This document shows, one piece after another, positions 1 to 64,000 of a DNA stretch of 64,000 bases; the stretch's first letter is position 1; the number at the start of each line of letters is the position of its first letter. Made by a program: the position numbers and the translations under genes. The DNA lies in NCBI GenBank assembly GCA_027923505.1, contig BROI01000009.1, positions 248,001 through 312,000 of the forward strand. The letters are read 5' to 3'. The notes under the pieces were generated by a model. It saw nothing but the letters and a program-made list of their open reading frames with translations. It was not told where the DNA came from and searched no databases. Origin of the DNA: Mayamaea pseudoterrestris (Eukaryota).

Positions 1-1718
1 CCATATATTGCGAGCACTGGGTCCACGCTGCAATTAAATGGAAAGTCTGCCCAAGTGATTTACAAGAAATTGTTGAGTCGCATACTCTGAGGCACGCGGA
101 AGCGAAAAAAGGAGTGAGTGGTATTGATACTGCTAAAAATTCCGACGATACTATTATGTTGTCGGGTACGGAGTTTGCGAACGCGGAGCAGCAACAATCT
201 GTTCGCGAAAGTCAAGAAGTTAAAATCGGAACTTGGTTCCCGCACGAGATGGATCTTGAATCGTTTTTTAGAAATGTTGAGCAGCATTTTCTAGAGGACA
301 CAACGAAGAGTCGTGCCATTGTGGACACGGGTCGGGAGTTGCCAAAGGGATTTGGAAAGTTGGCTGTTCAAGATCGGAAGGCATTAAAGAAATGTCAGAA
401 AAATGAGCTTTTCGAGGCTAGATTTGGCTTGTCTAATAAGTTTTCCGTTGCTCGCGAAGATCTTGTATCGGGACTTAAACAAGATGGAATAAGTCCCATT
501 GAAAACGTTTACTTAAAGGCGTTTCTCATGATGATTGGCGAACTAGAGGATTTCCATGCACTGCTTACTAACTTTACGTTGACTGACCAGGGAGACGGCG
601 TCACAGCCATAAATGCGGAGTTTAGTGTGAGCAACCTCCGTCTAATGACTGGCACCGAGATGCAACGCCGATTGAAGCGGATGGGTGCTGCATTCGAGGC
701 TGCAACAGACAGTGGTTATTTTCAGATCCTCGTTGCTAGAGCCGCTAAATCAGAGACGGGTTGGTCGGAACGCGTGCGCAATCAGGTGGTTAACGAATGT
801 TTGCTTGCTGATGACGACCTCGACGAAAGTGAGGACGACTATGTGCTTAAGGATATGACAACAAAGAACTATTCCATCGGTGAAAGGAATGAGGTTACTA
901 ATGGAGTATGGAACCAAACAGAAGATGACGGTCGGTTTTCTGTACAATCTCCAAGCAACGCTACCCAGGCACCTTACGGGGGCAGGCTCGGTTCGCAGCT
1001 TCTTCACGCTGTTGTCGAGCACGCGAAGGAACACCAGCCAAAAGTGATCGCGATTGGCGATGTCCACGGTTGCGCTGATGAGCTACAAGATCTTTTACGG
1101 GAGTGCGACTATAGACCAGGAGATCTAGTTGTTTTACTGGGAGATCTTGTGTGCAAAGGTCCTAGCAGCATCGCCGTCGTGGAGATGTCTCGAGAAATCG
1201 GCGCAGTCGCGATTTGCGGAAATCATGACTTTGAAATGAGACGGTGGCAGAAGGCCATCGATTCAGGAGTCGAGCGCCCTGCGATCGGTACCGAACACTT
1301 CCATATTGCCACACGCCTCTCCAAAGCTTGTTTGGCATGGGTGACTAACTTGCCTTGGTACATTTCAAGCAAGGAACTGGGCGCACTCTTCGTTCACGCT
1401 GGTTTTGTGAGTGGCATTCGACTTGCGAAACAGAATCCGCGCCTCATGACGAACATGAGGTCTATTTTGCCGGATGGAACTGTCACATCCAAATTTTTCA
1501 ATAATTGGCCTTGGGCGAGACTTTGGGATGGCCCTCAGACTGTCTACTTTGGTCACGATGCTGATCGGGGACTGCAACAATATGAGCACGCTATCGGACT
1601 AGACACTGGGTGCGTTTATGGTGGACGCTTGACTGCGTGTATACTTCCCGAGAAGCGACTTGTCAGCGTGAGTGCCAGGAGGGAATACTTCAAGTATCGA
1701 CGAAAGCACTACGACTAG
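1..1718 (+). CDS. ApaH-like / PPP-family metallophosphoesterase with long N-terminal region (5'-truncated by window edge)
   Basis: Motifs IGDVHG, GDLVCKG, GNHD, VHAG, FGHDA and GLDTGCVYGGRLTA. The frame is open from position 3 (IYCEHWVHAAIKW...) into the GTG at 114, so the start lies outside the window. Confidence 0.8.
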   Translation, partial: IYCEHWVHAAIKWKVCPSDLQEIVESHTLRHAEAKKGVSGIDTAKNSDDTIMLSGTEFANAEQQQSVRESQEVKIGTWFPHEMDLESFFRNVEQHFLEDTTKSRAIVDTGRELPKGFGKLAVQDRKALKKCQKNELFEARFGLSNKFSVAREDLVSGLKQDGISPIENVYLKAFLMMIGELEDFHALLTNFTLTDQGDGVTAINAEFSVSNLRLMTGTEMQRRLKRMGAAFEAATDSGYFQILVARAAKSETGWSERVRNQVVNECLLADDDLDESEDDYVLKDMTTKNYSIGERNEVTNGVWNQTEDDGRFSVQSPSNATQAPYGGRLGSQLLHAVVEHAKEHQPKVIAIGDVHGCADELQDLLRECDYRPGDLVVLLGDLVCKGPSSIAVVEMSREIGAVAICGNHDFEMRRWQKAIDSGVERPAIGTEHFHIATRLSKACLAWVTNLPWYISSKELGALFVHAGFVSGIRLAKQNPRLMTNMRSILPDGTVTSKFFNNWPWARLWDGPQTVYFGHDADRGLQQYEHAIGLDTGCVYGGRLTACILPEKRLVSVSARREYFKYRRKHYD

Positions 1719-1811
1719 CGAGTTACTTCCGCTGAAACTCAACGATCGCAATCTATTCTTCATAATTAAAAGACGCTAGTAACTCTTATACTTTAATATT
1801 CAGTACTAGGT

Positions 1812-2450
1812 TTATCGAAACATGCTGTCGACTTTTTGAGCCTCCCGCTCCATGAGTGCTATGGGTCGAAGAATATTGCTCTTATTTGTCTCGACAACAT
1901 AGCCATTCTGGACCATTTCACCTACTAGAAAATGCACCTCCTCCAACTGATACATGATGTCCAGCCTGTGGAAAGGAAGCGAAGCGTGAGAAAAAGAGCC
2001 ATGTTCCAGGTGCGACGCAGAAGGCGACTTACTCGCAAATGGAACCCGCCCACTTGTCCATTGTTTCCACAAGCGTATGAATAAATTCAAGCATTCCAAG
2101 CTCATTCTCCGTATTCTCCGCATCTCCCTTGTCGGGTTTCGTTCCCACAATGAAGAATAAACTGGCATAGCGACGGTAAATGACCTTGTATCCCCGATAC
2201 TCGAGAAAGCTACACTGGAGCTCCGACCGACTCAAGCACTTGCGAATGATTTCTGACTCGAGCGCGACACGCTCCTCCATAGATATCCATTCATAGTAAC
2301 TGGAGAAGCGAGTCTGACCTTGTTTATTACTGAAAAACACATCAGGTTGAGGAAAGATGTGAGCAACATCATGCTGTCTGTCTGCGATAACAATGCTGCG
2401 CTACTTCTCACTCCTTCTAGCACGTACACCATCAATATAAAGGAAATCAT
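1812..2450 (-). CDS. AP4S1: AP-4 adaptor complex sigma subunit (3 exons)
   Basis: Exons 2450-2428, 2329-2033 and 1965-1812 with GT-AG introns give MISFILMVNKQGQTRFSSYYE...CSFLEY...YRRYASLFF...ENELGMLEFIH...CELDIMYQLEEVHF...NGYVVETNKSNILRP, matching the sigma-4 adaptin pattern. Confidence 0.85.
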
Positions 2451-2489
2451 GTTTTACAAGTCGAAAAGCTGCATATATTAGTATTGTAG

Positions 2490-4598
<2,109 letters not shown>

Positions 4599-4707
4599 AA
4601 AGTGGCGCACGGCTATCAATTGTATAAGTGAAAGCTAGTCACATTTTGCTAGTAGATATGTAATTGGCGAGGGGTATTGGTTTATTAATGTACCGTAGCG
4701 GTATACA

Positions 4708-6246
4708 CTAATAGCGCTCAGCAAATTTCTGATTCAACTTTGTAATGCCGCTCCCGTCTTGATCTGTTGGTGCTCGCCAAGTATCTGTCCTAAAATCTCT
4801 TACAACAGATGCCATATTACTATTGGCAGAAGGTGCCTGTGCAGCTTCGGACATGCCCAAGTTGAGTATTGCCAAAGTACCTTTTCGTGCCAATGGTGCG
4901 CTTGGTTTTGATATCGGTAGTGGTAATGACGATGAAACTGATGCCTGAGATGCACCGAATGCTGTCGAACTATGATGAATGGCACGTGGTCTTTTTGGAG
5001 GTGGTAACATGGAATTCGTGTCACTTAAAGTTCGTGGAGGAGGTGAAACTATCAAGTCATTTGGCTTTTGCGAAGACGGACACTGGACCCGAACACAACT
5101 TAGTTTTACCGGCACGGCAGGTACCTGGCGACCACTTCCCACGTAGCCTGTAACCGGATCCACTGTAAGCTTAGGATTGACAAGCTTTAGGAGTTTAATC
5201 GTGGCGTGAAGCGATTTCTCAAGGGTACGCTGCTGAGTGTAAAGTTTCTCGAGATTATCCGTCGACAAGTCTAGATCGGTTTTTGCAAAAAAAGCTTCCT
5301 CAACGTCATCAGCATCCTTTAACCGCTGCAATCGATCCTGTTTCTGCAAATGCATCTGCTTGGTCGTCGCTACGGCTTGCTCTATTGTGCCAATTTGCTG
5401 TACAATCGCTTTAAATGTGACAGACAAGCTGGCCTCGGTCTCGGTCTCGGTCTCGGGGCAACGCCATCTGTCTGTCTTGTTAGTTCGGTCGTCTACTTCT
5501 TCCTCTTCCAATAAACAACTTTCGCGTTCCTTGCCTGTTGCAGGACTTTCAGGGTTCAAGTTTTTCAACAGCGAATCCTCAGCAGCTTGGATGACCTGTT
5601 GCAACTGCTCCTTCCGTGCGCGATTGCGCTCAAGTTGCCGCTCCTGCCCCTGCGTCAACTCACCTTTGACGCAAATCCGTTCCGACTCTTGCTGAATATG
5701 TTCCACTTTAATTTTGTTTGCTTTGAAACGCTCCCAGTCTTTGCGAAGCTTTGTAGGCACTTTTGACTCATCGCGAAATAATCCTTCCAGCGACAGGGGC
5801 AATTGATCAAGCGTTCCATGTTCAGTTCCATTACCACTAGCTGTGTTTACATCCTCCCTGACGCTTGTTATAATGTCATTTGTACTTTGAAACTCCATTT
5901 GGATTTGATCTGAGCCACTCGAGAGGTGTTGTTCCTCTAGGAAGTAGAGTCGAGTGCTTGCGCCAAATTGGATGACAGTCCCTGCTGTTAGCAATGATTT
6001 TTGCGTAATTTTCGTCCTGTCGACAAAAGTCCCATGCGTACTAAAATCTTCAATCGTCAATGAATCCAAATAAATGACCGCATGCATCCGCGAACAGCTC
6101 TCATGCGCCAAAACGATGGTCGCATCTTCAGACCTTCCCACCACCGTGGCCGGCTCAACGAGTCGATGCTGAGCAATCTGGACTCCATCTTTCACTTCCG
6201 TCAAGAACCACTGGGATTTAGGTCGTGTATCAGCATAGTCGCTCAT
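4708..6246 (-). CDS. FHA-domain protein, kanadaptin (SLC4A1AP)-like
   Basis: N-terminal FHA motifs (VGR, SCSRMHA, STHGTFV, FGASTR), a central coiled coil, and C-terminal WRAPTDQDGSGITKLNQKF resembling the kanadaptin C-terminus. Confidence 0.7.
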   Translation of the reverse strand: MSDYADTRPKSQWFLTEVKDGVQIAQHRLVEPATVVGRSEDATIVLAHESCSRMHAVIYLDSLTIEDFSTHGTFVDRTKITQKSLLTAGTVIQFGASTRLYFLEEQHLSSGSDQIQMEFQSTNDIITSVREDVNTASGNGTEHGTLDQLPLSLEGLFRDESKVPTKLRKDWERFKANKIKVEHIQQESERICVKGELTQGQERQLERNRARKEQLQQVIQAAEDSLLKNLNPESPATGKERESCLLEEEEVDDRTNKTDRWRCPETETETEASLSVTFKAIVQQIGTIEQAVATTKQMHLQKQDRLQRLKDADDVEEAFFAKTDLDLSTDNLEKLYTQQRTLEKSLHATIKLLKLVNPKLTVDPVTGYVGSGRQVPAVPVKLSCVRVQCPSSQKPNDLIVSPPPRTLSDTNSMLPPPKRPRAIHHSSTAFGASQASVSSSLPLPISKPSAPLARKGTLAILNLGMSEAAQAPSANSNMASVVRDFRTDTWRAPTDQDGSGITKLNQKFAERY

Positions 6247-6627
6247 TATAGCATACAAAGTATAGGCGCACAAATATTGTTGAAATTCGTTGCAACATCA
6301 AGATCATGGACGCGACGCGACGATGCTGGCAGTGGAAGTCACCGAAGTCGAATTCATTACCGCTTCACTCGGTCGTGAATTCAATTATTCATTGCCGCTT
6401 ACAGTACTGTATTACTACTTTGTTGCATCATTCTTGTCGGCCATGTTACTCGTCATCCCAGTGCATACTCTGCTTGACTTCTCCTGACAATTATAAAGAT
6501 ACTGGCACATCAAGCAAGAACAAGGGCAGAATTGGCGTTCTCAGAGTGTTGGAAAGTCTTACTCCTCCCGTAGACATCTGGCATTCTGGATTCGACCGCT
6601 CTCAAGGACAACGCTGGTATACCGGTA

Positions 6628-7959
6628 ATGGCAGCAGTCGGTAGGCAGATGATGAAACATTCGGTCATTATTTGTGTGCTAATGCAATGGCAACCATGCA
6701 ATGCGTTCCTTCTACCTTTCAATGCGCAAAGGCATACGAGAGTTTCCGGCCACATGTCTGTGGACGACTTTGGGTTTCCCGTCCATGATTCAGATGGACA
6801 ACTTGACAAGCGGCAGATTTTTACGCCACCCAGCAAGGGCGACTTGTATACAGACGAGGAGCTTGAGAACCTGTTCAAATTGCACAATCAAATAAAAGAT
6901 ACAACTAGCAAAAGATCCGACAATCAGTATCCGATACTGCCCTCCACCTCCATGCACGACATTGTCTTGGCGGCACTCAGAGACATTGATAGTCTTCCAG
7001 GAAAGTCTGTTAACAGCCAAAAACCAATCGACAAGTTTGCATTGCCCACCGTTTACCCCGTCACGCTCACGATGCGAAATGTACTACCAAACATTCGCAT
7101 GATTGCCTCAGATGTTGACGGCACCCTGCTCACCTCGCAACACAATCTACATCCTCGTACCGCGCGCGCCATTGAACTGGCATTGGCAGCCACCAAGGAT
7201 CCAGCTCAACCGTTAGAGTACTTTATTCTTGCCACTGGCAAGTCGCGTGCCGGAGCGTTGAACAGTTTGGGTTCCTCCAAGCTACAAATGATGCTTTCGC
7301 AGAATCCAGGCGTATATCTTCAAGGCTTGTATTGCGTGGATGCGTCAGGGCAAGTTATTTACGAGAAACGATTGGCATCCAAAGTAGTTGCGGCTGCTAT
7401 AGAATTGTCGATTCGCTCAGGAACGTCGTTGTTCTGCTACGACGGTGACTCTATCCAAGCCAGTACATCGTCGTCGACGAAGCACATACGTGAGTTTAAC
7501 GTTCGATGGGGCGAGCCAGAACCCCTACGAGTAGACGATAATCAGAGTCTCGTCTCTTTTTCGAAAGGATACCACAAGGTTCTCCTCATGGACGACGACA
7601 CCGACAAGATTCGGTCGATTCGTCCCCTGGTGGAATCGCTCGCGGCAAAATTTGGTTGCGTCGTTACGCAAGCGGTTTCCACCATGTTAGAGCTGCTCCC
7701 GCCAAACAGCGGCAAGGAAGTGGGCGTACTAAAGCTTTGCGAAGCCCTTGGTGTACAAGATGGAGAGCGTATGGCGATTGGCGACGGAGAAAATGATATT
7801 GAATTTCTTCGTGGTGCAGCTTTCGCCGTAGCGGTCGGCAACGCTGTTCCATTGGCCAAGGACGCAGCCGACTTGGTCCTAATGGAAACTAACAACGACG
7901 GAGGAGCTGGCGTTGCTATTGAGCTATTTGGTTTAAACAAGATATTCTTGGACGAGTAG
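6628..7959 (+). CDS. Cof-type HAD-IIB hydrolase, probably plastid-targeted
   Basis: Motifs ASDVDGTLL, LATGK, K(EVG), AIGDGENDIEFL, VGNA and NNDGG; leader ...CNA-FLLP. Confidence 0.85.
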   Translation: MAAVGRQMMKHSVIICVLMQWQPCNAFLLPFNAQRHTRVSGHMSVDDFGFPVHDSDGQLDKRQIFTPPSKGDLYTDEELENLFKLHNQIKDTTSKRSDNQYPILPSTSMHDIVLAALRDIDSLPGKSVNSQKPIDKFALPTVYPVTLTMRNVLPNIRMIASDVDGTLLTSQHNLHPRTARAIELALAATKDPAQPLEYFILATGKSRAGALNSLGSSKLQMMLSQNPGVYLQGLYCVDASGQVIYEKRLASKVVAAAIELSIRSGTSLFCYDGDSIQASTSSSTKHIREFNVRWGEPEPLRVDDNQSLVSFSKGYHKVLLMDDDTDKIRSIRPLVESLAAKFGCVVTQAVSTMLELLPPNSGKEVGVLKLCEALGVQDGERMAIGDGENDIEFLRGAAFAVAVGNAVPLAKDAADLVLMETNNDGGAGVAIELFGLNKIFLDE

Positions 7960-8044
7960 ACACATACATTATAATCTGCATCTGTATGTCAACTTGTATC
8001 GTGCTCTCACCGCTGACGTACGGTAACCTTTCCCAAACTCCAGT

Positions 8045-8770
8045 CTAAATAATGCGCTCCATTTCCGTCGCGTACGTCAAACTCTGATGGATCCATTCCA
8101 TGGATGGAATATCCGAGGCGGCATGCGCCGCGGGTGGCGGAGCAAAGGTAATTTTGTCCGGCTCCATGATCCAGTCCTCTCGCTCCGCCGCAACGTAGTC
8201 GAGGAGTTCCTGCTTGCTGCCAAACTTGAGCAAGTTCGCAGCATCTCCCAGAGGCAACTCCTGATAGGCTACTTCCAAACAATCAGCAATGCTATCGCGA
8301 ACCGTTTGCAATAAATGGTCCATGAATAGCTGGTAGGAAGGGTCTGGAATCTGTCCAACCTCATCGTAGATACCTACCATCAACTTTCTTTCCAACGCAA
8401 TCGGAAAGGAAGTGAGTGGATCTGACGCTTCCAGGTCCGTCAAAAGTTCCAACTGCGCATGAAACTCTGCCAGGCGATTGTCCACGAGCAGGTGCATGAG
8501 GTTTAACCCGGTTACCAAGGCTTTGCGAGGAGTGGAGACTCCGCTCTTGTAGAGCGGTTGAAGCTGCGCCATGTTACGCGCAAAAGCTTGTAAGTCTCCC
8601 TCCATGACGGAAATTAATACTCCAAGCTCGAGAGCGTAGGCAGACTCGTCGGAAGTGCCGCCGTGAAGGAGAGCAACCTTGAGATTATTCAACGACTGTT
8701 TGCTCTGGTCAATGTTCCCGGCTTTTACGAAAGATTCAAGTTGCTGCAGCAAGCTAGAAATACTGGACAT
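8045..8770 (-). CDS. RPN12: 26S proteasome lid subunit RPN12 (PSMD8)
   Basis: Motifs GLNLMHLLVDNRLAEFHAQLE, LERKLMVG and TVRDSIADCLEVAY, ending in YATEMERII. Confidence 0.92.
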   Translation of the reverse strand: MSSISSLLQQLESFVKAGNIDQSKQSLNNLKVALLHGGTSDESAYALELGVLISVMEGDLQAFARNMAQLQPLYKSGVSTPRKALVTGLNLMHLLVDNRLAEFHAQLELLTDLEASDPLTSFPIALERKLMVGIYDEVGQIPDPSYQLFMDHLLQTVRDSIADCLEVAYQELPLGDAANLLKFGSKQELLDYVAAEREDWIMEPDKITFAPPPAAHAASDIPSMEWIHQSLTYATEMERII

Positions 8771-9193
8771 GGTTCTATATGTGATCGTCGAGATTAATAC
8801 GCGTATCAAGTCTGTCTGTCAATACAGTAGCACTACAGCGGCGGTATCAACAAAAAGATGTCATGGTCGTGACGATGTCGAACGATGGTCGCAGACGATT
8901 GCGTCGCACCGGGCTCGTACATTACCATTACCGGTACGACGCTTACGATGATGACAACCGCTCGTTGCGCGACCGGTCACAACATGGAGCCGAGATAGCA
9001 CGAGTACAATTGAACCTCGTTGTCCGACTTGCCGAGCACATCAACGTTGTCTCGAAACAAAGGGAGACGAAACTTCGATTTACACTGGAGTGTTGGTCAC
9101 TCCCTTTCAAGCCGCAACTTTGTTATCAGTAGTCACATCTGTGCCAAGTAAAAGCAAAGGTGCTTCTTCGATACAGAAGCACTTCTTAATGTT

Positions 9194-10499
9194 ATGAGAC
9201 TATCATCTACTCGAAGTGTCTCTGTCATTATTTGTTTCCTTAGTGGTCTCGTCGTCGCTGCTTTTAGTTCTGCTACCAAAAACATGCCAACAATTGGGTC
9301 TAACAAAAGACGGCGAGTTGCTGTCCGACGAGGTTTGACGGAGAATGCCGATGAGAGCAATCGAGTAGGCAAGCTAGAAGAACTGAAACAAAAGGAGATT
9401 GAACTATCAAAACTACTAGCAGACGTTAGACGAGAAAAGATGTTCGAGCTACGCGCCAAACCGTTGCGAATTGGTATGTGCATGTTGCTATGAGGATTTA
9501 TGGTTTATTGTTCCATGACTCATGACTCGGATGAATGATGGTCTCATTATTCATTTTTTAGGAATTGTCGGCTTTGGACGCTTTGGCCAATTTATCGCCA
9601 GAACGTTTGCGAAGTATAGTCATGTGGTGGTCACCAGTCGCAGCGACTACTCAAAACTTGCGGCATCCATGGGTAATGTTACCTATGTTCCACTTTCGGA
9701 TCCAAAAGCCTTTCTTGACCAGCAGCTCGATGTCATTGTCTTTTGCGTCTCCATTACCAGTTTTGAAGACACTGTTCGACAATTTACGCCTTTTTTGAAG
9801 ATTCTTGTAGCGGCGGAGCGCGCCAAAGGTGGCATTCACTTTGCACCGCTCATTGTTGATGTACTTTCTGTTAAGGAACATGCCAGGGACATTTTGCTTG
9901 AGGAATTGCCGACAGAGTGCGATATCTTATGCACGCATCCGATGTTCGGGCCAGACTCGGGTCGCAATGGATGGAAGGGACTTAACTTTGTGTATGAGAA
10001 GACGCGGATTGATGGGTGTCTCTTGGATCCTGACACAACGTCGGACTCGGGTGAGAATTTTGTTGACGAGTTTGGTCAGAGACATTCGGTGCCTGAGGAT
10101 AGTGAAGCTCATGTGGAAGGCATGGATCGGATGGAGCGTTTTCTTTCAATTTTCGAAGAAGAAGGATGCCGAATGGTCCCCATGAGCTGCCGCGAACATG
10201 ACGCGCATGCAGCGAATTCACAATTTGTCACTCACCTCGTCGGTCGAGTACTTGGGCAGCAAGGTTTAGGAGAGACGCCCATCGATACAAGCGGCTTTCA
10301 ATCAGTTTTAAAGCTCGTTCAAACGACGACTGCGGACAGCTTTGACCTTTTCTACGGGTTGTACAAGTACAACCAAAAGAACAGTCTTTCCACAATTCAG
10401 CAGCTTCAAGCAGCCATGGACGACGTTGTGGCGAACTTGAATGCAAGGGAGAAGGAAGAACAGGAGGAGCGGGAAGCGACAAATGCTTCCACTTTTTAA
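9194..10499 (+). CDS. tyrA: Arogenate/prephenate dehydrogenase (TyrA family), probably plastid-targeted, 2 exons
   Basis: Exons 9194-9473 and 9562-10499 join to give IGIVGFGRFGQF. Also DVLSVKE, THPMFGPDSG and EHDAHAANSQFVTH; leader ...VVAA-FSS. Confidence 0.88.
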
Positions 10500-10570
10500 T
10501 GGCTTAATGCGTATGTATCAACTCTCTATGTTTACTGTATGTTCATTATATACTGCCAGCGTCACTTCCT

Positions 10571-11776
10571 TTACTTCGTCTGCCGCCGTTGTCTGCTAGC
10601 AGCTGCGCTCATAACGCTCTTGACGAGTCGAAAAATCAGATCCCCTGCGACACGCAGTGCAGCATAGTCCACGTAGACGATCCGCAACGCTTCAACGACG
10701 GGAGGTGTTTTAGCGCCGACGAAGCAACCTCGGACGACATTCAAGCGCCTACCATCACCTTCAGGCATTAATGACTCCCACTCGCCGAATGCAGCCAACA
10801 TTGCGTCATAATGATCACTATACTGTTGGCGTTTGCTATCAAGTCTAGTCCTTATTGTAGGAGGATGCTTTTTGAGCTCCAGCATGATTTCTCGCATCAC
10901 CTCTGCTGGGTTGCAGCGGTCGAGGCCGCACACGCTTTCTGCCGTTTCCTGCAGGCCCACCATCATGTCGACGAATGTAACCTTGTTGGAATCATCTTTA
11001 CACAAACGTTCCAGCAAATCGTCAACCGAATCATATCCAAGAACAGAAGTGGCCGTGTTGGTCAGCCCACTTTCGCGCAGTTGATCCACCGTCAAAAATG
11101 CATCTCCATTTAATCGAGCGGCGACCGACACAAAGGCGAGCCTGGTTGCTTCCACGTCGGCTTTTGACAATGCTGTGTTTTGTACAATCATATTAACCTC
11201 TTCTTCTCGCTCTCGCTGCGAATCAATCATGAGCTGCTGGAGTCGAGCGTACAACCACCGGCCTGCCACTCTCAAAGGATACAAGTCTTCGTACAAGACT
11301 TCAAAGGATCGATAGACGGGAGCGCATCCTGCGGATGCCGCGATCCCCTCAAAAACGGTGCGCATACGTGGATCCCGTAGAGAATCAATGTTGTGCTGAG
11401 AATAGTGAGCAAACTCTCCAAGCATATTGCGAAACTCCAGCTCCAGCTTGGTTAGGTTACGGTCCTTTAGTGGAGGAAGCGTGTATAAAACCCGGTCCTC
11501 AATCTCCATCATGGGACGCTCTGCTCCGAGGGCATAAGCAGTTAATTGTCTATGAGTCGGTAGATTACTGACGCGTGAATATATTTCTTTGACGAATGTT
11601 TGTGATCCTGCTGGCATCATTTGAATCTGCAGCGAGGCCTGATGCACCGTCGTAAATGAATGCACTCTGTGAATAAGCAGGAAGCAGCAAGGAAGGGCGA
11701 ATGAGCCGAGCTTCACTCTCCCTACCAGCCTTCTTGAGTATGTTCCATTTTTTACTATTCTCTCTAATTTAATCAT
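10571..11776 (-). CDS. Hypothetical protein with internal duplicated domain flanking EF-hand-like loops; possible plastid leader
   Basis: 401-aa ORF. A hydrophobic leader ends VHS-F. Two similar segments (YEDLYPLRVAGRWLY and YVDYAALRVAGDLIF) surround the loops LNGDAFLTVDQL and DDSNKVTFVDM. Confidence 0.7.
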   Translation of the reverse strand: MIKLERIVKNGTYSRRLVGRVKLGSFALPCCFLLIHRVHSFTTVHQASLQIQMMPAGSQTFVKEIYSRVSNLPTHRQLTAYALGAERPMMEIEDRVLYTLPPLKDRNLTKLELEFRNMLGEFAHYSQHNIDSLRDPRMRTVFEGIAASAGCAPVYRSFEVLYEDLYPLRVAGRWLYARLQQLMIDSQREREEEVNMIVQNTALSKADVEATRLAFVSVAARLNGDAFLTVDQLRESGLTNTATSVLGYDSVDDLLERLCKDDSNKVTFVDMMVGLQETAESVCGLDRCNPAEVMREIMLELKKHPPTIRTRLDSKRQQYSDHYDAMLAAFGEWESLMPEGDGRRLNVVRGCFVGAKTPPVVEALRIVYVDYAALRVAGDLIFRLVKSVMSAAASRQRRQTK

Positions 11777-12071
11777 CAGCTCCTAATTCTGCAACGAATC
11801 CCAGATATAGAACGGCGCATTAGCCCCATGGTAGCTGGTCGTCGTCGTTTTTCTGGAACATCGCGATGACGCTAAAAGATATCGTACCGGTATCTGGGTG
11901 AGTGCCGGAACGACGAGAAGTCACATGCCGTCATCACCCATTTTTGTTTCGTCTGCCTTTGACCGAATGATCAGCGCCATGCCGGCTGTTGTTGCGGTAA
12001 TCCTGTTATAGTTGAATAAGAAAAGACGGTAGTTGCCCCTGCACTACTCCCAAGCTTTATCTGGAGCTAGC

Positions 12072-14081
12072 ATGAACGCAAACAGGCAGGCATTCGTTGC
12101 CATCATTAGCATTACTTTCGCCAGATTGGTAGCCAACGCATTCGCGTTAGTTCCTCCATGGAGCTGGAACCCTACTGGTTATAAGAATTTTGAACGAAGT
12201 ATACGAGAAATAAGATGTTTTGGCATACCTGGAGCTGGGGTTGATCAGCAATTATCCGTTAAAGTGTTCTCGTCGGCTGATGCGGCCAGCGACCTGACAC
12301 GCCGAGGTAAAGTCAACGAGATCGACTTCTGCATTGCGCCAGCCGATGTTTCACTGTCAAGAGCATATGGAACAAAATCGACATCCAATACTGAAATGAG
12401 CGATGCATCGTCCCTTCCAATCTTGTCTTTAACGCGAGCACTCAACAATGCCTCAAACCGGGCGGTCCGGAGAATTCTCTTAGCCAGATCATGGCCGTCG
12501 GCGGAAGCCTTGAATCTCAGCTTGCAGCGAGTAGCGGCGGCAGAAAGAGCTTTGATGGAACAGCAGCAAAAACAAGAATCAACTACTAATGTGGCTCTCT
12601 CGGATGCTGCAAAATGCCCCGTCCCTCGTCCAATTCTTGACGTTTTGACGCGCAACAAGAAACGCGATGGTCTCGCGCCAAAGCCTCGATCAAGGACCGA
12701 TCAAGAGTATGTGGTGGATCAAATGCAAGCATTTTCAAAACGATACGGAGAGTTACCAGGTTACCAGTATGCCGATGCTTACCTGGAATGTATTTTAAGT
12801 CTCGCAACGACGGGAAAAGAAAGTGTGAGAGTCCAAGAAATCTACGAGTCGGCAGTCTACGATGAAGCCTACCGACGTGTTCTGGGCGTTCTCAAGACTG
12901 TTGGTGTAGTTTTCCAAGAGTCCGATCAGGGATTGGAAATCGCTGCTGACCTGATAGATCAAGATATCTGCTTGAGTATAGTGGACAGATTTGCTTCACC
13001 AAAGAAGTCAAAAGAGACTGTAAATGGTGACAGAAAGAACGACACAGCGGGTCAGGAAGTCAAGCCGGTCGATTCTATAAACGATATGACGCAAGAAAAG
13101 AGTAGTGTTGGTGACGCAACAGGCAACGGCTTCCACTTCTTTAAACGCGACAGGCAGCGACATGGGACGTCGAAGCCCGAACTATCTAATGAAGATCTTG
13201 GCGGTGTTTTGTTGAGTAAAAGAGAACCAAGCATGACTCGGCAGCTTAATGTTTTGTCTAATATTGCATGGCGAGCGCTGCTGTTTGGCGGCGATCAGGA
13301 ACTCGTTGTTTTGGCAGAAACGCTCGACGCCGATCGAGCAGCGTTTGTGGAACGATGGTATCCAAACACCGGCGGCGTTGACGAGACCTTGGCACCTGAA
13401 CACGAGCAACGACCAGGGGTTCAATTTCTAAACTGCCTCATTGATTTGCTGCGAGAATGTTATATGAAAGGGGCAGTGACGGATCTAGAACCTAGACTGC
13501 CTCTTCCTCGAAGTTACGCCAACTCCTATGAACGCCTTGTCGCTTCCGCAGTGGAGCTTGGCAGTGGATACATCAGACCAGTACCAGACGACATTAATGA
13601 CTTTCCCAAGCCAAAAACGTCTCTGGAAGAACTAGGCCGTTTTGCGATATGGGAATCAACTTATCGAAAATCTCAGCCAAGCATGGATGCTTATCCAGAA
13701 GACCTCGAAGGTGGATGGGGAGTTTGCGACATGATCGGAGGCGAAAGCATAGGAAGTTCTACCGTATGGCTAGAGAGTGGTGGTCGCGTCAAGGTTGACC
13801 CTCCTCTTGAAGGACTTCGTTGGCGGCTCGACCCAGGACCGACGCATCTTGATACCTGTACTTTTCAAGTCTTGAGCAGCGATGGCACAATATTACAATA
13901 CCGTGGCTTTATTGATCGAGGTGCCAGGCTGGAGTCGAGATTTTCTAAGCGTTCCTTGACAATACGAGGTTCTGTGGAATTTCAAATGAGAGATTCAATC
14001 GGAGCTTTGGGGTATTATAAAGACATTCTTCCGATCAACTACAAGACTGGTACAACTAAGTTCGTCATGACTAAGTTATAA
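12072..14081 (+). CDS. Hypothetical protein, likely plastid-targeted
   Basis: Long uninterrupted ORF from ATG 12072 with signal peptide ...LVANA-FALVP. No family recognised. Confidence 0.7.
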   Translation: MNANRQAFVAIISITFARLVANAFALVPPWSWNPTGYKNFERSIREIRCFGIPGAGVDQQLSVKVFSSADAASDLTRRGKVNEIDFCIAPADVSLSRAYGTKSTSNTEMSDASSLPILSLTRALNNASNRAVRRILLARSWPSAEALNLSLQRVAAAERALMEQQQKQESTTNVALSDAAKCPVPRPILDVLTRNKKRDGLAPKPRSRTDQEYVVDQMQAFSKRYGELPGYQYADAYLECILSLATTGKESVRVQEIYESAVYDEAYRRVLGVLKTVGVVFQESDQGLEIAADLIDQDICLSIVDRFASPKKSKETVNGDRKNDTAGQEVKPVDSINDMTQEKSSVGDATGNGFHFFKRDRQRHGTSKPELSNEDLGGVLLSKREPSMTRQLNVLSNIAWRALLFGGDQELVVLAETLDADRAAFVERWYPNTGGVDETLAPEHEQRPGVQFLNCLIDLLRECYMKGAVTDLEPRLPLPRSYANSYERLVASAVELGSGYIRPVPDDINDFPKPKTSLEELGRFAIWESTYRKSQPSMDAYPEDLEGGWGVCDMIGGESIGSSTVWLESGGRVKVDPPLEGLRWRLDPGPTHLDTCTFQVLSSDGTILQYRGFIDRGARLESRFSKRSLTIRGSVEFQMRDSIGALGYYKDILPINYKTGTTKFVMTKL

Positions 14082-14139
14082 AACTTGTGATTGAGGAGAT
14101 AAACAACTGACTGTGAATGAATGACATAACACTGGTGTA

Positions 14140-14250
14140 TAACCGGCCGGTACGGTATACCGGTAACAAGAGTACGGGAGAGTAGCGCATGCCGTACCGG
14201 TACCGGTAGGAAAGGCATTGAGCGGTGTTGGGTGCATACGTACCGGTAGG
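14140..14250. promoter_or_regulatory. Cluster of palindromic TACCGGTA motifs upstream of the aminotransferase gene
   Basis: Exact copies at 14158, 14195, 14201 and 14241, plus near-matches. Regulatory function is inferred only. Confidence 0.4.
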
Positions 14251-14348
14251 GATGACGGATGGTCGTCCATTCTCTTGCCTTGCACTTAACAGCTCAAGCC
14301 GATCAACAGTGTTACTGTCAAAAATTACTATCACAGCTATCTAGCAAA

Positions 14349-15671
14349 ATGTCAGTTAGTCGTCGCGGAGCATCCGTCGAATCCTTCAAAGTGATGGACG
14401 TCCTTAGACGGGCCAATGAGCTGCAGGAGTTGGGCTACGACGTTCTTCATTGCGAAGTTGGTCAACCAGAGACTGGTGCACCACAAGCAGTGGCGCAAGC
14501 TGCAATCGACGCCTTGAATGAACCCCGTGTCCTAGGCTATACAGACGCCTTTGGACTGATGCCGCTTCGAGAAAAGATTTCGGAGCACTACCGAAGCAAC
14601 TACGCATCCCTGGAGAAAGCACCGCCAGCATCAAGAATTGTCGTCACGACAGGTTCGTCGGGAGCATTTTTGCTGGCGTTTACTAGCTGCTTTGATGCCG
14701 GTGATGTCGTGGCGATTGCTTCCTCGGGTTATCCATGCTATCGGAACATACTTTCCGCCTTGGACTGCGAACTGGCCTCGGTTCCAATCAACAAAGAATT
14801 TAAACTTACAGCAGACGAACTGCAGCGAGAAATGAGACGACGCGAAGCTGCCAACGAAAAGTCAATCAAGGGGCTCATATTATCATCACCAAGCAATCCG
14901 ACAGGTGCCATGCTAGATTCGGACGAATTAAAGGAACTCTGTCGCCTTTGCGACGATAACGACATTCTATTCATTTCCGACGAGATATATCACGGAATTT
15001 CTTATGGAAAGGAGGAGGCTACCGCACTTCAATACTCGCAAAAGGCATTTGTAATCAACAGCTTCTCCAAGTATTATTCAAGTGAGTTGCCCATTGTGGT
15101 CAAGGTGCATAATTGGCGCACGTTACTCATATAATCTTTCATTATTGTCCCAGTGTCGGGCTGGAGACTTGGCTGGATGGTTATCCCGGATACTTTCGTC
15201 GAAGGAATCAACACGCTACAGCAAAACATGTTTATCAATGCTCCAACTATTTCGCAGACGGCCGCCATGAATTGCTGGAATGAAGAGACGATTGCGGTGT
15301 TGAAGGGACACGTTGCAAAGTATTCCGTCTGTCGCAGAATCGTTCTCGACGAGCTCGCACGCATTGAAGCACTAAATCCAGAAAACATCGCTCCAGCGGA
15401 CGGGGCATTTTATGTCTATGTTGATTTAGGCGACGAGAATTGCTCGCCAGGACTAGGATCAGTTGCAATGTGTGCTTGTCTTTTAGAGGAACAGTATGTT
15501 GCCTTTACACCAGGCAATGACTTTGAGGATCCAGCAACGATACTGGGAGATCGGCGTTTCCGCATTTCGTATGCTGGCGGTTTTGAAACGGTTCGTCAGG
15601 CAATGGAACGATTCCATCGGTTTTGGCCGGAATGGCTGGCTAAAGTAAGGGACGCGAAAGCTGTGAAATAG
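14349..15671 (+). CDS. PLP-dependent aminotransferase class I/II (aspartate aminotransferase-like), 2 exons
   Basis: Exons 14349-15081 and 15154-15671 reconstitute SFSKYYSMSGWRLGW (PLP lysine). Also VGQP, SPSNPTG, SDEIYHG and RISYA. Confidence 0.88.
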
Positions 15672-15748
15672 AAACAGAATTTGTCGATTTTGCATGCTAC
15701 TATTTATAAACTCACATCGTATTAGTCAAAAGCCCACGGAGTACATGA

Positions 15749-16630
15749 TTAAGACAGCATGTGATTAAACCCAAAACCGACTGCGTAAGCGAAAGAACCT
15801 CCCAATCCCGCAATGACAAAATTTTCCACCGCGGCCGATATGCAGTTCCCTCTTGTAGCCCATGTTTTGACAGCTCCCACAATGACGAGACAAACAGTGG
15901 TGACAACAGCCGACGCGATGAGCTGTACCAGCGCTTCATTACCAAACGCGAAAGGTAGCACCGACGGAACTGACCCGAGCAGAAAGAGTCCGCAAGACAT
16001 GAGACCGGCTCGCAAAGGCGATCGAGTTTCTTGATCAATGACTCCGAATTCAAGCGACGTCATGGCCTTTAAAAGCGACGCTGGTTTGTAGCGATAATAT
16101 TCTAATAGCTGCTTTCGGATTTCAACTGCGTCGGTGCCAATGCCAATGCTTGTTAATAAAGTCCCCATTTCCGACAATTCATCTTCTAGATAAAGACTGA
16201 TATGTTCCTTCTCCAGTGCGATTTCTCCCGTCATAATTTCGTTTTGAGACTTGGTTGCAATGTATTCTCCAGCGCACATGCTGATCGCGCCTGCAATGGC
16301 GCCAGCCAATGCTGTGAGTAAAATTGCTCTGGACGTCATGCCTCCTCCAGAGACACCCGCTACTAAGAGAAAGGTGCCAACAAGACCATCGTTGACCCCC
16401 AAAATCATGTCTCTCAGGTATTGTCGCGACCCCATGTGTTCTGACTCGTGAGCTTTTCGATGAGCCGACGTTTCTCTACTGATGTCATCATTATCTTTAT
16501 TATGGAAGCTTTCCATGTTAGTTTCGTTCAAGGTGATGCATCTTCCTCGTCGCTCAACGGCGACAAAGCGACCGAGCCATGCCGTATAGTCGTCACCCAC
16601 GGCAATTTGTTGTGCTTCTTTGTCGCTCAT
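15749..16630 (-). CDS. VIT1/CCC1-family vacuolar Fe/Mn transporter
   Basis: YLRDMILGVNDGLV, AGAISMCAGEYIATKSQNE, an acidic cytosolic loop, and three C-terminal transmembrane helices. Confidence 0.88.
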   Translation of the reverse strand: MSDKEAQQIAVGDDYTAWLGRFVAVERRGRCITLNETNMESFHNKDNDDISRETSAHRKAHESEHMGSRQYLRDMILGVNDGLVGTFLLVAGVSGGGMTSRAILLTALAGAIAGAISMCAGEYIATKSQNEIMTGEIALEKEHISLYLEDELSEMGTLLTSIGIGTDAVEIRKQLLEYYRYKPASLLKAMTSLEFGVIDQETRSPLRAGLMSCGLFLLGSVPSVLPFAFGNEALVQLIASAVVTTVCLVIVGAVKTWATRGNCISAAVENFVIAGLGGSFAYAVGFGFNHMLS

Positions 16631-16890
16631 GGTGTATATGATGGTGTTGGTAAAGTAGCAACAGCGATCTGTGCACTCGTTATGCGAAGAAATCTAGGTT
16701 TTGAATCGAATCTTTCGCGCAAACGAAAAAGTGTGTCCTCAGAACAGTAAAACGTCATTAAATCATAGCGGTACTCCTTTTGTGAGCCAGATCCATTCAT
16801 ATTTTTCCCGAAACTGTCGGCCGTCGCAATCTTTTTGCCATTGCCACGCGATACAGTATTACACAAGCTTTTAAAATATTGGCAACTACC

Positions 16891-18312
16891 ATGGAGGCTT
16901 TGTTGGATGCCGCCGATGCTTTGGCTGCTGTGTCTGACAAGCCGCCACGGCCAGATTTCGAAATTCCTGATGAGCTCATCGTCGCATCGGATGAGCTGAT
17001 TGAACGACGCCAAATCGGAAAGCAACATGGACAGTTTGGTTACTTCTCAATTAAATATCTACCTAAGGGCAGCTGCATTATGACGGATAAACCCATTGCT
17101 ATGGTCATGGACTGGCAGGATGATAGCTGTGATATAGACGAAGATGAAGGAGATGACGATGGGATGGACGATGACGAAGAAGAAGAAAAGGAGCCCCGGT
17201 TGAATGAATTATTGCTTCTTCAGATTTTAAAGCAGCTGCAAACATGTCCAAATTTGTGGAACGATCGTTTATCGACTCTGTTTCCTCGGAGCAGCCAGGA
17301 TTTGGCCAGCTTACCTGCCTGGGTATGCGCGAATGACGAAATCTTCATGGCGGTAGAATCGCATTTGCAATGTCTACGAACGCTCCCTAGTTTAGAACCT
17401 CATATTAATGAGATTTCCAAGCGACTCCCGCTGATCATTCGCTACAATGTACTTTCCGTCGAAACATGCAGCGAGTTATTGAGCTATCCTGGGCCAACTG
17501 GCCATTCCAGTTTATCGGGCGTAGGACTTTTTCATTGCCCCAGCTTTTTTAATCATTCGTCGCAGCCCAATTGCAGTCGATGGGCGATTGGCGATGTCCT
17601 GTGCATTGTTACCAATCGAGATGTCACAAGCGATACAGAGCTTTGTCTCAGCTACATTGAGCATGACGTATTGTGCGAAAGTGCGTACCGACGCAACCAT
17701 TTGCTGAGTATGGACTTCATTGACCTGCGCTCGGGAGAATCGTCCGTGGACCCAAGTAATGGCGAAAACGATGGACCGGAGATGCCAGTTGTGGATAGTG
17801 ACGTGCAGAATGAGCTCATGGAAATGGATGCGTCCGAACGTCTTGCAGCTATTGATGAGCTCATGCAGCAGGCGATGGGCGAAAAACTTCCAGAGCAAGA
17901 TGAAGGCTACAGCATGAATGGGAACGAAGCCGCATGGTTTCAAGCCGATGTCCAGAACTTGCGCATCATTAAAGCTATAACGTTGGAAGGATTAGGACAA
18001 TCTAAGGAGGCTCTCGTGCATTGGGAAGAGGCCGTCACTTTTTGCGCCACGAAATTGCCTCCCGCCGATGAAAGTTTGGTAGTCGCTCATGTCCAGGCGG
18101 CTCTGTGTGCGTTGCATTTGCAGGATGTGTCAAAGGCAAAGCAACACGCTCAATCGGCGCTGGAGACGCATCACATACTGTTTTCTGGTGGCGTACTTCG
18201 CTTCCGACGAAGGTTTCGGAATGAATTCTGTCTTTCTCTGCGACCAAACGCGGATTCGCTGAATGCGGATATAGACGCTCTTTGGCCGCTCGACGCTGTC
18301 GAGTGTTCTTAA
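16891..18312 (+). CDS. SET-domain lysine methyltransferase (SMYD-like) with C-terminal TPR-like helices
   Basis: SET motifs SFFNHSSQPN and ELCLSYI; split N-SET (GQFGYFSIKYLPKG); acidic tract; TPR-like C-terminus. Confidence 0.75.
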   Translation: MEALLDAADALAAVSDKPPRPDFEIPDELIVASDELIERRQIGKQHGQFGYFSIKYLPKGSCIMTDKPIAMVMDWQDDSCDIDEDEGDDDGMDDDEEEEKEPRLNELLLLQILKQLQTCPNLWNDRLSTLFPRSSQDLASLPAWVCANDEIFMAVESHLQCLRTLPSLEPHINEISKRLPLIIRYNVLSVETCSELLSYPGPTGHSSLSGVGLFHCPSFFNHSSQPNCSRWAIGDVLCIVTNRDVTSDTELCLSYIEHDVLCESAYRRNHLLSMDFIDLRSGESSVDPSNGENDGPEMPVVDSDVQNELMEMDASERLAAIDELMQQAMGEKLPEQDEGYSMNGNEAAWFQADVQNLRIIKAITLEGLGQSKEALVHWEEAVTFCATKLPPADESLVVAHVQAALCALHLQDVSKAKQHAQSALETHHILFSGGVLRFRRRFRNEFCLSLRPNADSLNADIDALWPLDAVECS

Positions 18313-18737
18313 GATGATGATGGGGCACCGTCAAAATCAAAGTTTCACTTTCGTTGTTCGCAACACCAGCTTATTTCAAACAACATGGCCTTCTTGTTCC
18401 AGCGTTGCGCGTACGTATGCGCATTGCATATCGCAGTCTAGTGTTTGCATATATGATACACATAAGATCTTACATATTGTATTGTATCGGTAAATTTTAC
18501 TGTATGTAACAATGCTGAGAGTTTGCTTGTGTCTGATCGTTACTGCCTTATTTCTGGGTAGCAACATGGGCATGCTTTCATGCGCCCCATAGTACCGGTA
18601 TCTTTGCGCGTGCCGCAATTCAAAATGCGCTCGCCAACTGGTCGTCGCCCTTTGGGTCGGCTGCATAAACGTTGGTGCACCTCTGCCGTCTCTCGGACTT
18701 GATCCAGTTACCATAGCAACAGCTCCACACTGTCAAT

Positions 18738-20358
18738 ATGCGCCTGCACTACAGCTCGGCAAGCTTTCTTTTGCTTCTGACCCAAGCTATGGCTTCGTTC
18801 AAGAACCACGTCGTCAACCAAGGGGCACGAGCCTCTAACCAGCGACGACGCTTGCTGAACGATGCGCTCCTAGAAGCAGCTGTTCCTCTGGGTGACTATG
18901 AGCGGAAGACAAAGTTGCAACTGAGTGAAGCTCGTCAACTGCAGGAAGGAGACGATTTTGAGAACATGGAGGGGGAAGTAGCCTACACTTTCACCGGGTA
19001 TTCGTTGAAGTACGCACAGTGTCAACCAATTCAATACTTTTCGGAGAATGCAATAAAAGCAGGCGAGTTTTCACCCATGATTACCGAAGACATTGTTATT
19101 CTCCGTCTATGTCCACAAAAGTCATGTTTGAGCAGCGAAACTTTTGGTTGCCATTACAACTTTGCTGAATATGCCTTGACCTTATCGGAATACACTTCTA
19201 TCATGCTCAAGTATTCGGCCTATAAACGCGACTCTGTTTGCGAGTGGTGCGCCACTTGCATTGAGGATGATGGTGGCGAGCAGGAACGTCGTAGCGAGCG
19301 CAAACTGGATGAAGACCTGAACGACGATGGCGCTGACGACGATGCGAACCAGGCAGATAATGGCGATGAAGCAGGTCAAGGAGCTGACGGAGATGATGCT
19401 GGTGCCGAGCAAGGAGAGAACGCTGGAAATGAGCAAGAGCAACAGGACGATGATGGAGAACTCGAGGTGGACGACAAGTACGTCTATCAAGGTTCGTGCA
19501 CAAATTTTAACACATACTGCGCCAACTTTGCCACGGAATGCCAGAATGATGATGACGCATATCTCGACTATGAGGGATACCTTGACTACATGGATTGCGC
19601 CGAGATTCGATACAACGACTATGCCTACTTTGTAAAGCCACGTTGCGATGGAAGCAGCGGTGCCATCAAAATGGCCGTCTACAACGACAACTACTGCATT
19701 CAATCCGCCAGTAGTGATGTGAGCGTCAAGAACTTTGGACTCGGCTTTAAAGATGGGTTCTTCGAAACGTTTTACAGCAGTGAATGTATCGAGTGCTCCG
19801 AAAGTGTGCGTAAGAAGGATATGCAGTATCACGAGCAGCGTATTAATCGTTAAATGGACACTCACACTTGCCTTTTATTTCGTCACTACGACACAGGATA
19901 GTCCACCATTCTATGCTGCCAATAGCTTGCTGTGTAATAAGATTCACTCGCACAGTGCCATGTGCGCCCAAGAAATGGTATATGATTTGTTCGAAACTGA
20001 GCAAGTTGACGAAACTACTGAATGTAACTACATTGACAGCTTGCTCAACGGTGCATACGACCAATACGGACAATTCTCTACGAAATTTGGTGGAGGAAGC
20101 TCGTGGGACGCGTCGATGACCACTGCCCAAGCAGCAATCCTCGGCGTGGCGATAGCACTGTGCATCCTTTTCATCATATCCGCATGCTACTTGCACCACT
20201 CCATGACAAATTTGCTACTCAAATCACTGAGCCACCGCGAATTGCTCCCGCGCAAAGCGCGATCTCGCAGCCGTACTTCTCGCGAAGGAAGCAACAGCCG
20301 ACGATCGTCATCGAAAGCCAGCCAGGATCCTGACTGGGAAAGCCCGTCAGTCGCTTAA
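18738..20358 (+). CDS. Silicanin-like (Sin1-family) single-pass membrane protein, 2 exons
   Basis: Exons 18738-19805 and 19897-20358. Signal peptide, RXL motifs (RRL, RQL, RKL), YSLKYAQCQ...LRLCP..SC....GCHYNFAEY cysteine pattern, acidic low-complexity insert, one TM helix, basic cytosolic tail. Confidence 0.7.
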
Positions 20359-20438
20359 AGAATCCCACCGAGCCCGAATTCTGTCAGTGTTTAGTTGCAT
20401 AATTCTTAATTTTACTATCAGTTGATTTACAGTATTAC

Positions 20439-23400
20439 TCAGTCTTCATTTAGCGCTTCAAGAAGTGCCTGCGCCGTGTGCTTCAGAAACGTCTCAGGAT
20501 GCGGATATCGTGCAATCGGCGTAAGCCATTCCGTAGCCTTCTCCTTCAGTAACTCAATGCGATCTTCATTGTCCCGGTCGACGAACCCAATCAGGCGCCA
20601 GCAAATCTCGCCCATACAGCAGTGTGCCTTGAATTGGAGCTCGGAACTATAATCGTCGTTCTCTGCATCCAAGACCCATTCTTCCATCTCTTCAAGGACT
20701 TGGGCATCGTCTTCCTCGTCCTCGTCTTCTTCCATAATGATCAACTCGAGCAAGTAGGCGAGGGGATTAAACAAAGGAGCCCAGAAGTCCGACGTGCAAC
20801 CACTTTCGTGGTAGGGATTGATCACATACTCTTTAAGAAGGTAATTGGCATCGTCGGCGCGGCCAATCAATTTCAGCACCTGCACCAACGGAAGAATTGG
20901 GTACATGGCAATGTCCGACTCCACTTCCTCTAGTAACGGCAGAAATTTTTCTATTACCTTTACAGCTTGCTCCTCGGCTTCGTCGTGCCTCTCGAGAAGA
21001 TAATACCATTGGGTGCTTTCGGCATAACACTCAATTGCAAAATCTCGACCGTACTCCAATAGCATGTCAAACGAATATGCCTCAACGTCGTACATAGACT
21101 CTAGTCTCTGCAGCGTTTCTAGCGCATGTTCATAATTACCGACCCTTGCATAATAGGAAGCCTCCATTGCGAGTGCTCGACCGATATGCACTTGGTTGCC
21201 ATCCTGGATCGCTTCCTTTACAAACCGTTCCACGAGTTTTTCCTGTTGCAGTCGTGTTTTCGTATCGTGCGCGACTTGGTCCAGTTTTAAGACGCAAAGT
21301 GAAGAGATGATAGGCATCATCAGTTCTCGGCTCACGCCTGGAATCTTTGAAGCGCTTTTGATAATGTTGTAGCAATCTTCAAATGCCTGGATACTTTGGC
21401 CGTCGTCGCCAAGGTTTTGATGGCACAGGCCTATACGGATATGCAGGCGAAGAATGTAGTCCAAGACGGATGGTTTAGCCCCGACATTTACCCATTCCCC
21501 ATGACCAGTGTCATCCATCTCCTGGACGCTGTCGAATGCCATATCAAGAGCGTCCTCGTATAACTCTAAAGACTGTGAGCTCAAGTCCCAATCGCTTAAC
21601 CTGGCACCGATAGCAAGTGCTAGTTGAGCAGTTTTTGTAAAACATCCACATGATTTCCAATGGTCGAAAAGTGTCAGCAAACGCGAAATGTCGCTCTGCT
21701 CCAGAATAAGCACTTGATCTTTTTCCATGGCCATGGCGATACGGCGGTGAAGATCGATCTTCCGCTCCTTTAACATCGTAGTCAGTACATTTTGGCGCCA
21801 CATAGCATGGCTGAATTGAAAATAACGATCACCCTTAATCTCGGCAAGGCTCCCACCGCCAGGTGTTCGACCCCCCGCTGGCTGCTCAACCGCGTAGCTG
21901 CTCATCTCAGACGACTCTCCTGACTTTAACGTAAAGTCTTCGTCGTCTTCAACGTGCTCCACCAGTATCATTTCATCTATAGAGGCTTCCAAAGCGATCT
22001 CGATCTCGTGTTCCTCCATCTCAGGGTGAACTTGAAACAAATCAGACAAAGAAAATGCCAATCCAAGTACGGCACACGTTTGGAGAATTTTTCGTACTCG
22101 CATGTCAAGCATATCAAACCTCGACAAAAAAGTTTCTATCATCATCTGACCCGTCTTGTTCAAAGACATAGATTTCTGCAAGGCGCGTTAGGTATGGTTT
22201 GTAATTTTAATCGGTCTCAACCCTTCGCGTGCTAGAAACATCTTACCTGTTCTTCCAACCCTTCTGCAGTCCACCGTAGCATGCCTCCCTCGTCGAGCTC
22301 AAGAGTTTTCTTTCGTTTGATGTTCTCCAAAACTTGAACAACGTACACAGGTAATCCACCCGTTCTTTGAAAAAGGTCTGAGCATACAACGTCACCAACT
22401 GTCCATTCGTCGTGCCCCAAAACTTTAGCAATAAGCTCTCTGATCTCGTTAAAGTCTAGCGGACCAAGAGATACCTCAATCATTTGCGACACCATCTGAT
22501 CTTGTCCACTGGCGGCTGCTGAAAGACGGCGCAGCGCTTGTTTGTCATGCGAACGTGTCGCGCACATGACCAACAACTTTTTGCCCTTATTGCACAGAGT
22601 GCGAAAGATTTTCCAGCTGAATGAGTCAACCCATTGAAAATCGTCCAAAAGAGCGACTGTCAAATCAGCATTTTCAACGATGCATATGAAGGCAAGAGCA
22701 AGAAACTCAACAAGCTCAGCCATTGTCGGGACGTGACCGTTAACATGCGTTACAGGGCTCGCGCTATCAAGTCCTAAAAATTGAGAACCGACTATGTCAG
22801 CGTATTCGTAAGGATAGTTGAGCTGTTCGCAGACCCAACATAGCTTTTCAAAATAAGGAGCGTCGTCACCACCTGCCTTGACAGTTCCAGCTGCGACACT
22901 AGTGTCCATGCTGACCAAACTAGCGTCATCTCGAAGCGACGCAGCGAATTTGGACCGACTAACCATTGAAGGCTGTCTTGCTTTTCCTTTCACCGATAAA
23001 GATCGGCTCTTCAAGCGATGAAGCGATGCACCTAATGGAACACTTTCGTCCTTGCCGCCAGGTCGCGCTGCAGCCACCTGATGGGCAGATATGCTCATTG
23101 GATTCCTCCCTGTACTTCCCCGTTGCGTATCCCGCTCGGGGCCACTTCCATGGGTTGATCGGGTAATGACAATGGCAGATGCACTGCGCTGCTGCTTACC
23201 AGGTATATCGGCGTTATTCAACATTACCGATGGACGTTTCAATGCTACCGGCGAGTGGAGCTCCGCAGCAACATCCCTTAATGCCTGGCTAAGAGGGTCG
23301 TTGTTTGCAGTTTTCGGAACAGGCCGGATCACGGCCAGTCGTTCAGCTGTTTTTGGACTGGTGGCAATATTATTTGCCTTAAAGCTCGAACGAAGCAGCG

Positions 23401-26400
23401 AACGACGGGACCGACGATTTGCGGGCGAAATAGGGGCATTAGCAGCTGATTGTAAAGATTCGCCGCGGGAGGAGGCGGAAAGCACACTCTTTGACTCATC
23501 TTCGGAGTGGAGGGTAGATTCGCGAAGGCTCCCATCTAATTCGCATACATCGTGAATAATCTGCATTAATATCTTCCGGTACGAACTGTTGGTGACAGAA
23601 TGAAGCAGAAGTAAGCCAACACAGATGCAATTCGAGTCGTAAAGTTACTGTGTACATACCTGAGAGGGACTCGCTGCTCGGTCACGGAACTCGTAGACCT
23701 AGTGGTTAATATTGTTTTCCCCGAGCCCGTGAAATTTCCCTTTTTCTGTATCTCATCAGCAACAGCTACGCCGAGAGCGCTCTTCCCCATACCCGATTCC
23801 CCCATTAGAAATATCATTGTGCTTTGCGCCTGTGGGTTTTGCAAAATGCCGTCGGAAATACTGATAATTGTCTCCTTCTCCATCAATCGGCCCACAAAGG
23901 GAATGGAGGATTTCTTCCTTTTGCTAATGGCTGTAGCAAAATTCGGCTCGAAAATTGTTACAGGGCGGTCATAACCCTTAGCTTGGACGGGCGGGAAAGC
24001 GGTGAACATAAATCTCGCATCGGCTTGTTCTTTGGCTGCATCGTCGACAAGAACTCCCTTGTTCTCTTTACTCGCCATCAGACGCGCTGCAAGATTAACG
24101 GCAGCGCCCATAACAGCGAATTCGTGACGCCTCACGCCGCCTACTACACCACAATAGACTTTGCCGTAGGTTGCCCCAATTCGGTTCTCCACTTTCAGCT
24201 CAGATTTTAAGGCATTATGTATGGCAAAGAGTGCCGGTAAACCATTATTCGATATCATGTTTGGAAATGTCGAGCCTCGCAATCCAAATGTGGCAATCAG
24301 GACAACCCCCTGTAAAGATTGTAAATGAAATAAGGTCAGTTACTTAGCCTATCGACACGAAAACCTCACGGCTCAACTATCCGGCAAGACTAACCTTATC
24401 GTCCACGATGAACTGCCGCAAGTGTCCTGAATATCTATCTAGCTCGCGCGAGACGACATACATGATATCATTTAACTTCTGAAACAGTACAATGTCCACC
24501 TCCTTCATGCCGGTCACCCTCGGGGTGAGCACAGCTTTAATGAATATTGTGAAAACCGATCTGAGCTCCGCTTCTGCCCGATGCCGGCTTTCAAGGGCCT
24601 CTTTCGGTTGTGCAACCTTGCCCGACTGAATCGAAGCTGATAACGCCAATTCCTCGCCCCTGATGACGGGATGCACGTAAAGCGCCATCTGACACAATAG
24701 TCGAGCTAGAGCCGAAGGACTGAGAGCTTTGCAATGCATACGAAGCGATTCGTACGGCTGTAGAGCCAGTTTGGGGTCGAACGGTTCAATGTTTCGGTCC
24801 GGTGTCAAATCAAATAAGAGTTCATTTCGCTTCGCGAGAAGTATAGGCTCTGTGGCGTAGCGGTGCTCGGCATCCACGTCACAAATGAATGCGAGCTGCA
24901 AGATGGCTTCCGGTGATATCATGACTTCTCCATCTGATGCAATGTCCGCCGCTTTTGAAACTTGGTCGATGGCGCTGCCCAAAAGAAGGAATTCTCGCCG
25001 CAATTCAACACCCTCTTCGTCCGCGTCCTCTTTGTGATCGCCCACGTGCAAGCCAGCCAAGGTACCCACTCCGATCCCACAATGTACATTCAACATTGCG
25101 TCGGTAGTACTCCCAGAAGAAACAACATAATCCGAGTACTTGGCCACGATGGAAGCAGCCGCTTGGCATGCATTCAAAACGCAGGGGGCAGTCTTGGGAA
25201 TATCATCGTCGTCGTCCCACGCCATGTCATTAATGGAAGCCAGAGAGACATTGAGTTCCATCAGCGGATTGCTGCCGCTCGACTTGCTTGCCTTACTATA
25301 TTCATCATCGTCAATAACCTTCCATTCACAAAAAAGAGCATCTCCGGCTATACGTAAAATGTCCCCGCCGTGCGAAATGACTTCAGTAACAATCATATCA
25401 AAGTACGCGTTTATTGTCTTGGCAAATGACTCAACGTCCAGAATCGTTGAAAGTCGTGTGAATCCGCTCATGTCAACGAAAAGGAGAGCAGACTCTCGAC
25501 TTACTGATTTGGGCGTTGGCATCATATTCTTATTACCCTTGCCTTGCACGCGCATGATGGCGTCAGAGAATTGCATCCCGTCAAAGATGCTTGCAGTGGT
25601 CACCGATGATGCAGTACTGCTTGCTTTTGAGCTTTGTGAGCCCTCCGACGACACTGATTCATCCCCATTGCCAGTTTCATCAATATCATCGTCAGAGTCG
25701 TCGTCGCGATTCGAGTTGTAGGCGTGGGTGTAAAGCAGTAAATTCTGTGCCTTCTTATTCGATCTTCCCTTCTTTTCCTTGGAGCTTGTCACGTGGGCCT
25801 GCTTGGTCGCTTCGATTCGCCATAGCATGAGTTCATGGCGAATGAGATCTTCTAAGACTGTCCTAGGCGTATGAAAAGAAAACCATACCAAAGACTCGAT
25901 AATTTGGTCCGTCTTAGCGGCTCGCGCCTTCACCGAATCCGAGTCTCTTGGTGATGCCTTCCAGTTCGCCACTGGTTGCGTTGTATCGGACCGAAAGGAT
26001 CGAAATGACGCACTTCCAAAAGCCCCTCCCACATCCATACTTTCTGTTACTGATAGCATTCCGTCGCTCGACACTGCACGCGACCGCGTTGGACTCTGTT
26101 GACTTTGGTCGAACCAACTCATGCTCGATTGGGAATGGATGGATGCTATCGATGATCGTCGTGTTAACCTAGGTGGTTGCTCCTTGACTCGCATGTGTTT
26201 GCTACCTGCTCCATTCTGACTTCCAAGATATTCCTTCAAGGAGTGTATTTTGTTGCTGTCGCCCGTATAGTCATTCACTCGTCCAAGGCCTTTGGCCAAC
26301 TTCCTCTCGCTAGCTTGCTTGCTCATAGATTTCTTACCCAAAGTACTGAAAACGGAAGGATCGTCGTCGTCCTCGCTATCAATGTCGGAGCTCTCGTATC

Positions 26401-26629
26401 CGTCCGACGCCAAGCTCCTTTGCGAGTTCTGGTGTCTATTGGCAGCTTTAGTGGGAAGGCAACAATCTCTTGCTCCTGCTGACTTTCGTCGAGTTTGGGA
26501 AGGCCAACTCGTTGGATCTGGTGTGGGCGACGGAGGAACATTCACATGACCATATCCGTAATCAATGTAGTCCGCAGACGCCGCAGCTTCCTTCGCATGT
26601 TTGCGCTGATGATCTGACAGATCTGACAT
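20439..26629 (-). CDS. Soluble adenylyl cyclase (ADCY10/sAC)-like protein: two class III cyclase domains, P-loop STAND ATPase, TPR-like C-terminus; 4 exons
   Basis: Exons 26629-24395, 24309-23660, 23585-22247 and 22175-20439. C1 LLFVDMSGFT...IAGDAL; C2 FIVDDKG...GAAVNLAARLM; Walker A GESGMGKS; Walker B LLDDFQWVD; TGGLPVYV. Confidence 0.85.
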
Positions 26630-27201
26630 GATGCGAGGGACGCGCCAGCCAGTTGTGCGTGCGTTTCTTCGACAAGGGCAGTGCCCTGCTGTTTCTAAAC
26701 TTCAACGAGCGACTTTTCAGAGAACGGATGATTCTGGCAAGAAAACTTAACGAAGTTACTACCACAAGCTTCAAAATAATGTGAAAATGAGATGGTCGTG
26801 GTTGTTGGCTTAATCTCGTCTACAACAAAAGTGTTGTTGGCCATCATCAAACCTTTCACTTTGTACATACAGTATCGGTCATTCGCAAGCCATAATCCAC
26901 GGTCATTTGCCGGCAAGTCACAATTCGATCATTTGTGTAGTACCGGTACGATAGGCTGCCGAAGTGAGTCAGCTAGCGACGGTACAAATAGGCGCCTATC
27001 GATCGTCGCACTTCCATCCTCCATTATCAGAGAGAAAAGGCCTCTACTAAGCTACTGTCGCGAGGACTACCTGTATATGCTGTCATACTATGCAACGTAG
27101 TAGTCAGAGAAGCACAACTTGAACGTCGTCATAACGAGAAACAACTATCGTAGCATACTCGTAAAGATCATCAACCGTTTCTTAAGGCGCAGTCGAGTGC
27201 C

Positions 27202-27513
27202 ATGCTTCTTTCCAATGGACGACATTTCTTATCGCTGGTTCTTCGGTCAAGAGGATCAATATCTCGATGGAAACTTGGTTCACGTCTCACCGGTCACCGA
27301 CAACAATCGTCGACAGCTCCTACCACTGAATCAAAGAAACATGAATCCAAGTACTACATGTATACATTTGGAGCCATTCTCGTTGCGGCCAACGTATTTA
27401 CGGTTTGGCAAGAGTTTGACGCGCACAATGACGAGACCCACAAGCTTAGGCTTGAGCGAAAGGCGGCATGGGAGAAAGAAGAACAGGAAACGCGGAAACA
27501 CGACCAGAAGTGA
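27202..27513 (+). CDS. Small hypothetical single-pass membrane protein, mitochondrial-presequence-like N-terminus
   Basis: Arg/Ser-rich N-terminus lacking acidic residues, one hydrophobic segment (YYMYTFGAILVAANVFTVW), charged coiled C-terminus. Confidence 0.5.
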   Translation: MLLSNGRHFLSLVLRSRGSISRWKLGSRLTGHRQQSSTAPTTESKKHESKYYMYTFGAILVAANVFTVWQEFDAHNDETHKLRLERKAAWEKEEQETRKHDQK

Positions 27514-27706
27514 CAAAGGCATGGCATCGCTTGACACGATTATCGGTGCGCACTCACTACCTGCTCGAGCAGTGAATAGCGCGCCACCCCCTGAGATTTT
27601 GCTACATACGATATTGTACTCGTAGCTATGAAACATTCAAAGTGATCTTGTCAAAAGGTCTAAATACGTCGGTACTGTACTCGGTAGAGAGAGGAAGCCT
27701 TCTTAT

Positions 27707-29444
27707 TTATCCGAAGTGCGCACTCGGTGAAATCACATCGTCTATCTTTAGGATCATCTTGGTGACTTGCACTGCTAACAAGAGCTGCTCCTTCTTTCCC
27801 ATTAACGTTTCAAATACACCAACCTCGCGCATGTCGCAAATATGAGTTCCATCCGCATTCGCATCCCGATCAACCCCTTGCCCGATAGTCGGAACACCTT
27901 CCTTAAGTTGTTTGGACTTGGCCGCCGCAACTTCATCAATTGGCGACAAGCCAGCATTCTCTGCAAGCGCCATTGGAATATCGTCCAACGCACTGGCAAA
28001 CGCTCGAATCGCATATTGATCAACGCCGGTCACAGTGTCGGCAAACTTACTTACCGCCAAAGAACATGCCGTCTCGGCCGATCCGCCTCCATAAACAATC
28101 CGATTGTCACGAATCAAGTTTCGAACCACGCACATGGCATCGTGCAGAGAGCGCTTGGCTTCATCAACAATCATTTTGGATCCACCCCGCACCAAGACTG
28201 TCACTGCCGTCGTGTTAACAGGATCCTCAATCACCAGCATGGTTTCCTTTCCAAACTGCACTTGCCGCACACACTTGGCATGTCCGAGCTTTCCCGAAGT
28301 AATTTCCTGAAAGCGCGCAACGATGCGGCCGCCAGTGGCCATGGCAATATGCTCCATTTCCACGCCTCCAACCCACCGAACAGCTGCCAAGTCATTCACA
28401 TGCAACAAATGGTTCGCTTCGTCGTCAAATCCCCACTGACAAATGACCAAGTTGGCTCCACTATCCTTGACCTTCTTGACCATGTCGGTAAAGTAGTCTT
28501 GCTCCTGCTGATATAGTCGTTCATACGCTTCGGGACTGGTAATTTCAAGCTTGTGCTTAGTCTTTGGCTTGGGCGGTTCAAATGGACATGTCAGAATGCA
28601 AAGCTTGGCATTTTTTATCTCCTTTGGCATTTGCGGATGCGAAATCTCCTTGTCTATAACAATGCCATGAACAAGCTGGGCATCCTCGAGCGACCCACCG
28701 GTCTTGCCTTCGACGCGAATGCGATCAAAATTGACATCTTTGCGGTCCAAGTCAGCTACACTGAGGACGGCTTGAACGGCAATCTCAGCCATTTTGTCCT
28801 TGTGCGAGCTTCCAATCTTGCTGCTCAGCGTCGTCATGGCTGTGGTTCGCAAGGCGGCGTGATTGTCTGCGTGAATATCCATGGTTTCAGCAATGTCGTC
28901 CAAAGTCTTGAGAGCCACTTGAACTGCTCGTTCGTAACCTTCGGCGATGCGAACCGGAGATATGCCTTTAAGCAATAATCCTTCGGCTTGTTCCAGCAGC
29001 GCTCCAGCCAAAACGACAACTCCGGTGGTTCCGTCGCCAATCTCATCATCCTGCGAAACGGAAAGTTCCACCATGAAGCGAGCGACTGGATGGTCAACCT
29101 GTAGCTGTTGCAGAATGGTCGCTCCATCGTTAGTGATCGTGACGTCTCCATCTGGCGAGACAAGCATCTTGTCCAAACCCTTGGGGCCAAGCGAGCTTCG
29201 CAGCAAGGTGCTGATGGATCGGGCGGCTAAACTGTTGGATCGCGTCGCCTCGAGTCCTTGTAGACGCGTCTTGGCTTGCTGCTCCCGCAATATAATGAAA
29301 GGGCGACCGTATTCATCTGTAGGAGGTTATAATATTAGGTGATCATTAGACTTTTGTAGAAAGTGTGTTACTACTGTACGTGTAACTGGATTCATCAATC
29401 AATGAACGAGCAAAATTCTGATACTTACCATAAACCATCGACAT
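27707..29444 (-). CDS. CCT5: T-complex protein 1 subunit epsilon, 2 exons
   Basis: Exons 29444-29429 and 29316-27707 give [18 protein letters not shown]. Also [34 protein letters not shown] and [13 protein letters not shown]. Confidence 0.95.
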
Positions 29445-29820
29445 GATGATAAAAGCTCTTATGTGAATGCTAGAATTCTGATAAAGTGTCGGCTGTGTGG
29501 CTTGCAATCAAACTAATAATGGTGTTGTGCTGCCCGCAACAATGCCATGGCGGGAAGGACGTGTGGTTCCGCACACAAGGGAAAGATTTCATGTCGTATG
29601 CGACATTAAACGTTACTCGCACTTTCTTTCGACTCGGATCGCTGCGCTGCGCTGGTGCTACAAGTCAGCTTGTTTTTCCCGACTGCTCCAAAATAGACCA
29701 CGTTTAACGCTGCTGCATAGGAGTAACACAATAGACGAATCGCTGACCATCACGGCGAGGACGAGCATTTTCAAATACAGCGTATACGGTACCGATACCG
29801 TATCATACCTTCCTCGTTCC

Positions 29821-32800
29821 ATGAAGTTGGCTTTAGGAAGTAGCAACTACTCAAGGTACGTCTCAATCATGCAGTCTATGCAGCATGTCTCTGATACATC
29901 ACGAAAGATCGTCGATCTGACTCGGTCGTATTTCGATCTCAACAAGTTTGACGAAACTTTCATCGCTTGCGACAATGATGGTGTGCTTCACTGTCACTAT
30001 GCGACGCGGATCTGTCACTGCCTTTGGATTGGCTTCGTCCATACCATCACGGACAGTTGTTACGGCTGCATCAACTTCACGAACTCCCTTTTTAACCTTG
30101 TTTGGGAAACGAACGAGCAATCGCAGTCAAAGCAAGTGGACGAAACCAACAACGGTAGCTCTTTCGTCGGTCACATCACGAGCAGTTTCGGCGTTGGACT
30201 TGGAAAAGACGCTTCACGTTGAACATCCTGCCTATGATGTTGTTCAACGCGACATTGTTCACGAGTATGGGGCCTACTGCACGCTATTTCGGCACAAAAA
30301 ATCGGGAGCGCAGTTATTGAGCGTATCGAGCGAGGACGACAATAAGGTGTTTGGGATTACCTTTCGCACACCACCGGAAGACTCGACCGGCGTCCCACAC
30401 ATTTTGGAGCATTCCGTTCTTTGCGGCAGTCGCAAGTACCAAACAAAGGATCCTTTTGTACATTTGCTCAAAGGAAGTCTGCAAACTTTTTTGAATGCTT
30501 TCACCTATCCAGATCGGACATGCTACGTAGTGGCGAGTCAGAACGAAAAAGATTTTTTTAACCTATGCAACGTATACGCCGATGCCGTCTTTTACCCCCG
30601 AGCGATTCGCGATCCCATGGTACTTGCGCAGGAGGGATGGCATTTTGAGCTTGAGGACAGGAACGAGCCGTTGACATATAAGGGAGTCGTGTACAATGAA
30701 ATGAAGGGTGTCTACTCAAGCCCTGATTCGTTGCTGATGCGAGCGTCCCAGCGAAGCATATTTCCCGACAATACATATTCGGTAGACAGTGGTGGGGATC
30801 CGAGTGTTATTCCGGAACTATCGTTTTCGCAATTCTCCGAATTTCATCATCGATTCTATCACCCCAGCAATTCTCGCATCTACTTTTCGGGTGACGACGA
30901 TGTTTATACTCGGCTTGAATTCATGGACTCGTATCTGCATGAATTTGACGCTTCGCCTGAATATGCCATAAAGAGCGAAGTTGCGTGGCAGGCAAAAACA
31001 TTTATGGAGCCCAAGCGGGAAGTTCACTCGTACCCAGCTGGTGCGGACCAACCCGAAACACACATGTTCACTGTCAATTGGCTATTAAACGAGAAGCCAA
31101 TGAGTGCGACGGACGAGTTGACGCTTGGTGTGTTAAATCATTTGTTAATGGGTACATCTTCCTCAATTTTGTATAAGACGCTCATGGAGAGTGGACTCGG
31201 TGACGCCGTGACAGGAGGTGGCCTTTCCGACGAGCTCCTGCAGGCAACGTACTCGGTAGGATTGAAGGGAGTTCAGCCTGACAAGGTCGCTGCCGTTGAG
31301 ACTTTAATTGAAAATACATTGACAAAGGTAGTCGCTGAAGGCTTTCCGGCGGAGGAGATTGCCTCGTCAATGAACACAATCGAGTTTCAGATGCGCGAGT
31401 TCAACACTGGCTCGTTCCCCAAGGGATTGAGCATTATGCTAGGAACCATGAGCAAGTGGCTCTACGACAGAGACCCAATGGATGCTCTCAAATTTGAAAA
31501 GCCTCTTGCTGATTTAAAGGCCAAGATTGCCAAGTCCGGCTCGCAAGTTTTCAAGGACATGCTCCGCGAACTTTTGATTGACAATACGCATCGATCAACG
31601 GTCGAACTCAAGCCTTCCAAGACACTCGAAGAAGAGATAGTAAAAGATGAGATTAAGCGGTTGGAACAAATAAAGTCTGAACTATCAGCGGCTGATCTGG
31701 ACGAAATTATTCAAAAAACGGCAGATTTAAAGATGTTGCAAGCGACTGATGATTCCCCCGAAGCGACGGCGACAATTCCAGGTCTCAAGCTTAGTGACTT
31801 AAAGCGCGAATCATCCGAGTACCCCATAGAGGTTTCTGAAAATGAAAATGGGTCTGGTGTTACCGTCGTTCGTCACGCATTGGGTTCGACTTCGGGGATT
31901 GCCTATATCAGTTTGGCAGTCGATATGTCTGTGCTGTCTCTCGAGGAAATTTCCCTTCTCCCAATCTTTTCCAAGGCCATGCGAGAAACTGGGGCTGGTC
32001 AATATGATCCTGTTGAGCTGTCACAACAGATTGGTACTCACACGGGTGGGGTGGGCGTTTCGGATCTGATCACAGCGGTGCATGTAAAAGGGCTTCCCGA
32101 GGATGCTGCCAGCCCTGGCGAAAATATGCAGACAAAACTTATTATCAAGGGCAAGTCCACTAGTGAAAAGGTCGACAAACTTTTTGAACTGTTCTTGCTT
32201 GTCCTCACGGACGCAAGATTTGACTCTAAGCAGAAAATTGTCGAATTGCTGCGAGAAAGCCGGTCTCGTCTTGAATCGAAAATCCAAGGCTCCGGACACT
32301 CGATGGTGAGCACTCGCATGAAAGCGAGATACCGAGTGGGAGCATTCATTGAAGAGTTGTTGGGCGGAATTACCTATCTGGAAACGGTCAAGCGACTGCT
32401 CAAGGAAGCGGAAGAGGACTGGCCAAGTCTTTTGGCGAAGCTTGAGTTGATGCGGTCGAAAATTCTCGACCCTTTGACATGTCGTTCAGGCATCATTGTT
32501 GACATAATAGGAGATCAAGAGGTGCTTGATGCAATCAAGCCGCAGCTGAAAATCTTTTTGAAAGATCTTCCAGGTGAAAGTAGCGGCAAGAAGCTGATCG
32601 ATTTTAATAAAGAGTTACATCCGTGGGTTCCGCAGGCCAAGAAAACGATGGCTGAGATGGTACCCGTTGTTGATGAAGGATTTATCGTTCCAACGCAGGT
32701 GTCGTACGTGGGCAAGTCCGGCATGCTGTACGATGTCGGAGAGAAGGTGCCAGGTTCTGCCGCCGTGGTAGCACGATTCTTGCGAACTGGATATCTTTGG

Positions 32801-33262
32801 GACAGGGTACGTGTCATGGGCGGAGCGTACGGCGGTTTTTGCCAGTTTTCTCCGTTCTCTGGGTTCTTTGCTTTTTTAAGCTATCGTGACCCGAATCTCG
32901 ACAAGACAATTGACGTGTACGACGGTGCTGCCGAGGCGCTTGAAATAGCGGCGGATGCCATGGAGTCTAATCCAGAAATGCTTGAAACTGCTATTATTGG
33001 AACAATTGGCGACATGGACGGTGCATTGTCGCCGGATCAGAAGGGGTCGACTGCTTTCCAGCGATGGATGATTAACGAGAGTGCAGAGTACCGCCAGGGA
33101 TACCGCGATGAGATTCTCGCCACGCAGCCAAGTGATTTTCGAGAGTTTGCTCGAAGGCTGAGGAATATGAAGAATCCTTCGGTGGCTGTAGTGAGTTCTA
33201 AGGCCAAATTTGAGGAAGCCGCAAATGCAGGCAAGGTCATGTCATTGACAGAGGTGTTTTGA
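29821..33262 (+). CDS. PreP: Presequence protease (pitrilysin M16C family)
   Basis: HILEHSVLCGS (HxxEH), GVVYNEMKG and RVMGGAYGG. The start is uncertain: probably exon 29821-29855 spliced via gtacgt...aag to 29947, otherwise ATG 29975. Confidence 0.9.
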
Positions 33263-33766
33263 TAACTCGTTGCATAACCATTGCACAACCAGAAATCGGT
33301 AGAGAAAGTTACCTGCGTTGACTCGTACTTTACTGAGAAGTTTCTTACGTCGCCTGTTGATAACCGTAGGTATATAATACAAGCTGATCGCGCTTGTTAT
33401 CGAGAGCTATGATACCGGTACGCCGTACGTATGTATATGTACGACTGACTGTGAGTCATGATCGTCGGCCGAGCTTTGTGAATACTCTTCTTTTCATCAT
33501 TATTCATCTTTATTCTCGGTGCGACAAAGAGACTCGTCCTGCGTTGCAAGCGTGCAAACCGTCTCGGAGGAATTGATGGCTTATGTGCAAGTTGACAAAC
33601 GGATGGCGCAGCGCTGCCATAGGTGCAAAGCCACTCGTCGCTAATATCGCTGCTACCGACTCACAAGCTTGTTTGTCTCTAGCAATCTACAAGGTGTCGA
33701 TGCAACACGCTGCTCTGGGGAGCAAAGTGGGGGTAAATACATTGGGGAAACAAAAATTACGAAGGA

Positions 33767-35321
33767 ATGGCATCAGAGCATCCACCTGCGCCGGATGACG
33801 TTCACTCAGAATATTGGCCGCAGTACTATCCGACCTTGCCACCTATGGCCGGTCCTTATCCTTACTACTACCATGGACAACCAGGATATGTTTTACATCC
33901 CATGTATCCGCAGCAAGCAGCGTATGGGTAAGTCGTATCATAGTCGTCAATTCCGCAGTGGTAGCGGTGCAAGTGTACGTCGCAGCATAACCTTTGCGAC
34001 ACTGTCGTTGAATGTGACGCACTCGACCTGTCGACGAGTCGATGCAAGGCGTGGAGTCTCGGGAGCCCCGCTCGCTTCCAGAGGATCCACCTGTCTTTTG
34101 CGGCCCATTCGTTGCATAAAAGGGAGTGCGTGTTGGTCTGCTGATTACGTTTGGACTCACTGGCGGTGTGTTGCTGTCTTTGGTGTCCAGGTATCAGTAT
34201 CCTTTGCAGGCGATGGAAGGCGTTCCTCTCCCTCCTGGAATTCCAGGCTACGGTGGATCAACTGACCCTCTTGAAGCAATTCTTGGTCCCTTTCCATGTG
34301 CAAGGCTACGAAACTTGTTCTTTGATGCTTCAGTTGAAGACATTTTGCATCTGTTTCAAGGGCTCCTGGTAATTGACGTTCTTCTCATTGGACATGGGGA
34401 AGCGTTTGTTATCTTTGCCAATCCGATGGATTTTCAAATGGCTTTGCAAAGGTAAGTTGCGGTCCGCAGCATCAAAGATACGGTACCGTGTACCGTTTCA
34501 ATACTTTACCCACCCATTCGGCTATCTTGCTTTCTACTTTATTCTGGTAAGAAACGGACAGTCTATGCGACGAACATTTGTTGATATTACGCCTTCGTCT
34601 AGAGGCGATTACTACGAAGCAGTCGCTAACGTACGTTGACATGGATGATATCACTGACACTTATTGCCTTTTGGGATTGTACAAAGGCGTGCACTTACCG
34701 TACATCTTTTTCATTATACAACCTTTTGAACAGCAGCAACATCACGAGCAAGAGCACGAACGTCGCCCTGACTACTCGGCTGGGGCAACTCTTGCAGACG
34801 AACGAAGCGCGGATGGCCAACGCTCCTCGGGTAGCGCTGCCGATGTGAATTCGCTTTGGGGATCGTCTCACGAAGATATCCGAGGGTCGTCGCCCTTTAG
34901 TGGTCGGTTTGGAGGTGGAAGTATGTCCTCGAAAGGGCAAGTAACGTTGGCGGTCAATCGTGGCCATCGCGGCAGCGGTGCCATTGCCTTTCACGCGCCA
35001 CCGCAGAAGCGTGTTGGCGGTGGCATTCAAATTGGTGAGCATACTGGTTTCCTTCGCATGCGTGGTCTTCCCTTCGCCGCCACCAAGGACGATGTAATTG
35101 ATTTTTTTCGCGCATACAATCCCATACCAGAGAGTGTTGTGATCACTTATCGCAACGATGGTCGCCCAACGGGCGAAGCTTACATTGGTTTTATGAATTC
35201 AGATGAAGCGCAGCGTGCCATGGAGCTTCACCGTCGGTCCATGGGCTCGCGATACATTGAGCTCTTTATCAGCAATCAAGACGAGCAAAGTCGGGCGTTG
35301 GCTCGTTTCGGGAGTCATTAG
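33767..35321 (+). CDS. hnRNP F/H / ESRP-like qRRM RNA-binding protein, 4 exons
   Basis: Proposed exons 33767-33927, 34191-34451, 34552-34630 and 34734-35321. P/Y-rich N-terminus; qRRM1 (CARLRNLFFDAS...GEAFVIF); qRRM2 (LRMRGLPFAATKDDVIDFF...GRPTGEAYIGF...MGSRYIELF). Confidence 0.75.
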
Positions 35322-35587
35322 TCAAGTGGCGCATGACTTTGTCGGTGTGTTTTGGAGAAGGAACTTGCTTTTTTGGTTTACTGTCGTCACCTGTCGTCGC
35401 GAGTATGTAAGTAGTATTCCAAGCTGTTTGGTCGCTGATGGGTTGATTATAGGTGGCCTTGTCGGAGCCTCTTCTTGTTGCCGGATCAGCTGACTTATAA
35501 CTATGATGTATGTAATAATCGTTGCGAACAGTTCTATGACTAAGATCGTCGATTTATTGTAAACAGTAGACTCTATTTAATCAATGG

Positions 35588-35878
35588 TTATCCAAAAATC
35601 GATCCAACAAACACAAAACCAAGTGTCATGCCGACACCAGCTAAAGCGTAGCTCACCATTGTCGATCCAAAAGACGGTTGCTGGTCTGTCTGCTGTGTAG
35701 CATCTGCAACGAATCGCAAGGGGATCCTAGCCGGAGTATTATTCTGTGAAACTGAAACCAAACTACTATCATCCAGATCCAGCGTCGCCGGAAGTCGTTG
35801 CTTGGGTTTTCGAGGATCTCGCACTACCGTCCTTCGGGGCTTTTGTACCGCCATGAGCATCAATGATCTTCGAAACAT
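35588..35878 (-). CDS. Small hypothetical protein with mitochondrial-type leader and C-terminal hydrophobic helix
   Basis: MFRRSLMLMAVQKPRR... start; ends with PSFGSTMVSYALAGVGMTLGFVFVGSIFG. Confidence 0.5.
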   Translation of the reverse strand: MFRRSLMLMAVQKPRRTVVRDPRKPKQRLPATLDLDDSSLVSVSQNNTPARIPLRFVADATQQTDQQPSFGSTMVSYALAGVGMTLGFVFVGSIFG

Positions 35879-36241
35879 TATACGTGAATTGTTCGTTGCG
35901 CAAACAGGCGGAAGCTTTAAATTATTTATACGATATGTGGTTTGCGTTTCGCAGCGCTTCATCGAAACGCATCATCGGTCAGTCGTGTCAGTCGTGCGTG
36001 TTGTGGATCGCGCGCAAAAGGATGAGGCTCGCACCGCTTCTATTGGCTCACGGAGAAACCGTATCGGCACTCGCATTCTTGATGCTGACGTCAGCGTCTG
36101 GGTGCACGTTTCGCGATGACGGCGTGACCGAGAAGCTTTGCTGAGCCATCCACTCGGCACCTCGAAGCTCATCCACTACGATCAATCTGTTGAACAAAAC
36201 TCAACAAGGATTAATACTCCGACATTTATACAATATAAAAA

Positions 36242-38647
36242 ATGAGATTCACAGCCGCTGCTGTCTGCTGCGTGGTGGCGGCGCTGCCGCTTGGAGCCGA
36301 AGCCTTTGCTCCGCCGCGAGCAGTTCATCAGCGCGCCTCTCTTGCCGTTTCTTCCACCATGCGGCGGCGTGACGAAAGTAACGGTGTTGTCTCCAATGCA
36401 ATGCATCAAAGCATGTCGAGCGCGCAAATGAAAGACTTTATGAAATCATCAGCATCAGACGAAGTTGCTCGCATTGCAGCAGCTGAGACACGGCAGCGCG
36501 CGACGGGTGTCTTAAAGGCCTACGAAGGCCAATCGGGTGCGTCAATTATTTACTCCAAGCTCGAGGAGCATGGCGTCAAGGTTGTCAATGGCTTTTCCGG
36601 AGGCGCCGTTTTGCCTTTGCTTGATCAATTTCACGAAACGCATCCCCGGCATGGAGCTGATGGCCCGAAGATTCGATGGATCACCAACTCGAACGAGAAT
36701 TCCTCCGGTCACATTGCAGAAGGATACGCCAAGAGCATGCCGGTGGATCCCCTGAACCTTCCAGTTGGTGTTGCAATTGCAACATCTGGCCCTGGTGTCA
36801 CAAATTTAATTACGCCGCTACAGGACGCCATTTGCGACGGAGTGCCCATGGTCGTTTTGTGCGGGCAAGCTGCGACTGTGGCTCCACTGGACGCCTTTCA
36901 GCAAGCACCAGCTGTGGAACTTACTTCTCCATGCACCAAGTGGAGTTATCAAATCAAGAGTGCGGCGGAACTTCCTTTTGTCATGGAGTATGCCTTTTAT
37001 GTTGCTCGGAATGGACGGCCTGGTCCGGTTTTTGTTGATCTGCCAAAAGATTTGCAGAATCAGATTGTCAGTCGGGATTTGATCAATGCCTTCGTTGACC
37101 AGAACCTAAGCGACATCCCACGCGGGAACAACGATCACAATCTTTTGCGTTTAACGAAAAAGTATCGACCGAATGGAGAACTCTTCCAGGCCATTCACAT
37201 CGGGAGTCCTACACAAGGACTAGCGTTTGAAGTCACGAAGGCGGATATGTCTACTTACAAGCTACAGCCCGTCTTTCAGGCAGAACCAGCCGATCTATAC
37301 CACGCTGACCATCATCCTTCTAATCATATGTACAAGAACGAGGTTGTCACGATGCCAGACGCCAAGGCAAAGGTCACGGAAGGCATGTTTCAAGCCGACG
37401 GCGGTCTAACAAAAGAGATGATTGACACGATACGAAAGGCTAAGAAGCCTCTTATTATAGCCGGTCAAGGCTGTAATGATTGTCCTGATGAGTTGAAGCA
37501 CTTTGCAGAGACACTACGCATTCCAGTCACCACGACTCTTCACGCCCTTGGTGTCTTTGATGAAAGGCACGAGCTGGCTTTGAACATGATGGGCATGCAC
37601 GGCCATCCAACACCAAACTTCATGGCACAGGAAGCCGATCTAATTCTTTGTATTGGATCACGATTTGACGATCGCATCACTGGTCGCATGGCCGACTTTG
37701 TTCCAGAGGCCCGCAAGGCGGCATCGGAGGGACGTGGTGGTGTTATTCACGTGGATATTCGTCTTTCAGAGAATGCAAAGCAGGTGGAACCGACTTACTT
37801 TGTGCACTCGACGGGCAAGAATTTCTTGCGAACCCTGAACGAGGTGCTGGCGACGCGCGAAGTTAGACCTGCAACTGATACTTGGCTGGAGCGCATGAAG
37901 GATTACCAAGCGAGGTACCCGATTAAGATTCCTTTCTTTCCGACCAAATCGTACACGGTCAAAGACACTGATGGTCGGGACATTATCATCGAGCAGACAA
38001 AAATGTCAGCTCAATCAGTCGTTTACGAACTCGACCGTCACCTCTTGAAGGCTGGCAAGATGGATGACGCCCTTTTTACCACGGGTGTTGGTATTCATCA
38101 AATGGTTGCGGCGCAGCTAATTACATGGACGCAGCCACGGCAAATGCTAAGTAGTGGTTCGTTGGGCACCATGGGTGTTTCGCTCGGTTACGCCATTGGT
38201 GCCAAATTGGCGAATCCAGGTAAAATTGTCATTTCGGTCGACGGCGACGGTTCGTTTAACATGACATTCACCGAGTTAAAGACATTGAAGGAGCAAGGTA
38301 TCCCAATCAAAATAATGATTTTGGACAACGACGGGCAAATGATGGTGGAGTATTGGCAGCGTTTGTTTCACGACAACCGTCTCATTGCTGTACGAAATTC
38401 GCACAACCCTGACTACGTCAAGCTCGCTGGAGCATTTGGTATTAAGGCATTGTATTGCGACCATGCCGAAGACCTGGAGCAAAAGATGAATGAGTTTCTT
38501 TTCGCCGATCCGGAGGAACCAGTGTTGTTTCACGTCAAGATTGAGCGCACTCCCTGTTTGCCGTTGGTGGCGCCTGGGCAACCTTTACAAGACATGATTT
38601 TGGAGGATGTCGACGTGGATGTGGATGGCTCCGCTGCTCCGAGTTAA
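36242..38647 (+). CDS. ALS: Acetolactate synthase (AHAS) catalytic subunit, plastid-targeted
   Basis: Leader ...GAEA-FAP; ATSGPGVTNLIT, GRPGPVFVDLPKD, MMGMHG, GSRFDDRITG, SGSLGTMG and the TPP motif GDGSFNM. Confidence 0.93.
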   Translation: MRFTAAAVCCVVAALPLGAEAFAPPRAVHQRASLAVSSTMRRRDESNGVVSNAMHQSMSSAQMKDFMKSSASDEVARIAAAETRQRATGVLKAYEGQSGASIIYSKLEEHGVKVVNGFSGGAVLPLLDQFHETHPRHGADGPKIRWITNSNENSSGHIAEGYAKSMPVDPLNLPVGVAIATSGPGVTNLITPLQDAICDGVPMVVLCGQAATVAPLDAFQQAPAVELTSPCTKWSYQIKSAAELPFVMEYAFYVARNGRPGPVFVDLPKDLQNQIVSRDLINAFVDQNLSDIPRGNNDHNLLRLTKKYRPNGELFQAIHIGSPTQGLAFEVTKADMSTYKLQPVFQAEPADLYHADHHPSNHMYKNEVVTMPDAKAKVTEGMFQADGGLTKEMIDTIRKAKKPLIIAGQGCNDCPDELKHFAETLRIPVTTTLHALGVFDERHELALNMMGMHGHPTPNFMAQEADLILCIGSRFDDRITGRMADFVPEARKAASEGRGGVIHVDIRLSENAKQVEPTYFVHSTGKNFLRTLNEVLATREVRPATDTWLERMKDYQARYPIKIPFFPTKSYTVKDTDGRDIIIEQTKMSAQSVVYELDRHLLKAGKMDDALFTTGVGIHQMVAAQLITWTQPRQMLSSGSLGTMGVSLGYAIGAKLANPGKIVISVDGDGSFNMTFTELKTLKEQGIPIKIMILDNDGQMMVEYWQRLFHDNRLIAVRNSHNPDYVKLAGAFGIKALYCDHAEDLEQKMNEFLFADPEEPVLFHVKIERTPCLPLVAPGQPLQDMILEDVDVDVDGSAAPS

Positions 38648-38975
38648 TATAACCGGATTTGAGACTGCAGGTGAGTCGAGGCAGGGTGGAGAAACTGTCG
38701 ACGCTAGGACAGGTTTGACGCTGAATAACTTTTAGATATCGTACATTGAGCATGTATATAGTATATAATAGTGGCATGCGAGTACGACGCACGCAAAATG
38801 AGTCCTTGCAACATGTATGTGTACAGCTTGTACGGTGTTTGCAGTGAAGTACTACGGTACGGTATATTTAATAACGGAGCGACATAAATCTCGCTCATTG
38901 ATCTTTCCTCTCCAACGCAGCAAACTAGCGTTGCTGTATCCAGCGAAAAAACAACATGACAACTACCGGTATACC

Positions 38976-40441
38976 ATGAGTTCTGGGACTTTACCAAAGC
39001 ACAAATACCACCGAGCGTCTCAGTTGGGCGCTGGATCGTTTGGGAGTGTCGTCGTAGTTTACAATGATGACGGAGAGGAGTATGCTTTGAAACGCTTTAT
39101 GATGGGACCCGACGACGACAGTGACCAAGATGGATCACATAAGTCCACCTGGCCAGTTGACATTGGCGTCCTTAGGGAGTTATCAGCTCTTCGATTACTT
39201 CGAGAAAAGAATGGTCATGTTAATATTACACATCTTGTCGATATTCAAACTGGTTGGGGCAGTGACAGCGATGATTGCGACGACGACGATGCTGGCACGG
39301 ACAAAGAATTAGCTGGTGCTGGAACGAGTGGATGCATATGCATCGCGCTTCCATTATACAAATTTGGATCGCTACAGGATGCCTTGGAAAGAAGATTTTT
39401 TTGTTCCTGCTCACGCAAAGTCAAGGCGACTGTAGTGCATGGACTCCTGTCAGCAGTTGCCTTTGTAAGCCATGCCATTGCTTTCTCTTTTCAAAATGAG
39501 TTTTCGCTCACTTCTATCTATCCCAAAATGAACTGACGCAGCTACATGATAACCGTATAATTCACAGAGACATAAAGCCCAACAACATCATGCTTCAAGA
39601 GGACGACGGGAACGGATGGCGACCGGTGCTCATTGACTTCTCCTTGGCCAAAATTATGCCTATCAATGAACAACCCGACAGCGCACCGATGAAACACACG
39701 GGAGAGGTGGGAACGACTAAATATGTTTCGCCCGAGATTGTTGCGCGAGAGCCTTATGGATTGCCAAGTGACCTTTGGAGTGTCGGCGTTGTTGTGCTGG
39801 AGCTACTCACGGACGACATAATAATTGCTTCCAAAGATCGGCACGCCTTTTCAATGATTCATACAAAACTTGAGCAGCTCGATAACGGCCAACCTTTTCC
39901 TAATCTAATGTATGGACTTCTCCGAACAGATCCGAATGATCGATTAACGGCACGTCAAGCCTTGCAGCATGCACTCTTTGGGGCAAAATTTCACTTGGAA
40001 GTACCACCTGTCCGCGTGATTGACATTGCCGTGGCTCTTCCGCTCCAATTAGCAGTGGACGACAGTAACGACAATAAACACATGCCTATCTACGCTGCTA
40101 GAAAGAAGGATCGTGTATTGAACATTCGTCGGAAACGAATCAACCAGATCTGCTACAACCTTGATGCTACAAGTCCCTCGACGAGTGCTGCAGCATATGA
40201 ATATAGTCGCGTTCTCGAGCAGTTGGATGACACGCTGGACGAATCAGACGCGCAGGGTCTTTTGCATTGTATCGTTCTCGCTCATCGATTCTTCGAAGTA
40301 GAAGTTTTAGATCTGGAGCAACTTGATGAAAATGACCGTGGTGCTTTTGCAAACTGGTCGTTGGACGATTATGTTGACGAGGAAAGTACTCTTTTGATAA
40401 TGCTTGACTATTGTTTGTATGAAAGAGGTTATTACAAGTGA
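38976..40441 (+). CDS. CDK-like Ser/Thr kinase with cyclin-box-like C-terminal domain, 2 exons
   Basis: Exons 38976-39464 and 39542-40441. GAGSFGSV, ALK, VLRELSALRLL, HRDIKPNN, DFS, HTGEVGTTKYVSPE and DLWSVG, followed by a ~105-aa helical C-terminal domain. Confidence 0.8.
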
Positions 40442-40506
40442 CAGGAGAAGTACACAGGATATTACCGTAGGTTATGTTTCTGTATCCTCGCATGTATGCT
40501 CACACT

Positions 40507-41226
40507 TTACAAATAGCACAATTGATACAATATCTTTGGCGCATCGTTTGCTTCGTCTTGTTGCTGCTGTTCCTGCTGGAAGTTGTCAATAATTTCAGCC
40601 GCCTCGTTGGTGAAATCGCTGCTTTGCTCCAGTCTCCAGCACAAGTCCAAGGCGACTCGTCCCTTAACGGCTGCTTCGCGAGGATTATCCTTGGTATCCA
40701 AACAAATGACATGAATCGGTTTAAAATCTTGAGTCGGCTCACGCAGCTGCAAGTCTTCAATGACGGCATCGAAGATGCGTTCCTCGAAGGCAATTACAAC
40801 ATCGTGGTGCGCCACTTGCTCTGTTGGCGTATCCTGCCATCGTTGCGGGGCCCGCTTGACGGCCGCCCCGCGCTGGCAAAGCTGCAAAACACCATTGCGC
40901 GAAAAAAAATCCAAGTCTTCTGGAGTTGCTGCGAGACTGGCAAACATTTGTGAATATGGCGTTCCAAACTTGAATAATCGAGGTTCCATGGCCGTCCGTC
41001 CTGGTAAGCGTACCTGCGAACCAGTGCCGTATGATTCCACCGTCAAGCCGGCGTTATTTAATACCAAATGAGCTTCCATGGACCGGTTAATATTCGAGGA
41101 GCAAACGACGCCGAAGGAAAGTCTGGAAGGATGTCTATAAGCCGAGGCTGGCGGCAAACCTGTTGGAGTAGAAGGTCGCGGTAATCGTGGAGGTTTGTAG
41201 TGAGACGATGCTGTAATGCTCGCCAT
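40507..41226 (-). CDS. SSU72: RNA polymerase II CTD phosphatase Ssu72
   Basis: VVCSSNINRSMEAH catalytic CX5R motif; SYGTGSQVRLPG; FGTPY; FEERIFDAVIEDL. Confidence 0.92.
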   Translation of the reverse strand: MASITASSHYKPPRLPRPSTPTGLPPASAYRHPSRLSFGVVCSSNINRSMEAHLVLNNAGLTVESYGTGSQVRLPGRTAMEPRLFKFGTPYSQMFASLAATPEDLDFFSRNGVLQLCQRGAAVKRAPQRWQDTPTEQVAHHDVVIAFEERIFDAVIEDLQLREPTQDFKPIHVICLDTKDNPREAAVKGRVALDLCWRLEQSSDFTNEAAEIIDNFQQEQQQQDEANDAPKILYQLCYL

Positions 41227-41529
41227 GATGTTTGACTTCGATATTGCTCGCCAGATCTGCTATGCAACAACAAACATCGAGAGGCGGAAGAACCGTCGAT
41301 ATTGCCATGATGAAACGAACGGAGGATTCGCTCACGATCGCGGTGCGCTTGATGAAACGCGCTACGACTTTCGGGTACCGCTCCGATGGGGATGCCACGT
41401 CACATCTCGCCCGATCTTTCGTCCGCCATTGCATGGACGCGATGCCGCATGGCTTCTTGCCTCTCTCAACTATCGTATACTTTGACGAAATAATCTCCCG
41501 ATTGCTCTACCGGTAGTTGATCCTGAAGC

Positions 41530-44500
41530 ATGAACACGAAGATAGCAGAGATTACTGATCGCTCCGCCTGCACGGCTTGGAGCTCCATCGCAAGCCATCC
41601 GGATCTAGTTGTAGTTGCTTCCAAGGTATGTGCAAAGGTGCAGGCTGTCATGAACTGCCATTCGCTCGATCGATTATGTAAAGGACCTGATACAACCATT
41701 ACCTTGATCATTTCTGAACAAATGATACATATTACTCGCAGGATACGGGAGGCAGTGGATTTGACGCGACTGGCGGAACTCTTGAAATTTACGACCTTCA
41801 ACCGTCAGAAACATCACCCGATGAATCACCCAAATTACTCGTCTCCGTCAGGACGACCTCTCGCTTCGCCTGCGTCGACTGGTCGAACTATAACGCGAAT
41901 GGCAAATATCCGCTAGGCCTCATTGTTGCGGGCATGACGGATGGTGCTATTCTGATCTACGATGCCAGCAATCTTTTGCAAGAGGCTGAAGATTCACTTT
42001 TCTTCACCGTTAATGAACTTCAAACACAGAACACGCAAGCTTCTGCTATTAAATCGCATCCCATGCAGCCATATCAAATTGCTGTTGGAACGGTCGATGG
42101 CAGAGTCATTGTCGTTGATGTATCGGAAGCTTCGCTGTCTACCCCGCCGACGGTTGCCGACACTTCCGTGTCAGGCAAGCAGTCGACTGAAATCTCAGCC
42201 GTTGCGTGGAATACACAAGTTGCACACATTCTGGCGAGTAGCAGTAAGGATGGAAGTGTCGTGGTTTGGGATGTTGCGCAAGCTAAACCTTGGTGCCGAA
42301 TGCAGGTCGAGCATGGGCCGTTGGCCGACCTCAGCTGGTCGCCCACACAAGGCTTGTATCTGATGACGGCGAGTGGGGATGACCGACACCCTGTCATTCA
42401 AATTTGGGACCTGGGAGCAAGTACGAGCTTGCCGCTCATGACCTTGGAAGGGCATCGTGCTGGTATACTCAAGGCGAGTTGGTGTCCGCACGACGATGGC
42501 TTTGTTTTGAGTTGCGGCAAGGATCATTCCACATTTCTATGGGATGTGGCTTCAATGCGAGCCATCGCCGAACTGCCACTGGAATCAGAGTTAAGCCCCA
42601 CACACGAAGCTGCCATTATGCAATCGAACCCGACTCCCAACAAACTTTTTGGATCAGGGACTCTTGAGGAGCAGATGCATATGCGCGTGTTTGTCGGATG
42701 GTCGCCCTTAAAGCGAGGCATGGCCATGACCTGCAGCTTAGATCGAAAAGTGCAGTTCCATTCAGTACTCGCGCTAGCAACGACAGCTGGACGCGTACCG
42801 AAGTGGATGAAACCAGCGTCCGTCGTTTCCACCGCATTTGGGGGATCCGTAGTTAGCATTGGAGCCAATTCAAGCAGTGTGCTTATTCAAACTGTGCAAG
42901 AGGAGCCGGAGTTAGTGAAGCTTTCCTCTGCCTTTGATGCAGAGCTTGAACAAGCTGAAAGTATGGTTGACTTTTGTGAAAAGCGGCTAAGAAATGCTCA
43001 TGGATTTGACGCGAAAATGTGGGGTTTTATGAAGGTACTGTTCTCGGAAGATCCGCGCAAACAACTACTTCTGCATCTTGGTTACGACTCTGAGCGTATT
43101 GAAGAGGCTGCCAGCAAATTCATGCCGGAAGAAATTGACTCCACTGGGTATGCAAAAGGCACAGAGTTGATGAGTCCATTTGCGCAAAACCTCATCAAAA
43201 GGGCACTTCTGGTGGGCAACTTCAAGGCAGCCGTAGATTGTTGTTTTCGTGCCAAAAACTACGCCGACGCTCTCGTGGTTGCATCTTGCGGAGGTGCCGA
43301 GCTATGGCAGCAAGCTCAAGATCGCTATTGTGACGAAGTGCAATTGTCACGCCCGTACTTAACTCTGCTAAAGGGCATCGTCAAATCGGAATTGGATGGA
43401 CTGGTGGCTAACTCACATGTCGCCCTGTGGCAAGAAACACTTGCCATTTTATCAACATATGCTAAATCAGATGAATTTCCTCGACTTTGTATTGCTCTTG
43501 GTGAACATGTCGAATGCAAAGGCGATGTGTTAAGCGCATCGCTTTGCTACCTCTGTTCTGGTAGCGTTGAGCATGCTTCACGACACTGGGAAACATTGTT
43601 GGCACAGAGCACTAAAGTTAAACGCGCGATGGGCACTCAAGCGCTACATGAATTCGTCGTTAAGGTTAGCATTTACAGAAAGGTTGCTCCATCGAAAAAG
43701 GAGGTGACTGCGTCGATCGCGAATCACTTCACAGCCTATGCGCAAGCGTTGGCAGACCAAGGCCTTTTTAAAGAAGCGGCGAAGTATGTCAGTGGCGACT
43801 CAGAAGCGAGCATAAAACTTAAGGATCGATTATATCGCAGTCGCAAAACTCAACAATGCTTGACAGAACTTGGTGGTGCTCCTGTTTTCCCATTCAGTAC
43901 GTCTACGCCGGCATCAAGAAGACCGTCTGTTGCTGGTCGTTCTAGCAGAAGGCCGTCTGCGACAGCTGATAGCATGCATTCGAGGGCAAGTCATGGTTCT
44001 CAAGGCTCACTGAGCTCACTCGGGCATTCACAGCGATTGGACATGCGACCAGAAAGTGCGACACCTGTCCCGCCCGCAATGGAGGGGCTGCCTCCAGGAT
44101 GGGTGGCGCTACATGACCCCTCGAGTGGCAATACTTACTTCGCAAATCAGACAACCGGTGAAACATCGTGGGATCGGCCTCAAGCATCCACAGTCTATCA
44201 ACCACAAGTGCCTAATACTCCTATTAACACACAGGTGCCACATCCATATACCGAGTCATCCAAGAAGCAATCAATCGTGTCCAAGTACGGCGACGGCTTC
44301 GTCACGTCAGCATCTCATCCGGAGCTTGCTCACCAGTATGGTAACGTCGGTACTACGAACCCTTACAGTGCTTCACGACCAGGTACGGCAGCGGCCGTTG
44401 TACAGAAGCTGCAGATACAGGCGCCACCCTCGGGGCCTATTGACCTAACGACGGTAGAATTCTCAGCAGAGCAAGCGCAAATTAAGGACACGCTAACATC

Positions 44501-44783
44501 CTTGTACGATCATCTCGTCTCTATCTCGCAACCGGCGGATTCTCGACAGCTTGAAGAAGTCAAGAAAGGGCTGGAAGCTTTGGTGAAAAAACTTGCGCGA
44601 GGATTGATTGACGATGATATCAATTCAAAGTTGTTAGTTATGTGCGAGCAAATTGGAAACTATGATTTTCGAGCCGCTACAGCGACTCAGACAGCCATTG
44701 TCAACAGCGACTGGAGGATACATAAAGAGTGGCTGAAAGGGCTCAAAACCCTACTTCAACTTGCTGTCAAGAGACTTTACTGA
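41530..44783 (+). CDS. SEC31: COPII coat protein Sec31 (WD40 + helical solenoid, with WW domain), 2 exons
   Basis: Exons 41530-41625 and 41742-44783. AVAWNTQVAHILAS, ASGDDRHPVIQIWDL, LSCGKD, PKWMKP...FGG, ALLVGNFKAAV and WQETLAILSTYA, plus the Sec31-like C-terminal helical domain. Confidence 0.88.
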
Positions 44784-44827
44784 TACAAAGTAAACTAATA
44801 CATTTGGGTCCTTTCGTAACATGTTTA

Positions 44828-47800
44828 TTAGGTTTTTTGACTAGCTTTTCTCTTTTTCTCGGGCACCACATCGAAAACTTTTGCTTTCGGCTGTCCGGCC
44901 ATGCCGTCGCTTGACGCCAGACAATTCTCCCAAAGGGACATATCGCGCGCAAATCGACTCTTATCCCACGCGGACCATTCCTTCCAAACTGCTTTTTCTT
45001 CCGCAGAAAGTCCAAGCCATTGCTCCTTCAATCGATTGTGTATTATTTCCTTGTTTTTCCGGTCAGCCGGGCTGAGCGAAGCTTTTACATCCTTGCGACT
45101 TCGGACACAAAAATGGGTGAAGGGTTTCTTCCACTCTATAGGCTTTTCGCTGCCGTCATATGCAGGAAACTCTTTGAATGTCCCAGCAACAATGTAACCT
45201 TTCAGGATCTGGTCGGTATGCGAAAAGCTGTCGCCATTTATAGCCGAGGCTACGCTTTGTTTCGGTACAAGCTCTTCCCGAAGCGGGGACAATCGAGCAA
45301 TGACGGAACCTTCATTAATCGCCTTCAATCGCGCCTGCACTTCACGAATCTGAGACTCGATGTCCGCAACTTTGTCCTCTAACTCTTGCTTCTCTCGCTG
45401 TGCTCTCTCGGCCCTTTCTTTCCGCTGCTGCAAGCGATAAACCCTGAACTTAGGAAGCTGAATGGGCGGCAAAGCTTCTCCGTTGAAAGAATCAGTTGGA
45501 AGGCCAGCACTTTCTCGAGCTTTGCGCTCGATCTGTTCCACTTCTAGCTTAGCTGCTTTGGCTAATTGCTCGCATCTTCGTATAAGTTGGTCGATCGGAA
45601 GGCTGCGAAAGAAGTAATCAAACCGGAACAGTGGGTTGCGTCGAATGGCCATCCGAATCGCTTGCCATTGCCCGTAGCCATACTTTCTCATCCAGCAAAT
45701 TAGATGTCGATCCTCTTCGAAACTGAACATCTTGTCCCTGCAATTAACATATGAAAATTCAAGTTCCTGCCAGGGATTGTCGAAGAGCGACACGAGAACG
45801 CGTATTCCACCTTCAAGCTCGCCGATTTCGCTTATCTTCTTTTCTCCCCGTTCAATCATTTTGACAGCGCGGTCATATTCATGTGCAGAAAAACGGGCTC
45901 GTCCTAGCTCGCCCCAGAAAGCATTGGCGAAGACTTTAACATCCTGTTCCGACTTTCCTACTTCCGCTGCAATTTTCTGATATTCATGGCGACCATAGTG
46001 CGCGCAAGCCTTTACAAATGCATTGAAGTGTGTTCGAAGCCAACCGGAGAAACCTTCGGACAGCAATTTTTCTTTCAAAGTTTGCTTCTCGCTGCTAATC
46101 AATGGAGATAGCTCAAATGCCTGCCCATCGGCCTCCTTCTGCGGAAAACTTTCATGGTCATCAAGCGATTTTTGATGAAGCTTGTCAATGGCTGCCTTTT
46201 GATCCTCCTCTGGAAGAGCCTTGAAAGCAGCCTCCTCTTCCTCTTGTATCTTCAGCAGAGACTCGCGATCATACATCTGCCACTCCTCCATTCTCGGTAA
46301 ACGAAGGTGTTTGGGAAGTCGGAAAACTTTCTTCTTAGACTTCTTAGCTGTACAAGTACCAGAACTTGCCATCTGCTGCTGGTACAAAGAATTTTCATTG
46401 TAATTTGCTTCCTTTCGCTCGCGCTTACCAATGTCAAATATATTGAGCATGTCAGCTTCCGCCCTAGCGTGCGCAATGGCGTTCGCTGAATAGTCGACAC
46501 CTTCGAAGGTCTGCACCGATGAACCATCCAATTTAAAATCAAGCAGGTCCCCCTTGTCTGCGGCCTGTAGCTTGTCATTGAGCTCCTGCGTCTTTCGTTT
46601 GCCCGCGTCTAGGATAAGATCAATATCGTCGTCAGTAATGGACGAGTCCTTGCTTTTGAAAATTTTGTCGGCTCCAAAGCGCACAGCGGCAAGTAGCTCG
46701 TCTCGCGACAGCTTGTCTTTGTCCTTCAGACGACCTTGCTGGACCACCATGGCGTCGAGCTTTAGTTTCTGCTGTGCCCTTTCAACAATTTTCTCCTCGA
46801 TCGTGTGTTCGGTAACAAGGCGGAAAACTTGGACGCTACGTTTTTGGCCGATGCGATGACTGGACGTAAAAGAAGCCAAATTGTGAGTTGTGATTAAAAT
46901 TGACGTCGTTCTCTATTGTCATTCCAATTGATACATACGCGCGATCTTGACTGTGAAATAAAAGCGCATAACGCGATTGTAGGGTGTGAGTGTGAATAGC
47001 AACAGTATAACAAGTTCACACACGCATGATGGCGTACGCTTGCAAGTCGGCCTGAGGGTTCCAATCCGAATCGTAAAGGATGACTATGTCCGCCGTTTGA
47101 AGGCTACCGAAATCAATCAATTGAGTGAGGCGGCAACTTGAGGTGCACAAGTTCGATCAGCTCGATGCTCACTTACTTAATCCCAAGACCGCCAGCGCGG
47201 GTACTGAGCAAGAATATGAATTTCTCCGATCCTGGCTCGTTATAGGTGTCAATATACTTCTCCCGGTCGTCATAGGATGTATTTCCATCGATGCGGCAAT
47301 ATTGGTATCGGCGCATAACGAGATAATCCTCAAGTATATCCAAGATTTTCGTCATCTGCGTAAACAAAAGCACTCTGTGTCCTTGCTCAAACAGGCGCTT
47401 CAAAAGCTTATCGAGTAATGCCATTTTTCCACAGTTATATATGAGGTGATCCCCTAGCGGAGGAAGGCTACGATCTTCTACCCCTGGAAAGAGGTAAGGG
47501 TGACCAGCACACTTTCGTAGCTGCATAACAATATTCAAGATAGCTGTTCGATTGCCTGATGTCCCCTGAAAGGCGTCGATGTCGCGAGCGAGAATATTGC
47601 GATAAAGATCTTTCTGCATTTTGCTCATTCCGGTAAAAAGAATTGTCTCATGCTGCAACAAAAGATGGGTATTGTCAGGGAACGTTCCGATCAAGGCGCC
47701 AAACGCTGCTGACGGCACACCCCAGTCATACCTTGGGTGGGAGCGATTTTTCAACGTCAGCCTTTAATCGACGTAGCATAAAAGGTCGCAGGATCTTATG

Positions 47801-49651
47801 AAGCTGTGATATTAACTTGTTTTTCTCATTGTTGTCATCAATGTCCAAGTTGAACCACTGGTCGAACTGCTCCGCCGACTCAAATACATCAGGCACCTGC
47901 AACGGAGAAAAGCGACATTGAGAGAGGAAAAGGGCATTATTATGGAAGGATCAGTCGGTACGACTCACAAGAAAGTTGAGCAGTGCCCAAAGCTCCAAAA
48001 GAGAGTTTTGGAGCGGGGTCCCTGTGAGAAGAAGGCGGTAACGAGTTTCGAACGTCCGAACCGTCTGAGAAAAGGTTGAAGCATCGTTTTTTAGTCGATG
48101 GGCCTGGGTGATAAGAAGTAGTACATTTGTAAGTACCGAATCCGAATATATTTACATAAACCTTCGCCCTACATAATCGCACCTCGTCGATGATCAAGTA
48201 GCTCCAGGTGAACCTGCCCAACGTAGCACGTTCCATATTGCAAACCTCGTAGGTAGTGACAATGACATTCCAAGTCCGCTCCTCGTCGCGCATTGCCGGC
48301 TCAAGTTCATTCTTGATAATCGATTCCCTCGTCTCCCGATCACCATGGAATCGAATCGCCTTTAAAGTAGGAGCCCATCGAGCAAACTCATTCATCCATT
48401 GGCTAAGTGTGGATTTTGGCACGCATACAATATGCGGACCAGTGACCCCTCGGTACTCGTTCATGTAGACAAGAACCGAAATTGACTGGAGTGTCTTTCC
48501 TAGTCCCTACGACGTCCGCATAGAGCCCGTTCATGTTGGGTGAGTCGCCATATGCACAAGCCTAGCACATACTCTACTAATTGCTTATCTTACCATCTCG
48601 TCGGCAAGAATACCATTGACTCCATTCTCTTGTAATCGAATCATCCAGTTCAAGCCTTCTAATCTGTTGAGCGAAAAGCGTCGCGTGAGTGATGTTAAGA
48701 GCTGTATTATCATTTTTATAAGAGCCAAACTTACTGATAGTCTCTCATTTGACCATGACCAATCGTACTAGGTTGTTTGGTGAGGAAGATAGCCTCATGT
48801 TCGTCGGCTTCCTCTAACGCATCGAGTTCCTCCTCCACGCTAGACTTGGCCAAATCCCGTCGGGACGACGCTCCTGTGCCGTTCTGGCTTTTGTCCATGG
48901 TGGCACTCGCAACACCCGATTTGGTACCATACTTGAGAGCGTCTTGCTTGATGCGTCCAAAGTGTGAAAAAATGTTGGACTGTTTGAGCAGATATTCAAG
49001 CCGGCGATTGGCTTGCTCGGCTCGTTCCTTGCGCAAATCTTCCTGTCGAGCTGTTATATACTGCTCCTTCTTGACCTTCGCGACCTTCTTTGCAGCAAGA
49101 TGCTCTTGTTGCTTTTGCGATATTTGTCGCGGAACCTTTTTCGGCCTTGCTTGAGAATTGGACGATTGTGATGCTGACGACTCGTCGCTTGCTGCATCCT
49201 TATTCAGTTCCTCCTTCTTGTGCTTATTCTTTCGTTTTTTCTCAAGCTTGCGGCGAGTCGTTCGAACGCCGTCCATAAGAATGTCTTCTGGGCTTTCAAC
49301 AAACAGTTGATCTCGCTCCTGTCTAAGTTTTTCGGCGCGCTCCAATGCTTGCAAGTCGGCTCTGCTCGACTCCTGCTCAAATCGGGCAGAGTCACGCTGA
49401 GCCATCTCCGTAAATGGTTGCTTTTCGTCAGCTGACATTCCGTTCCAACGTTCTCGTACATTTCTTCCGAATACCGCAATATCGAACTTTCCCGTCTCAC
49501 GGATCACTTGTTCCTTGACTTCTGCAGTGACGGCTGCCTGGAAAAAGCTGTAGGCGGACTGTGCCTTGCGAATGGTTGTGGATTCTACATTAGAGAACTC
49601 GGGCTCAACGGCCACCCAGTCGGATCGATTCTCCTTCTTCTTGGAGGTCAT
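44828..49651 (-). CDS. ISWI: ISWI-family SNF2 chromatin-remodelling ATPase with N- and C-terminal HMG boxes, 9 exons
   Basis: Exons 49651-48735, 48663-48594, 48506-48183, 48103-47969, 47896-47732, 47652-47177, 47103-47038, 46950-46939 and 46859-44828. Motifs [31 protein letters not shown] and QAQDRAHRIGQ; SANT and SLIDE segments are recognisable. Confidence 0.9.
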
Positions 49652-50108
49652 GTGTAGTTTTATTCTTGCTCGGAATTGTCCAACAGCAAATACATCGCAG
49701 ATGCGCTTCACTGACTGTGAAACAAAGTTGTGGTTTCTTTTTTGTGGCGCGCCTTAATTTTGGCACTTACAGTTCAGGTTAATCGCACCGTTACTCACGT
49801 GAGCTGAACCGTCGAAGTCTACCATGGCGCTACAAATACCTTCACTGTGAACTCCTCCTCCATCGCATTGCACGACTATCTGATTACGGATCACGTACTG
49901 CCTAGAAGCACGGAATCAAAGTATTTGTTTTCCGGCGATTGAACAAGCTCTCCCGCTTCACTCGTTATTCTTTGCTGAATAATTTGCGAACAATGAACAG
50001 CACGAGATACGAGATAATGCGAGTGAAAAAGCAACTACCGGTAGAGCCGTACGGCTTAGTTTCATCATCCACATTAAGCAATGGTAATCCGGATCAGTCT
50101 CGGCGCAG

Positions 50109-53100
50109 GATGGCCGCACCAAACATTTGTTCGAACGAATTAGAAGTATTGACGGACGGATACAATCCACGAGCGACCTTGAAGCAACCTGCGTCATACC
50201 AGTTCTCTGCCGATTCTTCCCAACATTCTGCGCCTAAATTTCCCCAGCAAGATTTATCGATGCAGCCAGCTTCGCGGACGAATGATACGATAGAAGACGA
50301 AACGCATCAGACTCATTTACTTATGACTCTACTTCCGTGCCTCTACTGTTACGTGATACTTTTACGGATCGTTGGACAAGCGTCAATGCTTCCGTTACAA
50401 GCGTCCATTTCGGTCGCCTTGTTGCTATACACGGCAGATCTTGCCAATGTGCCACGATCGACTTATTTATATGGTTTCTTGGCTTCAATGGCTGGTCTTG
50501 CAATGACGATGATTTACGTTTCTGCTGCGAACGGTGTGGGAATTGGTTCGCTATTGTTGAATGCCATGATCACACTTCTGTCCTTGCTGGCTACTTCGCT
50601 GTGGATTTTACGCCACGGAATTAGTTGGCTGGGCTCATCCTCAACTACAGTGTCAAAGCAATTGGAAGCGGCATTGCACGGAGTCTTGCCGCCGCTGTTT
50701 GCAGTCATGACGACTGTATCTTTGGAGAGTTTCAGTAACGGCGCTTCGCACCGTGCGACGCTCATGCCCATTGTTTTTGCAGTGTCTTTGGCTGGGTCGA
50801 TGCTTTGGATTGGATGCGCAAATGGGAGAGCTCAGTTGCATCGCGACTCCGTTGACATGAACGAGCACGACAACACACTAGCTTTTGACACGCGAGGTTA
50901 CTGCATTACGTCGTCCATGGCGAGGGGACATACCTTGCTGCTGCTAGCATTGCCCTCGAGCCTTCAATTTGTCATGCAGTTCGGACATCGCTGGACGCTA
51001 AAAGCTTGGTACGACTTGCTCATTGTTGGGGGTACCTCATACTTGCTCCAATATTTTCTTATGGTGCTTGATCATGCCAAAATCTGCCGGTCGCCATATG
51101 TGAGAGCAGCTGCGCGCAGCATCAGTCGCTACTGGATATGGTTTGGTCGTCCCACGAACCTCAAAAATAGTGTTTGCCCGGTGGCTTTTGTGCTTGTATT
51201 CTGCTTTGCTGTGCAGCAACGCTATCTAATCGCATTGTCCCAGTCGTTTGCGACCCACTATCTGGGAACCAGGCCTTCCGCCAGCATGACATCACTGTAC
51301 TGGATGGTGTCCACGATCTCCTTGCTCTTAACAACCATACTTCGACATACTGCGTCAACATCTGGTAGGACTTTGGCGGAGGAATATCAGGAGGATATTA
51401 TGCAGCTCGGTCTAGCGATTGCTGGGGCTTCCCTCGGTAAAGCATTTGGTTTATCATGGAACTTTACCCCTCTCCCCATTTTGGCGATTTTGGGTTTAGC
51501 GCTATGGTTATCAACCAGATTGCTGAGGTATTTGGCAGTTTTTCTTTTCGTCGCTCAGGCAACTGGGGTTGTGGGTTTTACCTATCGGTTCGCCGGACTG
51601 GAGCACATGACAATGGACTTACCTTTGCATGGCAACATACAACTCACTATTCATCGGTTTGCATACTGTGTATTATGGACGTCTTCGTTATTTGGCATTG
51701 TCACCGGCCTTTCCTTACGATCCGAAGGTGGATTGCTGGGCACGTTCATGAGGCAATGGGATGTTACTGGGGTGTTAATGTTTGTCTACGCGCTGACGTT
51801 TTCGATTCTCGAAATCTCGCTTCTTAAACATCCTATGCCATCCAATGAGCTTGCGGGTGTGGAGCTCGACGCTGAAGATATTCAACATCAGGAAATGCTG
51901 TACAACCACTCTGCTGCGATCTTATCGAGCGCAATTATGGCAGGGCTTGCTGCAATTTTAATGCGCCGAAAAATTATCACGGCGTATACGGGTTGTGCAA
52001 CATTCAGTCTTGGATTTGGAAAAGCTTTGTCTTTTTACATTGATGCCAATGTGGACGCTCGAGACTATAGCAAGCTACATGGAAACGGTCGTTTGGTATT
52101 TGTGCGTGCATTGATAACCATGGGATTAATTGTCGTTTTAATTTTGCCGCGCTTCTTTGTTCAACCAATCCACGTCAAGACAGTATCGAAACGACGATCC
52201 CTGAGCGGCAGATGTGTGGAATTTCCTCGGCGAAACGCGATTGAGCTCGGCGTATATGCGTTTGTTGTTCTCCCTGTGACCCTTGTACTGGCCACTCCCT
52301 ACGTTCTCGTACCACTTATGAAAGCTTTATACGAGCAAGTCCGAGACGATGACGTATATAGCTCCAGGCTACCGGTAACGGAACTTGCTGGTGGAGGTAT
52401 TGCACTGTGGGCGCTCGCTTGTTTAATTATGCTTAATCATACTCTTCCCGATGGCGGCGGCGAAGCTTGGAGAAAGATAACTGGTCTTACGTTTTTATTT
52501 GGCATGGGTGTCGTGTTTGTTGCGCCTACCCTCGGGTCTGGAGTCGACAGCGTTGCTGATCCATACGCTGCCATGGCCAGCGTTGGGTCATTTTCAACCA
52601 CTAGGGGAAAGTACTGGACGGGCGGATGGGGGCTTTTGTCGACTGCGATAGCAACTTTACTCGCTCTTGCTGGCCCGTTAGAACTTAAAGAGCGAGCGTC
52701 AGCAGGGCGCAAAGATCGATTTTTGCTCTTTCGAACGATGGTTTTTAGCCTTTTGTTTGGCGGTGGCGTTGCTTGTTTCATTGTGCTACAGAGTATGAGA
52801 GAATCCAACATCATTTCTCTGCTCATTGTCTTAAGCTCAAGTCTTGCAATTGCGTTTATTGGAACAGTTGCAGCTGTCTTTGGTTGCAATTTATCGCTAG
52901 ACGAATTCCGGGAAGCGCGGCAAATGATGTTTCTGTGGATAATTGTTTGTGCCGTGCTAATCGCACTTTGCTGCCTCGCGGAGGTCCTCATTGCCGACCA
53001 GAGGCACTGTCTTGCTTCAGGGGGCGGGCTATCGTCACTTCTGACAGTATCGTCGATCACTAGCTTGGTCATGGCCATAAGCGTCAAGAGTCGCCAGACG

Positions 53101-53907
53101 AAAAACGAAATGACGCGATCATCCGGTAACATGGCAACAGTGCTCGCGTGGGCTTTCGCTACCACGCTCCTTTATGGAAGATGTGGAGTTGGACGCGTCG
53201 GAGCTGACTTTGAAGTGCAGAGCGTTCTCGGCTGGCCCATTTCAGTTTTAGGAACGATTATTCTTTCCAGCATGCTATTTTTGCTTGAAGGCGAATCGAA
53301 GCTGGAGCGGAGCGCCTTTAAGGGCACGAGAGAGGCGACCAGCCAAACAGTGGTAGGGTCATGTTTCTCCTTTCCGAGCCTTCGACGATCAAACCGTTGG
53401 GCGCCAGTGTACTTTGCCAGCGTCGCCGTCTTTTTAACCACAAGTGTCTATTCCATACTGCTGCGGGGGTCTGGGTTCTTGTCGTTGTTGGACGGAGCAG
53501 TAGCTCACACTCACAATGATTTGCTCGATGCGTTGTCTCGAGACAAAACTGATGAGCTTGGTTGGGGTGGTGATATCTTTATTGTGCGCAACTCTCTCTT
53601 GTCGTCATCCGCACAACTTGCTGGGAGCAGCATCTGGACAGCTCCAAATGTGTTCGGTCCACTGCTGCATCTCGCCGGCCTCCTGGCGACCTTACCGTCA
53701 CTGTGGCTTTTATTTGCCTGTACAATAAAAGCAAAAGCAGTATCGTGTACGCACGTATCATTTGCTCTGCTCTTCTGCTTGATACCGGTTATAGCCTGCT
53801 ACAAAATACCCAGCGTGCAGGTTACTGGATTTCTAGCGTTACTTGGCGGAGTTTATCAAGCTTTTTACGAACAGCGCGCTAAAAAAGAATCAATGATGAG
53901 AATATAG
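50109..53907 (+). CDS. Large polytopic membrane protein, possibly NEF1 (no exine formation 1)-like
   Basis: Intronless ORF with many hydrophobic helices. The N-terminal helices (LLMTLLPC...ALLLYTADLANV, LEAALHGVLP) recall plant NEF1. The start may instead be at 49993. Confidence 0.6.
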
Positions 53908-54000
53908 TTGATGCGAACATAAATGATCAGCTATGTAGATACTGGTATCTACACTGTATGTTTAAATACCAAACAATTGGCAATATACTATAATGTATTC

Positions 54001-55701
54001 TCAAACGTCGGAAACTCCATGGGTGCCGCCAAGGCCTACTGGATATACCTGCGTCCATGCTGACATCATCTGCCGATGCAGACCAGGATGGTTTCGCTCA
54101 AAGTCAAGCGGCGCCTCGCAAAAGGCCACCAAGATTGTGTCGACGGCCGATGAAACTACGCCCAACAGCACCGATGACATGGCTGCACCGACGAGGAAAG
54201 GGAAACCAAACGCGATGAAAACTTCCGCCGTTCCAAATTCTTCGGTCCTATTGGCAGATATTTTTTTAAACGATAACTTGTTAGTTGCCGTCTCCGGTCA
54301 ACACTAAGAATGGCACAACAGATCGCTTATTACGTACCAAGACGGATGCTTCGCAGCCAAGTACATGCCAAAGGCGCCAGTTAAGATACCAATGACAAAG
54401 TTCAAAAGCATGAGGACACGTCCCACTAAGTCGTCATTTAAAATCAAGGTCCATCCGCGAGCGGCAAAAAGATCTGCCGTTTTCTTTCCGGCCGTCATGT
54501 AGTCATATCCATAGAGTCCAACGTACACCATGGCGTACTTGTTAAAGTAGGCTACTAGCCGATCCAAAAAGCCCAAAAGACACTGCAGGACACAAACGAC
54601 AAGCGACGATCCCTGTCCATGACGTACAGCCTCCCGCGTCATGGTGTGCATGATTTGCAAGAGCGCCGTCAGTAGACTCCCAAGACAAACGCTTCCAAAC
54701 GAGAATGTCGAAGCCCGCGAGAACGAGTCCAAAATGGCTGGCGAGCAAAACTGCGAGGCTTCAGTCGGAGCGAAGAACCATGTCGCAACAAGCCCGGCGA
54801 CGGTGACATGCAGCAGGTTTTTGATAACGTGTGCGGTCCAGTAGAATGACACTATGAAGTAAAGCACCGACGCCACGTTCATGTTGGAGTCGCAGTAGTC
54901 TTCCTCAGCAGCGTGACAAGTGGCAGATCCCAAGTAAACGCCAAGCCACGCTAACAAGAAAAGGTATGTGTATATAGAAAAGACTGCAACCATTCCATAC
55001 GCGACAAACGCAACTCCCGCATTGGCTTGCAAAGCCGCCACGGCGGCCGTGAGATTTGCCGTCGCCAATGGAATGCGCTTCCAAACACCACGCGCATATA
55101 CGGCTCCAAATAGCAATAGCAGCGTCGACAGTAAGACTCCTGACCAGAGGTGTATAGTTCCAAAGTAAATGATCAGCAAGGCATTGGCAGCAACGCAAAA
55201 GTATAACGCGATTTGAATAATTTGCGACATAAAGTGCGTCAAGACCCACGCGACAGCAGCCGTCATGAAAAGCGACATGAAACTTGAGAGCGTCGTGATA
55301 GCAAGCATACCGCCAAAAGAGATAATTGTCGTATTGTACGTCGTGGAGGAGGAAGGAGCATTATCGTCGTCGTGGTAGTAAATACTTCGGTCATCCGGCT
55401 TGCTTGACTGTTCGTTGAATTGATAATGCAGAGAAGGGATTCCCCACACGAAGGCCATGTAGACGATCGAAATGATGTGCACGATAAAGACAAGACCCGG
55501 TCCAATATCCCGAAAGCCAGCGGGTTGTTTCGAGCCGGTGGAAACATGTTGAGTCGTTGAGAAAGTCGGTGGTGTCAAGGGTTCGTAGGAACAGTGGTCG
55601 ACTGACTGTGAACGATGGCTCGTTCCTGACTGCTGAAAGTCATACGACGGACCCAAGAGGTTCTCCGAGAGTCCATCATGTTCAAAGGGGGAAGAGTTCA
55701 T
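54001..55701 (-). CDS. Choline transporter-like (CTL/SLC44/PNS1) membrane protein, 2 exons
   Basis: Exons 55701-54338 and 54247-54001. FRDIGPGLVFIVH, RIPLA, FYWTAHVIKN, SFGSVCLGSLL, FNKYAMVYVGLYG and SAVDTILVAFCEAP. Confidence 0.85.
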
Positions 55702-55917
55702 GGTAATATTGCACGGGAGTTGTGCAGGTCGTTGCGCAGCAAAAGTTGTGGCGAATGACCTGGATGGATTTTGCTTTCAAATTCTTCCGTCGTTTCGTCT
55801 TCCTTTGAAAGCGAATGTCGCATCACGACTTACTCGCCGCCGCAAGAGGCGACCATGGACCATGAGATATGCAACATTCATGAGTGTACTCCTGCAATTA
55901 TCATTCATTGACTCATC

Positions 55918-58512
55918 ATGACGACTTCAAGCAAAAGTAGCAAAAGCAAGGAGAATATAGATTCTTCAAGAGTCGCCATGGTCTGGGATCCCAAGAATCC
56001 ATACGTACTAAAGTACGTCGACAATCAATTTCGGCGCCAAGAGAAAAGCAGCAATGGACATTCGCTTCCAGTGCTCAAACAAACGCCAGCGCTCAATGGC
56101 ATTGGATGTTCCGACCCAGAACTTGCAGCATTAGGTGCCATGATTGATGCGACGGAACATTTCTATCAAGACAAGGATCAGCAACTCATCGGTAGCACTG
56201 AGGCGTGTCAGCAACTCTCCCTGCAGTACCGTCGGGCTTTGCGCAGCTGCCTTGCGGACATTGTCGCCACTCTCACGGAGAACCAGCAAGTAAACATGGA
56301 CCTTGACGCGGACAACGAGGATTATCAAGTCAACATGGAATTACTAAAGGCGACCTATCTTGTTCTGCACATTTCCGACATTTTTCTTCCTCTCATTCCT
56401 CGCTCATTGTCATCATTGACAAGATTGGATACAAACTTGGCCTGGAATCAGCCGGGACGAATCACTGCAAACTTTGTGCGCTACCTGAGAATTCAACATT
56501 ACTCTTCGCCGAACGCTTCGCCCCTCTTCCACGAGATTCAAGGTGCTCATCAGCCAGAAGGTTACGGCCGACGTTACTGGGAGCTTGTCGAAGGATTCAT
56601 TATCAGTGGCTCTTTGACGCAGGCTTGGGATTTGTTACAGCGCCATTCCTTGTATCAGCTAGGCTTGCATATGCAGAGCAAGCAGGAGGCGCGTGGAGCT
56701 GACGAAAACATGAACTCGGAGGAATACTTTCTTGCCAAGCGCGCCATGGAAATGGTGCACGCCATGGAGACGATTCAAGAAATTATGAGTCGAGCGCCCT
56801 TGCCGGGAGGACGCAATTCAGAAACTGATGATTCCGTGACACTGGGTTATCCAGAGGAAGTTTTGGATGACATGGATGTTTACGCGGACGATTTTGCAGT
56901 TCAGCCATCGGATTACAACAAGTGGGAGCTGCGTGCAAGCTCATTGAACATGAGCGCCATGTACGGCCTTCAACACCAAACTGTCATGGACAAATATCGC
57001 ACATGGCAAGACTTCGTCAAGGAGACGCGTCGAACGCTTCCTCCTGGCCGACTACCGGAATTGACACGAATCTTGTCGTTGCTGTCGGGCGACTTTTCCG
57101 AATACACTTTTACGCACTGGAGCGAAGCGTTGTTAGCCGACTTGTTGTACCGCAAGCCAGACATGCGACCGCGCGACTTGGTCAAGCGAGCTCGAAAGTT
57201 CATTCGCCTGCATAGTCCGGAGTTAAAACCAAATCTTGAACCGATTATGAGCATTATGGAAGGAAACGCAGCTAAGGCGATCTACCTTTTACAAACGTAC
57301 GGCGGACGCAGTGGAGCTGCTTTGCCAGCGACAACGGTGAGCTGCAGCTAATCGCTTTTCTATATGCTTGTCAAAGTCTATTACTTACACTTTATTGCTT
57401 GAATATTATGTCAGACTGCGCTCATTTACAATTTGTTCATGGAATCGGATATTCTGCGCCCCGAAAATATGGTTCACCTTACGAACCACCTCTACGAAGC
57501 TGCAGAAGCAATCGTTGCTTCCATGCAAGATACGCATGTTGGCGTAACTTTTGCGACTCGCCTACTTTTACCTTTTGTACTTCACGACGGGAATCGGGTT
57601 CTCCTTGCCAATATTTGCGAGATGCTTGGTCATTACTTTCCCCAAACGGATCAAGACGCCATTACGCTGATTAATCTGTGTCGTCCCCTGTTGGAAAAAA
57701 AGAGTACAGGTGCTTTGGACGCATGTTCGGATCTGGTGCTAGCACGTCATCGCTGCCATATAAATTCCATCGACTACTCCAATGCGACGAATTGGATTGT
57801 AAAAGGCATTGCGCTGGAATATCAACTTGAGCGTCCCGGATCTTGTTGCCGGACTCTAGCCAGTCAGAGTTTGCAAATGGCTGAAGCACTCATTAAAGCG
57901 GCGGCGGAAAAAAATTTGAGTGGTAATGGCATAACCGAGGACTATCTGTCTGCGAAACAGGTGATGCTCGTATTGGCGGAGACTTCGAGCACACTTTATG
58001 CAATTCCTGAAACGGAGCTACTTGTTTCTGCCGTTTCTATCTACGAAGCAATACATCATGGCGCTGAGGGAAGGAGTACTGTAGCAAAAGAGGTCATTCG
58101 TGCATTGCAGTCAGTTTCGGATCGTTTGACTTATATTCGCACCAACATCAGCGCTCCTCGCATGCATGTGTGGCTTTTGCAAATTGCGGGAAATCTTCTT
58201 GAGATGGAGATTGGACTTGGCTCAGCAACGGTGTCAACATTTGGTAAGGAAGATCTTTCGGTCTTGTCGGAGCGTTTGCAGGTGCTTAACACAATGCCAT
58301 CAACCCAACTGCCCAACGTTGACGTGGCTCATTTGGACAAGTTATTCTTGAACGCACTTGGATGGACCGAAATGAAGGTGAACAACCAATTAAAGGAGCG
58401 ACGAACCTTTTCTTGGGATGGGGCGAAGTACGGGCACATTCATTCCATCGACCTCGGGTCGTACCCTAAAGACAAACAGGAGGTAGTCGTTCGTATGATG
58501 CTTGACGATTAA
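55918..58512 (+). CDS. NUP85: Nucleoporin Nup85-like, 2 exons
   Basis: Exons 55918-57336 and 57415-58512. YWELVEGFIISGSLTQAWDLLQRH and WSEALLADLLYRKP resemble conserved Nup85 blocks in an all-helical protein. Confidence 0.6.
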
Positions 58513-58580
58513 GCACGACGCCCCCAAAGACAAACAGGAGGCAGTCGTTCGTATGATGCTTGACGATTAAGCACGACGCC
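58464..58580. repeat. 58-bp tandem duplication (2 copies) spanning the Nup85 stop codon
   Basis: ccctaaagacaaacaggaggtagtcgttcgtatgatgcttgacgattaagcacgacgc is repeated from 58522 with 2 substitutions. Confidence 0.95.
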
Positions 58581-58736
58581 AGTTGCACTGTCTGGTACAC
58601 GAACCAAGTAATTATCAGCTCATATATTTAAAGCTGCCCAAATAGCTCATCCTCGTAGGTCTAAAATTACTTGTGTAAATGAAATGGCTCGTTGTTTATC
58701 ATTTATCAATCATGCAGCGTGACTGCACGCTAAAGC

Positions 58737-59134
58737 TTAACTTTTCTTTACGGAGACAATGAGCGGACCAACATTATCGCCGGTCGCTTCATTGTGCTTC
58801 TGATGGGTACCGTCGCATAGTGGAAAAGTTCCAGACAGCCAGCATCGGCAATAAACCTTCTTTCCCTTTTCAATCTCGTCCATTGTGGCTACCTTAGGAG
58901 AGTCAAGATCGATCTAAAAAGGGAGAGGAACAGATAATGTGCTCAGTGCATACAAGGATTAAGGCGTAAAGGAGTGACACATGAGGTACTTACCATGAGG
59001 TTAATTTTGGTTTCGCCCTCCTTTGGTGTGTACTCCGCCGCTGCTGCCGACAATCCCGTCATAGCACGACGACTCTGGACAATTGAAAAGGCCAAGGCCT
59101 TTGCAATGATCAGTGAAAATATCAAGAGCTTCAT
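58737..59134 (-). CDS. CDGSH iron-sulfur (NEET-type) protein, plastid-targeted, 2 exons
   Basis: Exons 59134-58994 and 58913-58737; exon 2 is absent from the ORF track. Leader [18 protein letters not shown]; motif [31 protein letters not shown]. Confidence 0.9.
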
Positions 59135-59328
59135 TACTTGTAGTAAAGAAAACAGATGGATTGGTGAGCAAACGAAAATGAAGTTATCTGATGGGCGGGA
59201 AGTGCGGCTGCCATGGCCCGGGGAACTTCTTGGAAGACATCACTGACGTATGTTCCTTGTTAGCTATTTTCACACAACCAATAAACGCTAGAATTTTCTG
59301 GTTTATCGCAAGCTAAATAGTTGTAATT

Positions 59329-60583
59329 CTACTCCAAAGTAAATCCATTCGCACAGATATCTCCTTGTTTCGAAACCTTTTCGTAAAACGCTTTTCCAGC
59401 CGCCTTGTACTGCTTCTTATCCTTGGCCTGCTGACGCTTGGCCGCCAAGATTTCCGCCTTCTTCGATGCGCGAGTTGCTTCCGCACTAGCCTGAGCACGA
59501 CGTTTAGCAGCGGCATAAGGATCAAGGGCTTCCAAAGCCTCCAAGGAGCGGAGCGGGTTGCGCTTGGGAGCATGCTGCTTCTGTCCTGCCTTGGGCGCCT
59601 TGAGAATGCTTTGAATTTCGTCAGAGTTGATGATACGGGCAATGTCGGCATTGGTCATGGCCGCTGTCGGAATGCGTTTGCCGCCCTCTCCGTATATCGT
59701 TTCAAGGGCATCAAAAGCAGCTTGAGACCAGATGCAAAAGCGTCCCATGTGTCCACCAGGAGCAAGTTGCAGCAAGTTCAAGCGGTCGACGCAGCAAAGC
59801 TCAACTCCAGGCAAATTGCGAAAAGCCTGTTCAACACCATCGTTGGCTTTATAAATGACCAAAGGTCCTCGTCGAAGGACGTAACGGCGGTTGCGCATCT
59901 TACCCTTACCGGCGCGAACCTGCTTCGAGTCGGCAGCCTTCTCCATGTCCGCAAGAGCTCCAACGGCATTAAGAATATCCTTGGCGACGGAAGTCTTCTT
60001 GGAGGCTTCGATGGAAGATTCCATAACAAGAGGAATCTCCGGAACCTCATCAATCACATGTCCACGCGCCATGACGAGAGCAGGGACAGCGGAGGCGGCA
60101 AGAGCCGACGCCACGGCGTAACGCTTTTGCGAAATGTTGATCTTCTTGTTCCACTTGCGCCAAGTTTTGGTCGGGGCGAACATGCGACCACCGCGACACA
60201 TGTTACCTGTGATTATTAGAGTGGCGAAACAAGCAATGAAAAGTATGAGCATCTATTGTTGTGCTGTAGGAGTGAGACGCGTTTGTCGCAACAGCGAAGT
60301 AATGTTACGTACCGTAAGCACCCTGTCCGGAGCGTGAAGTTCCGCCGCCTCCTACACGAGGAATACGGGCAACAGCACGACCAGTACCCCAAGATTCGGC
60401 AACAACTTGCTTTCCAGCGCGAATGTTCACGGCATAGGCCTGGCGATGGTTCTTGTTCATGTTCGTGTGGACGAACTGAACAATGTCCGGACGGAGAGGT
60501 GCCGTCATGACAGCGGGGAGAGTTGTCTCTCCGACTTTTTCGCCTGAAAGGCCAAAGACAGTAACAAGGGGACGAGCAGACAT
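59329..60583 (-). CDS. RPL4: 60S ribosomal protein L4 (uL4), 2 exons
   Basis: Exons 60583-60313 and 60206-59329. [28 protein letters not shown] and [13 protein letters not shown]. Confidence 0.96.
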
Positions 60584-61132
60584 GATGACGAACAGTTACT
60601 CTGCAGCCTTCGATTGGGAATTAAAGACGAGTGATGGCAAAAGCTATGCAGAATGGTATTGCAAGGAGAGTGCGGACGAAGATAGTAAGGCGGTAAGTTG
60701 AAACGCTGCGTCGCATACCTTTTCCAGCCACGTCGTACCGGTACAAAAAGTTGTCGAACGTTGTACGTCGTACCGGTACGACTACCTAGGGTACTGTAGT
60801 CATTAGTAGCATAATGTTGTAGATGCCGTTGCAGTACGTCGCCAGGCAAATGCATTGTATTCTCATACAGTACAACTATGAAAAGCCCAACAATCGGTAC
60901 TTATACTTATAATCAATGCGCGACCAAGTGCATCTATTAGTGTGTCCTTCCTGTTGTTTTTTTGCTTCAAGTCCACCAAGACAACACTTTATCGAAGCAG
61001 CAATAACGCGTATACTAGCTTGCGCGACCGAAAAGCGGACTGAGAACCTGGATATGCAAGTCAGAGGAATGGGCGCTCCATACATCAGTTGAGAGATCCG
61101 AGCAGAATTTAAAAAACTTGCGAGAAATGCCA

Positions 61133-61869
61133 CTACACGCGGCGTGACGAGATGATATTTGCAATATCGGCTATGTAAGACGCGCTTTCTTCATTCAAAT
61201 CGGCCAGTGTGTGACTTTCTGGATCCTTTGGAGCGTCTGGCAGCAGGCACAACGCCCACTGCAGCCAATGCGAGTCCATACCACCGCCGCCACCACCACC
61301 ACGCCGCCACCACCTGCAATGCGCTCGTCCATCCAATTGCGGATAAGCAAGACGACAAGCGATAATACACCATTATAAATAGCCACCTCTGTTCAAAGGT
61401 GCTTATCGCAGCCGACTGATTGGAAGAGGGCACACAATCGGCAATGATTGTGAAGTGTGTAGGCTGTCGGTATTGAAATGGCACAGGCAAGAGCCACGAG
61501 AACGCGCCACACCAGCAGGTCCTGGAAAGACGTAGATACTGATTCGCTATAAGTGGCAAGGCTCCATCCAAGAGCAGCAGCAACAGTTAAAGTCTGTTGA
61601 TTCCATTGATCAGATGCAACGCCAAAGCCCACCGACGCCAGAGCAAAGAGAGAGGCGGTAAACACGGTCGATGCCAAGCATATTCTGAAGGATCTATATA
61701 CACTGCGACGTTCATCGCGGTATGAGCAGTTGCTGAGTTTCGAAAGTAAACATTGTTCTTAAATGAAACTCTCGACATCTCGACCATTGTGATAGACATG
61801 TGATAGGTGAGCCGGAGTGGGACAACAAGCCTCGTCGCCCATGAACTGGCGCTTCGTCGGTCGCGTCAT
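61133..61869 (-). pseudogene. Possible disrupted membrane-protein gene
   Basis: One minus-strand frame runs MTRPTKRQFMGDE...SFI*EQC...LASTVFTASLFALASVGFG...DKHL*TEVAIYNGVLSLVVLLI... with several hydrophobic helices and two in-frame stops. It may frameshift at the GGT/GGC run near 61300. Confidence 0.3.
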
Positions 61870-62187
61870 CCGCCTCTTTTGTAGTTGAGCATTTCCATTT
61901 TTGATAAGTCGCTATTTGAAGCAAGTGATGATGTTGCCGATATCGTTGCGTGAAAGGATTCGGACTGGCATATTTGACAAAGCATCGATATAAATCGAAG
62001 CAATGAAGGGTACTACTGGTAGATATAAATATATACCTGTATGTCTGTTTCATCTACGGTAGCTCTTGTCCCAAGAATACTTCCCTTCGCTATGTATGAT
62101 ATGTATGTACGCTACGAAACTGATCAAATACTGTAATGAAAGGCAGCGCATGCAATCGAGCCACTGGGCCAATAAATTTGATATCTT

Positions 62188-62422
62188 TCAAAGTTTTTGA
62201 CAGCACTCTTTGTGCCACAGTCGACGTCCGTTGAGTATCAAAGTTTTTGGCACTACTGTTTGAGCCACAGTCGGCGTGCGTTGAAAATCAAAGTTTTTGG
62301 CCCTACTGTTGGAGCGACAGTCGACGTACGTTGAGAATCAAAGTTTTTGGCACTACTGTTTGGGTCACAGTCGACGTACGTTGAAAATCAAAGGTTTTGG
62401 CACTACTGTTTGAGCCACAGTC
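62188..62422. repeat. 50-bp tandem repeat (minisatellite), about 4.7 copies
   Basis: Units start at 62188, 62238, 62288, 62338 and 62388; consensus tcaaagtttttggcactactgtttgagccacagtcgacgtacgttgaRaa. Confidence 0.95.
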
Positions 62423-62616
62423 AAACTCGACTACGTGATATCCATGACCAAGGAAATGAATAATCTCGCGGACACCATCCGTTTCCCATCCACTGTCAGT
62501 GTCTTTTCGACGGAGCTGCACTCCTTCGTTCATTCATGTTATCTACCCTACTTATTTTGCTCTGCTCTTTCATTACATCGCAAATCGTTTCCAGCTCAGT
62601 GAACAACACTTGTCAA

Positions 62617-64000
62617 ATGCAGACTAATGCTGAGCTTTTCCTTGACGCCGCCAAGGGCTTCCCAGATGACGGGCTCCAAAATCATCGCAAGTACGACCAT
62701 CCGCTCGTCGAGCGCTACGCTACCAAGGAAATGTCTTTGATCTGGTCGCCGGCAATGAAGTTTACGACGTGGCGAAAGCTTTGGACTGCTCTGGCCACCG
62801 CTGAGCAGGAACTTGGGGTTGATATCAGTGACGAGCAGTTGGAAGTCATGCGAAGCAAGATTTATCACATAGACTGGGAGCTGGCCGAAAAGAAGGAGGC
62901 AGAGTTTCGTCACGATGTCATGGGACATGTCCACGAGTTTGGAACTACCGACGGCAAGGATAATGTCGCCATGCCGGTCATACATTTGGGTGCAACTTCG
63001 TGCTACGTTGGCGACAATACCGACATTATTCAGCTACGCATGGCACTGGAATTAGTTCAGAGGAAAATTGTCAAGGTCATTTACACGCTTAAACAATTCG
63101 CCGTCAAGTTTAAGGACATGCCGACGCTGGGATTTACGCACTTTCAGCCGGCGCAGTTGACTACAGTTGGTAAGCGAGCGACGCTTTGGATGCAGGACCT
63201 ATTGATGGACTTGGAGCGGGTCACGCAGGAAATTGAAACGCTTCCCATGCGTGGCGTCAAGGGAACGACTGGAACGCAGGCATCATTCCTCGACCTGTTT
63301 GATGGTGATCATGAAAAAGTCAAGCTGTTGAATAAGCGAGTCTGCGCGCTCATGGGCTTTGACCGAGCGATTGCTGTCTCGGGTCAAACCTATACTCGCA
63401 AGATCGACTTTTATATTTTGAGCGTTCTCAGTGGTATTGCACAAAGTGCGTACAAGATGTGCGCCGATATTCGATTGCTAGCGAACCTCAAGGAAGTCGA
63501 GGAACCATTTGCCAAAACGCAGATTGGCAGTAGCGCCATGGCCTACAAGCGCAACCCCATGCGATCGGAGCGTGTGTGCTCATTGGCGCGCTACGTTATG
63601 GGCTTGCCCGATGGTGCAGGACACACACATGCGAACCAGTGGTTTGAACGTACACTGGACGACTCGGCGATTCGACGCATCATTTTGCCCGAAGGTTTTT
63701 TAGCGGTGGACGTCATCTTGGGACTCTTGGAGAACATTAGTGATGGCCTGCATGTGTGGCCAGAAGTCGTTCGTTCGCACGTCATGGCGGAGCTTCCGTT
63801 TATGGCGACAGAAAACATTTTGATGGAGTGTGTTAAGGCGGGAGGCGATCGCCAAGAGCTGCATGAACTTATCCGACAACATTCCATGGAAGCTGGTGCG
63901 GTCGTCAAGGGCCAAGGCAAGCCTAATGATTTGCTGGATCGCATTAACAGAGACCCGGCATTCAAGGCTATTCATGATAGACTTGAAACAATGGTGGATC
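62617..64000 (+). CDS. purB: Adenylosuccinate lyase (3'-truncated by window edge)
   Basis: Open frame from ATG 62617 to the window end, absent from the ORF track. KYDHPLVERYATKEMS, RHDVMGHVH, IHLGATSCYVGDN, GFTHFQPAQ, GVKGTTGTQASF and GSSAMAYKRNPMRSE. Confidence 0.95.
   Translation, partial: MQTNAELFLDAAKGFPDDGLQNHRKYDHPLVERYATKEMSLIWSPAMKFTTWRKLWTALATAEQELGVDISDEQLEVMRSKIYHIDWELAEKKEAEFRHDVMGHVHEFGTTDGKDNVAMPVIHLGATSCYVGDNTDIIQLRMALELVQRKIVKVIYTLKQFAVKFKDMPTLGFTHFQPAQLTTVGKRATLWMQDLLMDLERVTQEIETLPMRGVKGTTGTQASFLDLFDGDHEKVKLLNKRVCALMGFDRAIAVSGQTYTRKIDFYILSVLSGIAQSAYKMCADIRLLANLKEVEEPFAKTQIGSSAMAYKRNPMRSERVCSLARYVMGLPDGAGHTHANQWFERTLDDSAIRRIILPEGFLAVDVILGLLENISDGLHVWPEVVRSHVMAELPFMATENILMECVKAGGDRQELHELIRQHSMEAGAVVKGQGKPNDLLDRINRDPAFKAIHDRLETMVD

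Follow-up and report, generated by a model that had tools for sequence, protein, structure and literature searches.

A diatom protein kinase family with a diverged cyclin-box fold in the same chain, and its possible activation in cis

Does a diatom kinase carry its own cyclin? Diatoms have many more cyclins than is usual, and a number of 'hypothetical CDKs' whose regulation is obscure (PMC2872877). The locus studied here lies in a window of 64,000 nucleotides of Mayamaea pseudoterrestris, in whose coordinates all positions are given. An earlier note, made from the letters alone, had read one of its genes as a CDK-like kinase fused to a degenerate cyclin box that could activate it in cis. The reading we favour, at a probability of roughly 0.55, is that the gene belongs to a diatom-wide family of CDK-like Ser/Thr kinases that are catalytically competent and in which one diverged C-terminal cyclin-box fold acts in cis.

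The gene belongs to the nuclear genome of Mayamaea pseudoterrestris, a diatom. Read straight through, 38976-40441 is interrupted by stop codons, a point absent from the earlier note, and a 77-nt intron must come out, leaving two exons.

38976..39464, + strand: exon 1 (aa 1-163), from the sequence; by itself it matches Pfam Pkinase (E 2.6e-5)
39465..39541, + strand: intron of 77 nt, GT..AG, placed from the sequence, from the identity of the spliced product with P0003 and from a contig junction
39542..40441, + strand: exon 2 (aa 164-462 and the stop), with the catalytic loop, DFS, T-loop, C-lobe, linker and cyclin box

The two exons encode a 462-aa product that is 100% identical to database protein P0003 of Mayamaea pseudoterrestris, the record of which is named 'Cdk9'. 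The splice junction 39464-39542 is joined exactly by one contig of sequencing run X3, a run of unrecorded kind (DNA or RNA), like the other three runs that have the sequence; none is listed as RNA, and the four come from one study. Exon 1 encodes a conserved N-terminus (MSSGxLP), the Gly-rich loop GAGSFGSV, Lys39, an acidic insert, the alphaC helix, a second acidic insert and the stretch from beta5 to alphaE. The strings quoted in the earlier note are all present, GSFGSV, DIGVLRELSALRLL and the acidic inserts in exon 1, and HRDIKPNN, DFS, HTGEVGT, DPNDRLTARQALQH and the C-terminal RRKRINQICYNL...LLHCIVLAHRFFE...EESTLLIMLDYCLY in exon 2 (39542-40441). Neither a stop nor an intron separates the C-lobe of the kinase from the linker and the cyclin-like domain, which all fall within exon 2, and transcriptome ORFs labelled 'type:complete' from other diatoms have the same full length.

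The fusion is conserved across diatoms. When a 138-aa C-terminal piece was searched against 1.84 billion proteins, 64 cluster representatives were matched at E<=1e-3 (52 at E<=1e-10), so the domain is not a product of chance. In 63 of these 64 the match ends no more than 20 residues from the protein C-terminus. Apart from short fragments, the 64 matches have the domain at the C-terminal end of kinases of this family, and no other architecture was seen among them. A domain scan of relatives gave Pkinase followed by the C-terminal domain in all 23 proteins of at least 426 aa, and query coverage was 87-100% among the best 120 matches. All named members are diatoms, from 11 genera, and the kinase and cyclin-type domain are joined family-wide. 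The records of these proteins bear the names 'Cdk9', 'SPS1-related kinase', 'protein tyrosine kinase' and 'hypothetical'.

The kinase half of the protein is made up as follows.

39006..39979, + strand: protein kinase domain, aa 11-309, split by the intron (Pfam PF00069, E 7.7e-41, profile positions 1-263 of 263)
39099..39155, + strand: acidic insert of variable length, aa 42-60, between beta3 Lys39 and alphaC, modelled as disordered
39162..39203, + strand: alphaC helix IGVLRELSALRLLR, aa 63-76, at the PSTAIRE position (modelled helix 63-74 and column counts)
39563..39586, + strand: catalytic loop HRDIKPNN, aa 171-178, with His171, Asp173, Lys175 and Asn178 invariant (104/104)
39635..39736, + strand: activation segment, from DFS (aa 195-197, invariant in 104/104) to SPE (226-228)
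39698-39700, + strand: T-loop Thr216, invariant and aligned with the T-loop Thr of PfPK5

Among 104 family members Lys39, Glu68, His171, Asp173, Lys175, Asn178, Asp195, Thr216, Glu228 and Arg297 are invariant. The residues expected of an active kinase are all present, namely the beta3 Lys, the alphaC Glu, the HRD Asp, the catalytic Asn, the DFG Asp and the APE Glu, and by these intact catalytic residues the kinase is apparently competent. The Gly of DFG is replaced by Ser in every member, which bears out the DFS that had been noticed in the single sequence. A further suggestion, escape from Wee1-type tyrosine phosphorylation, does not hold as a family trait, since 64 of the 104 members keep Tyr at the position equivalent to Tyr15, with Phe in 38 and His in one, and Thr precedes it in 59. 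In the alphaC helix Glu68, Leu72 and Arg73 are invariant, while Arg67 (98/104), Ser70 (103/104) and Arg76 (102/104) are nearly so; conservation of almost every position is what would be expected of a buried protein-protein interface. The span from Lys39 to Gly64 varies from 12 to 64 residues, about 59% of them Asp or Glu, and pLDDT falls below 50 at residues 46-57 of this insert in the full-length model.

The CDK-like character read into this kinase by the earlier note is supported only in part. Thr216 stands at the CDK position, aligning with the T-loop Thr of PfPK5, and Lys200 aligns with the Arg that follows the PfPK5 DFG. Two further basic residues, Arg67 and Arg172 (the latter in 103/104), are candidate readers of a phosphate on Thr216. 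The alphaC/PSTAIRE assignment that we adopted is based on the invariant Glu68 and the modelled helix; it lies about 6-7 residues from where the HMMER pairwise alignment to PfPK5 puts the PSTAIRE region. Other CDK features were not found. In CMGC kinases an insert sits between alphaG and alphaH. No such insert was found in the 104 members, where the distance from the APE Glu to Arg297 is 67-78 residues (median 69), and HMMER breaks the alignment to PfPK5 so that about 21 of its residues (238-258) have no counterpart. The CMGC arginine is absent from P0003 as well: position 225, which we take to be its site in the P+1 loop, is Val in P0003 and in the family Thr in 45, Arg in 34, Met in eight and another residue in 17 of 104. 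CDPK/CAMK kinases score as well as CDKs. With P0003 as a phmmer query PfPK5 came first (74 bits), followed by CASK/CaMK (69-65 bits), and exon 1 alone matched only PfPK5 in the PDB (E 0.009); the family profile scored a CDPK at 122.7 bits, above PfPK5 (109.3) and CDK6 (105.8). Foldseek with the full-length model returned CDPK, DAPK and CaMKII first and CDK2-cyclin A at rank 28. The kinase is partly CDK-like, and as close to CDPK/CAMK as to CDKs.

This affinity, together with the missing CMGC insert, makes a CAMK-style regulatory domain, possibly autoinhibitory, a live alternative for the C-terminal part. The C-terminal parts of CDPKs, DAPKs and CaMKII regulate the kinase, and these are the best matches of our protein by full-length structure and by profile; a switchable module of this kind would keep the kinase off until a signal or phosphorylation released it, and the conserved linker, which is modelled as packed on the kinase, would suit such a role. 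However, the fold of the domain is that of a cyclin box rather than an EF-hand or a pseudosubstrate helix, its conserved residues appear to correspond to those that cyclins use for kinase activation, and the CDK2 entries matched by Foldseek are Thr160-phosphorylated CDK2-cyclin A. We consider autoinhibition improbable, and activation in cis the better account.

The identity of the C-terminal domain is central to that account.

40088..40426, + strand: single cyclin-box fold, aa 346-458 (AF2 model, Foldseek, VIA-align and Pfam on relatives)

AF2 modelled the 138-aa C-terminal piece with pLDDT 79.5 and pTM 0.71, and gave it the five helices of a cyclin box (346-369, 375-388, 401-414, 421-425 and 437-450). 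When the domain model was compared by VIA-align with a target set of 48,161 chains, the first places were taken by the N-boxes of cyclins, led by residues 201-307 of 9qcv_L, from a CAK-CDK2-cyclin A2 entry (Z 11.3, rmsd 2.6 A over 100 residues), and followed by cyclin B1 (Z 11.2), cyclin D3 (11.1) and K-cyclin (10.9). The cyclin N-box matches have rmsd 2.3-4.6 A over 98-108 residues, the best 2.3-2.8 A. Of rows 1-44, classed by entry titles, 43 are cyclins, TFIIB/Brf, Rb pocket, Orc6 or p25, and unrelated folds appear from Z of about 5.5 down. Foldseek with the same model gave mostly TFIIB/Brf and cyclins, with no row at E<=1e-3 and with Brf1 rather than a cyclin in the two best rows. Arg359, Glu415 and Glu444 are invariant in the 104 members, and residue 412 is Arg or Lys in 101.

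By sequence the relationship is visible in relatives. Pfam gave no match over the C-terminal domain of P0003 even at E<=10, and P0003, being below the Cyclin_N cut-off, is filed as a cyclin-box fold and not as a member of Pfam Cyclin_N (PF00134). Cyclin_N is nevertheless the commonest non-kinase family among the relatives, found in 15 of 104 at E<=1, while every other non-kinase family occurs in nine members at most. P0140 reaches the curated cut-off of 23 bits exactly (23.0 bits, E 6.8e-5, residues 324-426 on profile positions 15-114), P0139 scores 21.3 bits over positions 8-126 of 127, and three more members match in the same register. In P0140 and P0043 the third helix carries LLASK, which shares the ASK core of the cyclin pattern IASK.EE. 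ESM features of the C-terminal piece placed Cyclin_N clusters at ranks 2, 3 and 29 (scores 0.82-0.86), which we take as a lead only. Searches of PDB sequences found no cyclin, whether with the single domain sequence, with an 18-sequence domain profile (best match Rab GDI, E 0.049) or with the Cyclin_N-positive P0140 (best match a DPS protein, E 1.4).

Could the domain be unrelated to cyclins, a five-helix bundle arrived at by convergence and hit by Pfam through chance? P0003 itself lacks a significant sequence match; hhalign left the domain alignment unaligned (probability 0.4%) with the box of the giant-virus kinase-cyclin ORF L006, which passes Cyclin_N; and a Z of 11 is within reach of arrangement alone, as helical bundles can attain about 13 in this way. 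Against this, chance resemblance would have to yield a single fold class in nearly all of the leading VIA-align rows with true cyclin N-boxes as the best of them, matches to Cyclin_N that share one register and once reach the curated cut-off with no other family rivalling them, and a helix-3 motif that fits the cyclin core. We regard convergence as very unlikely. The C-terminal ~110 aa are supported, largely by modelled structure, as a highly diverged cyclin-box fold, and the degenerate cyclin box that had been proposed in the same polypeptide as the kinase is upheld by structure and by the relatives, though the profile search of P0003 itself came back empty. Canonical cyclins have two boxes. 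No second box is present here, as the protein stops four residues past Arg458 and in the 104 members the tail is 1-18 aa long (median 5). Scanning of 38 ORFs in the window revealed no cyclin gene.

If the domain is a cyclin box, does it act on its own kinase? The two are joined by a conserved stretch.

39980..40087, + strand: linker, aa 310-345, conserved (KF..E.PP...ID...ALP) and modelled with high confidence over its first 20 residues, variable in length beyond them

Along the linker pLDDT is 95-96 for residues 301-320, 89 for 321-330 and 57 for 331-340. The full-length model has pLDDT 82.8 and pTM 0.86; by our estimate an unplaced domain of 113 residues would hold pTM to about 0.6 at most, and we have counted the difference in favour of a compact two-domain arrangement. 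In all solved CDK-cyclin pairs a Lys/Glu pair (Lys266 and Glu295 of cyclin A2) grips the loop before the PSTAIRE helix (PMC3590450). Residue 412 and Glu444 fall within about two residues of this pair, as judged from the aligned ranges (model 24-131 on 9qcv_L residues 201-307). Prediction of a complex of kinase 1-320 with residues 340-462 by ESMFold2, using no family alignments, gave a median score of 0.12 where the mark is 0.34, and speaks neither for nor against binding. Mutual information with APC was also computed (104 sequences, Neff 86). Residues 58-76, which comprise alphaC and the preceding loop, take part in four of the 30 highest-scoring inter-domain pairs, a count not clearly above expectation and confounded by relatedness.

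A genuine cyclin box could also work in trans, as a substrate-docking or scaffold domain, as a cyclin for another CDK or in mutual activation within a dimer, with the kinase active alone. The CAMK/CDPK kinases that the C-lobe and the overall model resemble need no cyclin, the span from Phe309 to Arg359, 34-106 residues across the family, is enough to reach a second molecule, and the cyclin folds of TFIIB, Brf, Rb and Orc6, whose jobs are other than kinase activation, share the match list. Yet the full-length pTM points to a fixed placement of the two domains within one molecule, conservation extends to the Lys/Glu-type pair and to almost all of alphaC, and the domain occurs in no other architecture among the 64 matches. 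Action in trans seems to us rather unlikely, and activation in cis plausible on the models.

The steps by which activation in cis could proceed are inferred as follows. The conserved linker would run along the kinase and put the cyclin box against its own N-lobe and alphaC, where basic residue 412 and Glu444 may stand in for the cyclin Lys/Glu pair that grips the pre-PSTAIRE loop. The kinase would then be permanently 'cyclin-bound', and control would shift to phosphorylation of the invariant T-loop Thr216, with the phosphate read by Arg67, Arg172 and Lys200, and to the level of the protein through synthesis and degradation.

A kinase conserved together with a built-in cyclin box would give the cell cycle or signalling a switch whose wiring departs from that of the textbook two-subunit CDK, and would allow the effects of permanent cyclin binding on a kinase to be studied in a natural example. 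The diatom fusion looks catalytically intact, whereas the published oomycete fusions are predicted to be dead. There is also a lesson for annotation, as Pfam misses the cyclin-type domain in all but one of the 104 members and the records speak of a plain kinase; a 2010 statement that diatoms have no kinase-cyclin fusions may therefore need revision. Our literature search found no diatom kinase-cyclin fusion, and found natural fusions described only in the Phytophthora kinome paper. A bolder version of the cis reading, possible but doubtful, is that a live single-chain kinase-cyclin module operates throughout diatoms, its cryptic box clamping alphaC so that no separate cyclin is needed and only T-loop phosphorylation and the amount of protein determine activity. 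Among photosynthetic eukaryotes it would be the first CDK-cyclin fusion that is both natural and active, and it may have a common origin with giant-virus kinase-cyclin fusions, the nearest by ESM features.

Compared with canonical pairs such as CDK2-cyclin A, and with PfPK5, the diatom family has the aligned T-loop Thr, Arg67, Arg172 and Lys200, Thr-Tyr in the Gly loop of most members as in canonical CDKs, and the cyclin N-box as its best fold match. It differs in being one chain, in lacking the CMGC insert and the second box, in its DFS and in its two acidic N-lobe inserts. That a single cyclin-box fold suffices to activate a CDK is known from the CDK5 activator p25/p35. p25 is among the structural matches (3o0g_D, Z 6.9), more weakly than cyclins A, B and D, and is a separate polypeptide, whereas the diatom box is in the same chain as the kinase. 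In the engineered Cdc13-Cdc2 fusion of fission yeast the order is reportedly cyclin then CDK. As far as the available text describes it, that fusion shows that a covalently joined cyclin and CDK can function; it is artificial and has a full cyclin, while the diatom fusion is natural (PMC4319789). The Phaeodactylum 'hypothetical CDKs' hCDK1-7 have divergent cyclin-binding motifs, fall outside the CDK tree and are in several cases cell-cycle-regulated; unlike for the diatom fusion family, no cyclin box is mentioned in the available part of their description (Huysman et al. 2010, PMC2872877).

Giant viruses provide a similar architecture, a kinase followed by one short cyclin box. One IMG/VR record holds both L006 (697-1890, + strand, 397 aa, Cyclin_N 37.3 bits) and L007 (1318-2772, - strand, 484 aa, Cyclin_N 17.8 bits), and L006 shares a compact C-lobe with the diatom family, its kinase match ending at residue 247 of 397. 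The viral fusions read HGD and DFG at the sites of HRD and DFS in the diatom family; kinase identity between L006 and the diatom protein is 24%, and in a second hhalign comparison with L006 only the kinase aligned (98.9%). By ESM features P0003 lies nearest to Nucleocytoviricota kinase clusters (0.97-0.99), again a lead only, and a pattern scan of IMG/VR with the diatom family yielded five loci, all kinases, none with Cyclin_N or the diatom C-terminal domain.

Fusions are also known from oomycetes, which, like diatoms, are stramenopiles; they are compared here by their published description. The available text reports CDKs with integral C-terminal cyclin domains in oomycetes, ciliates and Theileria, four of them in Phytophthora infestans (for example PITG_21617), with the kinase preceding the cyclin domain in one chain as in the diatom family (PMC3019232). 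Self-activation was raised there by the authors for the oomycete proteins (Judelson & Ah-Fong 2010, PMC3019232). As described, the oomycete and ciliate fusions have strong Cyclin_N and Cyclin_C, that is two boxes, in contrast to the one box missed by Pfam in the diatom protein, and their kinases, which all show an Asp to Asn change in subdomain VIb, were considered probably inactive (PMC3019232), whereas Asp173 is invariant in the diatom family. Natural CDK-cyclin fusions are thus already published for oomycetes and ciliates, and the diatom family is a further variant.

Direct translation of the stretch at 38976-40441 (+) is interrupted by stops, and the following structure was read from the DNA:

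38976-39464, +, exon 1 (163 aa)
39465-39541, +, intron (77 nt, GT..AG ends)
39542-40441, +, exon 2 (299 aa plus stop)

Once spliced, the exons encode 462 aa identical to P0003, the database protein of this gene, whose NCBI name is 'P-TEFb-associated cyclin-dependent protein kinase Cdk9 [Mayamaea pseudoterrestris]'. The exact 39464-to-39542 junction is present in one contig of sequencing run X3 (the kind of run is not recorded), and other X3 contigs end at 39464 or begin at 39542. That kinase and C-terminal domain form one polypeptide is not in doubt, since one exon encodes the C-lobe of the kinase, the linker and the domain that follows; 'type:complete' transcriptome ORFs of other diatoms are equal in full length. 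All sequence strings quoted in the earlier note were found in the gene. At 39838, 39861 and 39908, coding positions in the kinase C-lobe, contigs of runs X1 and X2 do not agree with the window, nor do those of X2 at 39879-39880; X3 matches the window. The C-lobe differences are likely allelic or strain variation.

Other genes observed in the window:

2490-4595, +, TCP-1/cpn60 chaperonin (E 1.1e-62)
27710-29326, -, TCP-1/cpn60 chaperonin (E 1.6e-163), the second within 64 kb
40507-41226, -, Ssu72-type RNA polymerase II CTD phosphatase (Pfam Ssu72 E 3e-60)
41934-44783, +, 949 aa with WD40 repeats, a Sec16/Sec31-type TPR region and a WW domain
44831-48506, -, ISWI-like chromatin remodeller (SNF2, Helicase_C, SLIDE), spread across several ORFs

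The Ssu72-type gene is convergent with the kinase gene, their stop codons lying about 65 bp apart, and its position beside a kinase named Cdk9 by NCBI is probably coincidence. The 949-aa protein is a Sec31-like COPII component with an additional WW domain, and the ISWI-like gene is presumably divided by introns.

The C-terminal piece that we examined comprises 138 aa (40025-40438). It gave no match in a Pfam scan, even at E<=10, nor in a sequence search of the PDB; nevertheless, the domain is strongly conserved. Among 1.84 billion cluster representatives, 64 match it at E<=1e-3, and in 63 of these the match ends no more than 20 residues from the protein C-terminus. When 65 proteins were scanned, 42 had Pkinase N-terminal to the domain, the remaining 23 being fragments of at most 263 aa. 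AlphaFold2, given an alignment of 18 natural fragments, modelled the piece as five helices (pLDDT 79.5, pTM 0.71), which might alternatively be a helical bundle not homologous to cyclins, a rival to activation in cis. This alternative has to be weighed against a VIA-align search with the model over 48,161 chains.

Top rows for the domain model in VIA-align (Z; rmsd / residues aligned)
9qcv_L, CAK-CDK2-cyclin A2 entry, residues 201-307: 11.3; 2.6 A / 100
Cyclin B1: 11.2; 2.8 A / 100
Cyclin A (7luo_C): 11.2; 2.3 A / 98
Cyclin D3: 11.1; 4.6 A / 108
K-cyclin: 10.9; 2.6 A / 98

Classed by entry title, the first 44 rows hold only one entry that is not a cyclin, TFIIB/Brf, Rb pocket, Orc6 or p25; unrelated folds start at about Z 5.5. 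Foldseek returned no rows at E<=1e-3 for the same model; its list is made up of that fold class too, Brf1 having probability 0.97 and K-cyclin 0.87. Cyclin_N is also the commonest non-kinase Pfam family among the 104 aligned full-length relatives (15 at E<=1; the next family has 9). In the relative P0140 it scores 23.0 bits, exactly the curated cut-off (E 6.8e-5, with residues 324-426 aligned to profile 15-114), in P0139 21.3 bits over profile 8-126 of 127, and P0026, P0041 and P0043 match in the same register. Helix 3 of P0140 and P0043 reads LLASK, whose ASK is also the core of the pattern quoted for this helix in the earlier note. By model and sequence together, the domain is best read as a diverged cyclin box; that of P0003 itself passes on fold and stays short of the Pfam threshold. 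The kinase-cyclin architecture first proposed from the DNA is real and conserved.

All 104 sequences share Arg359, Glu415 and Glu444 in the domain, and residue 412 is Arg in 51 and Lys in 50 of the 104. By VIA-align aligned ranges, not residue by residue, residue 412 and Glu444 fall within about 2 residues of cyclin A2 Lys266 and Glu295, which, according to passages of PMC3590450, hydrogen-bond to the loop preceding the PSTAIRE helix and are conserved in all solved CDK-cyclin pairs. This placement is suggestive of a counterpart to the Lys266/Glu295 pair. The full-length model, built from 23 sequences, reached pLDDT 82.8 and pTM 0.86, with the linker at 301-320 at pLDDT 95-96, residues 331-340 weak and both acidic inserts disordered. 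We estimate that a 113-residue domain left unplaced would keep pTM near 0.6; the model therefore appears to hold kinase and C-terminal domain fixed relative to each other. We put the odds that the cyclin box would activate its own kinase in cis at roughly even. The fixed placement and the residue pair have to be set beside two rivals, in which the box would serve for docking or act in trans, or the domain would autoinhibit the kinase.

The kinase looks catalytically competent, because its catalytic residues are invariant across the 104 relatives. Pfam Pkinase spans residues 11-309 of P0003 (E 7.7e-41), and the invariant positions are Lys39, Glu68, His171, Asp173, Lys175, Asn178, Asp195, Phe196 and Ser197, together with Thr216, Pro227, Glu228, Asp240 and Arg297. 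DFS replaces DFG in all 104 and is a family signature. The extreme N-terminus (residues 1-13, window 38976-39014), M-S-S-G-x-L-P...Y-H-R, is kept family-wide, with Leu6, Pro7, Tyr11, His12 and Arg13 each at least 90% conserved; this is unusual among kinases.

The label 'CDK' is half right. In alignment with the Plasmodium CDK PfPK5, Thr216 falls on the T-loop Thr and Lys200 on the Arg following DFG; Arg67 (98/104), Arg172 (103/104) and Lys200 could be readers of a T-loop phosphate. Exon 1 by itself matches only PfPK5 among PDB sequences (E 0.009). The alphaC helix, modelled at 63-74, follows the pattern G-A-L-R-E-I-S-x-L-R-L-L-R, nearly all positions being conserved; we place it here because Glu68 is invariant and a helix is modelled there, although a HMMER pairwise alignment with PfPK5 puts the PSTAIRE region about 6-7 residues away from this assignment, which the earlier note shared. 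On the other side, the CMGC insert is absent throughout the family, since only 67-78 residues separate the APE-Glu from Arg297 in all 104 members. At the position of the CMGC arginine, P0003 has Val and only 34 of 104 have Arg. Against the family profile, a Plasmodium CDPK reaches a higher score (122.7 bits) than PfPK5 (109.3) or CDK6 (105.8); the best-scoring stretches lie in the N-lobe half for the CDK6 and Cryptosporidium CDK matches and in the C-lobe for most PAK and CaMK1 matches. Structures nearest to the full-length model are CDPK, DAPK and CaMKII, with phospho-CDK2-cyclin A at rank 28. We class the kinase as CDK-like rather than as a canonical CMGC kinase. The Gly loop, a further CDK-like trait, carries Thr-Tyr or Ser-Phe; among the 104, 64 have Tyr at the position equivalent to Tyr15, 38 have Phe and 1 has His, so that escape from Wee1, suggested from the Phe seen here, fails as a family property.

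The best 120 family-profile matches all have E<=3.7e-170 and query coverage of 87-100%, and none of them carries a precomputed Cyclin_N annotation. Named members come from Mayamaea, Fistulifera, Seminavis, Cylindrotheca, Nitzschia, Amphora, Fragilaria, Synedropsis, Gedaniella, Attheya and Ditylum, all pennate or mediophyte centric diatoms. No non-diatom was among the named matches; many matches are without a name, and the most divergent clusters carry no taxon. Our literature search found no published diatom kinase-cyclin fusion.

As a general kind, kinase-cyclin fusions are already recorded in other organisms. Judelson & Ah-Fong 2010 (PMC3019232) report four CDKs of Phytophthora that end in Cyclin_N plus Cyclin_C and have relatives among ciliates and in Theileria; all carry Asp->Asn in subdomain VIb and were judged probably inactive. 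We also found two separate fusion ORFs in one IMG/VR record, a 303-kb giant-virus contig:

L006 697-1890, +, 397 aa, Cyclin_N 37.3 bits
L007 1318-2772, -, 484 aa, Cyclin_N 17.8 bits

Both viral ORFs have HGD instead of HRD, identity between the L006 kinase and the diatom family is 24%, and hhalign gave no alignment of the diatom domain with the viral cyclin box. In ESM features P0003 lies nearest to Nucleocytoviricota kinase clusters (0.97-0.99), a lead only. The diatom protein is a new, cryptic and apparently active form of kinase-cyclin fusion with a diatom-wide distribution.
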